A stretch of 64,000 nt of DNA from Octopus sinensis (taxonomy: Eukaryota), in NCBI RefSeq assembly GCF_006345805.1, contig NC_043016.1:29884001-29948000 (forward strand), given 5' to 3'. The stretch's first letter is position 1. Each line of letters begins with the position of its first letter. Positions 1 through 64,000 of this stretch are shown here, piece by piece. The notes beneath the pieces were generated by a model. That model searched no databases and had not been told where the DNA came from. It saw nothing but the letters and a program-made list of their open reading frames with translations. A program made the position numbers and the translations under genes.

Positions 1-215
1 GCAAGCTGACAGAATTGTTAACATGTCAGACAGAATGCTTAGTGGCATTTTTATTTTATTTTATTTATTTATTTATTTATTTTTTTGATGCCTTAAGTTC
101 CGAGTTCAAATTACACAAAGGTCAATTTTGCTTTTATCCTTCTAGCTTCAATAAAATAAAGTAGCTGTCAAGTACCCCTCCCACCAAAATTGCTAGCTTT
201 ATACCAAAGTTTCAA
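1..215 (+). mobile_element. Degenerate tRNA-derived SINE, family B (MetaSINE/MESC-like core)
   Basis: AGCTGACAGAATTGTTA...GAGTTCAAATT...GTCAATTTTGCTTTTATCCTT matches the copies at 2174 and 39091. The GACTTTGCCTTTCATCCTTTCGGGGTCGATAAA-type core resembles the Meta/MESC SINE domain. Confidence 0.7.
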
Positions 216-800
216 ACAATTATCATCACCATCATCAGCAGTAGTATTTTCAATAATTTAACAGAGTATATTAATTGATCTAATAAATTTTCTTACTCAA
301 TTCCTCTCACTCATCATAATGAATTCTCAATCAAATTTCAAATAATAAATTATGAATATGATTAATTAAATCTGCAAACATATTTCTTTGATTTTTGTCA
401 TTGTTGAGATAATGTTTGCAAAATATGATTAAAAAAAAAAACAAATCTACAAAAACTAAGTTAAAACAATATAAAATATTAATGACAGGACTATAATTGT
501 TAGTAGCTCATTAATTACAATGCTTTATGAAGGGTTTGTTTCTTTAGCAAGAGAATTCTAGTTTCCAAACTGAAAAGATCATCAAACCATTTGTATAAAA
601 CAACATATGAAAGCAGAATATTCCAGAAATCACTGAAGTATGATTATGAGGAACACAATAAAACAAGACATTATTTAGTATGAGTTCTTGAACCCATGAA
701 TGTAAAAAATAAATAAATAAATATAAGCTCACTGGATCCTATCAAACCATCCATCCATCCCATGCCAGTATAGAAAACTGACATTAAATAATGGTGATGG

Positions 801-834
<34 letters not shown>

Positions 835-1155
835 AGTGTAAAACTTATTATTAAAAGTGGCTAAACACTTCAAAGCTCATTATAAACAAATTCAAAAAAG
901 ATGAAATATCAAGAATGAAAATATTGTAACTTTTTAATTTAATTACAGACTAGATATATTTTTTCCCTTCATCAGATTTTAAGATAATTTATATCAAAAG
1001 TACACAAAAATTTCATGATAATCCTGCTTTGAGACTAAAATAAAGAAATAATGTTTTCTTATAAAAGTTTTGTATTTAAAAACAACAAAAAAAAAGATGA
1101 ATAAAATTAAATGAATACTTGACTGATGTTCATTTACTAATTAGTCATTGTCACA

Positions 1156-1365
1156 TTAACCCTTTAGCTTTTAAACCGGTGATACCCGACTCAAATAGTC
1201 TTCCTATTTTATGTTAAAACTGGCGAGATCTGGCCTCTCACACCTACCTTACAATGTCATTCTAAGAATAAACAAACAATCACATCATCGAAATCTCAAA
1301 GCTGTGAGATAATGCATGATTAATTCAAAATAATGTGAATAAATAAGCTTTACATTTGAAAAGAC
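1156..1365 (+). mobile_element. piggyBac-type MITE family 1, 3'-truncated
   Basis: Starts TTAA-CCCTTTAGC; body matches the complete copy at 36066-36290. Confidence 0.75.
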
Positions 1366-1423
1366 AGTTGCCATGGTAAAATTTATCAATTAAATTATTT
1401 AAAAACAACAACATAAAAACTAA

Positions 1424-1687
1424 ATTTACATTTGATGGATATTTGTCCTTTGTTGTTAACACGTTTCGGCTGATATACCCTCCAGCCTTCATCAGGTTTC
1501 TTGGGGAAATTTTGAACCTGGGTTCTCATTCCTATGGTATTTTTCAATGTTGTTGTTATTATTATTATTATTATTATTATTCAGGTCACTGCCTTGAATC
1601 GAACTCGGAATCTAGGGGTTACTATTGCCCGTGCTCTTAACCAAGATGAAGACAAATATCCGTCAAATGTAAATAATGTAAATAATT
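1424..1687 (-). mobile_element. tRNA-headed SINE-like element carrying a hammerhead motif, with an inverted copy of its tail
   Basis: Minus strand reads: tRNA-like head with B-box GTTCGATTC, (AAT)n, then CTGATGAaggctg..cagccGAAAcg. The 3' tail recurs inverted at about 1645-1687. A second copy is at 37562-37840. Confidence 0.75.
1459..1500 (-). ncRNA. Minimal type I hammerhead ribozyme motif (degenerate copy)
   Basis: Reverse complement: gaaac CTGATGA a ggctg gagggtatat cagcc GAAA cgtgtt. It has a 3-nt deletion near the cleavage site relative to the 37618 copy. Confidence 0.6.
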
Positions 1688-2173
1688 CCTTGAGGAGTGG
1701 GAGGGTTGATCTTGGAATGGTGAGTATCACAGATGTGATATCATTTCAAAGAAAGCTTTGTCAAAATGTTTTACGGCACTTAAGCTACCACAGTGAAACC
1801 ACATCACATGGAAAAAATAAAAAATAAAGAGATGTTATAACAATGATCAATAAAAAGGGATTTCTGTTTGCTGCTGTTGTTGCTCAGTCTCAGTCAATTC
1901 TGAGGAAGCAAGCATTCTAAACATGACCATCTCTTTTATTGTATCAAAAACTATATTATCTAATGTGCTCTCTCCTTTTGTCTAGTCTAAGATGGTAGTT
2001 TGCAGTTTGAGTTAATTGGCTGCTATTTTTAGCAGATTAAATGATCATATGCACAATGCTATGTTTGTGTGTAGTCTATAGAATCTTAAACTGAGACAAA
2101 GCCTCTGATTGAATGGAACAAAAGGCATTCTTATTGTTGTAACATGAAAATGTAAAGAGAAAAATCATTAAAA

Positions 2174-2405
2174 TGGCGAGGTAGTGAGCTGTCAGAATCG
2201 TTAGCAAGCTAGGAAAAATGCTTAGTGGCATTTCATCCATCCTTAGGTTCTGAGTTCAAATTCTGACGAGGCTGACTTTACCTTTTGGTGGTGATGGCGG
2301 GGGTGTCAGAGAAATAAGCACCAGTTGAGCACTGGGGTTGATGTAATCGGCTAGCCCTATCCCCCTTACTCCCACAAAATGTGAGGCCTTGTGCCTACAG
2401 TGGAA
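2174..2405 (+). mobile_element. tRNA-derived SINE family B
   Basis: GTGAGCTGTCAGAATCGTTAGC...TTCTGAGTTCAAATTC...ATAAGCACCAGTTGAGCACTGGGGTTGATG; homologous to 39091-39322. Confidence 0.75.
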
Positions 2406-2582
2406 ACAAAATGATGAGCTGAAGTGGATGGACATAACATAACATAAAATAAAATTAGCTGTATACAGTAAATAAGTAAATAAATAAATAATAGATATAA
2501 ATGAAATGATGAATGAAACTGAACAAGTTTGATAAATGCGATTTTACTGTATTTTCATCTCTTGTATCCATCAGAAATAATT

Positions 2583-3478
2583 ATTGAATTCAAGGTAACA
2601 AGAATGAAATATCAGTTCTGAATAAAGATATAACAACTGCTAATTGTTTAGAGTCAACAGATCTGTCTTTTATTCAAACACTTTAAGTAGGACTACATAA
2701 TCTAATGTGTCTGTTCAATTTTTTTAAACAGAGTATGCTTTGAGGGAAATTTAGGTGCTGTTTCTAGCAGGTAGAGTGACTGAACAGATGCTGTTTCATT
2801 GGCTTGTAGCTGTTGTTGATGTTAAGTGTTTAGGAACAACCTGTTTAGCCAGTACCTTGACTATGATGAGACTCTCTCAATAAAGGTGTTTGAATTGGGG
2901 TAAGTCAAATTTGTATACTATCCAATGGCAATATGTTTTGGTTCTAAATCTTAAGAGACAGAAAGACCGTATTTAAAGAACAGATCATGAAACCTACTGA
3001 AGTTATGTCATTGCTGACAATAGTCAAGGTTCAAGTGTCATTGTATACAGAAATAATGTGAGGCAGGAGGAAAAAAAAAACATATTGATAATAATAAGAG
3101 AACATGGATTGTAATACTGTAAACCAGAAGGATAAATCCTATTCTTTAATATATAGTTTCACAAATAGCAGTTATGTTTGTCTTTATCTTCTATCTTAAA
3201 CTCTAATCCAAAGATATTTGCCAAGTATCAACTTGAACCTACATTTGCTAAGAATTTTGCACTAAGACAAGCACTTGGATCACAAGGACAAATATAGAAA
3301 CAGCACCTAAATTTCCCTCAAAGCATACTCTGTTTAAAAAAATTGAACAGACACATTAGATTATGTAGTCCTACTTAAAGTGTTTGAATAAAAGACAGAT
3401 CTGTTGACTCTAAACAATTAGCAGTTGTTATATCTTTATTCAGAACTGATATTTCATTCTTGTTACCTTGAATTCAAT
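2583..3478. repeat. 184-bp inverted duplication (arms 2583-2766 and 3295-3478, spacer about 528 bp)
   Basis: The arm ATTGAATTCAAGGTAAC...GGTGCTGTTTCTA is the reverse complement of TAGAAACAGCACC...GTTACCTTGAATTCAAT; no mismatch seen by eye. Confidence 0.95.
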
Positions 3479-3928
3479 TATGGAAAAAAGGGGGTTAATA
3501 AGATGTTAAAAGTAAGAAGGATAAATCAGAATAAAATTCTATCCACTGGGATAAAAAAGATAAGCAGCTTAAACATATTAAATGTGATAATTTAAAGTAT
3601 TTTAACAAAAAATTTTTACTTTAAATATTATAATAATCTTTTGTCCTAGACATTTTTGTAAGGCTTTGGACACATATTTAAACAATATAGTATAGATAAA
3701 TGTAAAAAATAGATGTATGTACATGTGAGAAAGATATATATATATGTGTGTGAGTGAAATAAATAAATACATAGGTGAATTATATCTATCTGTCTGTCTG
3801 CCTGCCTGTCTCTCTGTCTATCTATCTATCGATCTATCTATCTATCAATCCACCTATATACACACATGTGTGTGAAAATAAGATATATGTATATGTATGT
3901 GAAAGATAGATATGTAGAAAAGACATGT

Positions 3929-3977
<49 letters not shown>

Positions 3978-4345
3978 CTTTATTCACCATAAGGTTGAGA
4001 AAAAGAGGGGACAATACGGGGACAGACAAAACAAATGTTGGGGTCAGGGTATCGAATGAGAAACGTATGAAGAGATTGAAAGAAAGCTCCTTTGCAAATA
4101 AAATGTATTTATATTTATAGACAAAGAAGCATGCTTGAATGTGCACATTTGCAAACTAATTCAAATAAGCACGCACACTTATGCACGTGTGTGTGTGTGT
4201 GTGTAAGCATGTGCATACAATATCTGCCATCTAGTATTCCACAGATACTCCTCTACATTCCCTCATATAAAACCATCGCATCATAAACACAGCGTCACAC
4301 ATCTTACACCTTATATAATCTAATGAACAACAGCATATCCAGCAC

Positions 4346-4390
<45 letters not shown>

Positions 4391-4864
4391 CACATACCTT
4401 ACCATGCTTCAACATACAGCTAACACATACTTCATACGGTCGTCTGCATAACCATACACCAACTTATACATTCGTGTGTGTGTGTGGACAGTGTAAGATA
4501 GTTTAATGTAAAGGGTCATATGTAACCCTTTATGTTTACTACCATATATCATCATCATCATATATCCAAACACAGTCATCTATATACAGTACCATACACC
4601 ACGACACATCTTAACACACCTTCTATATACACTGCCATACATCATGACACACCTTATACAAAGTATAACGTTCTCAACATTGACTCCCAAAACACACACT
4701 TTCATACATTACATGCCCACATTTCACTACCATGCACTATCAAATGTCTTCTATTTGTACAAAGAGGAAATAACTGAAAACGATACACCTCTCCTTCTTT
4801 ATCTCTGAACACAATGCTATCAAAACACGGACTACAGAACTTTCTACAACTTCCAGCACATCAC

Positions 4865-5146
4865 ATACTCTTACTCTTTTCTCTTTTACTTATTTCAGTC
4901 ATTTGACTGTGGCCATGCTGGAGCACCGCCTTTAATCGAGCAACTCGACCCCAGGACTTATTCTTTTGTAAGCCCAGTACTTATTCTATCGGTCTCTTTT
5001 GCCGAACCGCTAAGTAACGGGGACATAAACACACCAGCATCAGTTGTCAAGCAATGCTAGGGGGACAAACACATACACACACACATATATATATACATAT
5101 ATACGACGGGCTTCTTTCAGTTTCGGTCTACCAAATCCACTCACAA
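4865..5146 (-). mobile_element. tRNA-derived SINE family A (octopus CORE-like SINE), 5'-truncated
   Basis: TTTCAGTCATTTGACTGTGGCCATGCTGGAGCACCGCC...CCAAATCCACTCACAAG; near-identical to 48843-49252. Confidence 0.85.
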
Positions 5147-5302
5147 GACATGCTCAGTCAAGTAGGGAAATTACCACATGGTTGCTTGAAATAGCATCCA
5201 AATCAATCTCAAAAAGGGGGGATGGACATATAGGATAATGTATCAATGTAGTCCTAGATATGTAATGTCCAAGATGACAGGATGTTCATATCTACAACAC
5301 AT

Positions 5303-5542
5303 TTAACCCTTCAACATTCAGACTATTCACTCAAATATAAAGTTTATTTATTCATATTGTTTTGAATTAATTCTGTATTATCTTGTAGCTTTGATATTTC
5401 AATGATGTCATAGTTTATTTTTACTCTGACATTGTAAGGTGTGTGTATGTGTGAGAGAGAGAAGTTAGATCTGGTCAGTTTGAACATAAAATAGATACAA
5501 TATTTTGGCTGAATATGACTGGTTTAATTGCTAATGGGTTAA
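5303..5542 (-). mobile_element. piggyBac-type MITE family 1
   Basis: TTAA-CCCT...GGG-TTAA termini; reverse complement of the 36066 copy. Confidence 0.75.
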
Positions 5543-6287
5543 TCATGTCTGACCATAGCACTAATTACTTCAATACATCTGATACACCTAAATTACTTAA
5601 GAATCAGCTGCTCTTATTGGTTTTTCTCATTTTTTAAAAATAATGATTACATTTCAGGACTCTTTAGCGTAACTGATTTCTCAACGCGCACACACACATA
5701 TACATAAATACAAACATGCATGTGCATGCACACACACAAACACAATTACATGTCAACAACAAGACCAAGGTAAAGTGCCTTGGGAAAGGGAGCATTCTCT
5801 ATACAAAAAACGGAGTAGGATTTCACATAGGTAATATATTGATTTGAAAAAAAATCTTCAATTATCTGACATCATCTAAACAATACACAGAAATTTCTTT
5901 TAGACATGTTTAAAATCTTTAATAAAAAAAAAGATAAAAGGAAAGGTGCCAACTTCAAAACTAGCACATCACTAAACCGTTTAGACAATACAGACAATGG
6001 GAGTAGATCTGGTCTAGTCTTTAAAACAAAATGGTGAAAATAATAGACACATTTTCAATCTAATTAGATCTCTTTAGTGAACATATGTTCTATCCAGTCA
6101 GAAAGATTAAAAGGCGAGGGTGGGACATTCTTAATTAATTAATTTTACCCTTTGTTATTATATATATAATATATATCTATTTACAGATTTACAGATTTGA
6201 TAAATTCCTCTATTTTACATAATATCGAGGTCTCTTTCTTTCTTTTGTTATCTTACCATTTTTATCAATATATATATATATGTAAAA

Positions 6288-6640
6288 GACAGAGGGTGTT
6301 AGAATACCTACAATGCTAGAAATAAGAGCTAAAGTGCTCTGCTACAGCAGTCAATGCACATAATTGTATACATACATACTGACAGCGACAGAAAACAGCT
6401 GAAAGTGGCTGTTATGACATCCCTATAACATTGATGGTTTTGGCTTAAAGACTGCTGACAATGTTGTCTAGAAACTGGTGAGTTGTGCTGACCTTGTTGA
6501 TAGTACAAGGACTGCCATTTTTGGCTGTTTATAGTCGCTGTCAGTGTGTATATGTGTATATAATTATGTATGTTGACTGCAACATCAGAGCACTTTAAGC
6601 TCTTATTTCTAGCATTGTAGCTATTTTAACAGCCTCAGTC
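6288..6640. repeat. Fold-back element (arms about 6288-6412 and 6511-6640)
   Basis: CTACAATGCTAGAAATAAGAGCT pairs with AGCTCTTATTTCTAGCATTGTAG; CTGACAGCGAC pairs with GTCGCTGTCAG. Confidence 0.85.
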
Positions 6641-6699
6641 ATATTTAATGACAATTATAGTTTTCCTTTTTCTGATACATTGCTAAACAGCTGTCTAAG

Positions 6700-6945
6700 T
6701 GCTGCTGGACTGGCTCCTGTGCAGGTGGCACGTAAAAAGCACCATTTGAGCGTGGCCGTTGCCAGTACCACCAAACTGGCCCTAGTGCTGGTGACACGTA
6801 AAAGCACCCACTACACTCACGGAGTGGTTGGCGTTAGGAAGGGCATCCAGCTGCAGAAACTCTGCCAAATCAGACTGGAGTCTGATTCACCAGACCTCAG
6901 TCAAATCGTCCAACCCATGCTAAACGGATGTTAAATGATGATGAT
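6700..6945 (+). mobile_element. RTE-LINE-related 3'-end repeat (family C) with (GAT)n tail
   Basis: GTGGTTGGCGTTAGGAAGGGCATCCAGCTG...CCAACCCATGC...GATGATGAT. Other copies lie near 10358-10482, 11600-11770(-), 16300-16655, 21300-21510, 34780-34960(-), 36540-36810, 39395-39495, 47260-47395(-), 60245-60400 and 62600-62810. Confidence 0.75.
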
Positions 6946-7558
6946 ATATGTATGTATGTATGGAGAATATAGTGAAATTGATTATGGATATCAACAATAT
7001 GGCTGAAGAAAAATATCTCTGGGAAGTATTCCTCATATTAGATACATTTCACATATTTGAGAAGGCAATAATCCATCAACTGAAATAATGCAATATTAGA
7101 AAACAAGAACTTTTAGAGACGTTAAAGTCTAAGAAAAGAAAGAAAAAAAAAAACAGCAACAGGGTAACTAAAGATCAGTTGATTAAAACTTTTGTACAAT
7201 TCAGATAATGATGCAGACTGGGTTTCAAAGCCATATATACACAACCATGCCCGTTCTTACACATACATACTACTTTACACTATCTCAAATCTTCCACCTC
7301 ATGTGGTTTTACGTCACACAGAGTCCTCTATATTCACTAGCATACACTAGTACATATCGTTCACACACCACATGCATACCTTCACTTCATATAACCTTCA
7401 ACATCCAATTATTATATACCATACATCTTACACACACTACATACAAATCTCTACATACATTAAAATATACAGACTTCTACATGCATTGCTATATGGTATC
7501 ACAGGTTACACATACTGCACCCCATTGACTATATACACCGACATACATACACACTTTA

Positions 7559-7735
7559 TATAAGGTGGTACTGGAAAGTTCCTTTGAGTAAAAGAAAATA
7601 CAGGAGGATCAGTTAATCATGATTTTATTCAACATATTCCTCTTCCAGATTCACAAACTTATTGCAGTGATCCTTCAGTTTTTTGAAGCCCTGTAAAAGA
7701 ACTGAGGAGGTTGGGTCTCCAACCAAGCCTATCAC
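7559..7735 (+). mobile_element. Tc1/mariner-type MITE, partial
   Basis: Matches the left part of the complete copy at 25865-26085; another partial copy at 27440-27555. Confidence 0.65.
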
Positions 7736-8110
7736 ATTTTCACACTGACAAAAATGTCATGTGTACTTCTATCATCACAGTGATAAATAGATAGGATCAA
7801 ATATTAAATGTCCTATTAAGACCTTACCAAAAATTTAAGCCAATACGGAATATAAATAAAATAAAATTTAACTTCTAAAAATTAAGCAGCTGAACATGCA
7901 ATGTATTACAATGTTTTACCACTGGAAGTCATTAAACATTTAAATTTAAACATAAAGAAGCTTGATTGTGGCCTTGTTAAGATTGTAAAACAGAAAACAG
8001 TTGTTTTTCTCTAACATAACATGATTATCTTCCAATAGGCTATAATTAGAATACAATAATCTCTGCCTCTACTTCTGACACTTCACTGGTCTATCAACTT
8101 CAATAACACA

Positions 8111-8119
8111 TCTATCTAC

Positions 8120-8193
<74 letters not shown>

Positions 8194-8242
8194 GTCTATC
8201 TATCTGTCTATTTATCTCTGTCTATCTATGTCTGTCTATCTA

Positions 8243-8327
<85 letters not shown>

Positions 8328-8328
8328 C

Positions 8329-8362
<34 letters not shown>

Positions 8363-8400
8363 AGTCTGTCCCACTGTCTGCCTGTCTATCTATCTACCAA
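8111..8400. repeat. Compound (TATC)n/(TGTC)n microsatellite
   Basis: Direct reading; it explains the spurious SVCL-repeat ORFs. Confidence 0.98.
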
Positions 8401-8468
8401 CCTACCTACATGTCTACCTACTTATCCTGTACATATATATGTGCATATATACATTTGTGAGAGTTAAG

Positions 8469-8610
8469 CTGTGTGGCCTAGAAGTTAGGGTGTTATGCTG
8501 TTGATTCTAATACTGGTGGTATGTTGTGTTCTTAAGCAAAACACTTCATTTCATATTATTCCAGTCTATTCTACTGTAAGTGGGTAAACCTTGTGACAGA
8601 TTGGCATCAT
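8469..8610 (+). mobile_element. tRNA-derived SINE family D, degenerate
   Basis: TTAGGGTGTT...TTGTGTTCTTAAGCAAAACACTTCATTTCA; homologues at 30775-31016(-), 42710-42984(-) and 48284-48420(+). Confidence 0.6.
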
Positions 8611-8699
8611 TTAATATATACATATATATATTAAATAAAATGAGACGAACAAAGCCAAGGCTGTGTGGATTTTTCAGGACATTTATAAAGAGAAAGATA

Positions 8700-8747
8700 G
8701 TCTTACAGTGGTTTCTGGGATATTAGGGATATTCCTTCATCAGAGAC
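8700..8747 (-). ncRNA. Minimal hammerhead motif, decayed; same family as 26181-26228
   Basis: Reverse complement: gtct CTGATGA aggaatat ccct aatatcc ca GAAA ccactg TA agac. The flank (8640-8690) matches the arm of the 26121 fold-back. Confidence 0.6.
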
Positions 8748-9011
8748 ATTACCTGCTACCTTGGGTCTTCTGGATACCAATATCTCTCTATATATATATA
8801 TATTAGATATTTCTTGTGTGTACAGCTAGATATACATCTAGTACCAGTGAGATTAGAGCTAACAATTGCACATGGAACACTACAGAGGGTGCAAATAATG
8901 GCAATAGTGAAATATATGTAGGGAAAAAAGAATATAAACTGCAAGCACATTTTTTTGTTAATCTTACCTTAACAGAACAATAAACTGTGTATGTATGTAT
9001 CTATGTATGTA

Positions 9012-9070
<59 letters not shown>

Positions 9071-10574
9071 TATATGTAGATATCTGCTTCCATATTTCCT
9101 GAGCGCCTATAATAATAATACTGTAATTGTTCCACTGTTGTTGTTTTTTTGTTTTCCCCGTTTGGATTAAAATTATATATATATATATATATATATGGTG
9201 AATATAATAGTAAAGAATAAGGGATTAGGTTAATGAAAGAAAATTTCAATTGTATACATCCAGAGTATCCAGTTATATATAGCAACTCAACTGCTGAATT
9301 TCCAGAATCACCCAACCTTAACCAAAATAAGTAATTTAAATAACATAAAATAATTAGCCCCAAATGAGATTAATTAATCATAAATTACATGTACAGATCT
9401 GTTCATCATATGCCTTCAAGAGGTATGCATGAAACATGCAACACAGAGAGGCTTTTTTATGTGGTGTATTCTGTGAACATAATGGTCTTTAAGTAAAACC
9501 TGGAGAGATGGACAAGAGAAGGCAAAGATCAATGCTATAAACTCTTTGCCAAGAGATATAAATAGCAAGATTAAAATGTGTGTGCTTTATAGAATGTTGA
9601 CTTCAATATAAACATACATAGATGTACAAAATTTCAATAAAAATTTCATATAGCATATGCCTCAGTGACAATTTTGATACAACCTAATGGACTATTTTCT
9701 GAGGAAAAAAAAATACACACATGATATTGAGGTATCAATGAATGCAAACCATTTGTTAAGAAGTGTCTAATCTAATCAGAAATAGTAGGAAAACAATAAT
9801 TAGTGGGATAGAAAATACTAACTTGATGAACTGATACATGGTTGAAAGAGAAACTAAGAAATTAGAAACAAGAGATTATATATATATATATATATATACA
9901 TATATATAGACATATATTCATATATATATATATAGACATATATTCATATATATAGACATATATTCATATATATATATATAGACATATATTCATATATATT
10001 ATATATTATATATATATATATTATATATATATATATTCATATACATATATATATCAAGAATCTTGCAAAACGAATATATAAACATATATATATATTATAT
10101 ATATATATAAACATATATATATAAACATATATACACATAGACACATACATATATATGTACAGAGAGAGAGGGAGAGTTTATATATATACACACACATAAA
10201 CACACACGAGTGTGTGTGTGTGTAAGTGTATAATGAAAGTACTGTTATTCAATAAGTTGTAACAGTACAAAATCTCAGACCTTTGAATTCCTAAAATATT
10301 TGTTAATTTCTTTCTTTCTTTGCAATTATTTTAACATATATATATATATATATATGCCGTAGAAACATTGCCAGATCAGACTGGGCTTGGTGCAGCCTTC
10401 TGGCTTCCCAGATCCCAGTTGAACCATCCAACCCATGCTAGCTTGGAAAGCGGATGCTAAACGATGATGATGATGATGATGATATACTGAAATATTTAAA
10501 ACAACTCAACATTTCTTTTTGTAAATAATTAAATCCTTACGAATTCTTCAACAAAAAAAAAACAAACGACATAC

Positions 10575-10849
10575 TTTGATCCATTGAGAAAGGATTTGTT
10601 GCTGGGCTCCTTTTCGCAGGGCGGATCAACATCCTTCCTGGGCAAGTTATGGCCATTTGAAGGAGAATCCAAATGATGAGGTGTCTTTCTCAGCGAAATC
10701 CCTCGACGTTCGGCAGCATTCCTTACGATTTGTGACCATTTCTTCTTCGGTTTAAGACAGCTGCTAAAGCTTTCCATCTTACTTGACATCCTTTTAGGCT
10801 CCATCCGTTGTATAAAAGCATACCAACGAAAACGTCTCTGATCCACCAT
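10575..10849 (-). CDS. Probable first coding exon (exon 10575-10882) of an unidentified gene; N-terminal peptide resembles the RTE retrotransposon C-terminal domain
   Basis: Acceptor ttattgtcctctgtAG, in-frame stop upstream of AGCATGG, 91 uninterrupted codons (MVDQRRFRWYAFIQRMEPKR...KPKKKWSQIVRN...), donor AA|GTATGT at 10574. CpGs are retained, unlike the flanks. Confidence 0.55.
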
Positions 10850-10902
10850 GCTTACTGCATCATTGTTTAGACTAGTTTACAGCTACAGAGGACAATAAGG
10901 TG

Positions 10903-10937
<35 letters not shown>

Positions 10938-11398
10938 ATGTTTTTTGCTTTCTTTTTTTTTTTTATTGTCAGGTGCCAAATAAGCCTAAGCTAATCTGCT
11001 ATAAAATTCATTATCCCAGTTCACCTTGGACCAGCCATCCAAACAATCTAATCAATAACAAAGTATTTTGTAGTTGGCTCAGCTAAATGGATCTTGATCA
11101 TAAGATTTAAACATTTGTCATGAGTGTGAGTGTGTGTGCGTATGTGGTGTATGTGTGTGTGCTGGGGGGGTGGGGGTGGATATAATTGTTTTCGAATGCT
11201 CAAGAAAATAATATTCAGATTCAGCATAAAAATTAATTGAAGCACTTGTTTCTCAAACAAGCAAGTAATAAATAAATAAATAAATATATATATAAATAAA
11301 TAAATAAATAAGTAAAAAAAGAGAGAAAAATACAAAAGGACTGAAATGATAAATTTGGTAAATTTATCACAGCATGTCAAGATATAGACAGGTCTTAC

Positions 11399-11548
11399 TA
11401 ACAAGAAAAGTAGCAATTTCTCTATCCAAAGCACTAAATTACAGAAACCAGCGATAATCTTTGTGTGTATTTTTATTGTCAGCTGTTGGAAACATTCAAA
11501 CAGGTTCTCCAATCTTAGGATAATTTACTGCCACTAGTCTCAGAGACC
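11399..11548 (-). other. Candidate non-coding (5'UTR) exon
   Basis: Acceptor ccttttcAG and donor GTAAGA; 150 nt with stops in all three frames; lies between the putative promoter and the ATG exon. Confidence 0.35.
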
Positions 11549-12759
11549 CTGAAAAGGTGCCACGGGTGGCTACCATTTCTCTCCTAATCAGCATCATCAT
11601 TATCCTTAAACATCTATTTTCCATGTTGGCATGGCTTGGAGGGTTTGACCAGAGCTGGCAAGTTGGAGAGCTGCACCAGGCTCTAGTCTGATTTAGTATG
11701 GTTTCTACAGTTGGTTGCCCTTCCAAATGCCAACCACTTTATAGAATGGGTTGGGTGCTTTTAACATGGCACCATTATTTAAAAAAAAATAATAATAAAT
11801 AAATAAAGGGATAGTAACAGCTGGAATGTTTGATCATAGGGCTCTTTAATCTGGGGCCAAACAACAACTGTAGTATCAAGAATTGGAACAGAAACCTTGA
11901 TAATTTACAATATATATCTGCCTACTGATAATAAAGCCATATAATTGCAGTGATTCCTTAATGCAAACCTGTCATTCAAAAATGAATTCAACATAATTTA
12001 TTCTTTTGTTTCCTACCATTAATATTTGAGTAGAGAAATAAGAGGACTATTAAATTACTAATTAGTTACAATGGAAATTATTCAGAGAAATAGTCAACAT
12101 AACAATCAGATGGAATGAAAGCTATAAATACAATGAAATATTTGTCTACGGTTGGTCTTCACTTGTTAGGATATACTCTACTTTGTGTTCTTATTTGAAG
12201 CTAGTCCTAAGAACAAAATCAGAGAAAATTATCTTGTAATCATTTTTGTTATAAATAGCTTATTTGCAATTTGAAAAACATCATCCATGCCAACAGCAAT
12301 TCATCTATAGCAAGAGTATTAATTATAGAGTTTGTTATTTCTAATTTAGCAAATCATAGATTTCTCAGACAAAGCTAATGTTGCTTTATTTTGTAATACA
12401 CATACATACACATGTGCAAATATGAAAATGTGCACACATGCATATGTACTCACACACATGCACACACAGAATAATTTCTAAAGCGTTAGTTTAAATGAGT
12501 CTTATTGTTTGTATTTTAGGATAGTCATTCTACCAATAAAACACACACACAAGTTCTAGTTCAGTTCAGTTTATTGACAATTAATTAGTTAATTGACTCT
12601 GTGTTAGTAAAGTCCTTTTGTCACACCTTGTGACCTTATTAATGGTGATGTGTCCTTAGTGCATTTCACAACAATTTGTACTCTCCTCATATGTTCCAAG
12701 TTTAATTTGATTTGATTTCACAGCAGGAATTTTAGAAAACAAATGCAAAAACAGTAATC

Positions 12760-12880
12760 TTATTGGTTTGGTCATATGATACAGATGGATGATGACAACT
12801 CCATAAAGAAGTGCCAATCTCTAAAAGTGGATGGAAAATATGGAAGACGGAGACCTAGGAAGACATGGGATGAAGTACCT
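12760..12880 (+). mobile_element. RTE-clade LINE 3' ORF fragment
   Basis: Translates WFGHMIQMDDDNSIKKCQSLKVDGKYGRRRPRKTWDEV, a typical RTE C-terminal motif. Confidence 0.8.
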
Positions 12881-13031
12881 GGTATCTTACTGTATTCAAG
12901 AAGACCTCTCCTTCACAGCAGAAGTGTTATTAAGGCTGTATTCCCAAGTGAGGATCATCGGCCTCGATGGGTCCTGTGCCAGTGCCACAACTGGTGCTAT
13001 GAAAGAGGGCTCATGCAATGTCACATTAAAA

Positions 13032-14405
13032 GCACCCAGCACACACTATAAAGTGGTTGGCACTAGGAAGGGCATCCAGCTGTAGAAACCAAACCAAATC
13101 AGACTGGAACCTGGTGCAGCTCTCCAGCTTGCCACCTCTAGCACTCAGTACACACTATAAAGTGGTTGGCACTAGGAAGGGGCATCCAGCTGTAGAAACC
13201 AAGCCAAATCAGATTGGAACCTGGTGCAGTTCTCCAGCTTGCCATCTCTAGCACTCAGCACACACTATAAAGTGGTTGGCACTAGGAAGGGCATTCAGCT
13301 GTAGAAACCAAGCCAAATCAGATTGGAACCTTGTGCAGCTCTCCAGCTTACCACCTCTAGCACTCAGCACACACTATAAAGTGGTTGGCACTAGGAAGGG
13401 CATCCAGCTGTAGAAACCAAGCCATATGAGACTGGAACCTGGTGCAGCTCTCCAGCTTGCCACCTCTAGCACTCAGTACACACTATAAAGTGGTTGGCAC
13501 TAGGAAGGGGCATCCAGCTGTAGAAACCAAGCCAAATCAGATTGGAACCTGGTGCAGTTCTCCAGCTTGCCATCTCTAGCACTCAGCACACACTATAAAG
13601 TGGTTGGCACTAGGAAGGGGCATCCAGCTGTAGAAACCAAACCAAATCAGACTGGAACCTGGTGCAGTTCTCCAGCTTGCCATCTCTAGCACTCAGCACA
13701 CACTATAAAGTGGTTGGCACTAGGAAGGGCACCCAGCTGTAGAAACCAAACCAAATCAGACTGGAACCTGGTGCAGTTCTCCAGCTTGCCATCTCTAGCA
13801 CTCAGCACACACTATAAAGTGGTTGGCACTAGGAAGGGCATTCAGCTGTAGAAACCAAGCCAAATCAGACTGGAACCTGGTGCAGCTCTCCAGCTTGCCA
13901 CCTCTAGCACTCAGTACACACTATAAAGTGGTTGGCACTAGGAAGGGCATCCAGCCATAGAAACCAAACCAAATCAGACTGGAACTTGGTGCAGCTCTCC
14001 AGCTTGTCACCTCTAGCACTCAGTACACACTATAAAGTGGTTGGCACTAGGAAGGGCATCCAGCTGTAGAAACCAAGCCAAATCAGACTGGAACCTTGGG
14101 CAGCTCTCCAGCTTACCACCTCTAGCACTCAGTACACACTATAAAGTGGTTGGCACTAGGAAGGGCATCCAGCTGTAGAAACCAAGCCAAATCAGACTGG
14201 AACCTTGTGCAGCTCTCAACCTTGCCACCTCTAGCACTCAGCACACACTATAAAGTGGTTGGCACTAGGAAGGGCATCCAGCCATAGAAACCAAACCAAA
14301 TCAGACAGGAACTTGGTGCAGCTCTCCAGCTTGCCAGCTCCAGTCAAACCATCAAACCCATGCCAGCACAGAAAACAGACGTGAAAGGATGGTGATGATG
14401 ATGAT
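13032..14405 (+). repeat. Tandem array of 12 x 109-110 bp units derived from the RTE-related 3'-end repeat
   Basis: Units start at about 13032, 13141, 13251, 13360, 13469, 13579, 13689, 13798, 13907, 14016, 14125 and 14234. The last unit runs into the normal element end and (GAT)n tail. Confidence 0.97.
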
Positions 14406-14721
14406 TATTTAGGATTTGTATATGATAATTAATAAACACCTATCTGAAAACTTAACTTTTAAAATAATAAAACTGAGTTAATTTTGTATATCAGATACTT
14501 GTACTTTATTCATATCCACAGAAAAAGTGTATGGAGTTTCATGCCTGATGTACTGAGATATCGTTAATATTTTAATAATAGCAGAAATAATAAAAAATAA
14601 TTCACAACTTAAACATTCTCCACTCCAATCTCATCAAAACAAAAAAAACATAGTTTTAAAAATATTTCTTTTCTATCATTGTCCATATTCCAGACTGGTA
14701 TGGATTTCTATAATGATATTT

Positions 14722-14761
<40 letters not shown>

Positions 14762-14763
<2 letters not shown>

Positions 14764-14960
14764 TCTTTTCCTTGTTTCAGTCATTTGACTATGGCCATGC
14801 TGGATCACTGTCTTTTAGTTGAGCAAATTGACCCCAGGACTTATTCTTTGTAAGCCTAGTACTTATTCTATCGGTCTCTCTTGCTGAACTGCTAAGTTAC
14901 GGGGATGTAAACACACCAGCATCGGTTCTCAAACAATGTTGGAGGGACAAATACAGACAC
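14762..14960 (-). mobile_element. SINE family A 3' half
   Basis: Matches 48843-49040. Confidence 0.85.
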
Positions 14961-17214
14961 TCTCATAAATTTCTCAATATTGCAACCCACTAACATCAAA
15001 CCTACTTCTTGATTCCACTACTAGTATTATATTTTTTTTTGCACAATAAACTAGCTCTATTGACAATTTGTGTTTTGTACAGCAACCTCAGTTTTGTACT
15101 CTCTTTGTTGATAATGTACATTGTGATCTGAAGTTATTAGGATAATATCTACCCCCAATAACTCTTATTCCTCCATTAGTTAAATGAACTGTGCAATGTG
15201 GGTCAAGAGTCACACACCAACGCATTTTGACAATTTATTCATATTATTTTGTTCATGTAGAAGTACATTATTTTATTTTATTCAATTTTAGAAAAATTAG
15301 CCTGTCTTTGACAAGTCTGGAGCATATTGAACTTATTTTGTGCATGACTTTTGGTCCACCCTCATCATCATCATCATTTAACATCTGCTTTCCATGACCG
15401 ATTTCACTCAGTTTGATGAGTCTTCTCAAGCACAGCATATCACCAAAAGTCTTGGTCATTTGTTGCCTCCATGAGGCCCAAAATTTGAAGATCATGCTTC
15501 ATCACCTTTTCCTATGTCTTCCTCTTCCGCAGGTTCCCTCCAAAGTTACAGATCAGCGTATGTAAAAATATGTGCATTTTTCCCCCACCCTTCTTCAAAT
15601 GGCCACTTTATCAAATATAGGAGAGTAACCCAGACTTCCACATTAACCATTAAGTCTAATTGTTGGCATCTTGAATGGATAAAAATGATTTTTGTAATTA
15701 TTTAGTCTACAGACATTGTACTGTCAACCTTTTTGATATTAACTCCCACCTGAGACCACCCTTGATTCTATATTATGCACTACCTGTTTCAAAGTAACCC
15801 AAATTAAGCCTTGCATCAAAATTCATGTTAAGTTAAGTTCCAAACACCAACTTAATAATGACAAAGTTACTTTATTAACTCCTTCATAATTTCAAAATTA
15901 ACTGAGGCAAGGTGGCCGATGCCAGTGGCATGTGAAAAGCACCTTTTGTGTGTTAGGCCTCAAGGAAGCAATGATGAATGAACAAGACCTTTGGTATTAT
16001 GTTGTGCTTGAGAAAAAGACCCATCAAGCCAAGTAAAATCAAAGTCATGGCAGATACTGGTGCCATTTGCATGGCACCTGTTCCAGTGGCACATAAAAGC
16101 ACCCATTACACTCTTGGAGTGCAAGAGCTATCTTTTGCCACACTAATGAAACTAGTAAAAATATTAGAAAACAAGGATCCTTTGTGTTGTTTGATTCAAG
16201 ATAGTCAACCTTTGATCTTAGATTATTTTTCTTTGAAGTGTTATTATTGTTTTTAAATGACCACTTTTATCAAAAATATTAATAAAAAAAACCTTAGCTA
16301 AGTGAAATCATGGTCATGGCCAGTTCTGGTGAGGCATGAAAGGCACCACTGATACATAAAAGGCTCCTGTACGGGCTCCATGCTGCTGACATGCAAATGC
16401 ACCCATGCCAATGACATGTAAAAGGCACCTGTGCTGCTAACATGTGAAAAGCACCCGTGCTGTTGACATGTAAAAGGCACCCATGCTAGTGACATGTAAA
16501 AGAGACCTAATAGAGTGTGTGGAGTGGTTGGCATGAGGAAGGGCATCCAGCCATAGAAACCAAGCCAAAACAGACAATTGGAGTCTGGTGCAGCTCTCCA
16601 GTTTACCATCTCCAATCAAACTGTCTAACCCATGCCAGCATGGAAAACAGATGTATGATGGAAAAGAGGCATATGATGATATACAGAATCAAACAAAAGA
16701 CTTTCATGATAGTAACTAACTTAGAAGTATTAATGCTTTCTGCTCTTACTTGTCAAATGACTTTCATGATAGACTTGGCTGACAGCTGGATCCATCCCTC
16801 ATGTAATAACAGCTGCTCAATACAAACCCATAAATCAGTAATACACAGACTCTGAATGAGTGCATGTAAGGTAATTATATCACCCCAGTACACATCTCAA
16901 AACAGGTTTGATTTCTGGCAGCTCAGGCCTGCAATGTTTATCCCAAAATATCCTGCAAAATTTATCCCATTACCAAATGAAGAACTTTTGGAAAGTTGTC
17001 CATAATGCTCAGCCTGAAAGTCCTCCAGAAGAGACTACCCTCACTGATCTCATCAAAACCTAGAACTGGTCTAAGGTCAACATCACTCATATACTCCACT
17101 AAAGTTCTGCTGAATGTGAGAGTTGACTTTCCACTGACCTCATGACCCAGCTGGTAGAGTGCAGCAAGTATCTGGCAATGTTCCAGATAAATGATAATAA
17201 TAACAATAATGATA

Positions 17215-17632
17215 ATGATTTCAAACTTTGGCACATGCACAGCAATTTCAGAGGAGGGGGTAAATCAATTGCATTGACCCCAGTATTCAACTAGAACTTA
17301 TTTTATCAACCCCACCCACCCAAAAGGGATGAAAGGCAAAGTTGACATCAGTTGAACTCAGAATATAATGACAAACAAAATGCCACAAAGCATTTTGCCC
17401 AGCATGCTAACGATTCTGCCAGCTTACCACCTTGTTAAATAATAATAATAATAATAATAAACCTTGGCCTGAAATTTTGTGGAAGGGGCTAGTAGATTAT
17501 ACTAACCCCAATGCATAACTGGTACTTATTTCATTGATCCTGAAAGGATGAAAGGTAAAGTTAACCTCAGCAGAATTTGAACTCAGAATATAAAGATGGG
17601 CGAAAAACTGTTAAGCATTTCACTTGGTGTAC
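17215..17632 (-). mobile_element. Two adjacent SINE family B copies
   Basis: Reverse complements of the 39091 copy at 17215-17432 and 17461-17632, separated by (AAT)n. Confidence 0.7.
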
Positions 17633-18100
17633 TAATAGACATAGAGAGAATTTGAACTTAGAATGTAATGAGCTGCAAGAAATACCACAAAGATTTTCTC
17701 TTCTTTTTCACCAATGCTAATAAAACAACCAATCTATTATGATAACACCTCAGTGTGTGTGTGTGTATGTGCGAGATAAGCATACACACATTACTGAAAC
17801 TAAATAGCTAAACAGCTGATTTGATTGATCTTGAGGTTCGCTCACTCTCATATATATAGAGAAAGAGAGAATGAGGAGGGTAGGAGGAGCTAATAGTGAG
17901 GGATTATCAATCTGGGCAACATACTTCGTAAGCTCTCTGTTGGCACACCAGTCTAACAATATTGTTTAGATTGGTAAAGAACTCCAAGTATTCTTATGGC
18001 AGGGTCATCACAATTCTGTATTGTAAATCCATGGTTGGGCTCCAGACAAACTGGTCTTTAAACAGGGTAATATGTAAGACAAGCTATAAATAATGGACAA

Positions 18101-18412
18101 TACATATTTTTCCCTTATTAGAGTAAATTTGGCTTACAGCTGTTTCCAGTAGTCATTATAGGTGTGTTGCTGATGGATTCACTCAACTGGTCTATTGATC
18201 AGTTTAGTAAAATTGAACGGCCTAAAAAAAATTAATCCTACTTTTGTCAGAAACCAGAAATGGCTCTGACGAAAATAGCATTAGTTTTTAGGTTGTTTGA
18301 TTTTTCTCAACTCGTCACTAGACCAACTGAGTTAGCTTATCGGTAATGTACCTATAATGACTACTGGAAACAGCTGTAAGCCAAATTTACTCCAATAAAG
18401 GAAAACTATGTA
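18101..18412. mobile_element. Fold-back element whose arms are each a long-stem-II hammerhead unit
   Basis: Arms 18101-18255 and 18261-18412. GAGTAAATTTGGCTTACAGCTGTTTCCAGTAGTCATTATAGGT is exactly inverted at about 18350-18392. Confidence 0.8.
18261..18383 (+). ncRNA. Type I hammerhead motif with about 94-nt stem II region
   Basis: tggct CTGACGA [94 nt] GAAA cagctg TA agcca. Stem I is tggct/agcca, stem III is the palindrome ACAGCUGU, the cleavage triplet is GUA. Confidence 0.65.
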
Positions 18413-18449
18413 ATGACTTAGTTACACCTTGACTTATATATATATATAT

Positions 18450-18817
18450 CTTTTGCTTGTTTCAGTCATTTGACTGTGGCTATGCTGGAGCACCACCTTT
18501 AATCAAGCAACTCGACCCCGGGACTTATTCTTTGTAAGCCCAGTACTTATTCTATCGGTCTCTTTTGCCGAACCGCTAAGTAACGGGGACATAAACACAC
18601 CAGCATCGGTTGTCAAGCAATGCTAGGGGGACAAACACAGACACACAAATACATATATACAACGGGCTTCTTTCAGTTTCCGTCTACCAAATCCACTCAC
18701 AAGGCTATATATATATATATATATTCTTTTATTTGTTTCAGTCATTTGACTGCAGCCATGCTGGAGCACTGCATTTACTTGAACAAATTGACTCCAGGAC
18801 TTACTCTTTGTAAGCCT
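18450..18817 (-). mobile_element. SINE family A, truncated copy plus adjacent 3' fragment
   Basis: 18450-18705 and 18725-18817 match the family consensus seen at 48843. Confidence 0.85.
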
Positions 18818-19239
18818 GCCAAGTAATGCTGAAAGGTGATTTGGCAGAGCTGTTAGAGCATTGGATAAATTGTCTTACAGTTGTCATTTTGTCATCTGCA
18901 CTCCAAGTTCAAATCCAGCTGCATTCAATTTGGCCTTTCACCATTTTGGAACTGATAAATAAAGTAAGAAATGATATCCACCCCTACACACACTATCTTT
19001 TACAAAGAAATCAGCTGTGGATAGATTCTGAGAAGGATGTGGTCAGACAGATTTATATGTCCAAGGCATGCTGTATGTATATCACAAGCAGTTTTATTTT
19101 AAGGGATGTAGTCCCGGTAGCAGTAGGTCCCCAAAACTCATGGACCCATTGATATAATTTCAGATTTATGAAACTGAGGGGTTATTTTTTCAGTGTAGTA
19201 TCCAGGCTCAGCAGCATGTACATAATAGTGTGTGTGTGT

Positions 19240-20071
19240 GTGTACGTGTGTGCGCGCGCGCGCGAGCGGCATGTCCGTACATACATATTTGTGTGTGGAG
19301 TGTGTGTGTGTAAAAACTAAGTATTTTATTTCCAGTTTGGGTTACTTTATTTCTCTATTTTAATATACTGCAACGTTTCGATAAAATAGAATATTATTTA
19401 TTCTATTTTAAAAACAACGAGTCATGTACTCGATTTTTTTAATTATTTTTTTTTTTTACAGTCACGGAAATAAGACTTAAGAAACACGAAGGAAAAGAGT
19501 TGGAAAGTAAAAGGTCAAGGGACATAACTATTTCACAATAACTTATAAGAGTTATCTCCTTTGACACTGCCTCTTCGAGTGTTTGGTTATCCAGTCATTC
19601 ATAAAATGTATATTTTATTTTGTTTCTAATACACTTACTCTTCCAAGCTTCAGTCAATATAATACACTGCGGCTGTTTTTTTTTACTATAGATTTTAACG
19701 TTCATAAACTACGTTCTACAACGTAGGTACTAACGTATTTCAACATGCCGAGTGGTTATCAGCCGCATTAATTTTAAAAGCCTCCCTCACTCCCTTGTAC
19801 TAATTAATGCAACCGTTAAATTCCAAGAAGCTTATCTCAGTGGAAAAAGTGTATGGTGTGTGTGTGTGAATACATAAAATGATTACGTGAAATAATATGA
19901 AAAAAAAAATATCCGTTACAGGCAATGTCGACGAGATGTGGTGACTGAAAGTAACTGTTGAGAACCCACTTCACTCCCGAGTGTCAACTACAGCCAGAAA
20001 TGTCAGGAACAAGAATTATATATAGTGAAATGTTTAAACTGGCAACCAAAGAATCAGGAATTGCCACTATC

Positions 20072-20115
<44 letters not shown>

Positions 20116-20220
20116 CGCGCACGTACACACACTAGAAATGAGAGTAATTGCAACTTGAGTATTTAGCTCACGAACCCTATCAAAAACGAAGCAGGTTCAT
20201 GAAACATCAAGAATCGCATT
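19240..20220. promoter_or_regulatory. CpG-retaining, TE-poor promoter-like region with candidate first exon on the minus strand (donor at 19638)
   Basis: CpG density is visibly above the flanks. Minus-strand donor GGAAGA|GTAAGT (plus ACTTAC 19633-19638). Paired AAGGGACATAACT / AGTTATCTCCTTT motifs at about 19517-19562. Confidence 0.45.
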
Positions 20221-20229
20221 GAACCCCAT

Positions 20230-20430
20230 GAAAATCTTCTCACAATGGCAATGAAAAGAAAGCTAAGAAGGATAATATGGCCATGTACGAAGATCCAGTG
20301 GCCTTGCAAAGACCAGTCATCTCAGAACAGAAGGGGACAGGGAAAAAAAAAATTGAATGGACAAGCAAAAATCATTAGCAGATACGTGATGGAGAGGAGA
20401 GGTGTACAATACACCATTGAGGTATCTCTA
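20230..20430 (+). mobile_element. Decayed RTE (BovB-like) 3' ORF fragment
   Basis: KRKLR...(Y)GHVRRSSGLAKT...RRGQGKK motifs spread across frameshifts. Confidence 0.55.
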
Positions 20431-21059
20431 CAATGCCGGTATTGAAGGTTCAAGCAATATCTATACATACACACATACAACACATACATGCTTAGCCATG
20501 TTGCCAATGAACACACTGAATGCAAATTAGATATGAAAGCTAAATTCTGTCTGCTACAAGTTTTCTTAGTGTGAAGAATGATGAGAGGTACTTGTACTTT
20601 GATGAAAAGCGAAAGTAAAACATTCCAGGGCAATCTCCTTAATTCTTTTATGTACAAACAAGATACATTAACATCTGTTTAAAAGTTCCACAGCAAAAGG
20701 CTTATGCCTGTAATCCATCCTGCCCAGTCACGCATTTCCCACATTTTATTATGCTAGGGATCATGCAAACTTATAGACATCCAGTTTCATCTTTGATTCT
20801 TATCATACACATCATTTAATTACCATGTCATTGTTTAATATTACAGGAGAATCTGGCAAAAAAAAAAAAGAAAAAGGGTTTTTTTTTCCCCTTTATGTTT
20901 GTAAGGTTCCATAGTTGTTGATAGTTTCTGTTTCCAGGGTAACCAAGTAAATTGTGGAGAAGATAGATTTGCTGAGGCCATAGCATCCAGAATAAGAACA
21001 GGGGTGGGAAGAGTTCTGTGAGCTATATTGTCCCTGGCTGGTAACACTAAGGTTCTCAC

Positions 21060-21740
21060 TTCAAGCAAAGGGTAGATTTTATGTTACTTGCAAGCAAAGT
21101 GCAATACCACATGGTAGTGAGACAGTGGACACTGAATACAGAAGATGTGCAAAAGCTGAAGAGAAATGACAAAAGCATACTTGTGTAACGTTTTGTATGT
21201 ATGAGGACTTAGATTCCTGGTGCCTTGCTGTACTCAAGAAGACGCATACACTGCAGCAGAAGTATTAAGACTGGTCCCTTTGATGGGGTAAAGCACTTGT
21301 TGTGCTGCTACATGAAAGCAGTGCCACATAAAAGCACCTAGCACACTGTAAAGTGGTTGGCATTAGGAAGGGCATCAAGCTGTAGAAACCATGCCAAATC
21401 AGACTGGAGTCTGATGCAGATCACCATCTTGTCAGCTCTAGTCAAACTGTCAAACCCAAGCCATCATGGACAATGGACATTATATAATGATGGTGATGAT
21501 GATGATGAGTGACATAGTACCAATAAGCAGAGAGAAAATCTGGATATAAGAAAAAACAGCTGTAGTGTGCAAAATATGTAATGAGGGCATAATGCTTTTG
21601 GTTAATAACATATGCAGAGAAGTGCCATGAGATTCAAGAGAAAGAAAATTGTGGCAGAGGAATACTGGAGAAAACAGGAAGAGGTGTGATGAAAGCTAAT
21701 TTCAAAATTTGGAAACTATCTCAAAGAAGATGATAAAACA
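21060..21740 (+). mobile_element. Decayed RTE LINE 3' region interrupted by a family C repeat
   Basis: HGSETVDT..EDVQKLKRND-like translation; homologous to 59090-59500. Confidence 0.6.
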
Positions 21741-22173
21741 AAGACCTGTCCAAACTAAATCTCCAGATTTCAACTCAAAATGTAAATGAGTAGTATAAAA
21801 TATTCTATCCAACAGTCCACCACTTTCCTTGCCAATTAGCTGTGTCTAGAGATAGATTTAATCATTATAGTTTAATTCTTAATCTAGTAAAACACTTAAG
21901 CAGAGATTAATTACTAGGAAACAAATTAACTTAATTCAGATTAATATATATTTACACAGATTAAATTTAATAAGATATTAAAAGCATCGCTTTAGCAATT
22001 AATTTTTTTAAAAATTCATACAGACAGATTTTATACCCATCAAGAGATTTACAAATTTTCAAGCCTCTTATGTTGGAGCTAGAAAACCCTCCAAGTTCAA
22101 AATCAATGTAGGATTAGTAAAGTGTTATAACCAAAGATACATTATATTATCAAAACATATGAACAAGTGAATA

Positions 22174-22403
22174 TTAACCCTTTAGCATTTAAATGGGCCA
22201 TATCTGGCCCAAATATTCTTCCTGTTTTATGTTGAAATTGACCAAATCTGGCTTCTCACACCAACCCTACAATACCATTCTAAAAATAAACAGTGACATC
22301 ATTGAAATCGCACAGTTACATGATAACACGTTATTAATTCAAAACAGTGTGAATAAAAAAGAGCACTACTTTTGACATGATAATGTGAATGCTAAAAGGT
22401 CAA
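22174..22403 (+). mobile_element. piggyBac-type MITE family 1
   Basis: TTAACCCTTTAGCATT...AATGCTAAAAGGTCAA termini. Confidence 0.8.
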
Positions 22404-24749
22404 TAACAAGGGAACCAAGGGTTGAGTTGACTCATTAGAAAACAGGCTAGATTACTAGTGATAGGCCTGTTACAACTCAATTGTTGTGCACAATACACTA
22501 TCAATGATGTCATCAAAATAATACATATTGTGTTTAAATTTTTTTTAGATGTTTTTGCTCACTTATTAAATGGTAGTAGATAATGCTGGTTAACTCAAGG
22601 TACAATTATACACACTGGACTACTGATAATAAGGTCATAAACTGAAACCTTATCACTAAAGACATGGCATAAGTTATACATATTACCATGGGATTTTCAT
22701 TTTCCTACACCAAGCTTCTATCACCTATCTGAAACTCCTCTATAATCTGCTTCACAACTTATTCTATAAACATTCATCTAAAACTAAAGAAGTCTACATG
22801 TAGGTGACATTCTAATAAGTCTATTAAATAAATTAAAATATTGTACAGGCTTTTAAAATGGTTCGTAGTTATTAGTCTAGGATTATACAGTTGCTCAATG
22901 TGATAGAAAGAGCAACTAAATCTTACTTAATTTATTCCTTATTACCTTAAAAAAAAAAAGATAATATAAATCTACTACTTTTGATAAAAAGTCTCACATA
23001 AGGTACCCACAACATATTCTTGGATCACTCTACATTTATTTTTTTCTAATAAAAGAAACTATTCCAGCAACATGGTTCTCTTTTTGTCTGTTGCCTCAGT
23101 CACAGTCTTATCCCATGCCATTTCTGCTTCCACTTCAACTCATAAACTTGTCATAAACCTTCCACTTCAATGTATTCTCACCCTCATTTCTAGTCTAAAT
23201 GTCTACTACCATCAGATCCACTTGTTCTCGTTACATTTTAACACTGATGTTTAGCAGACCAATGTCCTTCTCTCTTCACCCCATCCTTACACCTTTCAGA
23301 GCCCTTTTCACCCACCAATTCAATCAGCTTTTATTCAGACATCATCTCAAACATCAAAGCCTGATCTAATCTAACTAGCCCCACATGATGCTGTGACTCT
23401 ACCCCAGTCCTTATATGCCATTTTTTGAAGCTAAACATTCGATATTAAGGAAGGGTCTCCACTGTCAATGAATTCCAGACTCAGACTGACACCGAGCTGC
23501 TCCTGTGTCACAATAACTAGTGTGCTTTTTTTGCCACAACATATCTATGGGGTTAAAAAATATTAACTGTTTTGCCAGTCTCAGCTAGCAACCATCTAAA
23601 AGGATAACCTGCCCAAGACACTTTAAAACAGTTCACCAGCTTGTGCTACTATACTGTGAACAATTCCAGTTCAAAAGCATTTAAGACATCTAAACATCTG
23701 GGCCAAATTGTTTTCCGGTTCTATTTACAATTACATAATAGCAGTACATGCAGGTAGTAAAATCTGTTCTTTACTTCCAGAAAGCTTTCTGAGTTTTCCA
23801 AAGCTGGATCTCCTACCAACTACACTAGTTGTTATTTAATGTCAAGCCTTTGATCAAAGGCATTCCAGCCTTGACTACCTCATCTTTTACTCAGCCTTAT
23901 TGAATAATATAATATAATCCTAGATGGCAAGACATATTTTGATGGAAATTTGGCTGCTTTTTGTAGCAGATCAATCAACCATGAGCCCCATCCCTCATAA
24001 GCTCATCAGACACACTAGTACTAGGAACTATTTCCTATCAACTTCCTTACTAAGCAAGACCATTCCTCAAATATTACTAAGCCTCTCCATTCTAACTAGT
24101 ACTTTGAATTTGGAAATGCCATCTACACTGAGCTAACTACCTTTCTACAGTAGATTTTACCAGAGAAACAAGTTAACATACAGAAGTCCTGAACTTGGAT
24201 AAAAAAGAAAATTTTGAGTCTTAATGGATGGCCACTTATGGATTTCATTTTTGCTATTTCTGAGTTTTAATACTCTTATTTATATGGCTTCATCTATACT
24301 CAAGGACCATTCAACCAACATTTTGGCCCTTTAATACACAGTAAAAAAAAGAAAGTGAAAAGTTGTCTGTAAATAAATAAATACAAGTTATAGTTTATTC
24401 TTAGATAACTTTCTTAAAACTATAATGAGCATAGCTCTATATAAACTAAACCCATCTTGCATAAACTTCCTAAAACTTGTACCTTGTGGTATGTGTAATT
24501 ACTCTCTAGTGCTTCTTTATCCTGTAACAGATGAATGTGCAACTAAGTCAAACATTAGCGAAAATTGAAAAATGATCAAGACATCTTTGATGCTTTCTAC
24601 ATCCAAGCAACTCATTGTCAAAAGAACCTGCAGCCGTCTTTGTATTTTTATCATCTCCATATCATTAACATTCTTCAGTTTCTTTCTTAGCAATCACTAA
24701 GAGCAAGTAAGCCCTTATTATCATTTTAGAAAAGTTTTATTTATATCTT

Positions 24750-25322
24750 TTACTTCTTTCAGTCATTAGACTGCAGCCATACTGGGGCACCAAGTAAAGA
24801 ATTTTGATTGAAGAGTTTTGGTCCAACAAATCAACACCAGTACTTTTTTTTACCTTTTAACCTTTTTGATACCAACCCGGCTGAAACTGCCACAGCTCTG
24901 TAGTACAAATGTCTTGTTTTCAAAAGTTTTGAATTAAAATCTTCCAACAAACCTCAGCCACAAATTATGTTCCTAACACTAGCTTAATGATAACTAAGTT
25001 ATTTTACTAAATCCTTGGTTGCATTTAAAATTAATTGAAAGAAACAAAGAAAATCTCAAAATAAATACAGTAATGAAAGGGTTAAGTGTGGTACTTATTT
25101 TGTCAGTTTCTTTTGCTGAACTGCTAAGTTACAGGGATTAACCACATCGACTACCAGTTGTCAAGCGGAGAAGGGGGACAGACAGAAACACACACACATA
25201 AGATATATGAAGAACTTCTTTCAGTTTCTGTCTACCAAATCTATTCACCACAAGGCTTTGGTCAGCCCAAAACTATAGAAGAAGATGCATGCCCAAAGTG
25301 CGAAGCAATGGGACTGAACCCA
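24750..25322 (-). mobile_element. SINE family A interrupted by a MITE family 2 insertion
   Basis: SINE sequence stops at 24856 and resumes at 25086 after the TTAA-flanked MITE. Confidence 0.75.
24857..25085. mobile_element. piggyBac-type MITE family 2
   Basis: TTAA-CCTTTT...GAAAGGG-TTAA; homologous to 45220-45448, 44064-44277, 53555-53767 and a decayed copy at 15725-15905. Confidence 0.85.
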
Positions 25323-25864
25323 CGATCAATTTTTTTTTTCTAAAAATTGATACAAAATTTATATACACCAAACATTCATTAAGTACTAAATTTGTTCTAA
25401 GTGTATTTGCTAAAAATAAACAATAACAATAAAATCATTCTAGGAAATTCAAACTGCCAGAAATAATTTTGTTTCTAGGTTTGGAAAATGTGCATTCTTT
25501 ACGAACAGAAAATTTCGATTTCTAAAGATTTTTTTTTTTTCTTCTTTTTTAAGGAAAATTTGAAGGAAACATTCCTACAGAGATAACTTCATTATATTTC
25601 TTGCTTTCAAGAACAAATAAAACAAATACGTCTTCCATGAGCAATATCTCAACAACAAAAGTATCCTGCAATATAGGAGTAAACAGTAAAGTCTAATTTT
25701 TAAAAAAAACACACACAAAAAAAAAAAAAAATGCAGCTAGTACACAACATTAATAAAAAAAATCATACCCACCCACATCACCACTACACTTATAAATAAC
25801 AAACAATTAACACTGTTCTTCTTATCTCTAATCAGTGTGTGTGTGTGTATGTGGATGTGTGCAT

Positions 25865-26085
25865 ATGACGCGGTGCTGTAAAGTTCCTGGCTTTGGGTAA
25901 AAGAAAATTCAGGATGATTAGTTTACTGTGACTTTATTCAACATATTTCCTTCCCATATTCACACACTTAACTGCAGTGATCCTTCAGTTTTCCTAAGCC
26001 CTGCAAAAGAACTAAGAAGGTTGGGCCTCCAACCAGGCCTTTCACAATATCCTTAAAGCCAGGAACTTTTCTGGCCCACCTCATA
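25865..26085. mobile_element. Tc1/mariner-type MITE
   Basis: Terminal inverted repeats TATGAC..GCTGTAAAGTTCCTGGCTTT / AAAGCCAGGAACTTTTCTGG..TCATA, flanked by TA. Confidence 0.75.
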
Positions 26086-26120
26086 TATGTGTGTGTATAG
26101 ATATATATATATATAAATAT

Positions 26121-26718
26121 AATTAACAGAATGAGATAAAAATCCAAGGCTGTGAAAGATATCAGAACATTTATAAGTAGGTCTTACAGCTGTTTCCGGG
26201 ATATTTTATATATTCCTTCATCAGAGACGGTGTGAGAAAATGGATAAGCAATAGTTATTCTAGAAAAGATATGAAATAGAGAGTGAAGTGGAGGAATGAA
26301 CACAGACATGAGATATGCAGGGATATTGTATCTGTAGTTCCATTATTTAGTTTACATTATAAGTTTCCTGTACCTTTTGTGTAAGTTCCAAGCATAGAGT
26401 TTGCAGAGTGTTATTGAATCCACCATATACAAACTCTATGCTTGGAATGACCAATTTTAAATACTATTGGAACTCACACACAAGGTACAGGAAACTTATA
26501 CGTATACCATTCTGCCTAAATAATAGAACTTCGGATACAATATCCCTGCATATCTCACGTCTGTTTTCATTCCTCCACTTCACTCACTATTTCATATCTT
26601 ATCCAGAATAACTATTGCTTATCCATTTTCTCACATATCCTGGAAACAGCTGCTTGACCTTTTTATAAATGTTCTGAAATCTTTCACAGCCTTGGATTTT
26701 TATCTCATTCTATTAATT
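26121..26718. mobile_element. About 600-bp fold-back element (arms 26121-26403 and 26430-26718) with a hammerhead in the left arm
   Basis: Long inverted arms with scattered mismatches, e.g. GTGAGAAAATGGATAAGCAATAGTTATTCT / AGAATAACTATTGCTTATCCATTTTCTCAC. Confidence 0.9.
26181..26228 (-). ncRNA. Minimal type I hammerhead ribozyme motif, core intact
   Basis: Reverse complement: gtct CTGATGA a ggaatat ataaa atatccc g GAAA cagctg TA agac. Confidence 0.75.
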
Positions 26719-26853
26719 TTTTTATATATACGCATGCCGATATATGACCTACATTGGACTCCTCATTCACATAATCACCAAACCTGGAGCTTAAGTATAG
26801 TCTGTGCATACCACTTACTCAGCATTACCTGACACCTTTGGGTCTTCTTCTTG

Positions 26854-26899
<46 letters not shown>

Positions 26900-29800
26900 T
26901 ATATATGTGTGTGTGTATGTGTATATATATGTATGTATGTATACATGTATGTGTGTTTGTGTACGTATGTACATATATATACCAGTGGTTGTCCATCATA
27001 GGTAAATACTGACTTTTCTGTTCAGACTTTTGCAGAACAAAATACCTTTGAAAGGTGCTTAAGGCAGTTGGTATCATTCTCCTATCACCACCAGGCTGCC
27101 TCCTGGGCCTCCATGCCAAGTACCAAGTTATGTTCAAGAGTGCAACAAACATGGTTAACAATGTGACTGCCCTGCTGTAGCACTTCACTTGCTAGCTGAC
27201 GTCCAACTGTTGCCTGATGGTACAGATCTTCTGTTAAGACACAATAACCTTTAAGTCAGTGGTGTAGAACTCCTTTGCCTTGTCAGATATTCAATGTCCT
27301 GCTGCCAATGTCCTCACTGTATCACTGGCATGGGAAGCTAAGGGGTCACTATCACATGCATAAGGCACCACTTCAGTTTAAGGACAGAAGGGGTGACTTA
27401 ATCTCCTTTTTACAGCCTGCCACCGGCGTTTGTTCCATATATGAAAAGGTACTGAAAAGTTCCTGGTTTTGAGTAAAAGAAAATACAGGAGGATCAGTTG
27501 ATTATGATTTTATTCAACATATTTCCCTCTCAAATACTCACACTTATTGCAGGTAACACTCAGAGAAACAAGAAACCAATTTGACCCAAATCAAAAAACT
27601 TTTACTTTCTATTATGGTATCGGAAACTGCCTCTTCCTGACAGTCAACATTAAATAGAATAACATCCACTTTTACATACTTGCATATATAAAGGCAGAAT
27701 TTGCTAAGGTGAATTTTCTTCAGCTGGATGCTCTTCCTGTGGCCAACTGTCACCTGTTCACAAACAAGGTAATACTTACCTTTTCATGGAAGACTGGAAA
27801 CAAACAGTGTCACTAATATGGCAGTGATGTTCATGAACAACCATACATATGTGTATGTGTGTGTGTGTGTGTGTGTATAAGTATGCTTGTGTTTATGTGT
27901 CCCCTTGACATCATGTGATGATTGTGGACAGGCTGTACTGTCATACAAATGAAACTGTTTTCAGTCTTCTTTGAAAAATGTCTGGCCCTGAGGAATTATT
28001 ACCTAGCTTTGCAAGCAGGTGATAATGACAACAGGAAGGGCATCTGGCTATAGAAAATCTGCCTTAACAAATTTCATCAACTAAATCCATTCCTAAGGCT
28101 TTGGTTAATCTGGGGCTACAGTAGAAGGCACTTACCCAAGACCCCAGGGCTAAGAAGCAAGCCTCTCAACTATGTTTTTCTGTCCAACCACTAAAATTCA
28201 TTAATTCACACTGAATATTATTAACCCAACTATCCCATCCCTTTTATTTCCATCACAAATCTGAAAGGCACTACTCCCTTTCTTCCAACCACTCAGCCCT
28301 TGGACGAATAAAAATCAAATTAAGCTAGACAATGATTCCATCATCAATGGAATATTTTAAAATCAATTCTCATTAAAACATTCTTATGAAATATCACAAA
28401 AGAAAAATTTGAAAGCAAAAACAAAGTCATCGAAACCTTCCCATCTGAAACATAATCAATAAAACATTTTAGATTCTAAAAGTTAGCCTCAAAAGAAGTT
28501 GTTTTATGAAAGGTATGTTCCACTTTATGTCTCACGGTGGGTACTTTGTGAACAAGGAGTTAGTGTTCACATCATTCTACCTCTAAATAATCATAATCTA
28601 AAAATCATGTAACATAAAATCATTATGATGAGAATAATAAAAAAAAACTATCAAAAATTTGAAAAATGTTGATACAACAATACATATCACATGCTATTAA
28701 AATTTAAAAAATACAAAGAAATTTCAAGCAGAGTAATTATGATCTGCTAAACGAAAAACTATTTTCCTAAGTGATTTAATTTTTGAAAAAGTGCTATTCT
28801 CCTGGAAACTTACTTTATATATAAAACTCTGATCATATAATTACAAAAATTATAATTCAATCCCAAAGAAATTAAATGATAAACCCCCCCCAAAAAAAAA
28901 ATACGGTTTTATAAAATATTCCCCTTTCATTTCATGAACAAAAATCGCAAAATCTTTTTTTATTGTTGATTCATAATTTACAATACGTTTGGCAAATGAT
29001 TACACAATTATTATTATTATTATTATGAAAAGAATGCGTCTCTAAATTGATAAATTCAATTATCATTCATTAATTTTTTTTCATTCTATTAATATATTTA
29101 TAAATTAAAAAATTTTTAGTCTTCATAATTAACTCAGAACAATTTTACTAAGAAAACTATGCCTACAAACCCAAAAAGTACCATGCATATAGGTTGTCTA
29201 ACCTAAGTTTTGCAATGCATTAATTAAAAGAAAACAGCCAGAAAATTATTAAAAATATACTACTAATATATTCATTAACCTACTTCTTTTATTTTATATA
29301 CTATATTTCTAGCAATAATATAAACATATTGTGATACAATAAAATAAGATACTGAAAAATTTGTGTAATAGGTCACAGTAACCTATTTATTACATTTAAA
29401 TGAGATAGATCTGACACATTATTTCACATGACTTATTTTTCCAATTAGTACAAAAATTAAACCCTTTAATTAGGTGAATCTTTAATAAATGTAAAATGTT
29501 AAAATTAAATTGACTTTGATCAGTATAATCATATTAACCAAAGTCGATTAAAAGGAAACTGAAATTCAAAAGCCATTTTAAGTATAAAATCATTATTGAT
29601 AGAACAAATAAGAGGTGAGATAGAAATTTGTGTTGAAATAAGTATCCTGGCTGTGTAGTGTCCATGTGTAGAAACGGTATATTGTGGGTCACATATCAAG
29701 ATACAGATAATGTGTGACAACAGCTTAAGTGAAATTCAACCTCGTTATAACTATAGCTATTTTTTCAAGTGGTTAACATAAAAATGGAGTTAAAAGAAAA

Positions 29801-30049
29801 GGGGCACTACATTTTGATGTTTGTTCACAATAAAATGAAGGGGGTTGGAAAAGAAATTAAAAAGAAAAAAAATACTACAGTAATTGTGGCAGGGTAACAT
29901 AGAAATTATTATTAATAAGACTATTTAATGAGAATGACTAGTGAATGAATAAATGTTATAAAAGAACAAAGAAATCTCAATTGTTTTAAATAGTTTTCAT
30001 CTTGAATTTCATTTAGTTTAATATTTTACATTTTAAAATTTGTTTTGCA

Positions 30050-30116
30050 TTAACATCTCAAATGGTTCCATAAATCCTTGAGAATGTCCCCCAGCCCCCA
30101 ACTGTCATCTAAATAC
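30050..30116 (-). CDS. Candidate terminal coding exon (..YLDDSWGLGDILKDLWNHLRC*) of an unidentified gene
   Basis: Strong acceptor ttctttgtattttatAG, one open frame to TAA, followed on the minus strand by about 1.8 kb of TE-free U-rich sequence resembling a 3'UTR. Confidence 0.35.
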
Positions 30117-31039
30117 CTATAAAATACAAAGAATTAGGATGTTCAGACATCTAGTTTTAGGTTGGGCAGTCCAACTTTGGCACATTCTGTACTCCATTCG
30201 AGTTGTCAACACCTGAACAGGATGCTAATTTGTCCTCTGTCTTGGGATCTAATTTCATAATTTATATTTATATTTTTGAGGTAATTTACCTCAAAAATAT
30301 CAAACTTCAAGCAGAGAAAAAAAATCTTTGCAATTAAAGAATTTTGCTACCTTTTCACTTGACACCTATTTCTCCTCCCCACTTCATTCCTTTTTTTCTT
30401 CTATCTCTCTCATTCAGTTTCTCTCTCTCTCTCTCTCTCTTACTACCTCCTGTCCACATATGAAGCTCCTATGGTCCTGCATTCCTTATCAGTTTCAGCC
30501 AGTCACTCAAACATAAAGGATGTAAAACTTTGTTAACTCTTTGTAATTGCATTCCTATTAGTTTTTTCCTGAAGAACACCGGATTTGCCACTCCTCACAG
30601 CAAGTTCACTCTGCTTTTTTGTTTATTTATTTATTTATTTTTTTGATTTTACTAAGCAATTCAAGTCTTGCTGGCACAAGCCAAAAGTCACCTTGGATTC
30701 TGTTTCATTTTACATATATATGATGGACTATCCAGTTGAAGATGATGTATGAGCATTCAGCTTTTTCCTGAATGATCTGCACAAATGATTCATTCATAGT
30801 GATCAAATGTTCGTGCCATACATTAGCTTATTCTTTCCATCAAATTGATGTTGTCTGAACAGATGCATGGTGTACCAAGTATCAGGTATTAAAATGATCA
30901 TAGAGCAATGCTTGATGAAGTGTTTTGCTCAAGAACACAATGCACCACCCAGTCTAGGAATAGAAACCACAATCTTGTGATCACAAGTGTGACACCCTAA
31001 CCACCAAGGCATGCATCCTCACACACACACATATATATA

Positions 31040-31390
31040 GGTGCAGGCATGGCTGTGTGGTAAGAAAGTTTGCTTCTCAACCATGTGGTTTGAGATTCGG
31101 TCCCACTGCATGATGACTTGAGCTAGTGTCTTCTACTATGGCCATAGGCTGACTGAAAGAAGCCTTTTGTGTGTTTGTGCGTGTGCCACTGTCCCTTTGC
31201 ATTCAATTCACATGATAGTTGTATATGAACATTCGCTATCATGCAAGAAGTGTCCTTCATCACCAAACTTTCATGGAAACATATCTGGTCATAAGGAGAA
31301 ACAGGTGAAGGTTGGCGACAGGAGGAGGCTACAGAAAATCTACCACAATAAATTCCATTCAACTCATACAAACATGCAACTGTGGATGTC

Positions 31391-31392
<2 letters not shown>
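31040..31392 (+). mobile_element. SINE with family A tRNA head and a different body ending in an RTE-like tail
   Basis: Head GGCTGTGTGGTAAG..GTCCCACTGC..GTCTTCTACTAT, then GGTTGGCGACAGGAGG tail. Reverse copies near 37165-37550 and 39810-40235. Confidence 0.6.
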
Positions 31393-31459
<67 letters not shown>

Positions 31460-31564
31460 AACATAGAGTAAATATCGTTTCTAAAAATTTAGACAAAAAG
31501 TAATGGCAATGTTACATGAGGTGTTTAGGTGTTTAAAAGAAATGGCAAGGCTGCAGCAATACTA

Positions 31565-31878
31565 CAGCCACGCTGGAGCACCACCTTTAGTCAAAGAAAT
31601 CGACCCCGGGACTTATTACGCCAGTCTACCAGTCTCTTTTGCTGAACTGCTAAGTTTCGGAGACATAAACACACCAACATCAATTGTGGAGTGATGGTGT
31701 GTGTGTGTGTGTATATATACATAGACACACACATAACGGGCTTCTTTCAGTTTCCATCTACCAAATCCACTCACAAGGCTTTGGTTGGCCTTAGGCTATA
31801 GTAGAAGACACCTGCCCATGGTGCCACGCAGTGGGACTGAACCTGGAACCATGTGGTTGAGAAGCAAGTTTCTTACCA
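31565..31878 (-). mobile_element. SINE family A
   Basis: Matches 48843-49252 with an internal deletion. Confidence 0.85.
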
Positions 31879-32088
31879 CACAACCATGCCTGTGCCTATG
31901 TTGACTTGAGAGGAACATTGATGACATCGATCTCACTTTGTCTGGGATGATTTAAAAAATCCATGGGCATTAGTCCTTTCTCTAGGCTCAACAATTTTAT
32001 TTTTAAAGTCAAGGGAAAAAGCAGAGCATACTGGCTTTCACAGATCCTTCAAGAGACTTGGCTCCTGTATGAGGATAACCCACTAAAG

Positions 32089-32285
32089 CAGGGGTTCTCT
32101 ACTTTTTCAATATCTGAGCTAGATCCAAAAGCTGGAATATTTTTAGGGGCTTGCACCAAAAAAATTAAAGCATATATCAATTAAAGAAAAATTTATCATA
32201 TTTATAGAGTGAAAACTGTCAGGGACCACTGGAAGGATGCTTGAGGGTTGCATATAACTGTAGGAGCTGCAGTTGAGAGCCTCTT
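32089..32285. mobile_element. hAT-type MITE
   Basis: Termini CAGGGGTTCTC / GTTGAGAGCCTCTT with 8-bp flanking duplication CACTAAAG / CCCTAAAG. Confidence 0.55.
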
Positions 32286-33016
32286 CCCTAAAGACATCCA
32301 GGAACCAGATGGTATTGGTGGTGGTGGCAGTAGTGTTACATCAAATGGTGGAGTCAGTATACCACTCAATAACAGGGTCAGCCTCTCCGTGTTTTCACAG
32401 TTTCTATCTCCCAAATTTCATTCACAAAGAAGTAAGAACTTAGATTGAACCCGAAATCACTTGACTGTGAAGTGAACTTCTTAATTATACAGCCTGTTAA
32501 GTATGAACTTGTGGTTCAAATTCTTTAAGAATTGTAATCAAGGCCCAGAAGTTACTAAATGCTGTTGAGCTTTTAATAACGAATAGCATACTGCTTCAGT
32601 ACCTCTGTTTACCAGAAAAGTTAAATGGTAAAACAAGGTTACTCTGGCTTGAATCAATTTTTTAAAACATATTTTGCTAAAATAAGCAAATTTTGCTATC
32701 AATAAGCCATATAACTAGAAGTTATAAACAGTATATGGAAATAGAAAAGTGAAAAGTGCAATTATTGAAACCACAATAATCTTTTATAATTTCACTTATT
32801 TCAGTCATTAGACTGCAGCCATGCTGGGGCACCACCTTGAAAAAGTTTTTGGGACAAGCAAATGAACCTCAGTACTTATTTTTTAAGCCTGATACTTATT
32901 GTATTGATTTCTTTTGCCAAACTGCTAAGTCATGGGGACATAACAAACCAACAGTGGTTGTCAAATGGTGGTGATACATATATATGCAGACACATACATA
33001 TGCACACACACACACA

Positions 33017-33372
33017 TGGGTTGGACGGTTCAACTGGGGTCTGGGAAGCCAGAAGGCTGCACCAGGCCCAGTCTGATCTGGCAGTGTTTCTACAGCTTGA
33101 TGCCCTTCCTAACGCCAACGATCGGATGGTGCTTTTTAAGTGCCACTGGCACGGGGACCAGACGAAGCTGGCAACGGCCACGGTCGGATGGTGCTTTTTA
33201 TGTGCCACCAGCGCTGGCTACGGCCACGTTCGGGTGGTTCTCTTACGTGCCACCGGCACTGGCATCACAACTACAAATTCCATTGATGTTGATAGATTAC
33301 GATTTTGATTTTGATCTTCACTTGCCTCAACAGGTCTTCACAAGTGGAGTTTTGTGTCCCAAGAAGGAAAGG
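33017..33372 (-). mobile_element. Family C RTE-related repeat, young CpG-rich copy
   Basis: Reverse complement of the 51810-52075 and 61838-62106 type, with internal GTGGCACGTAAAAAGCACC sub-repeats. Confidence 0.8.
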
Positions 33373-36065
33373 AATGCATTTATATACACATATTTTTAAA
33401 AATAACACCTTTCTCTGCTTTCACTGTCCATACCTGGCACCTGTGACAAACACTTGTAGTCATGTTGTAAACCACACAAACTCTTCACTTGTGCTTCTTT
33501 ATTATTTTTTTAATCTTTATATATTTCCCTTCTATTTATATTTTTTTCCTTATGTAAAACATTTGTTTTTTTTCTTCAGTGTTTAACTATAAATTGTTTC
33601 CCCCTTTTGTTGACCTTCTTTTATCCTATTTTGATCAGCTTTTAATTTCTTCCAATACTGTACTGTCTGTACACACACACATGACAAGCTTCTTTTAGTT
33701 TCCATCTATCAAATCTATTTACTTATAAAGCTTTGGTCAGCTTTGGGCTATTGTAGAAGATACTTGCTCAAAGTGCCATGCAGTGGGACTGGACACACAC
33801 ATAGACTCCTCCCTCTCTCTCTCCATATACATTTTTTCTATACTTTCATGTAGGAGCTGGTTACAGCCCATGAGATTTTCACACAGTCCCAGACAGGTGA
33901 GATGCAAGAAACCAACACAACCTGCATACCTACAGATCAGTTTCTGTAAATGAAAATCATAAACCAGCATAGAAAGGAACCAATGGTCTGATCTGAAGGC
34001 AGAGGTGATAAGAAAAGGATGCCATGTCAAATAGCCCTCCTGTATTGTGTCCCATAAGCTGTCCATTCACATGGAGAGAGCGAGAGAAAGAATTTGTTGC
34101 CTACAGTGATTAAAAAGAAAAACCCTGAAATTCTACCACCTTTTGTTACTGCAGCAACTACAGTTTCATTTCAACAAACTCTGACATTAATTAGGCCACC
34201 TAAGTAATGAAAATTACCTAATTCTTTAGTAAAATATTTGTAGAGTTTACGAGTGCTTAAACCGATAACTACTACCTTGTATATAATCACATCTGAAGTT
34301 CTGGCAATTGGCCAGAGATCCAAAACACCTTTTCCATTTCCTCTCTCTCTCTCTCAACAGTTCTCTGAATACAAATAGCAGTAAAATGAGAAGTACAAGC
34401 AAGACAGAACTCTTCAGTCCAACCACAAATAACCAGTCAGCACAGGTAGCATAATGAGCAAAAATGCAACCAGTCCATGCTGGGACATAAAAAAACATGG
34501 CAAAGAAAAATACATGACTCACAAAATAATAAATATAGCCAGTTATCCAGTTATCTGCTGCTGGATGTGCCAGACATCAAGGTTCACAGAGGTGCAATGA
34601 GATGTAACACCCATCTGATCCGTTCCGGTATGGTAAACAAACACAAATTGGTTCTGAAGATCTCACACATATCATACTACATTAATATAGAAATCTAAAC
34701 ACATTTTTTGAAAAAATAAATCTTATGATATTTTTTGAATGACTAAAAATAAATAATATATATATTCACCACCACTATTCAACCTCCATTTTCCATGCTG
34801 GCATGAGCTGAACATTGACAGGAGCCAGCAAGATAGAGGATTGTGCTAAGTTCCAGTGTTTATTATGTCATGGTTTCTATGGCTGGAATCCCTTCCTGAT
34901 GCCTATCATTTTACAGAGTGTACTGACTGGGTACCTTTTATAAGGTACTGGAACCAATAACATCAGCAAGTAACTTACAAGACAAGAGCCCCTCATCTGA
35001 GGGTGTGTAGATCTGAGGGAGGTAGCTTTGAGCCAGGTGATGAAAGGTTAAAGAATAACAGAGGGACAGAAACAGGTGTTTTGCTATATAGAAGGTACAT
35101 GCCTACCTCAATTGGAAAAGAGAGAGTAGAGAGAAAGAGGGGGTAGAGATGATGGTGAAAATGTGTCAGAGTGTACCCTCTGACACATTTTAGAGAGAAG
35201 TGAATGTAAGTAAAGTGGCACAGAGGAATTAATGTGTGTGTGTGTGTGTGTATTATATATATTTATATATATATATACATACTTAGAGTGGGGTTAGAGT
35301 ATGTATAATACACATATGTGTGTATGTATTATATATGTCTGTCCCTCTCCTTCCCCAATACCTTTACAACCTTTACCCACCTACACTCCTGTTTCCTGTC
35401 TCCACTCATTTCTTACTCACCTGATATCTTCTTGAGGGTCCACCCACACACCTCATGACAACTATTCTTTATCACAGCTATTTTTATCTCTTTCCTGCTG
35501 CACCTCAGTCCCCACCCCCATCTCCAACATCTTCTAAAGTATGAATAACCATGCAGCTCTCCTACAGCTAGAACCCCACCCCCACCCCGTTTCTTCTCTG
35601 GTCTCTTCTCTTGTACTTTAACTCATTTCCTAGCATAAAGAAGCCTCTCTTGGGGTTCATAGTCTTGTGAGCTGCATAATGGCTTTTATAGTGCTGGTAC
35701 CATGAAAAAAAAAAAAAAAACTACAGAGAAACTACACCAAAGCAAACACACACTCACGCGCACATGGCACACACATATGTCCGAGAGTGAACATACTACA
35801 TTGTTTCAAATATAGAAATCTAAGGAAGTTTTACCACAAAAATAGGAAGTTTAAAAAGTTACAAGAAGAAGTGGTATTTCATAACCAGGATATTTTGTTT
35901 TATAGACCTGTATTATAACTATCCTTCCCTTTCTAAGGTGTTAGGGTGAGATGAGGGAAATTAGTTACTGTTTCTGGCAGGTTGGGTGAATAATATGTAG
36001 AAATTTCACATTTGGCCTATTCTTTCCTGTGCAGATAGTCCCCAAATCACTGTCAAAACACTATT

Positions 36066-36290
36066 TTAACCACTTCAGCATTTAAACCAGCCATATCCAG
36101 CCCAAATATTCTACCTGTTTTGTGTTCAAACTTACCAGATCAGGCCTCTCACACCTACCCCGCAAAGTCATTCTAAAAATAAACAATCCCATCATCAAAA
36201 TCTCAAAGTTACAAGATAATGCTTGATTGAAAACAACGTGAATAAATAAGCATTACATTTGACAGAATAATCTGAATGCTAAAGGGTTAA
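36066..36290 (+). mobile_element. piggyBac-type MITE family 1, complete
   Basis: TTAA at both ends; terminal inverted repeat ends AATGCTAAAGGG-TTAA. Confidence 0.85.
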
Positions 36291-37561
36291 ATGTAGTTTA
36301 GACAGAGCTGAGTACATTTATTTTAAACAAGTTCTTCACCAAAGTTGTCTAAGGTAAGATATCATTTTATAGATTAAGTGTTTACAAAGATATTGAGGAG
36401 GGTTTTGTATAGCGTCATCAGTCTGTCAGACATGTGTTTCCACATGGTCAAACCTTAAGTTATATATGCTGCTACAGCTGTTCATGATCGAGTTACCCTC
36501 CATGTATCTGACCCACTTTCTCTGTAAATTCTGTTGTACAATTGTACACTTGAAAAGCATCCAGTCCACACTGTGAAGTGGCTGACCTCTGAAAGGGTAT
36601 TCAGCAATAAAATCCATGCCAAAACAGACCTCGCCTGTATCGGTGCCACATAAAAAGCATTCAGTCCACTCTGCAGGGTGGTTAGTGTTAAGAAGGGCAT
36701 CCAGCTGCAAAAACCCTGCCAAAATAGACACAATGGTCTTCTACCTGGCTGGCTCCAGTCAACCAGTCCAACCCATGCCAGCATGGAAGGTGGATATTAA
36801 ACGATGACAATTATCACACACACACGCACACACACACTGTTGATAGTTCAGTTACTTCAATGAGTCACCTTGTCTGATGATAACAATGAGGTTATCATGG
36901 CAGACACATATTTTGCCCACTGATATTGATATGGCCAAGTTTATAGACTCATCTATATGCACCTGATGTTCATCAACTTCCAATCACCTCAACAACTGCA
37001 ATTTTACATCCCAATATGAGGTTTTCCATAGCACCTTAAATGAATTTTCAGGATTTATGGTTGCAGCCATTTTCCACTTGTAATGGATAAACAAATGTGT
37101 GAACAATTTGGATGTATGGAGAAGTATGTATGAGTATCATCATCATGATCACCATCATTATCATCATTTTCACACCAACCATGTTTCCATGCTTGCATGG
37201 GTCAGATGGAATTTGCTGAGGTGAGTTTTGTACAGCCAGATGACCTTCTTGTTGCCAGTCCTCCCCTGTTTCCAAGTGAGCTAATATGTCCCCATGACCA
37301 GGTATGCTTTCATGGAATGTTAGAAATGAAGGACACCACTTGCATGAGAGTGACACCTGCTTACAACTATTATGTGATTTCAAAACAAGGAGACAGAATC
37401 TAAGACAGACAGATACACACACACACACGCACACATATGACAAGCTTCTTTTAGTTTCCATCTACCAAATCTACTTATTCGTAAGGTCTTGGTCAGCAAG
37501 GGGCTATTGCAGAAGACACTTGCTCAAAGTGCCAACAGTGGGACTAAACTTGGAAGTATGC

Positions 37562-37710
37562 ACATTATTTACATTATTTACATTTGATGGATATTTCTCC
37601 TCATCTTGTTTGTTGTTAACACAACATTTCGGCTGATATACCCTCCAGCCTTCATCAGGTGTCTTGGGGAAATTTCGAACCTGGATTCTCATTCCTAAGA
37701 TATTTTTCGA

Positions 37711-37741
<31 letters not shown>

Positions 37742-37840
37742 GTTGTTGTTGTTCATGTCACTGCTTGGAATTGAACTCGGAATCTTGGGGTTAGTAGCAT
37801 GCGCTCTTAACCACTACGCCATATGCTCATGGGCATATGT
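37562..37840 (-). mobile_element. tRNA-headed hammerhead-carrying SINE, near full length, inserted into another SINE
   Basis: Reverse complement: GCATATGGCGTAGTGGTTAAGAGCGC (A-box)...GAGTTCAATTCC (B-box), (AAT)n, hammerhead, (AATGTAAAT)n tail. Flanked by the direct repeat TGGAAGTATGCA at 37551-37562 and 37848-37859. Confidence 0.8.
37618..37663 (-). ncRNA. Minimal type I hammerhead ribozyme motif
   Basis: Reverse complement: gacac CTGATGA a ggctg gagggtatat cagcc GAAA tg TT gtgtt; stem I is gacac/gtgtt. Confidence 0.7.
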
Positions 37841-38077
37841 ATGCAGCTGGAAGTATGCAGTGGGGAAGCAAGCTTACTACACAGCTATGCTGATACCTAT
37901 CCATGAGTATAACTCATGGCTTTGTGTGTTTCTTCAGAATTTCATTTTCTTGGGAAATACTTTCTAAGAAAACATTTTTTTGCAGAGAAAAATACTTTGT
38001 CATTCACTTTCAATGTTATAGGATAGACAGTGAGAGACAGTAATAATCTGTCTTTATCTTTTATCTTTTAACATTAT

Positions 38078-38492
38078 TACTCTCTTACTCTACTTGTTTC
38101 AGTCATGTGACTGTGGCCATGCTAAAGCACCACCTTTAGTCGAGCAAATTGACCCCAGGACTTATTCTTTGTAAGCCTAGTACTTATTCTATCGGTGTAT
38201 TTTGCTGAACCGCTAAGTTACAGGGACGTAAACATACCAGCATCAGTTGTCAAGCGATGTTGGGGGGACAAACACAGACACGCAAACATATACACACACA
38301 TACATATATATATAAATATACATATATAAGATGGGCTTCTTTCAGTTTCTGTCTACCAAATCCACTCACAAGGCTTTGGTTGGCCCGAGGCTATAGTAGA
38401 AGACACTTGCCCAAGGTCCCACGCAGTGGGACTGAACCCAGAACCACGTAGTTCGTAAGCAAGTTACTTACCACACAGCCACTCCTATGCCT
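38078..38492 (-). mobile_element. SINE family A, full length
   Basis: Complete head-to-tail match to 48843-49252. Confidence 0.9.
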
Positions 38493-39090
38493 ATTATTGC
38501 AAATTTTATTCTAACTTCACATTTAAACAAACTTTACCAAGGAATGAAATTAAAGATGTGAAACAGCAGGGAGAGAATGAGGTGATAGAGGATGGGAGCA
38601 AAAAAACTGAAAATGAGACAGTTTAAGACACAATCAATGACCAAGAAAGCTTAGCATAACAGAACATGAACAAGTAAGATGTCTACAGTATCAAAGAGAA
38701 AGTCAGTAGATAAATACCAACAAAAAACATGGATGGCAAAACAATGAGCTAATTGTTATGATACAACTTTGAGAGACAGAAATGCAATGAAGCAACATGA
38801 ACTAAGTAAGAATAGCAAACAGAATATTGGGGGTAAAACTTCAAAAAAGGATACCAAGTATGCTGAGAAAACCTGATTTAAGAATAGATGTTTAATTTGA
38901 GAAATGCTCTAAGACATCATCAGAGAAGATCTGGTGGTTGTTTCACTCATTTATCGTAATAGTTCTTTAACATTATAAAATAGTGTTATGAAGATGTATC
39001 AATTGGTGCATTGAAACAGAAATACGGACATTAATAAAACATAATATTTCCATATTCCCACAAGTTATTATAATAATATATTGTCTCCAT

Positions 39091-39322
39091 AGGGTGGTGA
39101 GCTGGCAGAATCGTTAGCACACTGGGCAAAATGTAAGCGGTATTTCGTTTGCCATTACGTTTTGCATTCAAATTCTGCTGAGGTCGACTATGCCTTTCAT
39201 CTTTTCGGTGTCGATTAAATAAGTACCAGTTTTGCACTGGGGTTGATGAAATCGACTTAATCCCTTAGTATGTCTTTGATTGTCCCCTCTATGTCTAGCC
39301 CCCATTGGGCAATAAAGAAATA
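39091..39322 (+). mobile_element. SINE family B, best copy
   Basis: GGTGAGCTGGCAGAATCGTTAGC...GTCGACTATGCCTTTCATCTTTTCGGTGTCGATTAAATAAGTACCAG...AATAAAGAAATAA. Confidence 0.85.
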
Positions 39323-42300
39323 AATATACTGTCTCCAAGAAAAATTTAGTACTATAGGCAATCAATACTAAGCAAAACATTACTGTATATATGGGGAGCT
39401 TGGTGCAGCCAGCTGGCTTGCCAGACCTCAGCCAAACCGTCCAACCTATGCCAGCATAGAAAACGGACATTAAGCGATGATGATGATGATGATGACATAC
39501 AAGTTCATATGTGTTTGTATGTACATGTAGTTACTGAGAGAGGCTGCTGAGTTGTAGAAATCCTGCCAAAAGATCATGACATGATCCTCCAATTTATTTA
39601 AGAGGGCAATATCTCTTAGTAAGAACTGCCACATGCCATGACACTTATCCAGCATTTGGCAGCATGGAAGAAGCCATAAATTTTGATGACAAATATATAG
39701 GGACATGCAAGTGTGCATCTGTGTATATTTGTGCCCGAGTTTACTTATACATACTAACTAAAAATCAGATTTTTTCATATTGCATCCATAGTATCAAACA
39801 CACACACACACATTTATTCATTTTATGTCCATTTTTCTCCAACCTAGCACAGTTTAGATGAATATATTAAGGTATGTTTTTTTTTTTTACAGGTAGATGC
39901 ATTTCCCGTCACCAACTCTTACTTGTTTTTCAACTAAGTGATCTCTTATTCCAACATTTTTGAAGATGCAAAGCCAGCAAACAATTTCTTGACATGGGAA
40001 ATAACAACATCACCATTTGCTACTCAGCAATTTTCAGAGATGCACAAATGTAAACAAACACAGTTACACATACATATACACACACACACACACTCATATA
40101 CTCATATATACAATGGGTTTCTTTCAATTTCCATCCACCAAATCCACTCACAAGACTTTGGTCAGCACATAGCTATAGTAGAAGACACTTGCCCAAAATG
40201 CCACACAGTGGAACAGAACCTGAAACCATACGGCTAGGAAACAAACACATAAACCACACAGTCATAATATATCACACACACACACACATTTTGATTTGTG
40301 AATACTTTGAACAATCTTCCAAATCGGTCAGTAAGTAAAACCTGGGCTATGAGGAGCCTAAGTTTTAAACAATCGAGGAAATTAGTTGTCCTGCAGATGT
40401 CAACAAGTTTAATGAAAAAAGAAAACATCTATGGTGACCTAATGAGACTCTACTTGGATTATAAGTTCAGATTTATAACAGATTTATATTATTGGGCCAC
40501 TTGGTTATGTAACTAACTACCTCACTACCGATCTTAGGAAACTGGTCTTCACAAAACCAGAAAGAATATCGTAAGTCATTGTACCTATATTATTAGGGCA
40601 CTTGTTAATGTAACTAATTACATCACAACCAACCTTAAGAAAGTTGACTTCACAAAACTAGAAAGAACATCAAAACAACCACATCTAATTAGAGTGCTAT
40701 AAGGCATTAATAGAACTGTAAATATATTCATAAGTTCAGCCTGTGCTAAGTACACATACATGCGTAGACATGTAAACATCGATATAAACATAAATCAAAA
40801 CACAAATTACCATGCACATACACATACAGAAATGTAAACATGTTTATGCATAATTCAAAACACAGATTCACATGTTCTCTCTCTCTCTCTCTCTTTTTCA
40901 CACACATTCACACATGCAATGACATGTATGCACACATGTGCCAGTACATACCTACATAGCTTCCTACTTTATGTTTATCGTGTAAATTTTAGTGAGAGCT
41001 TTGTTTCTTTTCTATTGGTGAGAAATTTGAAAAAGAAAACCAGAAAAATACACAACATCCATGCACGCATATAGACATCACAGGTATGTATGCAGAGATA
41101 CACACACATCCAGAAATACATACATAAACAAATACATAGTACATACAGTGAATAGATCAACACTTCAGCGAGTAGAGTTGCTAGAACCCAAAAGGATGAA
41201 AACAATTGCCAAAAGAATAAATGTAGCCAGCTTAGACTTAATGATTATTGAGAAATTCCAAAAGAGTAGGCTAGCATAGGTTGGCAACCAATCTAAGAAA
41301 AGGACAACTCTGGGTTCATTAGCCTTGTTAGGTCATCCATTAAAAAGGGTATTCCAATATAACACCTGTGATATATAGATCTTGCTGCCAATGTCTCAGA
41401 TTACTAGATCATGGTAGATGGACCTGCAGGTTAATATACCCAGTACATATCTTCTTCCATAATCTGGCAGCTACTAATGGTGTTAACCTCTGAGTTTGCA
41501 TGTATCCTACACTAAGTCTCCATCTTGTTTAAAAAAAAACCAAGACAAATATACCCTGACATGTAGTGCTTCCTTTGGTCATTGTTACCAATGCAAATGT
41601 TGACATTCATTCACAATTTGCATTGTTCCGGATCATAATATCCCAAAGTGTGTATACATACAGCTAGAGAGACTGCCTACAAAAATCAAATTTCCAGTTA
41701 AACTTCACTGAATTCACACTCATTTCAGAATGTAATTACTGCTTTGGCATCTGTGGAGACTGACATGCTTGTCATCCAAGTGGTATAGGGCATATATTTG
41801 CAAGATGGTCTACTAGCACATAGAGAAAGCTACCTTTATACCTGCTGCAGTAGAAAGAACACTGAACAATTGTAGAAATAAAAACTCTCCCCATGCATAC
41901 ATGATATCAATGTAACGTAGTTGTCACTTGTCTCTTTAAATGGAGACATCTAACCATCGATCCTTTGAAACTATTCAATCTTTAATTAGCCACTACTGAT
42001 ATTGATTAGAATTCCTAACAATACAGTATGGGTTTTGCTCTAAGAGGCACGGCTAATGTATCACTGTTGTGCTGGGAGCCAATATCTGTTTCAGTTTGCT
42101 TGGATCCATCTAAAAGCAATCTTAAAAGCAATTATAATAGTCTATGTGCCAACTTTGGATGGTGATAATAGTGTGAATGATTATTTCTACAGATCTCCTG
42201 GAAGTTGCTAACAAGACTTTCAATAAAGATCTAATCATTGCAGGAAAGTGAAATATAAAGATGATACAAGTAACAGAAACATTTTTGGTAGATTTGCAGT

Positions 42301-42428
42301 TAATGATTGTAGCACATGTGAGAATGTTTAGTAAATTTTGTTGCATCCATTTAGTGAACCATTTAGAACATTCTGTCATATGGCAGCAGAACAAATATTT
42401 CCTTATTTGCTCTCATTGTGTCAGCTGT

Positions 42429-42472
42429 ATACTTGACAATCGGTTTTATCATAAGGCTGAAACATGTAGTAT
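42429..42472 (+). ncRNA. Decayed minimal hammerhead motif
   Basis: atac TTGACAA tc ggtttt atcat aaggct GAAA catg TA gtat; two core substitutions relative to CUGACGA. Confidence 0.45.
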
Positions 42473-42709
42473 GATTGTCTCGGATAAGATCATCAAAATT
42501 TCACATAGAGCCACCAAACCATCCAAAAGATCAACAAAGTAATGATATTGCCAAGCTAAAATGTAACATCACTGATTGATCTTGGAAAAGAGGAACCTAA
42601 GCAAAAAATTTTTTCAGAGCACAATCTAGTCCTCCAACTCTCTCGGATAAGAAGTGACTACAAGCATATAAGAAGTTACTACATGTATATACATCAATAC
42701 ATATATCAT

Positions 42710-42984
42710 GGACTCTGCTATCATTAAACAGATCAGATGAGAGTTTCACATTTTCTTGCCAAACAACCACAAAGATGATTTGTTTGTAGTGATCAAATGT
42801 TTGTGTTGCACATAAGCTCATTTGTTCCAGGTGCATAAGTATGCCATACATCAGATGTTGAAATGGTTGCAGAGCAACATGAAATGAAGTGTCTTGCTCA
42901 AGAACACAATGCATTGTCCAGTCCAGGAATCAAAATCACAATCTCATAATTGTGAGTGTAACACCCTAACCACTAGACCATGTG
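42710..42984 (-). mobile_element. SINE family D
   Basis: Reverse-complement head TGGTCTAGTGGTTAGGGTGTT...TTTTGATTCCTGGACT (A/B boxes), then TGTGTTCTTGAGCAAGACACTT. Confidence 0.75.
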
Positions 42985-43012
42985 TATTCACACACACGTT
43001 ACATATATAAAA

Positions 43013-43089
43013 TGGTTTAACTTAATGGTTCAGAGCACCGCGACACGTAATCATGGAGGTGTGAGCTCGAGTCTCATAGCTGGCTGCCA
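43013..43089 (+). pseudogene. Decayed tRNA-like sequence (Thr-CGT-like loop) ending in CCA
   Basis: D-arm-like TTAACTTAATGGTTCAGAGC, anticodon-like loop CACGTAA, T-arm GTGAGCTCGAGTCTCAT, 3' CCA; the acceptor stem is broken. Confidence 0.45.
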
Positions 43090-44063
43090 ACACATTTTTT
43101 CTGCAAAATAGGGGTAGCTAATCCTGTTCAGGCTATAGTATTAGCATTATCCTGCGTTTGAGAATTTAAAATCACTTCTTTAACTATATAAAATAAAGTT
43201 ACAGACCTTCTCTCCCATGAATGCCTCTGCAAAATATGTCTTTATATTTGTAATGTTGGAAATGTCAAGAACAATATGCCATCATAAACATGAAATGGCA
43301 GTTTCTCAAAGGTCTTGCTGTAAACTTTTGTAAACAATTGAGCAAAACCAGAGATACACTAAGCACTGACAGTCTAACATTCCAGTTGTACAATTCTTAT
43401 ATCAGAAAATTGTATTGCCATCTAAAAGGTCTTCAGTAGTATAAGTGTCTCCCAAAATGATTGAAAATGGTCTCCAAAGTTTCTTCTGAGACTCTGGAAA
43501 AAGGTATGTTCCGGCATTACTCTCTAACATTCCACATCAACCATCAGTGAAAGCTATAACCAATCCTCAGTAACCTCCACTAATTCAACGATCAACCAAA
43601 TACATAGACTGGAAAACAAAATCACTGCACCTAGGGACGTGTGTATATGTGTGTGTGTGTGTGTGCGAGTTTTGCATGTGTCCATACATGTTCGTGCGTA
43701 TTTCTGTGTGTGTGGATGAATATGAACATGTGTGTGTGTGTGTGTATGCTTGTATACATTTGTATTAATTGGTGATTGTATTTTTTGTCTTAATTTGTGT
43801 TGTACAGTTTGCATATGTAAGTTCATGTGCATGTGTGTGTGTGCATGTGTGAGAGAGAGAGAGAGAGAATTTAAAGATAAAATTACTGTGCAATTACTTC
43901 AACCTAATTTACTCTACTCAGATAAAAAATAATGTTTTATACTTAAATGCATTGTTGTTTTAGCACATGAATGAGATTATTAAAATCTACTTAACAATAT
44001 AATTAAAAAAATTTAAAAAATCAGAGAAAAATATATTTATTCCAGTTTTTACAAGCCCTAATC

Positions 44064-45448
44064 TTAACCCTTTAGTTACTGTTTCTATCGAAATACACTG
44101 CCTTTGTTTTGAAAATAATAAAGAATTTAGCAAAATAATAATAATTAAGCAGATGTTTGAAACAAATTTAACATGAAATTTTTAATAGAAGGTTTTAATT
44201 TAGACCACTTTAAATGTGGAAGTTTGTTTCATGGCACTGGTGGCAGTTTTAGTTTGGATGCCAACCAAAAGGGTTAACCCATTCGCATTTAAATCAGCCA
44301 TATTTGGCCCAAGTATTGTACCTGCTTTATGTTCAAAATGGCTAGATCCAACCTCTCACACCCACCTTCCAATGTTAGTCACGTAATTGAAATCCCAGTG
44401 CTACAAGATAATGCAGGATAAATTGAAAACAATGAGTAAATAAGCATTACATTGGACAAAGTAGGCTGAATGCTAAAAGATTAAACTGTTGCATTTGAAG
44501 TGTTTAGTTACTCTTTATAACAGAGAGCTTGCAGATCATGATAAGGATTATGTGAATTGTACTATTAAGATCATAAAATGATAAACTATAGAGTATTGAA
44601 AATATCACAGGAATTGTTAATCTGCAATATCAAATACCAAATAATGATTTAACCCTTTAGAATTCAGATTACTTTGTCAAATGCAATGCTGATTTATTCA
44701 CATTGTTTTGTATAATTCATGCATTATCTTATAGCTTCAAGATTTCGATGATGTAATTGCATATTTTTTGAATGACATTATAGGACTGGTGCGCGAGACT
44801 GGTTCTGACTGGTTTGAACATGAAACAAATGGAATATTTAGGCTGGGTATGGCCGGTTTAAATGCTAAAGGGTTAAAACAGATGTCACAAGCTTGAATAT
44901 TCTGGTAGTTATTGAGAAAGAGATTGGGCTGCTATATTTATGACTTCTGTAGTATGTAAATATAACAGAACCATGTAATATGTGCTACAGGTTCAATACG
45001 ATACGCTTTGCAAATTCTAAAACATTTGCCAACATTTCCAATCAGGCAGTTTGCCAGTGTGTATATTCTGTTGAGATCAAAGGTTTGTATTTCGACAAGT
45101 ATCTACTTAGAGAATGTTGTAAATGGGCAAGTTGCTTGCTTCTACATAACTTTCCTTGTCTTAGCTCATTGCAGAAAATACATCCTGTTTTACAAATTAT
45201 TGACGGGACAGTAGATCTTTTAACCTTTTCATTACCAACCCGACTGAAACCGGCTCTGGCTCTGTATTACAAATGTCTTGTTTTCATAAGTTTTTAATTA
45301 AAATCTTCTACCAAACCTTAGTCACAATTTATGTTCCCAACACTAGCTTAGTGATAACGAAGTTATTTTACTAAATTCTTTGTTATATTTCAAATAATTG
45401 AAAGAAACACAGAGCATCTCAAAATAAATATGGTAACGAAAGGGTTAA
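44064..45448. mobile_element. Cluster of four TTAA-flanked piggyBac-type MITEs (44064-44277, 44274-44484, 44649-44876, 45220-45448)
   Basis: Each is bounded by TTAA with CCC/GGG-type termini; the first two share one TTAA. Confidence 0.85.
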
Positions 45449-47563
45449 ACAAGGAGAGATCCTACAGGGATATTTTGGTCACTTTTTCATACATCTTTAA
45501 AATTAGGGAATCCATTTCATCTCAGGATATTATGGAATGTCAACATGATTTGTCTCCTTTCAATCTCACTACATTTATTTTAAATATGATTTAGCTTAGT
45601 TTCATCAAAAGTTCCCAAGGACAATTTGAGGTGGATGAACAAACTGAGTCTCAACAGAAGCTAGGAAATAGACTATGTTTTGCTAGCTATTTTTGTCTGA
45701 AAAACAGTGATTTCATTGGTGGTTTCACATAGAAACCAATGTCTACATTAGCTGTCTGCTCAACCAAATGACTTGAAAATATTGCTTGCTTTTCTGCACA
45801 TAAAAAAAAAAAAATCTGTACTATTTTAGCCTCATTCCACACTGTTCTCCATAACTGAATAACTTCTGTTTTGACAGTCGCATGTATACGAAGGTTACAG
45901 GATAACCAACAGAATTTCTCAGGATTCCTCATTAGGTAATTAAAGTTACTGCTATTTTACGAGACACAAGAATTGGTAAGTGAAAAAAAAAAAAAAAGAT
46001 ATAAGTAAATTTTTTTTTACTGATCTAGAATTCAAGTTTCAATGTAAGATAATGATGAAATCAGAATAACTTTAACCAAATTAAAAACATTCACATCCAA
46101 AAGCAACAAAAAGAAATGTTTTGTATTGAATATAGGAGAATATCTATGATACAAGTTCATGTTTCACATCACTGTTTAAGTTGAATGGTTCAGCAAACAA
46201 GATAACGGTAAAATAAAAAGGTTTCAAATTTCTATCTTTACACCTTAATCTACCAAAATGAGAGATTACTGAAACAGCGGCACATAGGTTTTAGCAAGAT
46301 TGTACAGGAGTGCAGTAGTGATGTGATATCAGTTAGTTGAATTATTGCAGCTAGATCTAACTTGGTCACCATTTCTATGACTATTATTTCTTGTCTAATT
46401 ATCAAAACTAAATCATACTCAGATAACCACACCAAAAATTGTCACTGTTGAGTCCTTTTGGTGATCATAAATACATACAGTTTGAATTGATTAGTGTTGC
46501 ATATTAGTGTGTGTGTGTGTGTGTTAGTAAAATCTGCATGAAGCATTGACTGGTACACTTTTTTTTTAAACCAAAACAATTCAAGTCAATAGTTATTCTC
46601 CAATGGTTTCCCGAAGAAGGGGCCCTAACCCTGAAATACTGAAATACAAGTTAAAACTACAAACCATCAATTTGATTTATGTCTTATAATTTACATTACA
46701 TCTGGTTCCTATCAAATTGCCCAACTCAAGCCAACATGGAAAAATGGACCTTAAGTGATGATGATCACACACACACACACACACACAAATATATATACCT
46801 GCCCCAGCATGTCTGCATCTAATGACTGAAACAAGTAAAAGAAAGGAAGAAAGAAATACATATATATTACAATATCTTGAAGCTGACAATTTACCTTGGG
46901 GATTCATAATTTTTAAACTATATTCAGATTCTAAGAAGCTATTAATTTTCAGCAATCACTCTCTCTATAAATTATGAGCCCTTTAAGAAATCAAGACAGC
47001 TGTGGGGCAAGAGAGATAAGTTCAGAGTTTTATCTTGAGTTTGATTTAACATTACAGATAGTTACTTCAAGTAACAGATCAACACCGAACTCACTAATTC
47101 AATTTCGGTAAAATTGCCAAAAGTGAGAAGAGAACAAAAACTTTTCTCTTTTTAAATCTTAATTGTTAATTAATGGATAAATCTATATGTTTTTACAATT
47201 AAAAGTTGTAGTAATTTACCCCTCTAACTCCAACATTTGTTTCTAATTTGTTTCTTAATCATCATCATCGTTTAACGTCTGCTTTCCATGCTAGCATGGG
47301 TTGGACGATTTGACCGAGGACTGGCGAACCAGATGGCTGCACCAGGCTCCAATCTGATCTGGCAGAGTTTCTACAGCTGGATGCCCTTCCTAACAGCACT
47401 TAACATTTTATTTATTTATTTATTTCCAGTTTGTCACATGGCTTAAAATGAACATTTATTAACGTAGAGGATGCTAAATTTTTTCTCCTTTTCTCTTTCA
47501 AATCAAAATATTTCCAATTATTAATTATTAACAACAGAAGCAGTATTAATATGAATATCTTGC

Positions 47564-47955
47564 TAGCACACCGAATACTGCATTATTAGCCCTGAAAGAT
47601 CCTCTCATATCAGTGCTTGGTACAAAAGAAGCACACATAGATCGCAGCAGGTGAGAATTGTCTGTCATGGGCACCTTCCATTACTAATAATTAATTTTTA
47701 ATAAGCTTGCTGACTATTTGCAAATTCAGTGTCTGAAAAGATGCTAATATATCATAGCAGTGAGATCAGACTGGGATGTGGTGACTGGACGCTTCTCACT
47801 GATGACTTCCAGTAGAATGAAATCATATGATCTGGGAGTTCTGGCACCCATGACAGATGATTCTTGTCTGCTGTGATCTATGTGTGTACTTCTATGCACC
47901 AAGCACCTCTATGAGAGGATCTCTCAAGGCTAATAACACAGTACTGGGTGTTCTA
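47564..47955. mobile_element. Fold-back element (arms 47564-47675 and 47843-47955) with a hammerhead in the loop
   Basis: GATCCTCTCATA / TATGAGAGGATC, CACACATAGATC / GATCTATGTGTG, TCTGTCATGGG / CCCATGACAGA. Confidence 0.85.
47793..47838 (+). ncRNA. Minimal type I hammerhead motif
   Basis: ttctca CTGATGA c ttc cagta gaa t GAAA tcatatga TC tgggag. Palindromic stem III AUCAUAUGAU, cleavage triplet AUC; the first stem II pair is mismatched. Confidence 0.65.
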
Positions 47956-48842
47956 ATGAGAGGTCCATGCTAAGATGGACATAAAGATTTCCATTTACAA
48001 CTGATGATCTACTTTCATAAGTTTGCTTGATTAAATCATTCAAAGTCCCTTTGTATCACATCCTGTCAAATTCAGTTTCCACTGTTTTGCTCCCTTATTC
48101 AGGCACTGAAATCTCTCTCATTCCATTTATACCCTATTGTTAATCCCCAAATCAGCAAATCACACGCAATTAAGTCACTGTAAGTACTTGATTACTATGA
48201 ATCACTCAATTTCTATTCAATGCTAGATGTAATACAGCACACATTGCAAAACAGTTTACAAGGCAAATTAATCTTTACTGAAAGTGTGTGGTTCAGTGGT
48301 TAGAGTGTTGAGCCCACAATCATAAGGTTGTAGGTTCAATTCCTGGACTGGGCAGCATATGTCCTTAAGCAAGGCAATTCATTTCATGTTGCTTCAGTCT
48401 ATTCAGATGTATACGAGTACCAACCTAGTTTTGACACAACTCTCTCTCCCCTCCATTTGGCGGTACATGTTCAATGTTGTACTGAGTTAAGGGTGGGAGG
48501 GCTGAGAGAGTGTTTGTGTGTGCTTGCGATACATAGATATCAAAAACAATAAGCAAGTGATTGGTACATGCTGCTTAGCGCTACTTACTTGTGAGTGACA
48601 ACTGAAACATCCAGATTTATATGTCTATCAGATCAGGACTGTCCTGGGGGATAAATGACAACATTGCACACACAAAAGTAATCATCAAGGCATCACAAAG
48701 AACTCTTCTGTCCATTTATTGCAAACTCTTTAAAATTCTAAATAAAATCATACGCAAATATTCTTGCCTTACATTCAGCCAAGTTACCAGAAGTAGCTGC
48801 TAACAATCATGTTTTTCTCTTCCACACTCAGTTCCCTTACTC

Positions 48843-49252
48843 TCTTTTACTCTTTTATTTGTTTCAGTCATTTCACTGCGGCCATGCTGGAGCACCGCCT
48901 TTAATCGAGCAACTCGACCCCGGGACTTATTCTTTTGTAAGCCCAGTACTTATTCTATCGGTCTCTTTTGCCGAACCGCTAAGTAACGGGGACATAAACA
49001 CACCAGCATCGGTTGTCAAGCAATGCTAGAGGGACAAACACAGACACACAAACACACACACGCATATATATATATATATACATATATACGACGGGCTTCT
49101 TTCAGTTTCCGTCTACCAAATCCACTCACAAGGCTTTGGTCGGCCCGAGGCTATAGTAGAAGACACTTGCCCAAGGTGCCACGCAGTGGGCCTGAACCCG
49201 GAACCATGTGGTTGGTAAACAAGCTACTTACCATACAGCCACTCCTGCGCCT
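48843..49252 (-). mobile_element. SINE family A, most intact copy
   Basis: Reverse complement: GGCGCAGGAGTGGCTGTATGGTAAG (A-box)..GGTTCAGGCCC (B-box-like)..GGCACCTTGGGCAAGTGTCTT (CORE-like)..(AAAAGAGT)n tail; CpGs intact. Confidence 0.9.
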
Positions 49253-49880
49253 TAAATATGTTATTACATTATAAGTTAAAATTCTTCTCTTTCAAATCGT
49301 ACATAGTCTATTTGATGAATAAAAAAAGAAAAAGAAGATATCAGAATAACTAAGCTACATAAGTAAATCGTTTTTTAAATCATAATTTTAGCAGAAATTA
49401 TAATTAAATAGTAAGATTAAATTCAAATAGAAAAGTTACAAATTAGTTTCATGTATAGAAGTAAAACAAGAGAGAGAGAGAGAGAGAGAGAAAATGTTTA
49501 ACAATGTTAATAATACTAGTTATTTGCAGATATTTCTTGGACATTTAAAATAGCTTACAAATTAAGCATTTCGAGGTGGTAATAACTATGGTAAAAAAAA
49601 AAATAATAATAATGAATCCTCAGGATTTAATGTGGGTGTAGGTTAATTAAGTATAATTAAAATATTCTGAGTTAAGAGGAGAAGATCCAAAATAGTGTGC
49701 AAGAAATGGCCACATTATATTACTGTATAAATATAAGCTTGGTTTTGCTGTATCCATTATTAAAATTCTCAAACTACACCCCAGACTTAAGGACCAGAAT
49801 TTATATTCTCTCTGTGTGAATCTTTACTGAAATCTGAGACCAAAGAGAATCTGCCACCCCATTAATCTATCAGGGGTGGG

Positions 49881-49940
<60 letters not shown>

Positions 49941-50989
49941 TACAAAGAGAGAGAATGAAGTAATATGCAGCAATGAACTAACAGCCAATTGATGCTTGTG
50001 TGATATTAGTAGTTTCCATTTCCAAGAAGAAATTCTCTTCACGCATGAGAATAAAATAACAAGGTTGATGATTGAAACTTTAGAAAATAACAACATATCA
50101 TGGGCGGAATGGAAGAGAAGAGGAAAATCTATTCCTAAACAGGTTCTATTCAGAAACAGGCTTACACAATGGTAAACGTACTGCTTTGATAATAAATACA
50201 AAATGCAGTGAGATAAATGTATATTATTAGTATTAGCAGAGCAGTGGGGAAAAACTATAGTTGTAAAATAGTGTCAGACACAACTGTGTAGTAATGAGAA
50301 TAAAAGTTATTTTCTATAATGTAGCCCCAGAAATGAAACAGAGATAATGGGTTAGATATAGGAACTGTGCTATGTTTGTGATATGACTCACGTATGTCCT
50401 GGGCCTACATGGATTATATTACCAAATGGCAGCAATTGCAATTCTGTGTTCCTGTTTTCCCAATTTATTTGCTAAGCCTAAAGTAGATTGTTCATTAGCT
50501 CCAAACCAAGACTAATTATTTTATTAAAATCAATAATTAATATGACCTGTGCACACCCACACGTACACATGCTTTCATTACCACCGACTGCTACACATGG
50601 ACCGAAACTGTTTTGATGAGTTTTTTTTCTTTATTTTGCATGTATGCATGATTATCATCACCGTCATTTAATGTCTGTTGTCCATGCTGGCATTGGTTGG
50701 ACGGTTTAACTGGAATTGGCCAGCTGAAGGGATAGATGCCTGGGCTCCATGTCTGTTTTGGCAAGATTTCTACAGCTGGGTGTCTATGTGTATCAATGTG
50801 TATACACACACACACACACACAATTTAAATAAAAATACTACTTAATATTTCGAAAGCTAGTGAAAATATTAAAACAATTCTTTTTCAAATAAATATATTT
50901 TCCTAATGTTTTGCATTTGAAGCATTTGCAAACAATCTGAAGTTAGAATTTTATATCATTAAAAACTATAAAAATAAACAACTAAGTCA

Positions 50990-51358
50990 TAGTAAGTTTG
51001 CTTCACAACCACAAGGTCCTAGGTTCAGTCCTACTGCATGGCACCTTGCACAAGTATCTTCTTCTATGGACTCAGGCTGACCAAAGCCTTGTCAGTGGAT
51101 TTGGTTAGATAGAAACTGAAAGAAGCCTGTTGCGTGTGTGTTTCTTATGTCTTCATGTCTGTGTTTGTCCCTCACCATTGCTTGACAACTGGTGTTGGTG
51201 TGTTTACAGCCCCATAACTTAGTAGTTTGGCAAAAGAGACCAACAGAATAAGTACCAGACTTTAAAAAAAATAAATACTGGGGTTGATTCATTTGACTAA
51301 AATTCTTCAAAGTGGTGACTCAGAATGGCCAGAGTCTAATGACCGAAACAAGTAAAAA
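50990..51358 (+). mobile_element. SINE family A
   Basis: Forward-oriented diverged copy. Confidence 0.85.
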
Positions 51359-51809
51359 AAAAAATTTATTCAAGGGAGTCTCTATCTGGTCAATATCACT
51401 ATGGAATAATATGACCTTGGATACTCCATGAAGAATATCCCAAGGCTATACTATTCCTTTAAGTCATTTCCAATTACTGCCATACTAGGTTCCCAACATT
51501 TGGTAGCTTAGCTATTATGATACAACACTATTATATTATTTTAACACACACACAAGAACTGGTTAAATCAGCTATATGGTACCAATCCTTGCAATTTTCA
51601 CCTTGTGCTTACTTGAAAGAAAAATTTTTCCACACATCAACAAATGAATCGCTTTTGAATTATGCAATATAAATGTCACCCAAGTTATATTATAAAGATA
51701 CAAAATGTTATATTTCTATATATTTATTTATCTAAATTTAAACATGCCTCAAATCAAACTAAAAAGTTACATAGATAACTGAAATCTTTGGAAAAACCAT
51801 TTTTTCCTC

Positions 51810-52075
51810 TGCCTTGGCTGGCTTCCGTGCCGGTGGCATGTTAAAAGCACCAACTGATCGTGGCCGATGCCAGACTCCCCTGGCACCTGTGCCAGTGGCA
51901 CGTAAAAAGCACCCACTACACTCGCGGAGTGGTTGGCGTTAGGAAGGGCATCCAGCTGTAGAAACACTGCCAGATCAGACTGGAGCCTGGTGCAGCCCCT
52001 GGCTTCCCAGACCCCGGTCGAACCGTCCAACCCGTGCTAACACGGAAAACGGACATTAAACGATGACGATGATGA
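51810..52075 (+). mobile_element. Family C RTE-related repeat
   Basis: Consensus-like copy ending GGACATTAAACGATGACGATGATGAT. Confidence 0.8.
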
Positions 52076-53554
52076 TAGACTAGTAAAGATTTACCAAGTA
52101 ATACAACCTACTCCACATGATATTTTCATGACCATGTTTCCAACAAAATCATCTTAAAGATGACAGATGACTTGTACACTGATTTCATTTAAAGTGGCAA
52201 TGAGTTGTACACCATCACCCTCACTCTCAAATTAGTAACCATCTTCAATCCTGTGGCAAAATCAGGTCAAGATAACTGTAGAAGGAGACAGACACAGTGG
52301 ATGACCAAGATGCTCTACTTGCCTCTCTACACTCCACAATGTGCTGGAGTAATTTATTTAGTAATCTAGTTAACTTTAATATTAATTGGACCAAGCTGGT
52401 GTTCAGACCAAAGTAGACCATTCTTACATGATATAAAAGGCCTAATTTTAATATTATTCAAGAGGCCACAGCTGCAAGATGCATCTCACAATACTGTACA
52501 AGGAATTTTTGTCTCCCATGAGCTTTGTCAGATCCTCAATTTCAAATTAAAATTCAAACACACAACAGCAACTGAAATACGAACTCTTTAAATGAGACAG
52601 TTTGGCATCATAGAATGAGAGGTTGTGGTCTCAGAGTATGTTTGGTACTAATAAGTTAATCTGTTATCTGGTATACATCTTTTGTTTGCAAAGTGACTTT
52701 CAGTTGTCAGTGCAGGTTACTAAACATTACTTGATTAGCGTTATACAGTTGTTTTTAGTAACACCTGATGATGTCCTGACCTTTATATGATCAACAAATA
52801 ATTAAGCTGTCTACAATCAATAAATCATAAAACCCCAGAAGCATTTTTCTAATAAATGAAGACGGGAATGTTCTAAGATACGAACAGAAAATAACAAGCA
52901 ATTACTCATTGAAAAGAAATATTTGAAATAGCCTCACAACAATTTTAAACATTATTTTCCATTTACTTGCTTTATTTCAAGTTTTCAACTTTAATTTGAA
53001 GACACGGGGTTAGAGTTAATGGTTAACTTTAGAATGGATCTATTTTCCAGCCAGTTAGATTTTAGCTGCTTCGTCTAAATACATAGAACAATGAAGGACT
53101 GTTTGAAATTATGAGATATACACTAAGAGACTAACATCATACTTCTAGATTTAATCTTCTGGTAAAACAAGAGTCTTTGAATGAATAACATTGGTTACAT
53201 AGATCAGCAGTTCTTAAACTGACAGATATTGGTACCTCACCAAAATATTAGTGAAATTTTTTGGTCCTTACTCTCTCTTTTTTAATGAGAAGACATCTAG
53301 TTTGTGTCTACATCATTCTTAGCCAAGAAGTTTAAAACTCTTTAAAACCCTTGCTATTTTATTACACATAGCAATTTGTCCAGCCACTTTTAAATCCTCA
53401 AAAGCTCCTCCACCCTATGAAAACCTCTTGGGTAAGGTGACAAACAGATTAAAATTTCTAGATGAATCCTAATAGGAATGTATGTGAAACTACAAACAAT
53501 ACAAAACAGTAAAGTCAGCTCGATCAAAGAAGGTAAAAATATCTTGCTAAATAA

Positions 53555-53767
53555 TTAACCCTGTTGTTACCATATTTCTTCCTCTGTTTCAATTAATTTT
53601 GAAATTAATGAAGAATTTAGTGAAATAATCTTGTCATTATTAAGGTGATATTTGGAACACAACATAAAATTTCAATGAGGAATTTTAATGTAGATCACTT
53701 TAAGACAGGGAAGCCTGTATCATAGAACCAGAGGTGGTCCTAGGTTGGTTGGTATCAAAAGGGTTAA
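53555..53767. mobile_element. piggyBac-type MITE family 2 variant
   Basis: TTAACCCT...AAAGGGTTAA. Confidence 0.75.
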
Positions 53768-54072
53768 GATCAATTAGAGCTCTTAATCTTAATTTCAGGA
53801 TTAGTTGATACAGCTAACATCTCTCACCTACTAATTTTTGATATTTCTATCATAACATTTCCATATATTAACTGTTATGCCTGCAAAGCAGAATTAACGG
53901 TCTCAGCTATAATCAAGGTAGATAAAGAGAAAATTATTGGAGTGTATTTGCATGAAAGGTGGTACAAGCAAAAGCAAAGACCCACTTTTTGGTATCGTAG
54001 CAGTAGAACTAAAGGTAACAAACTTAATCTCAGGAACAGATCAGTATGAGAGCCCTTAAAAAAAAAATCATT

Positions 54073-54460
54073 GCTGTGTGGTAAGAAGCTTGCTTTCCAA
54101 CCACATGGTTCCAGGTTCAGTCCCACTGTGTGACACCTTGGACAAGTGTCTTCTGCAATAGCCTTGGACTGACTAAAGCCTCGTAAATGGATTTGGAAAT
54201 GGAAACTGAAAGAAGCCTGTCATATATAAATATATATATAATTGTGAGTGTCTTTGTGTCTGTGTTTGTCATCCCATCACCTGACAATTGATGTTGGTGC
54301 GTTTACGTCCCCGTAGCTTAGCAGTCCAGCAAAAGAAACCGATAGACTAAATACTAAGCTTACAAAGAATAAGTCCTGGGATTGATTTCTTCAACTAAAA
54401 CCCTTTAAGGCAGTGCTCCAGCATGGCTGCAGTCAAATGACTGAAACATGTAAAAGAAAC
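54073..54460 (+). mobile_element. SINE family A
   Basis: Forward full-length copy. Confidence 0.85.
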
Positions 54461-54489
54461 AATGAAAGATGTAATGTTGAGTACGACAT

Positions 54490-55089
54490 TCTGTTTTTGA
54501 TTCGACGGTCATTCGGAATGCTCACAGCAGCCATATTCCTGCCACTCTATGTCACGCTGGTGAGACCCATATTGGAGTATGGGATTCAAGCCTCTTCTCC
54601 TTATCTCCTCAAAGACATACAGCACCTCGAAAGAGTCCAGAGGCTGGCTACCCGCATGGTTCATGGTCTCAAAAATTTGTCCTACGAAGAAAGGCTTGAG
54701 GACGCTCGACCTTTGTTCTCTTGAAAAACGCTGCCGCCGTGGTGATCTCATTCTCACCCACAACATCATAAGCGGGAAGTGTAACCTCTCGAAAGAGCTG
54801 TTCTTCACTCTGCTCCGGAGCGTCGGCTGCGGGGTCATTCCGAAAAGCTCTACCTGCGACGATTTCATCTCAATCGAAGGAGAGGAGCTTTCTCCGTCGG
54901 GTTGCGGATCCGTGGAACAAGCTGCCAGACGAGATGGTGAAGATGCCGACGACCGCTTTGTTCAAAGCCTCCCTGGACCTCAAGTGGCCTGAACTCTTTA
55001 CATGAACACCACCCTGTACTTAACTCCATGTCCCCCTACATGGCCTTGCTATTTGCTTTTGAGCCAAATTAACTAACTAACTAACTAAC
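54490..55089 (+). mobile_element. 5'-truncated CR1-clade LINE (ORF2 C-terminus, 3'UTR, (TAAC)n tail)
   Basis: LYVTLVRPILEYG..SPYLLKDIQHLERVQRLATRMV..LSYEERL / LDL.SLEKR.RRGDLI / LRGHSEKL..FS..WNKLP, with frameshifts. Target-site duplication ACGACAT at 54483-54489 and 55088-55094. Confidence 0.9.
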
Positions 55090-56000
55090 GACATAACAGA
55101 GCAACTAGAAAAGTTTGTCAATTTCAAATCTAACATCGTTAGGTGGTGTTTAATTCTTGGTTAATTCTCGATGCAAAGGTCTTCCAGCTATGTGACCATC
55201 CTCTTTTTTTTTTAATTTTTAGACGTAACATGTCTTTTTCTTAAGATGACAGGTTTTAGTGAGAGATTTCAGCAGCTATTTCTAGCAGATTGAGCAGCTA
55301 CATAAAACCTATCATTGGTGGTAATTTGTGTAGTCATGTACATTGTTGCCAACAACAAAGAGCTTCTTTTTAATATTACATTAAGTGTTATTTTATCAAT
55401 GTGATAATTTATGAGACAGGGAGGAAGAGTCCATAAACAGCATCACATAAGTGAAATTCATTAGAGCTAAGTAGACTTGCTGATCAATAATTATAACGAG
55501 TACAAAAAGTAAAGCTACCTTACAGGGTTTAGAGACCAAGTTGGAGAATAAATAGAAGTGTCAGTTACAATCTGAAAAGACTTCTCCTGTCTGGCAGAAA
55601 CTAAGAAGATAAAGAGAAATAAATACTTGAATTCATACAGTTGCATAGTAACAGAGGTCTATGAATTTTATATTCTAGCTTACTTTTAATCTAATTTAAT
55701 ATACTGGCCTTCTTTATCACTAATTAACTAATAAACTTTATTGCACTGGTATATATTTAAGACATAGAGAGAAAACAACAATGCCACATAAACATTATGC
55801 CAAAAGACAAAATAAACTTTCCAGTTATTACAGTGTTTGGTGGTCAAGTGGTTAAGTTGTTTGAGTGTAAGTAAAGATCATAAGATCAAATCCTAACCAT
55901 TGTAAAATTTCAAACAGTCAGCTAGCCTTAAAACAAATGATATCCGGCTGCCATGTGCTTTCACATAACAGGATCAAGTTGTGGAATAATGTATTGTACA

Positions 56001-56208
56001 TTAATCCTTTAGCATTCAGAATATTCAATCAAATGTAATGCTTATCTTTTTACATTGTTTTCTCATAGATTTGGGATTTTGATACGATTGTATACTTTTT
56101 AAAATGACATTGTAGTATAGGTGTAAGAGACTGGATCTTGACAGTTTGAACCCAAAACATGTAGAATATTTGGGCCAGATGTGGCCAATTTGAATGCTAA
56201 ATGGTTAA
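56001..56208 (-). mobile_element. piggyBac-type MITE family 1
   Basis: TTAA-flanked reverse copy. Confidence 0.75.
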
Positions 56209-57315
56209 CACAAAAAAAAAAAAGTTACAAAAACCAGAACAACAAAATGTTGTTGAATATAATTCGAATTGTAATCCTATTTACACGGTTCCCATAAGCA
56301 AACAATGAAATTAAAATGTCCAAAGAGATAAAAGTTATTAGTATGCTTTGAACAAAAGGAAAATGTTATCGTGGCTAAAGAGTGGTTTATTATTTAGTTG
56401 TCATTTTCAAAAATCAAAGCTTTATTCATTCAAGAAATTGAGAGAGAATAGCTAAATGCCTTGAAAGAAATTACAATCAAATACATAATTGTGCTAATTA
56501 TGATTTTTATTTTATTGTACTTCTTTCTAAAAATCACAATTTGCTCATTCTTCAAGCCTTTCAAAAATGGAGGAAGGGTGGTTGAAAAAAAAAAAAATCA
56601 ATTATCAATGAACAATTATTCTAATAATTTATTAAATAATCTTGAGAACAAAGTGCACTACAAAAGTTCAACAAAGAAAACTGATCCCAAAGTGGATATG
56701 CTGAGTTAGAGGGGGTATCACACAATGTTTTTTTTTTTTTTTGTAACGAAAACGACATGACGAAAGTGGAATAGAATCAAGCAATGAGATAATATACACT
56801 TTATTAAAGATAACACGCTTAACTGATAGCATCTGCTAGAATGACATACTAGGTTAGTAGAGGAGAGAGAAAGAGAGAAAGAGTAAAACTTACTGCTTGC
56901 TATTTTTGCTGCAAGTAAAACCAAGCAACTAATTAGAAAACATTCAGATTCAGATTTATAATAAAAAAAATTGTCCTGTTAAAATTTCAACACATTATTT
57001 TCGTTAAAGTATAATTGTAACAATTTGGTGAACCTCGGTGAAACTATTGCAATGGCGACACTATCTAGCGTAGGTGGAAATATTTCCAGATGACTCTTGG
57101 TGGATATTGAAAAAGATGAAAAAAAAATTTTTTTAAACAAATTAATGTATCTAATGTAATGGTTAGGTAAATGTTTCAATTTAAAGAATAATTCCAGAAA
57201 TACTTTTATAGAATATGGATGCGAGGATTCTAACAGTAATTTTTTTAGAATTTAGTATTAAATAAGATATTATGGACCAAGATACATGACATACACAATC
57301 AAACTATCGTTATAA

Positions 57316-57370
57316 GGCAGTCTGATGATGACTTAACTGGCTGAACAGCTGAAACTTAGAAGTTACTATC
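57316..57370 (+). ncRNA. Decayed hammerhead motif
   Basis: ggcagt CTGATGA tgacttaact ggctg aa cagct GAAA cttagaag TT actatc; stem II is irregular. Confidence 0.45.
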
Positions 57371-57481
57371 AATAATATTCTTATATATATTCTTGTACTC
57401 TACAAAAGTATAGAGTAACTGATCAGATTAATGTAAAATTGTTTTTAGTATAACTGAACATAAAAACAAACATTAGTATAC

Positions 57482-57555
<74 letters not shown>

Positions 57556-57719
57556 AATGTATGTATATGTAAATGTTAACCACAGAAAGTGAGTGCCCAA
57601 CACGGCATTGGTGGATATAATTTCTTTATTTGTGAATTAAGGCTACCATTGGTTTCATGATAAGAAAAGTAGAAAAATATCCTAGTGTCTTAACAATTTT
57701 TCAAGCTGATAACATATAT

Positions 57720-57771
<52 letters not shown>

Positions 57772-57981
57772 AAAGAGAGACAGAGAGAGAGAATAAATGT
57801 GTGTTTCACTAAGTTTGTATAACTTGGAGAAAAGATAAAGGGATCATGGGATCTCATCACAGCATATAAACTCATTCAAAACCATGAAATTCACTGTATC
57901 ATTTTTGCCAATGCTGATTCAGGCCAGTTCATTTGGACCCTTTCACATGACACACATGCACATACACAAACACACAAGTTC

Positions 57982-59535
57982 TAGTTGATAGCTTTTGTTA
58001 CTAAGATGTAATTAGTAAGGGAGGAAGTTACTCCAAAAGTATAGTGGCCAGAGTAAGGACAGGTCAGAGAAAGATTGGCAAAGCAGTATCACCTTAGGGT
58101 ACTAAAAAAGCAAAGGAGATGCCTTAGAGAGAAGCAATTATAGAGGAATCAAATTACTGAATCAGATTATGAAGGTCAAGAAAGGGTCATAGCTCAATTG
58201 GCCCATGACAGAGTAGAACTAAATGAGATGCAGCTAGGTTTCCTATCCAGTAAAGGTACTACGGATGCAATATTCCTAGTGAGGCAACTGCAACAGAAAT
58301 ACTTGGCTAATAGTAAATCATTATTCCAGGCTTTCGTTGATTTGGAGGTGTTTGACAGGGTATCACATACAGGAATCTGGTCCTTAATGAAGCTAGATGT
58401 TGGCATATGGCTTGTGAGAGCTGTACAAGCCATGTACAAAAATGCAATAAATGAAAGTCAACAACTTCTATGATGAGTTTAGCAAAATGCTTGCAGTCCA
58501 TCAAAGTTCAGTTTTCAGTCTCCTCCCATTCATAATAGTCCTACAGGAATCACAGAACAGTTTAAGACTGGTTATCTATGGGAACTCCAATGTGCTAATG
58601 ATCTAGTTCTCATAGCTAAATCTATAGAAGAATTAGAGAGAAAATTTCAGGCATGGAAACTAAAGCCTAAAATTGAGAGGTCTTAAAATACATTTGGTAA
58701 AGGCAAAGGTTTTAAAATGTAGGAAAGGAGACAGGAAGTTGGTACATTCAGTGAAACAGCCTTATTCAATATGTAGAAAAGGAGAAATTATAAATTTGAT
58801 ACAAGGTACCCAATGTAAGCTATGGGCAAAAGAGATGTAACAGAATCTCAGGCAGACTAGCAGAGAACAAAAGCTTCATATATGATAGACACACTGGAGC
58901 AGTACATACTATGAACACACCAGAAATAGACTTCCCTGAATGCCTGGATGGCTCACTAAAATTAGTTGATAGCTTTTGTTATTAGGGAGATGTAATTAGT
59001 AAGGGAGGAGGTTACTCCAAAAGCATAGTGGCCAGAGTAAGGACAGGTCAGAGAAAGATCAGGGAGAAACTACTGCTGCTAGCAACAAATGTGAAAGGTA
59101 GATTGTAATAATGCTTGTGTTAGAAGTGCAATGCTGCATGGCTCTGAGACATGGGTTTTAAACACAAAGGACGTAAGGAGTCTTGGAAAAAAAAAAAAAA
59201 CGAAGCAAGCCTGCTCTGTTGGATGAGCAATGTGAGTGTGTATGAAAGACATAGTATAGAAGTGATGTATGGAAAAATGGGCATAAGAGATGTCACATGT
59301 AGTGTGCAGGAAAGAAGATTGTGCTGGTATGGACAATGTATGGATAAGGACAGTTGCATAAAGATGTGCCAATCATTTAATGTGGTTAGAGCTTGTGGAA
59401 GAGTGAAGCTAAGGGAGTCAAGGAATGAAATGGTGAAGACTAACTTCAGGACCCAGAACCTCAAAGTAGATTTGACAAAGGACTAGGATGACTGGAAATA
59501 CATAGTTCTCAAGAAGACTTGTCCACCTCAGCGAA
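57982..59535 (+). mobile_element. Decayed RTE-clade LINE (RT domain through C-terminus)
   Basis: QLGFLSSKGTTDAIFLVRQLQQKYL...AFVDLE.FDRV; VHQSSVFSLLPFIIVL; ELQCANDLVL (YADD relic); VQERRLCWYG; many stops and frameshifts. Confidence 0.92.
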
Positions 59536-60805
59536 ACCAATTTTTTGGAAGCAATGTGTGTGTGTGTATATATATATATATATACACACACATACACACA
59601 TAAGGACACTTTGTAGAATCTTCTTGTCATATCATGCCACTTCCACCTATTATCTCTCTCACTGCAGATCTCCCGTGATATCACTATTTTCCTTGCAAAT
59701 GTTATCTCCACCCACATGTTACATTGATCATCCTCTGCCCTCTCCACTGAACCATCAAGTTATCTCCTCATGCGCTACGCCTGCCTCTTTCTTCCCCTAT
59801 CCACCTATATGTCATCTCTCTCTCTCTTATTCTCCCCACCTCTATCAACTGCATCACCATTACTTACTGCTCTTCCCCACCCCAACTCTCCAACTTTTGG
59901 ATTATTGGTCATCCCCTGCTCCCTACATCCACCCTTCAACCTTTCCCAATCTTTACAGCTGTTGCCTATCTCTCCTCCCCCATCTCTTGCTTCTGCATAT
60001 ATTCTCACAAATCCCAACCTATCTACACTCCTAGTTCCTGTATCCCCACCCATTTCTACTTACCACATACCTAGAGAGACCATCTACACACCTCATCACC
60101 ACTGTTTATATTTATCTCTCTGCAACCCCTACTGATCATTCTCATCTTCTTTTCTACATGGAGTAAATCTTCTAGAGAACCCCTGCTCTTCCTCTTCACC
60201 CTGCCTCATATTTTGACCCTCGCCCCTAGCATAAAGCAGAACTCTACACTCTGTAAAGTGGTTGGTGTTAGGACAGGCATTCAGCTGTGGAAACCATAGT
60301 AAAACATAACACTGGATGCAATGCAGTTTTAGGGCCTGCCAGATTCTTTCAAACCATCCATCCAAGTTCACAATGAACAAGGATGTTAAATGATGTTGAT
60401 GACAATACATACACATACATGCATGTGTATTTCTGTATATACATAGTCATCATCATCATTATCATCATCATCATCATCATTTTTTTAATGTCCTTTTTTT
60501 CCATGCTTGCATGAATTAGATGAATCTTCTTCAAATAGTATCAATCCACTGGCTGTAGCCTCTTGTCCTCTTGTCAGCCATTTTGTGAAGCTCAGTTTCA
60601 AGTAGTCAGCTTTCATTTCTTTCCATATCTGCCTCTTACAAGAGTTTCATCCACTTAGCTCACTTGACAATTCTTTATCCGACTGTTATCCCCTATGCAC
60701 ATCATAGCTCTCAACCAACACAGTCTCTTACACACTAATCTCAGTTTTTCTCTCAACTCAAGTGGTATTTTAGTTGTTCATTCACACTCACTAGAGAATA
60801 CTCAT

Positions 60806-61198
60806 TACTCTTTACTTGTTTCAGTCATTTGACAGTGGCCATGCTGGAGCACCGCCTTTAGTCGAGCAAATCGACTCCAGGACTTATTCTTTGTAAGCTT
60901 AGTACTTATTCTATTGGTCTCTTTTGCCGAACCGTTAAGTTATGGGGTCGTAAACACACCAGCATCGGTTGTCAAGCGATGTTGGTGGGGGGCACACACA
61001 CAAACACAGACACCCACATACATATACATATATATGAGGGGCCTCTTTCAGTTTCCATCTACCAAATCTACTCACAAGGCTTTAGTTGGTCTGAGGCTAT
61101 AGTAGAAAACACTTGCCCAAGATGCTACGCAGTGGGACTGAACCCGGAACCATATGGTTGGTAAGCAAGCTACTTACCACACAGCCACTCCTACGTCT
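60806..61198 (-). mobile_element. SINE family A, full length
   Basis: Matches 48843-49252. Confidence 0.9.
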
Positions 61199-61687
61199 AA
61201 CGAGAATATGCATCTCATTTTTTTCCTTTCTGGCCTTCACACATTCTCCTCTGCATCAAACACTCAGGTTTTTGCTACTATGCAAAAGGACTCCTCACTA
61301 CTCCTTACTCAAACAGAGAATCCCTTTGTTGCTAATAAAAGTAACAACTCTCAAAACAGTTCTATTCCAGTTGTAACTGACTTTCCTACATTCAGAATAC
61401 CCACCTCCTTTGTTAATTAACCTTTAAAACCAGTCAAATCCATCCCAAATGTTCTACCTGTTTTATGTTCAAACTGACCAGATTTGGCATCTCACACTTA
61501 TCCAACAATGTCATTCTAAAATTTTTTTTTTTGCTGTATTGTGTATTTGTTTCTTTTTTGCATGTTATTTTTTATTATTGATCTTCTATATAAATGAAGC
61601 TATATCTTTTAATTTGCTCCTTTCTTTTACATGAACCGAGGAGATACCTTGCGTAACAGTCATTATTTTAACGAGTTATAACCAATT

Positions 61688-61793
61688 ATCACCTGAAGAA
61701 ATACATCTGCACCAATGGATGTTCCTGAACCATTAGTTAAGTATCCCAGCTGTGAGGGATCAATGCTAGGTGGGTTGAAACTATTGTAGTGAT
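61688..61793 (+). ncRNA. Type I hammerhead motif with branched, about 77-nt stem II domain
   Basis: atcac CTGAAGA [aatacatct..aatgg/ccatt..atccc/gggat..aggtgggtt] GAAA ctattg TA gtgat, followed by AATAAA. Confidence 0.55.
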
Positions 61794-61837
61794 TAATAAA
61801 TATTCTTGTATCTTCCATCTCTCTCATTAACCAAACT

Positions 61838-62106
61838 TGTCTGGCACCTGTGTCGGTGGCACATAAAAAACACCATCCGAGCGTGGCCGTCTTCCAGCCT
61901 CGTCTGGCACCTGTGTCGGTGGCACATAAAATCACCCACTACACTCTCGGAGTAGTTGGCGTTAGGAAGGGCATCCAGCTGTAGAAACACTGCCAGATCT
62001 GACTGGCCTGGTGTAGCCTTCGGGCTTGCCAGACCCCAGTTGAACCGTCCAACCCATGCTAGCATGGAAAGCGGACGTTAAACGATGATGATGATGATGA
62101 TGATGA
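61838..62106 (+). mobile_element. Family C RTE-related repeat, young copy
   Basis: Internal duplication of GTCTGGCACCTGTGTCGGTGGCACATAAAA and a (GAT)n tail. Confidence 0.85.
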
Positions 62107-63920
62107 TATACACACACACACACATATATAATGACTCCCTTACCTATGAGTCAAATACAACAATCCCTGACTCATTTTTCGAATCAGTCTTTATATGACT
62201 GATCAACAATGGCATTTGAAATTTGCCAGTGATTTATAGATCTTGTATTATTGATAAAATGTTCAATGCATTGACTGCATAACCATTAACCAACTCACTG
62301 TTATCTGATCTGATCTGCTGCAACAAGCAACCAAAAAAAAGGTTAAAAATAATATATTACAAGTAAGTTTCATATGAAAGTACTGCATTCCTTTAATAAG
62401 GGACATTCCCTACCTAGCTCTTCAGCAGTGCTTGTGCAAGTGTAACAGTAATCTCAATGTCACTTGGACATCCCACCTCCACAGTTGATCAAAGTCTAAA
62501 ACAATCATTATAGGAAGAGAACATAGAGACTCTATGGTATTTTGAAACCAGATACAACATTCTAGTAAGTTAAATGATTTATCTTCTGCAAAAAACATTG
62601 GTGCTGGTGTCACATGAAGAGCACTGGTGATAGTGCCATGTAAAATGCACCGAGTACTCTCTGTAGAGTGGCGTTAAGAAGGGCATCCAGCTGTAGAAAC
62701 CAAGTCAAAACAGACAACTGGACTTGGTGCAGCACCTGGCTGTGCCAGCTTCTGACAAACTGTTCAATCCAAGTCAGCATAGAAAATGGACATCAAACAA
62801 TGATGAAGAATGGTAATATCTCCCTGTCTTCAGCAGTGGTTCTCAACCTATGTCAACTCAGGGCCTCACCTAGTGCACTAAATAATATTTCATAACTATC
62901 TCTCCACCAAACCCTCCTTTTTTTTTTTTTTTCTTTGCAAAAGAGAAAAAAAATAGAAAAGATTATTTATACTACTCTAACCATCGTGTGATTTCTCTTA
63001 GATACCTGTATGGAAATAACTAGAAAAAGCAGTGACTTATGTAATGAAGTTATATTGGGTCTTGGCATATCATCAATCAGGTTTCCTGCTCAATGCTATA
63101 ATAATGTCCTATTTATACTTTTCAATCTTGACAAAGATCTCTAAAAATTAATTAAAATTTAAATATTGCATGTGGTTTAGGTATTATATTTCTAAGAAAA
63201 ATCCTAACCCCATTCTGAATACCTAGTGCCCTATATATTAGTTTCTTGACATTTGCAGCCCTAATGCAATGAGCTCACAAAACACTTGCATCCAAAAGAG
63301 CTTTACCAATTACATAACATAGTGTCATCAACACCTATCAGTCATTCAGCTTTGGGGTTTCTTGTAGCGAATTTTGCATGGCTTAATTCTAATGCCAAAT
63401 CATTCACATGAAGAAAATTATATGTAGCTCAGCTAATGAGAGAGCCACTAAGTGGTCACTCAACATGCTAATAATTGCAGCCTAATCACAACTAGAATCT
63501 TAAAAAAAACAGAAATACATATTTAACAATTAATTCAATCCAATGTTATGGGCAATATGATTAGTGAAGTTCAACTAAACTACAGTCTTTAGCAAAGAAA
63601 TATATTTTTCGATTTATGTTAGCCAGAAAAAAGTCAGGGCAATGTCCGTGATCTGTATGAGCTCTTCACATGGCTTATGTCTAATTTGAACTTTTGAGAA
63701 CCGATGTTCATAAGAAAAACGCGTGGGCAGGGAGTAAGTTTTAGAAAGCTGTAGTTCTGCAGAGGACACAATTAGAGGAAGTGCTTCAAGCAGGAAGAGA
63801 TTGAAAAAAGACAGATGTATTGGAGTGTTGTGAACAAGCTTGTTTGTTTGAAAAGCTGGACCTCTTTGAGTAAGTATCAGTTTGTTTACTTGCACAAATC
63901 CTTGTACAGACCACTTTGCA

Positions 63921-63999
63921 TCTCTGTTTAATTTGTCTGTGGAGAAATCTATAGAAGACGGATATCTATATATTTCTCCACAGATAAATAAAACAGAAA
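63921..63999. repeat. Hairpin / centre of a fold-back that probably extends past the window
   Basis: TCTGTTTAATTTGTCTGTGGAGAAATCTATAGA ... TCTATATATTTCTCCACAGATAAATAAAACAGA. Confidence 0.75.
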
Positions 64000-64000
64000 T

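Follow-up and report, generated by a model that had tools for sequence, protein, structure and literature searches.

The closest described relatives of the element analysed here are the minimal type I hammerhead ribozymes of metazoan Penelope-like elements (PLEs). These motifs combine a CUGANGA core half followed by an extra nucleotide, a stem I of 4–5 bp (3–5 bp at its widest range), a stem II of about 4–8 bp with a small loop and a G10.1–C11.1 closing pair, a short palindromic stem III, and an AU-rich 3′ flank. Most of them are found without an open reading frame (ORF), and pairs on opposite strands lie 100–700 bp apart; with so short a palindromic stem III, monomers were inactive and dimers weak, and a same-sense partner is reported to be needed (PMC4209133). 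In the Hydra clade of PLEs, the hammerhead lies near the 3′ end and (TA)n tracts are the targets; one family is listed in Octopus bimaculoides, and one family has an inverted 5′-truncated copy (PMC8557442). Inverted junctions have also been described in Penelope, with inverted copies of the 3′ end, a palindrome at the junction and AT-rich targets. The head-to-head layout is the commonest and is ascribed to self-priming, and the pLTRs alone are enough for mobilization in trans (PMC3846280). Regarding the biochemistry, the PLE template is uncleaved RNA, both target strands are extended in vitro, and cleavage needs protein (PMC11167929). Two further systems are worth comparing. Non-LTR retrozymes are PLE-related units of small size that do not code for protein and contain a type I hammerhead (PMC7229834; bioRxiv 10.64898/2026.07.22.740005), arranged in head-to-tail tandems that allow dimer cleavage and circles (PMC7229834). 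In the discontinuous Clec2 hammerheads, a natural ribozyme is split by a large insertion (summarised in PMC2950038).

The element described in this work lies near 18 kb in the window, that is, the whole stretch of 64,000 nucleotides of octopus DNA that was analysed, which is AT-rich, laden with repeats and without long genes. We consider it likely to be a decayed PLE insertion in which two copies of the 3′ end were fused head to head, a remnant of fold-back. Its features, with the evidence in brackets, are the following:

18075–18436, both strands: whole head-to-head palindrome, two putative copies of a Penelope-like 3′ end (pLTR-like unit) (arm alignment, self-BLAST)
18075–18256, minus (sense): left arm, decayed hammerhead copy and 3′ tail (alignment to the right arm)
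18244–18250, minus: broken core of the left arm, with G8 changed to A at 18245 and one extra nucleotide at 18251 between stem I and core (sequence, register test)
18257–18260, plus: central loop of 4 nt, GAAA on this strand (whole-element fold)
18261–18265, plus: stem I, 5′ strand (pairs with 18379–18383; present in the single-arm minimum-energy fold)
18266–18273, plus: CUGANGA core half and the extra nucleotide typical of PLE hammerheads (consensus CUGANGAH in the PMC4209133 supplement)
18274–18365, plus: stem II region of 92 nt (95 nt in the left arm), a decayed long hairpin with an A–U and not a G–C closing pair (cross-arm fold and identity tests)
18350–18392, both strands: 43-nt block identical to the reverse complement of 18121–18163 (permutation)
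18366–18378, plus: extra purine, GAAA, palindromic stem III (8 nt, self-complementary) and GUA cleavage triplet at 18376–18378 (sequence)
18379–18383, plus: stem I, 3′ strand (pairs with 18261–18265)
18384–18436, plus: 3′ region downstream of the hammerhead, reaching into a (TA)n tract at 18435–18449 (sequence, alignment)

The right arm has the parts that the initial annotation assigned to it: a 5-bp stem I, the core at 18266–18272, 94 nt, GAAA at 18367 and GUA at 18376–18378. As read from its sequence, it is a complete minimal hammerhead motif of type I, in which the CUGANGA and GAAA cores and an NUH triplet follow one another in the type I order, and its stem I falls inside the range of the PLE minimal hammerheads. 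The extra nucleotide after the core is an A (18273), the same as in two relatives in the window (at 26224 and 8743), and the 8-nt palindromic stem III is computed to form a self-duplex with a second copy at -11.1 kcal/mol. Such motifs are more frequent than chance would give. A strict hammerhead descriptor has four matches in the window, where 100 shuffles have 0.06 on average; when a palindromic stem III is also required, two matches are left, and none of the 100 shuffles has any. From the local composition, about 1.4e-5 occurrences are expected of the core with a 5-bp strand of stem I no more than 120 nt away. Rfam nonetheless gave no match at the gathering score over the whole window; with E values up to 10, six weak matches were obtained at the 18-kb element, none of them to a hammerhead family, and no hammerhead family at 26100–26320 or 37540–37760. 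It had been predicted that the long stem II would be missed by standard covariance models. The miss by Rfam is real, but stem length is not its sole cause, since the short-stem-II motifs at 26224 and 37658 are missed too.

The palindrome is formed by two arms and a 4-nt loop, with 141 matches in 182 columns, and self-BLAST recovers it as an inverted repeat at 18070–18441 (E 2e-72). The inverted repeat first proposed at 18101–18412 is present (121 matches and 31 mismatches there), and the likeness of the arms continues out to 18075 and 18436, a result that 0 of 20,000 shuffles equalled. The whole element folds far better than expected (z = -19; 0 of 100 shuffles equally stable). Both arms begin exactly at the first base of the hammerhead stem I. 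At the outer ends, the right arm abuts (TA)n, a kind of tract that is common in the window, while the left arm ends at a short AT-rich run without a clean (TA)n tract, and no target-site duplication was recognised at 18075–18436. The identity between the arms is uneven. The annotation described the outer 45 bp or so as identical and the inner parts as diverged; an identical run does exist (43 nt, 18350–18392) and exceeds chance (27 of 200,000 permutations; 11 of 20,000 with gap columns removed), but it is internal and not outermost, the 46 columns outside it comprising 35 matches, 9 mismatches and 2 gaps.

The core of the left arm, on the minus strand, has decayed to CUGACAA, as had been noticed at the outset. 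A change of the same G8 (tested as G8C) abolished cleavage in a PLE hammerhead (PMC11167929), and the left copy, judged by its sequence, is probably dead and unlikely to cleave. With the left core broken by the G8-to-A change and the insertion, the element contains at most one ribozyme. Of the original description of two head-to-head long-stem-II hammerheads, the hammerhead origin, the head-to-head layout and a former long stem II are supported, whereas the count of two ribozymes is not, the left G8 being lost.

Two relatives with a short stem II are found in the same window:

26108–26730, both strands: second palindrome with head-to-head arms, TA-rich tracts at both ends and, at 26224–26185 (minus), an intact short-stem-II hammerhead (alignment, self-BLAST)
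8628–8785, minus: solo unit flanked on each side by a TA tract, with a short-stem-II hammerhead at 8743–8704 (121 columns aligned to the 26-kb arm, 74% identity)

The other arm of the 26-kb palindrome has lost its core through a 27-nt deletion. This palindrome is a better candidate for a cleavage test than the 18-kb element. Both relatives have 21-nt inserts and the G–C closing pair of the PLE minimal type, which the long form lacks. The core, the extra A after it, the extra purine before GAAA and the layout of stem I are common to the three; one pair of stem I covaries, being G–C in the long form and U–A in both relatives. The stem III of the 26-kb motif is the same as that of the long form, and that of the 8.7-kb motif differs at two loop positions. 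It is only in some 30 nt surrounding GAAA that the long and short forms are alike (nhmmer E 0.07–0.13). Because no alignment to the short family is obtained for the flanks beyond the motif, the long form is, at the level of sequence, a separate family and not an edited short copy. The identical run between the arms of the 26-kb palindrome is not in excess (10,037 of 20,000). In the solo unit, a further 6-bp match was seen by eye between the sequence upstream of stem I and the 3′ region.

Other arrangements in the window resemble these in part. A fourth hammerhead, of the classical PLE minimal type with a G–C-closed stem II, lies at 37560–37720 (minus, core at 37658); its 3′ region recurs near 1750–1830, with the same translated words, and matches mis-annotated octopus proteins. 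Both protein-search hits of a frame near 37.6 kb (2 of 2) are from Octopus bimaculoides, which identifies the host as an octopus. At 61688–61793 (plus) there is a possible second long-insert hammerhead, with a 5-bp stem I, an intact core, a 77-nt insert and a non-palindromic loop 3; its 3′ flank is faintly like the short family, it has no inverted partner, and the chance expectation is 0.06 per window. Weaker CUGAUGA...GAAA arrangements with poor stems, probably decayed or due to chance, occur at 47793–47838 and 57322–57362 (plus). The palindrome at 6288–6640, which begins at a (TA)n tract, is conserved in its outer part and diverged in its inner part, has no recognisable hammerhead and was taken as a control. 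It contains a 34-nt identical run (7 of 20,000), so that uneven arm identity needs no ribozyme-specific cause.

At the level of sequence, the stem II region of 92–95 nt is the only unusual trait of the element, and it is longer than in every published row compared: counted by eye, the region is about 25 nt or less in all 56 rows of the PLE supplement (PMC4209133) and does not exceed about 50 nt in 34 rows of the Hydra-clade table (PMC8557442). Compared with the same 56 rows, an A–U pair replaces G10.1–C11.1, and the extra purine before GAAA has one counterpart (AGAAA in 1 of 56). In the discontinuous Clec2 hammerheads, the insertions were sought in loops 1 or 3 of ribozymes in the 3′ UTR of mRNAs (PMC2950038), while here it is the stem II of a putative retroelement that is expanded. 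The insert of the long form is an inverted repeat itself; both of its borders are in register with the extra nucleotides, and its base is paired over 5 bp in the left arm. The pairings first proposed for that base (agtag/ctact and taggt/accta) both exist, though not in the same arm, agtag being found only in the left and taggt only in the right.

No present-day arm folds into this hairpin better than chance. The right arm alone is no more stable than its shuffles (z +0.33), neither is the insert within single arms (z -0.4 and -0.88), and RNAalifold on both arms recovered neither the hammerhead nor the base of the long stem II (13 pairs, one of them compensatory). The signal appears only across the arms. 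When the halves of the two inserts are compared, the right 5′ half and the complement of the left 3′ half align with a score of 34, reached by 0 of 2000 shuffles, while the three remaining of the four half pairings are not significant (465, 699 and 1595 of 2000 shuffles). Joined into one crossover sequence, these two halves also give the best fold, at -25.1 kcal/mol; the same statistic on column-shuffled inserts is -17.9 +/- 2.7, and 1 of 200 reaches the observed value. Since significance is found only across halves of different arms, stem II is ancestral: the sequence from which both arms descend had a long hairpin here, of which one side persists in the right arm and the other in the left, and the hairpin is now decayed.

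The long stem II may be private to the 18-kb locus. Within the 64-kb window there is no second copy of the long form, an exact 24-nt scan of GTDB genomes gave 0 loci, and blastn of the element against plasmids and phages gave no match. A gapped pattern of the short family had one locus, in a bacterial metagenome-assembled genome, which lacks stem I pairing and was attributed to chance. A T-rich run that ends in AG near 18291 raised the possibility of an intron inside the insert, for which no donor was seen by eye at a workable distance. In the literature searched, neither an octopus long-stem-II hammerhead nor a palindromic hammerhead mini-element was found reported, and the work on PLE hammerhead dimers and Terminons may list longer variants.

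The RNA of the whole element is not predicted to adopt the ribozyme fold. Forcing the hammerhead costs about 103 kcal/mol in the full transcript, 8.8 in the lone arm and 5.6–6.1 in the short relatives, all from nearest-neighbour energies that ignore tertiary contacts. Transcription of either strand would reach the antisense arm before the sense one. For all four transcript starts between 18070 and 18240, which include the upstream arm, the probability of stem I is 0.000, and it rises to 0.04–0.15 for three starts at 18250–18259, near the centre of the element. The idea that fold-back competes with cleavage on either strand is accordingly not supported, as in these models fold-back abolishes the hammerhead fold instead. 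That idea also overlooked the dimer that such motifs are reported to need (PMC4209133) and the Penelope-like origin, in which head-to-head pairs are a common by-product (PMC3846280). Within the element there is no same-sense partner for the stem III duplex, nor does the window contain a direct repeat of the unit of the kind seen in retrozyme tandems (PMC7229834), the 18-kb element being inverted. Most likely, as far as these models indicate, the locus is without catalysis today, a silent hairpin-forming relic. If transcribed, the palindrome would yield long double-stranded RNA. In the window, A exceeds T in 24 of 32 bins and C exceeds G in 26 of 32; such base skews hint that any host transcription would be on the minus strand, the carrier of the broken copy.

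An origin from a PLE is suggested by the core features, the head-to-head layout and, less clearly, the (TA)n junctions, which agree with published PLE ends and most nearly with the Hydra clade. Membership in the PLEs is assigned here by RNA motif and layout, and the resemblance to the Hydra clade by hammerhead style. As in the PLE minimal hammerheads (PMC4209133), the CUGANGA with its extra nucleotide, the stem I of 4–5 bp and the short palindromic stem III come with an AU-rich 3′ flank and a pair on opposite strands. In the Hydra-clade 3′ ends (PMC8557442, File S2), 4 of 26 rows have a stem III of the acag..ctgt type, and 19 of 26 (counted by eye) carry an extra nucleotide on each side of stem II; the position near the 3′ end is likewise shared, and the (TA)n targets may be. 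On the other hand, the octopus Hydra hammerhead listed there has another sequence, and the 18-kb element lacks stem III loop nucleotides and an ORF and has a stem II several times longer; the GAAA–stem III motif has 0 matches in the supplement of that work, where line breaks could hide one. The inverted, 5′-truncated, head-to-head layout is seen at 18075–18436, with a second case at 26108–26730; in contrast to the Penelope junctions (PMC3846280), the arms are only about 180 nt long, no ORF or direct pLTR follows and no target-site duplication was recognised. Pfam detected no reverse transcriptase or GIY-YIG remnant in the 24 longer frames searched (of 113 long ones) or in 70 short frames near the motifs, giving a single unrelated hit below threshold. 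A Naiad origin was also considered; over a short stretch compared by eye, the 3′ end of the Naiad element of O. bimaculoides does not resemble the 18-kb unit.

The following course of events would account for the element. Each arm consists of one hammerhead unit (stem I, core, stem II, GAAA, palindromic stem III, GUA and stem I) and about 55 nt of 3′ sequence, with the right end at (TA)n. In the parent family, the stem II hairpin of the hammerhead would have measured about 90 nt, and weak cleavage after GUA would have taken place in dimers, in which same-sense copies were paired through the palindromic stem III, perhaps with the aid of a protein. A PLE reverse transcriptase may then have started at the 3′ end of the uncleaved RNA and copied it as far as the 5′ edge of the hammerhead, after which the new strand would have folded back over the 4-nt loop and copied itself, and the product would have been placed at a TA-rich site. 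According to the computed folds, RNA reading through from either side would form one long hairpin and no ribozyme, and stem I would be possible only for RNA started at the centre. Arms born identical should diverge evenly and the observed arms do not, so that an extra event is needed: the 43-nt identical block may reflect a later homogenisation between the arms by template switch or gene conversion. Arm homogenisation through template switching is a described process (PMC8604942, PMC3820800).

Several other explanations have to be weighed against this fold-back remnant. A possible, if rather doubtful, one, which overlaps with it, is that stem II was short, as usual, in the parent family, and that the 90-nt hairpin arose in one lineage just before fold-back, by a local insertion or a template switch, and was probably inactivating. 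The 21-nt inserts of both relatives, the inverted-repeat nature of the insert and the short stem II regions of all the published rows point in this direction; an insert in register with the extra nucleotides and paired at its base (5 bp, left arm) does not, and neither do the flanks, which place the long form in a family of its own. We regard as unlikely an octopus PLE-derived family with a conserved stem II of about 90 nt that spreads as a self-locking palindrome, the antisense arm shielding the RNA from its own ribozyme. Quite unlikely is a non-autonomous palindromic PLE derivative spreading as a unit through a rod-like RNA of one strand, in which the right arm would be the ribozyme and the left arm an antisense lock or a protein-binding end. 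Such a derivative would fit the plus strand in several ways: this strand is 12 kcal/mol more stable than the minus, its central loop is a GNRA, its two copies of the 5′ strand of stem II are alike while the other two have diverged, and the arm mismatches of the inner part lean to G.U on it (14 vs 5, p 0.064), the change that killed the left core included. The identical 43-nt block round GAAA and the sufficiency of pLTRs for trans mobilization (PMC3846280) also speak for it. Over the whole element, however, the G.U bias is not significant (14 vs 8, p 0.29); the 26-kb palindrome has no such bias (7 vs 6 in one count, 3 vs 8 in another) and is more stable on the opposite strand, the hammerhead-free 6-kb palindrome leans likewise (17 vs 7), and a single copy of the element is seen.

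The two remaining explanations assign the palindrome either to another kind of transposon or to a living function. A MITE or foldback DNA transposon with a TA target duplication at 18101/18412, whose hammerhead was captured or accidental, is very improbable. TA dinucleotides do bound 18101–18412, and the inner part is more diverged than the outer, as in the 6-kb palindrome, but the likeness of the arms runs 25 nt beyond the TA sites (0 of 20,000 shuffles), the best-conserved block is internal with only 35 matches in the outer 46 columns, the arms start exactly at stem I and the motif is far beyond chance. A working switch between fold-back and self-cleavage on either strand is barely credible: the intact core of the right arm and the stem I formed at low probability in centre-started transcripts would allow it, against which stand the broken left core, the antisense arm made first on either strand, the penalty of 103 kcal/mol (and still 8.8 in the lone arm, above the short relatives in the same model), the inactivity of comparable motifs as monomers (PMC4209133) and the lack of a same-sense partner in the element.

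The window contains other repeats apart from these elements. Inverted arms of 187 nt, 99% complementary and 528 nt apart, lie at 2580–2766 and 3295–3481 and resemble a young MITE-type insertion. A tandem array at 13019–14408 is built of about 12 units of 109–110 nt derived from a dispersed SINE-like repeat. Two inverted copies of an element of about 220 nt are found at 44274–44485 and 44648–44876, the right copy having short inverted ends and TTAA; we take these ends to be piggyBac-like. Frames at 54386–55005 and 58144–58473 look by eye like remnants of LINE reverse transcriptases, with no match in Pfam, and a palindrome of about 80 nt (63920–64000) touches the end of the window.

The architecture of the 18-kb element is already known, and the locus mainly adds an octopus example of it. 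Its length of stem II would matter more broadly if it were a family trait. The published search for hammerhead cores allowed 7–17 nt and noted 35–50 nt as exceptions (PMC8557442); long-armed hammerheads, if they are real, would be invisible to descriptors that limit the core spacing to 17–50 nt and could explain some of the "half core" PLE families, including the Naiads of octopus and squid (PMC8557442). In that case, counts of hammerheads in animal genomes would be too low, and the stated lack of hammerheads in some Penelope-like clades may partly reflect the limits of the searches. The octopus is an animal with heavy RNA editing. Two hammerhead palindromes in 64 kb suggest that such hairpins may be frequent in octopus DNA, where they would be a possible source of long double-stranded RNA.
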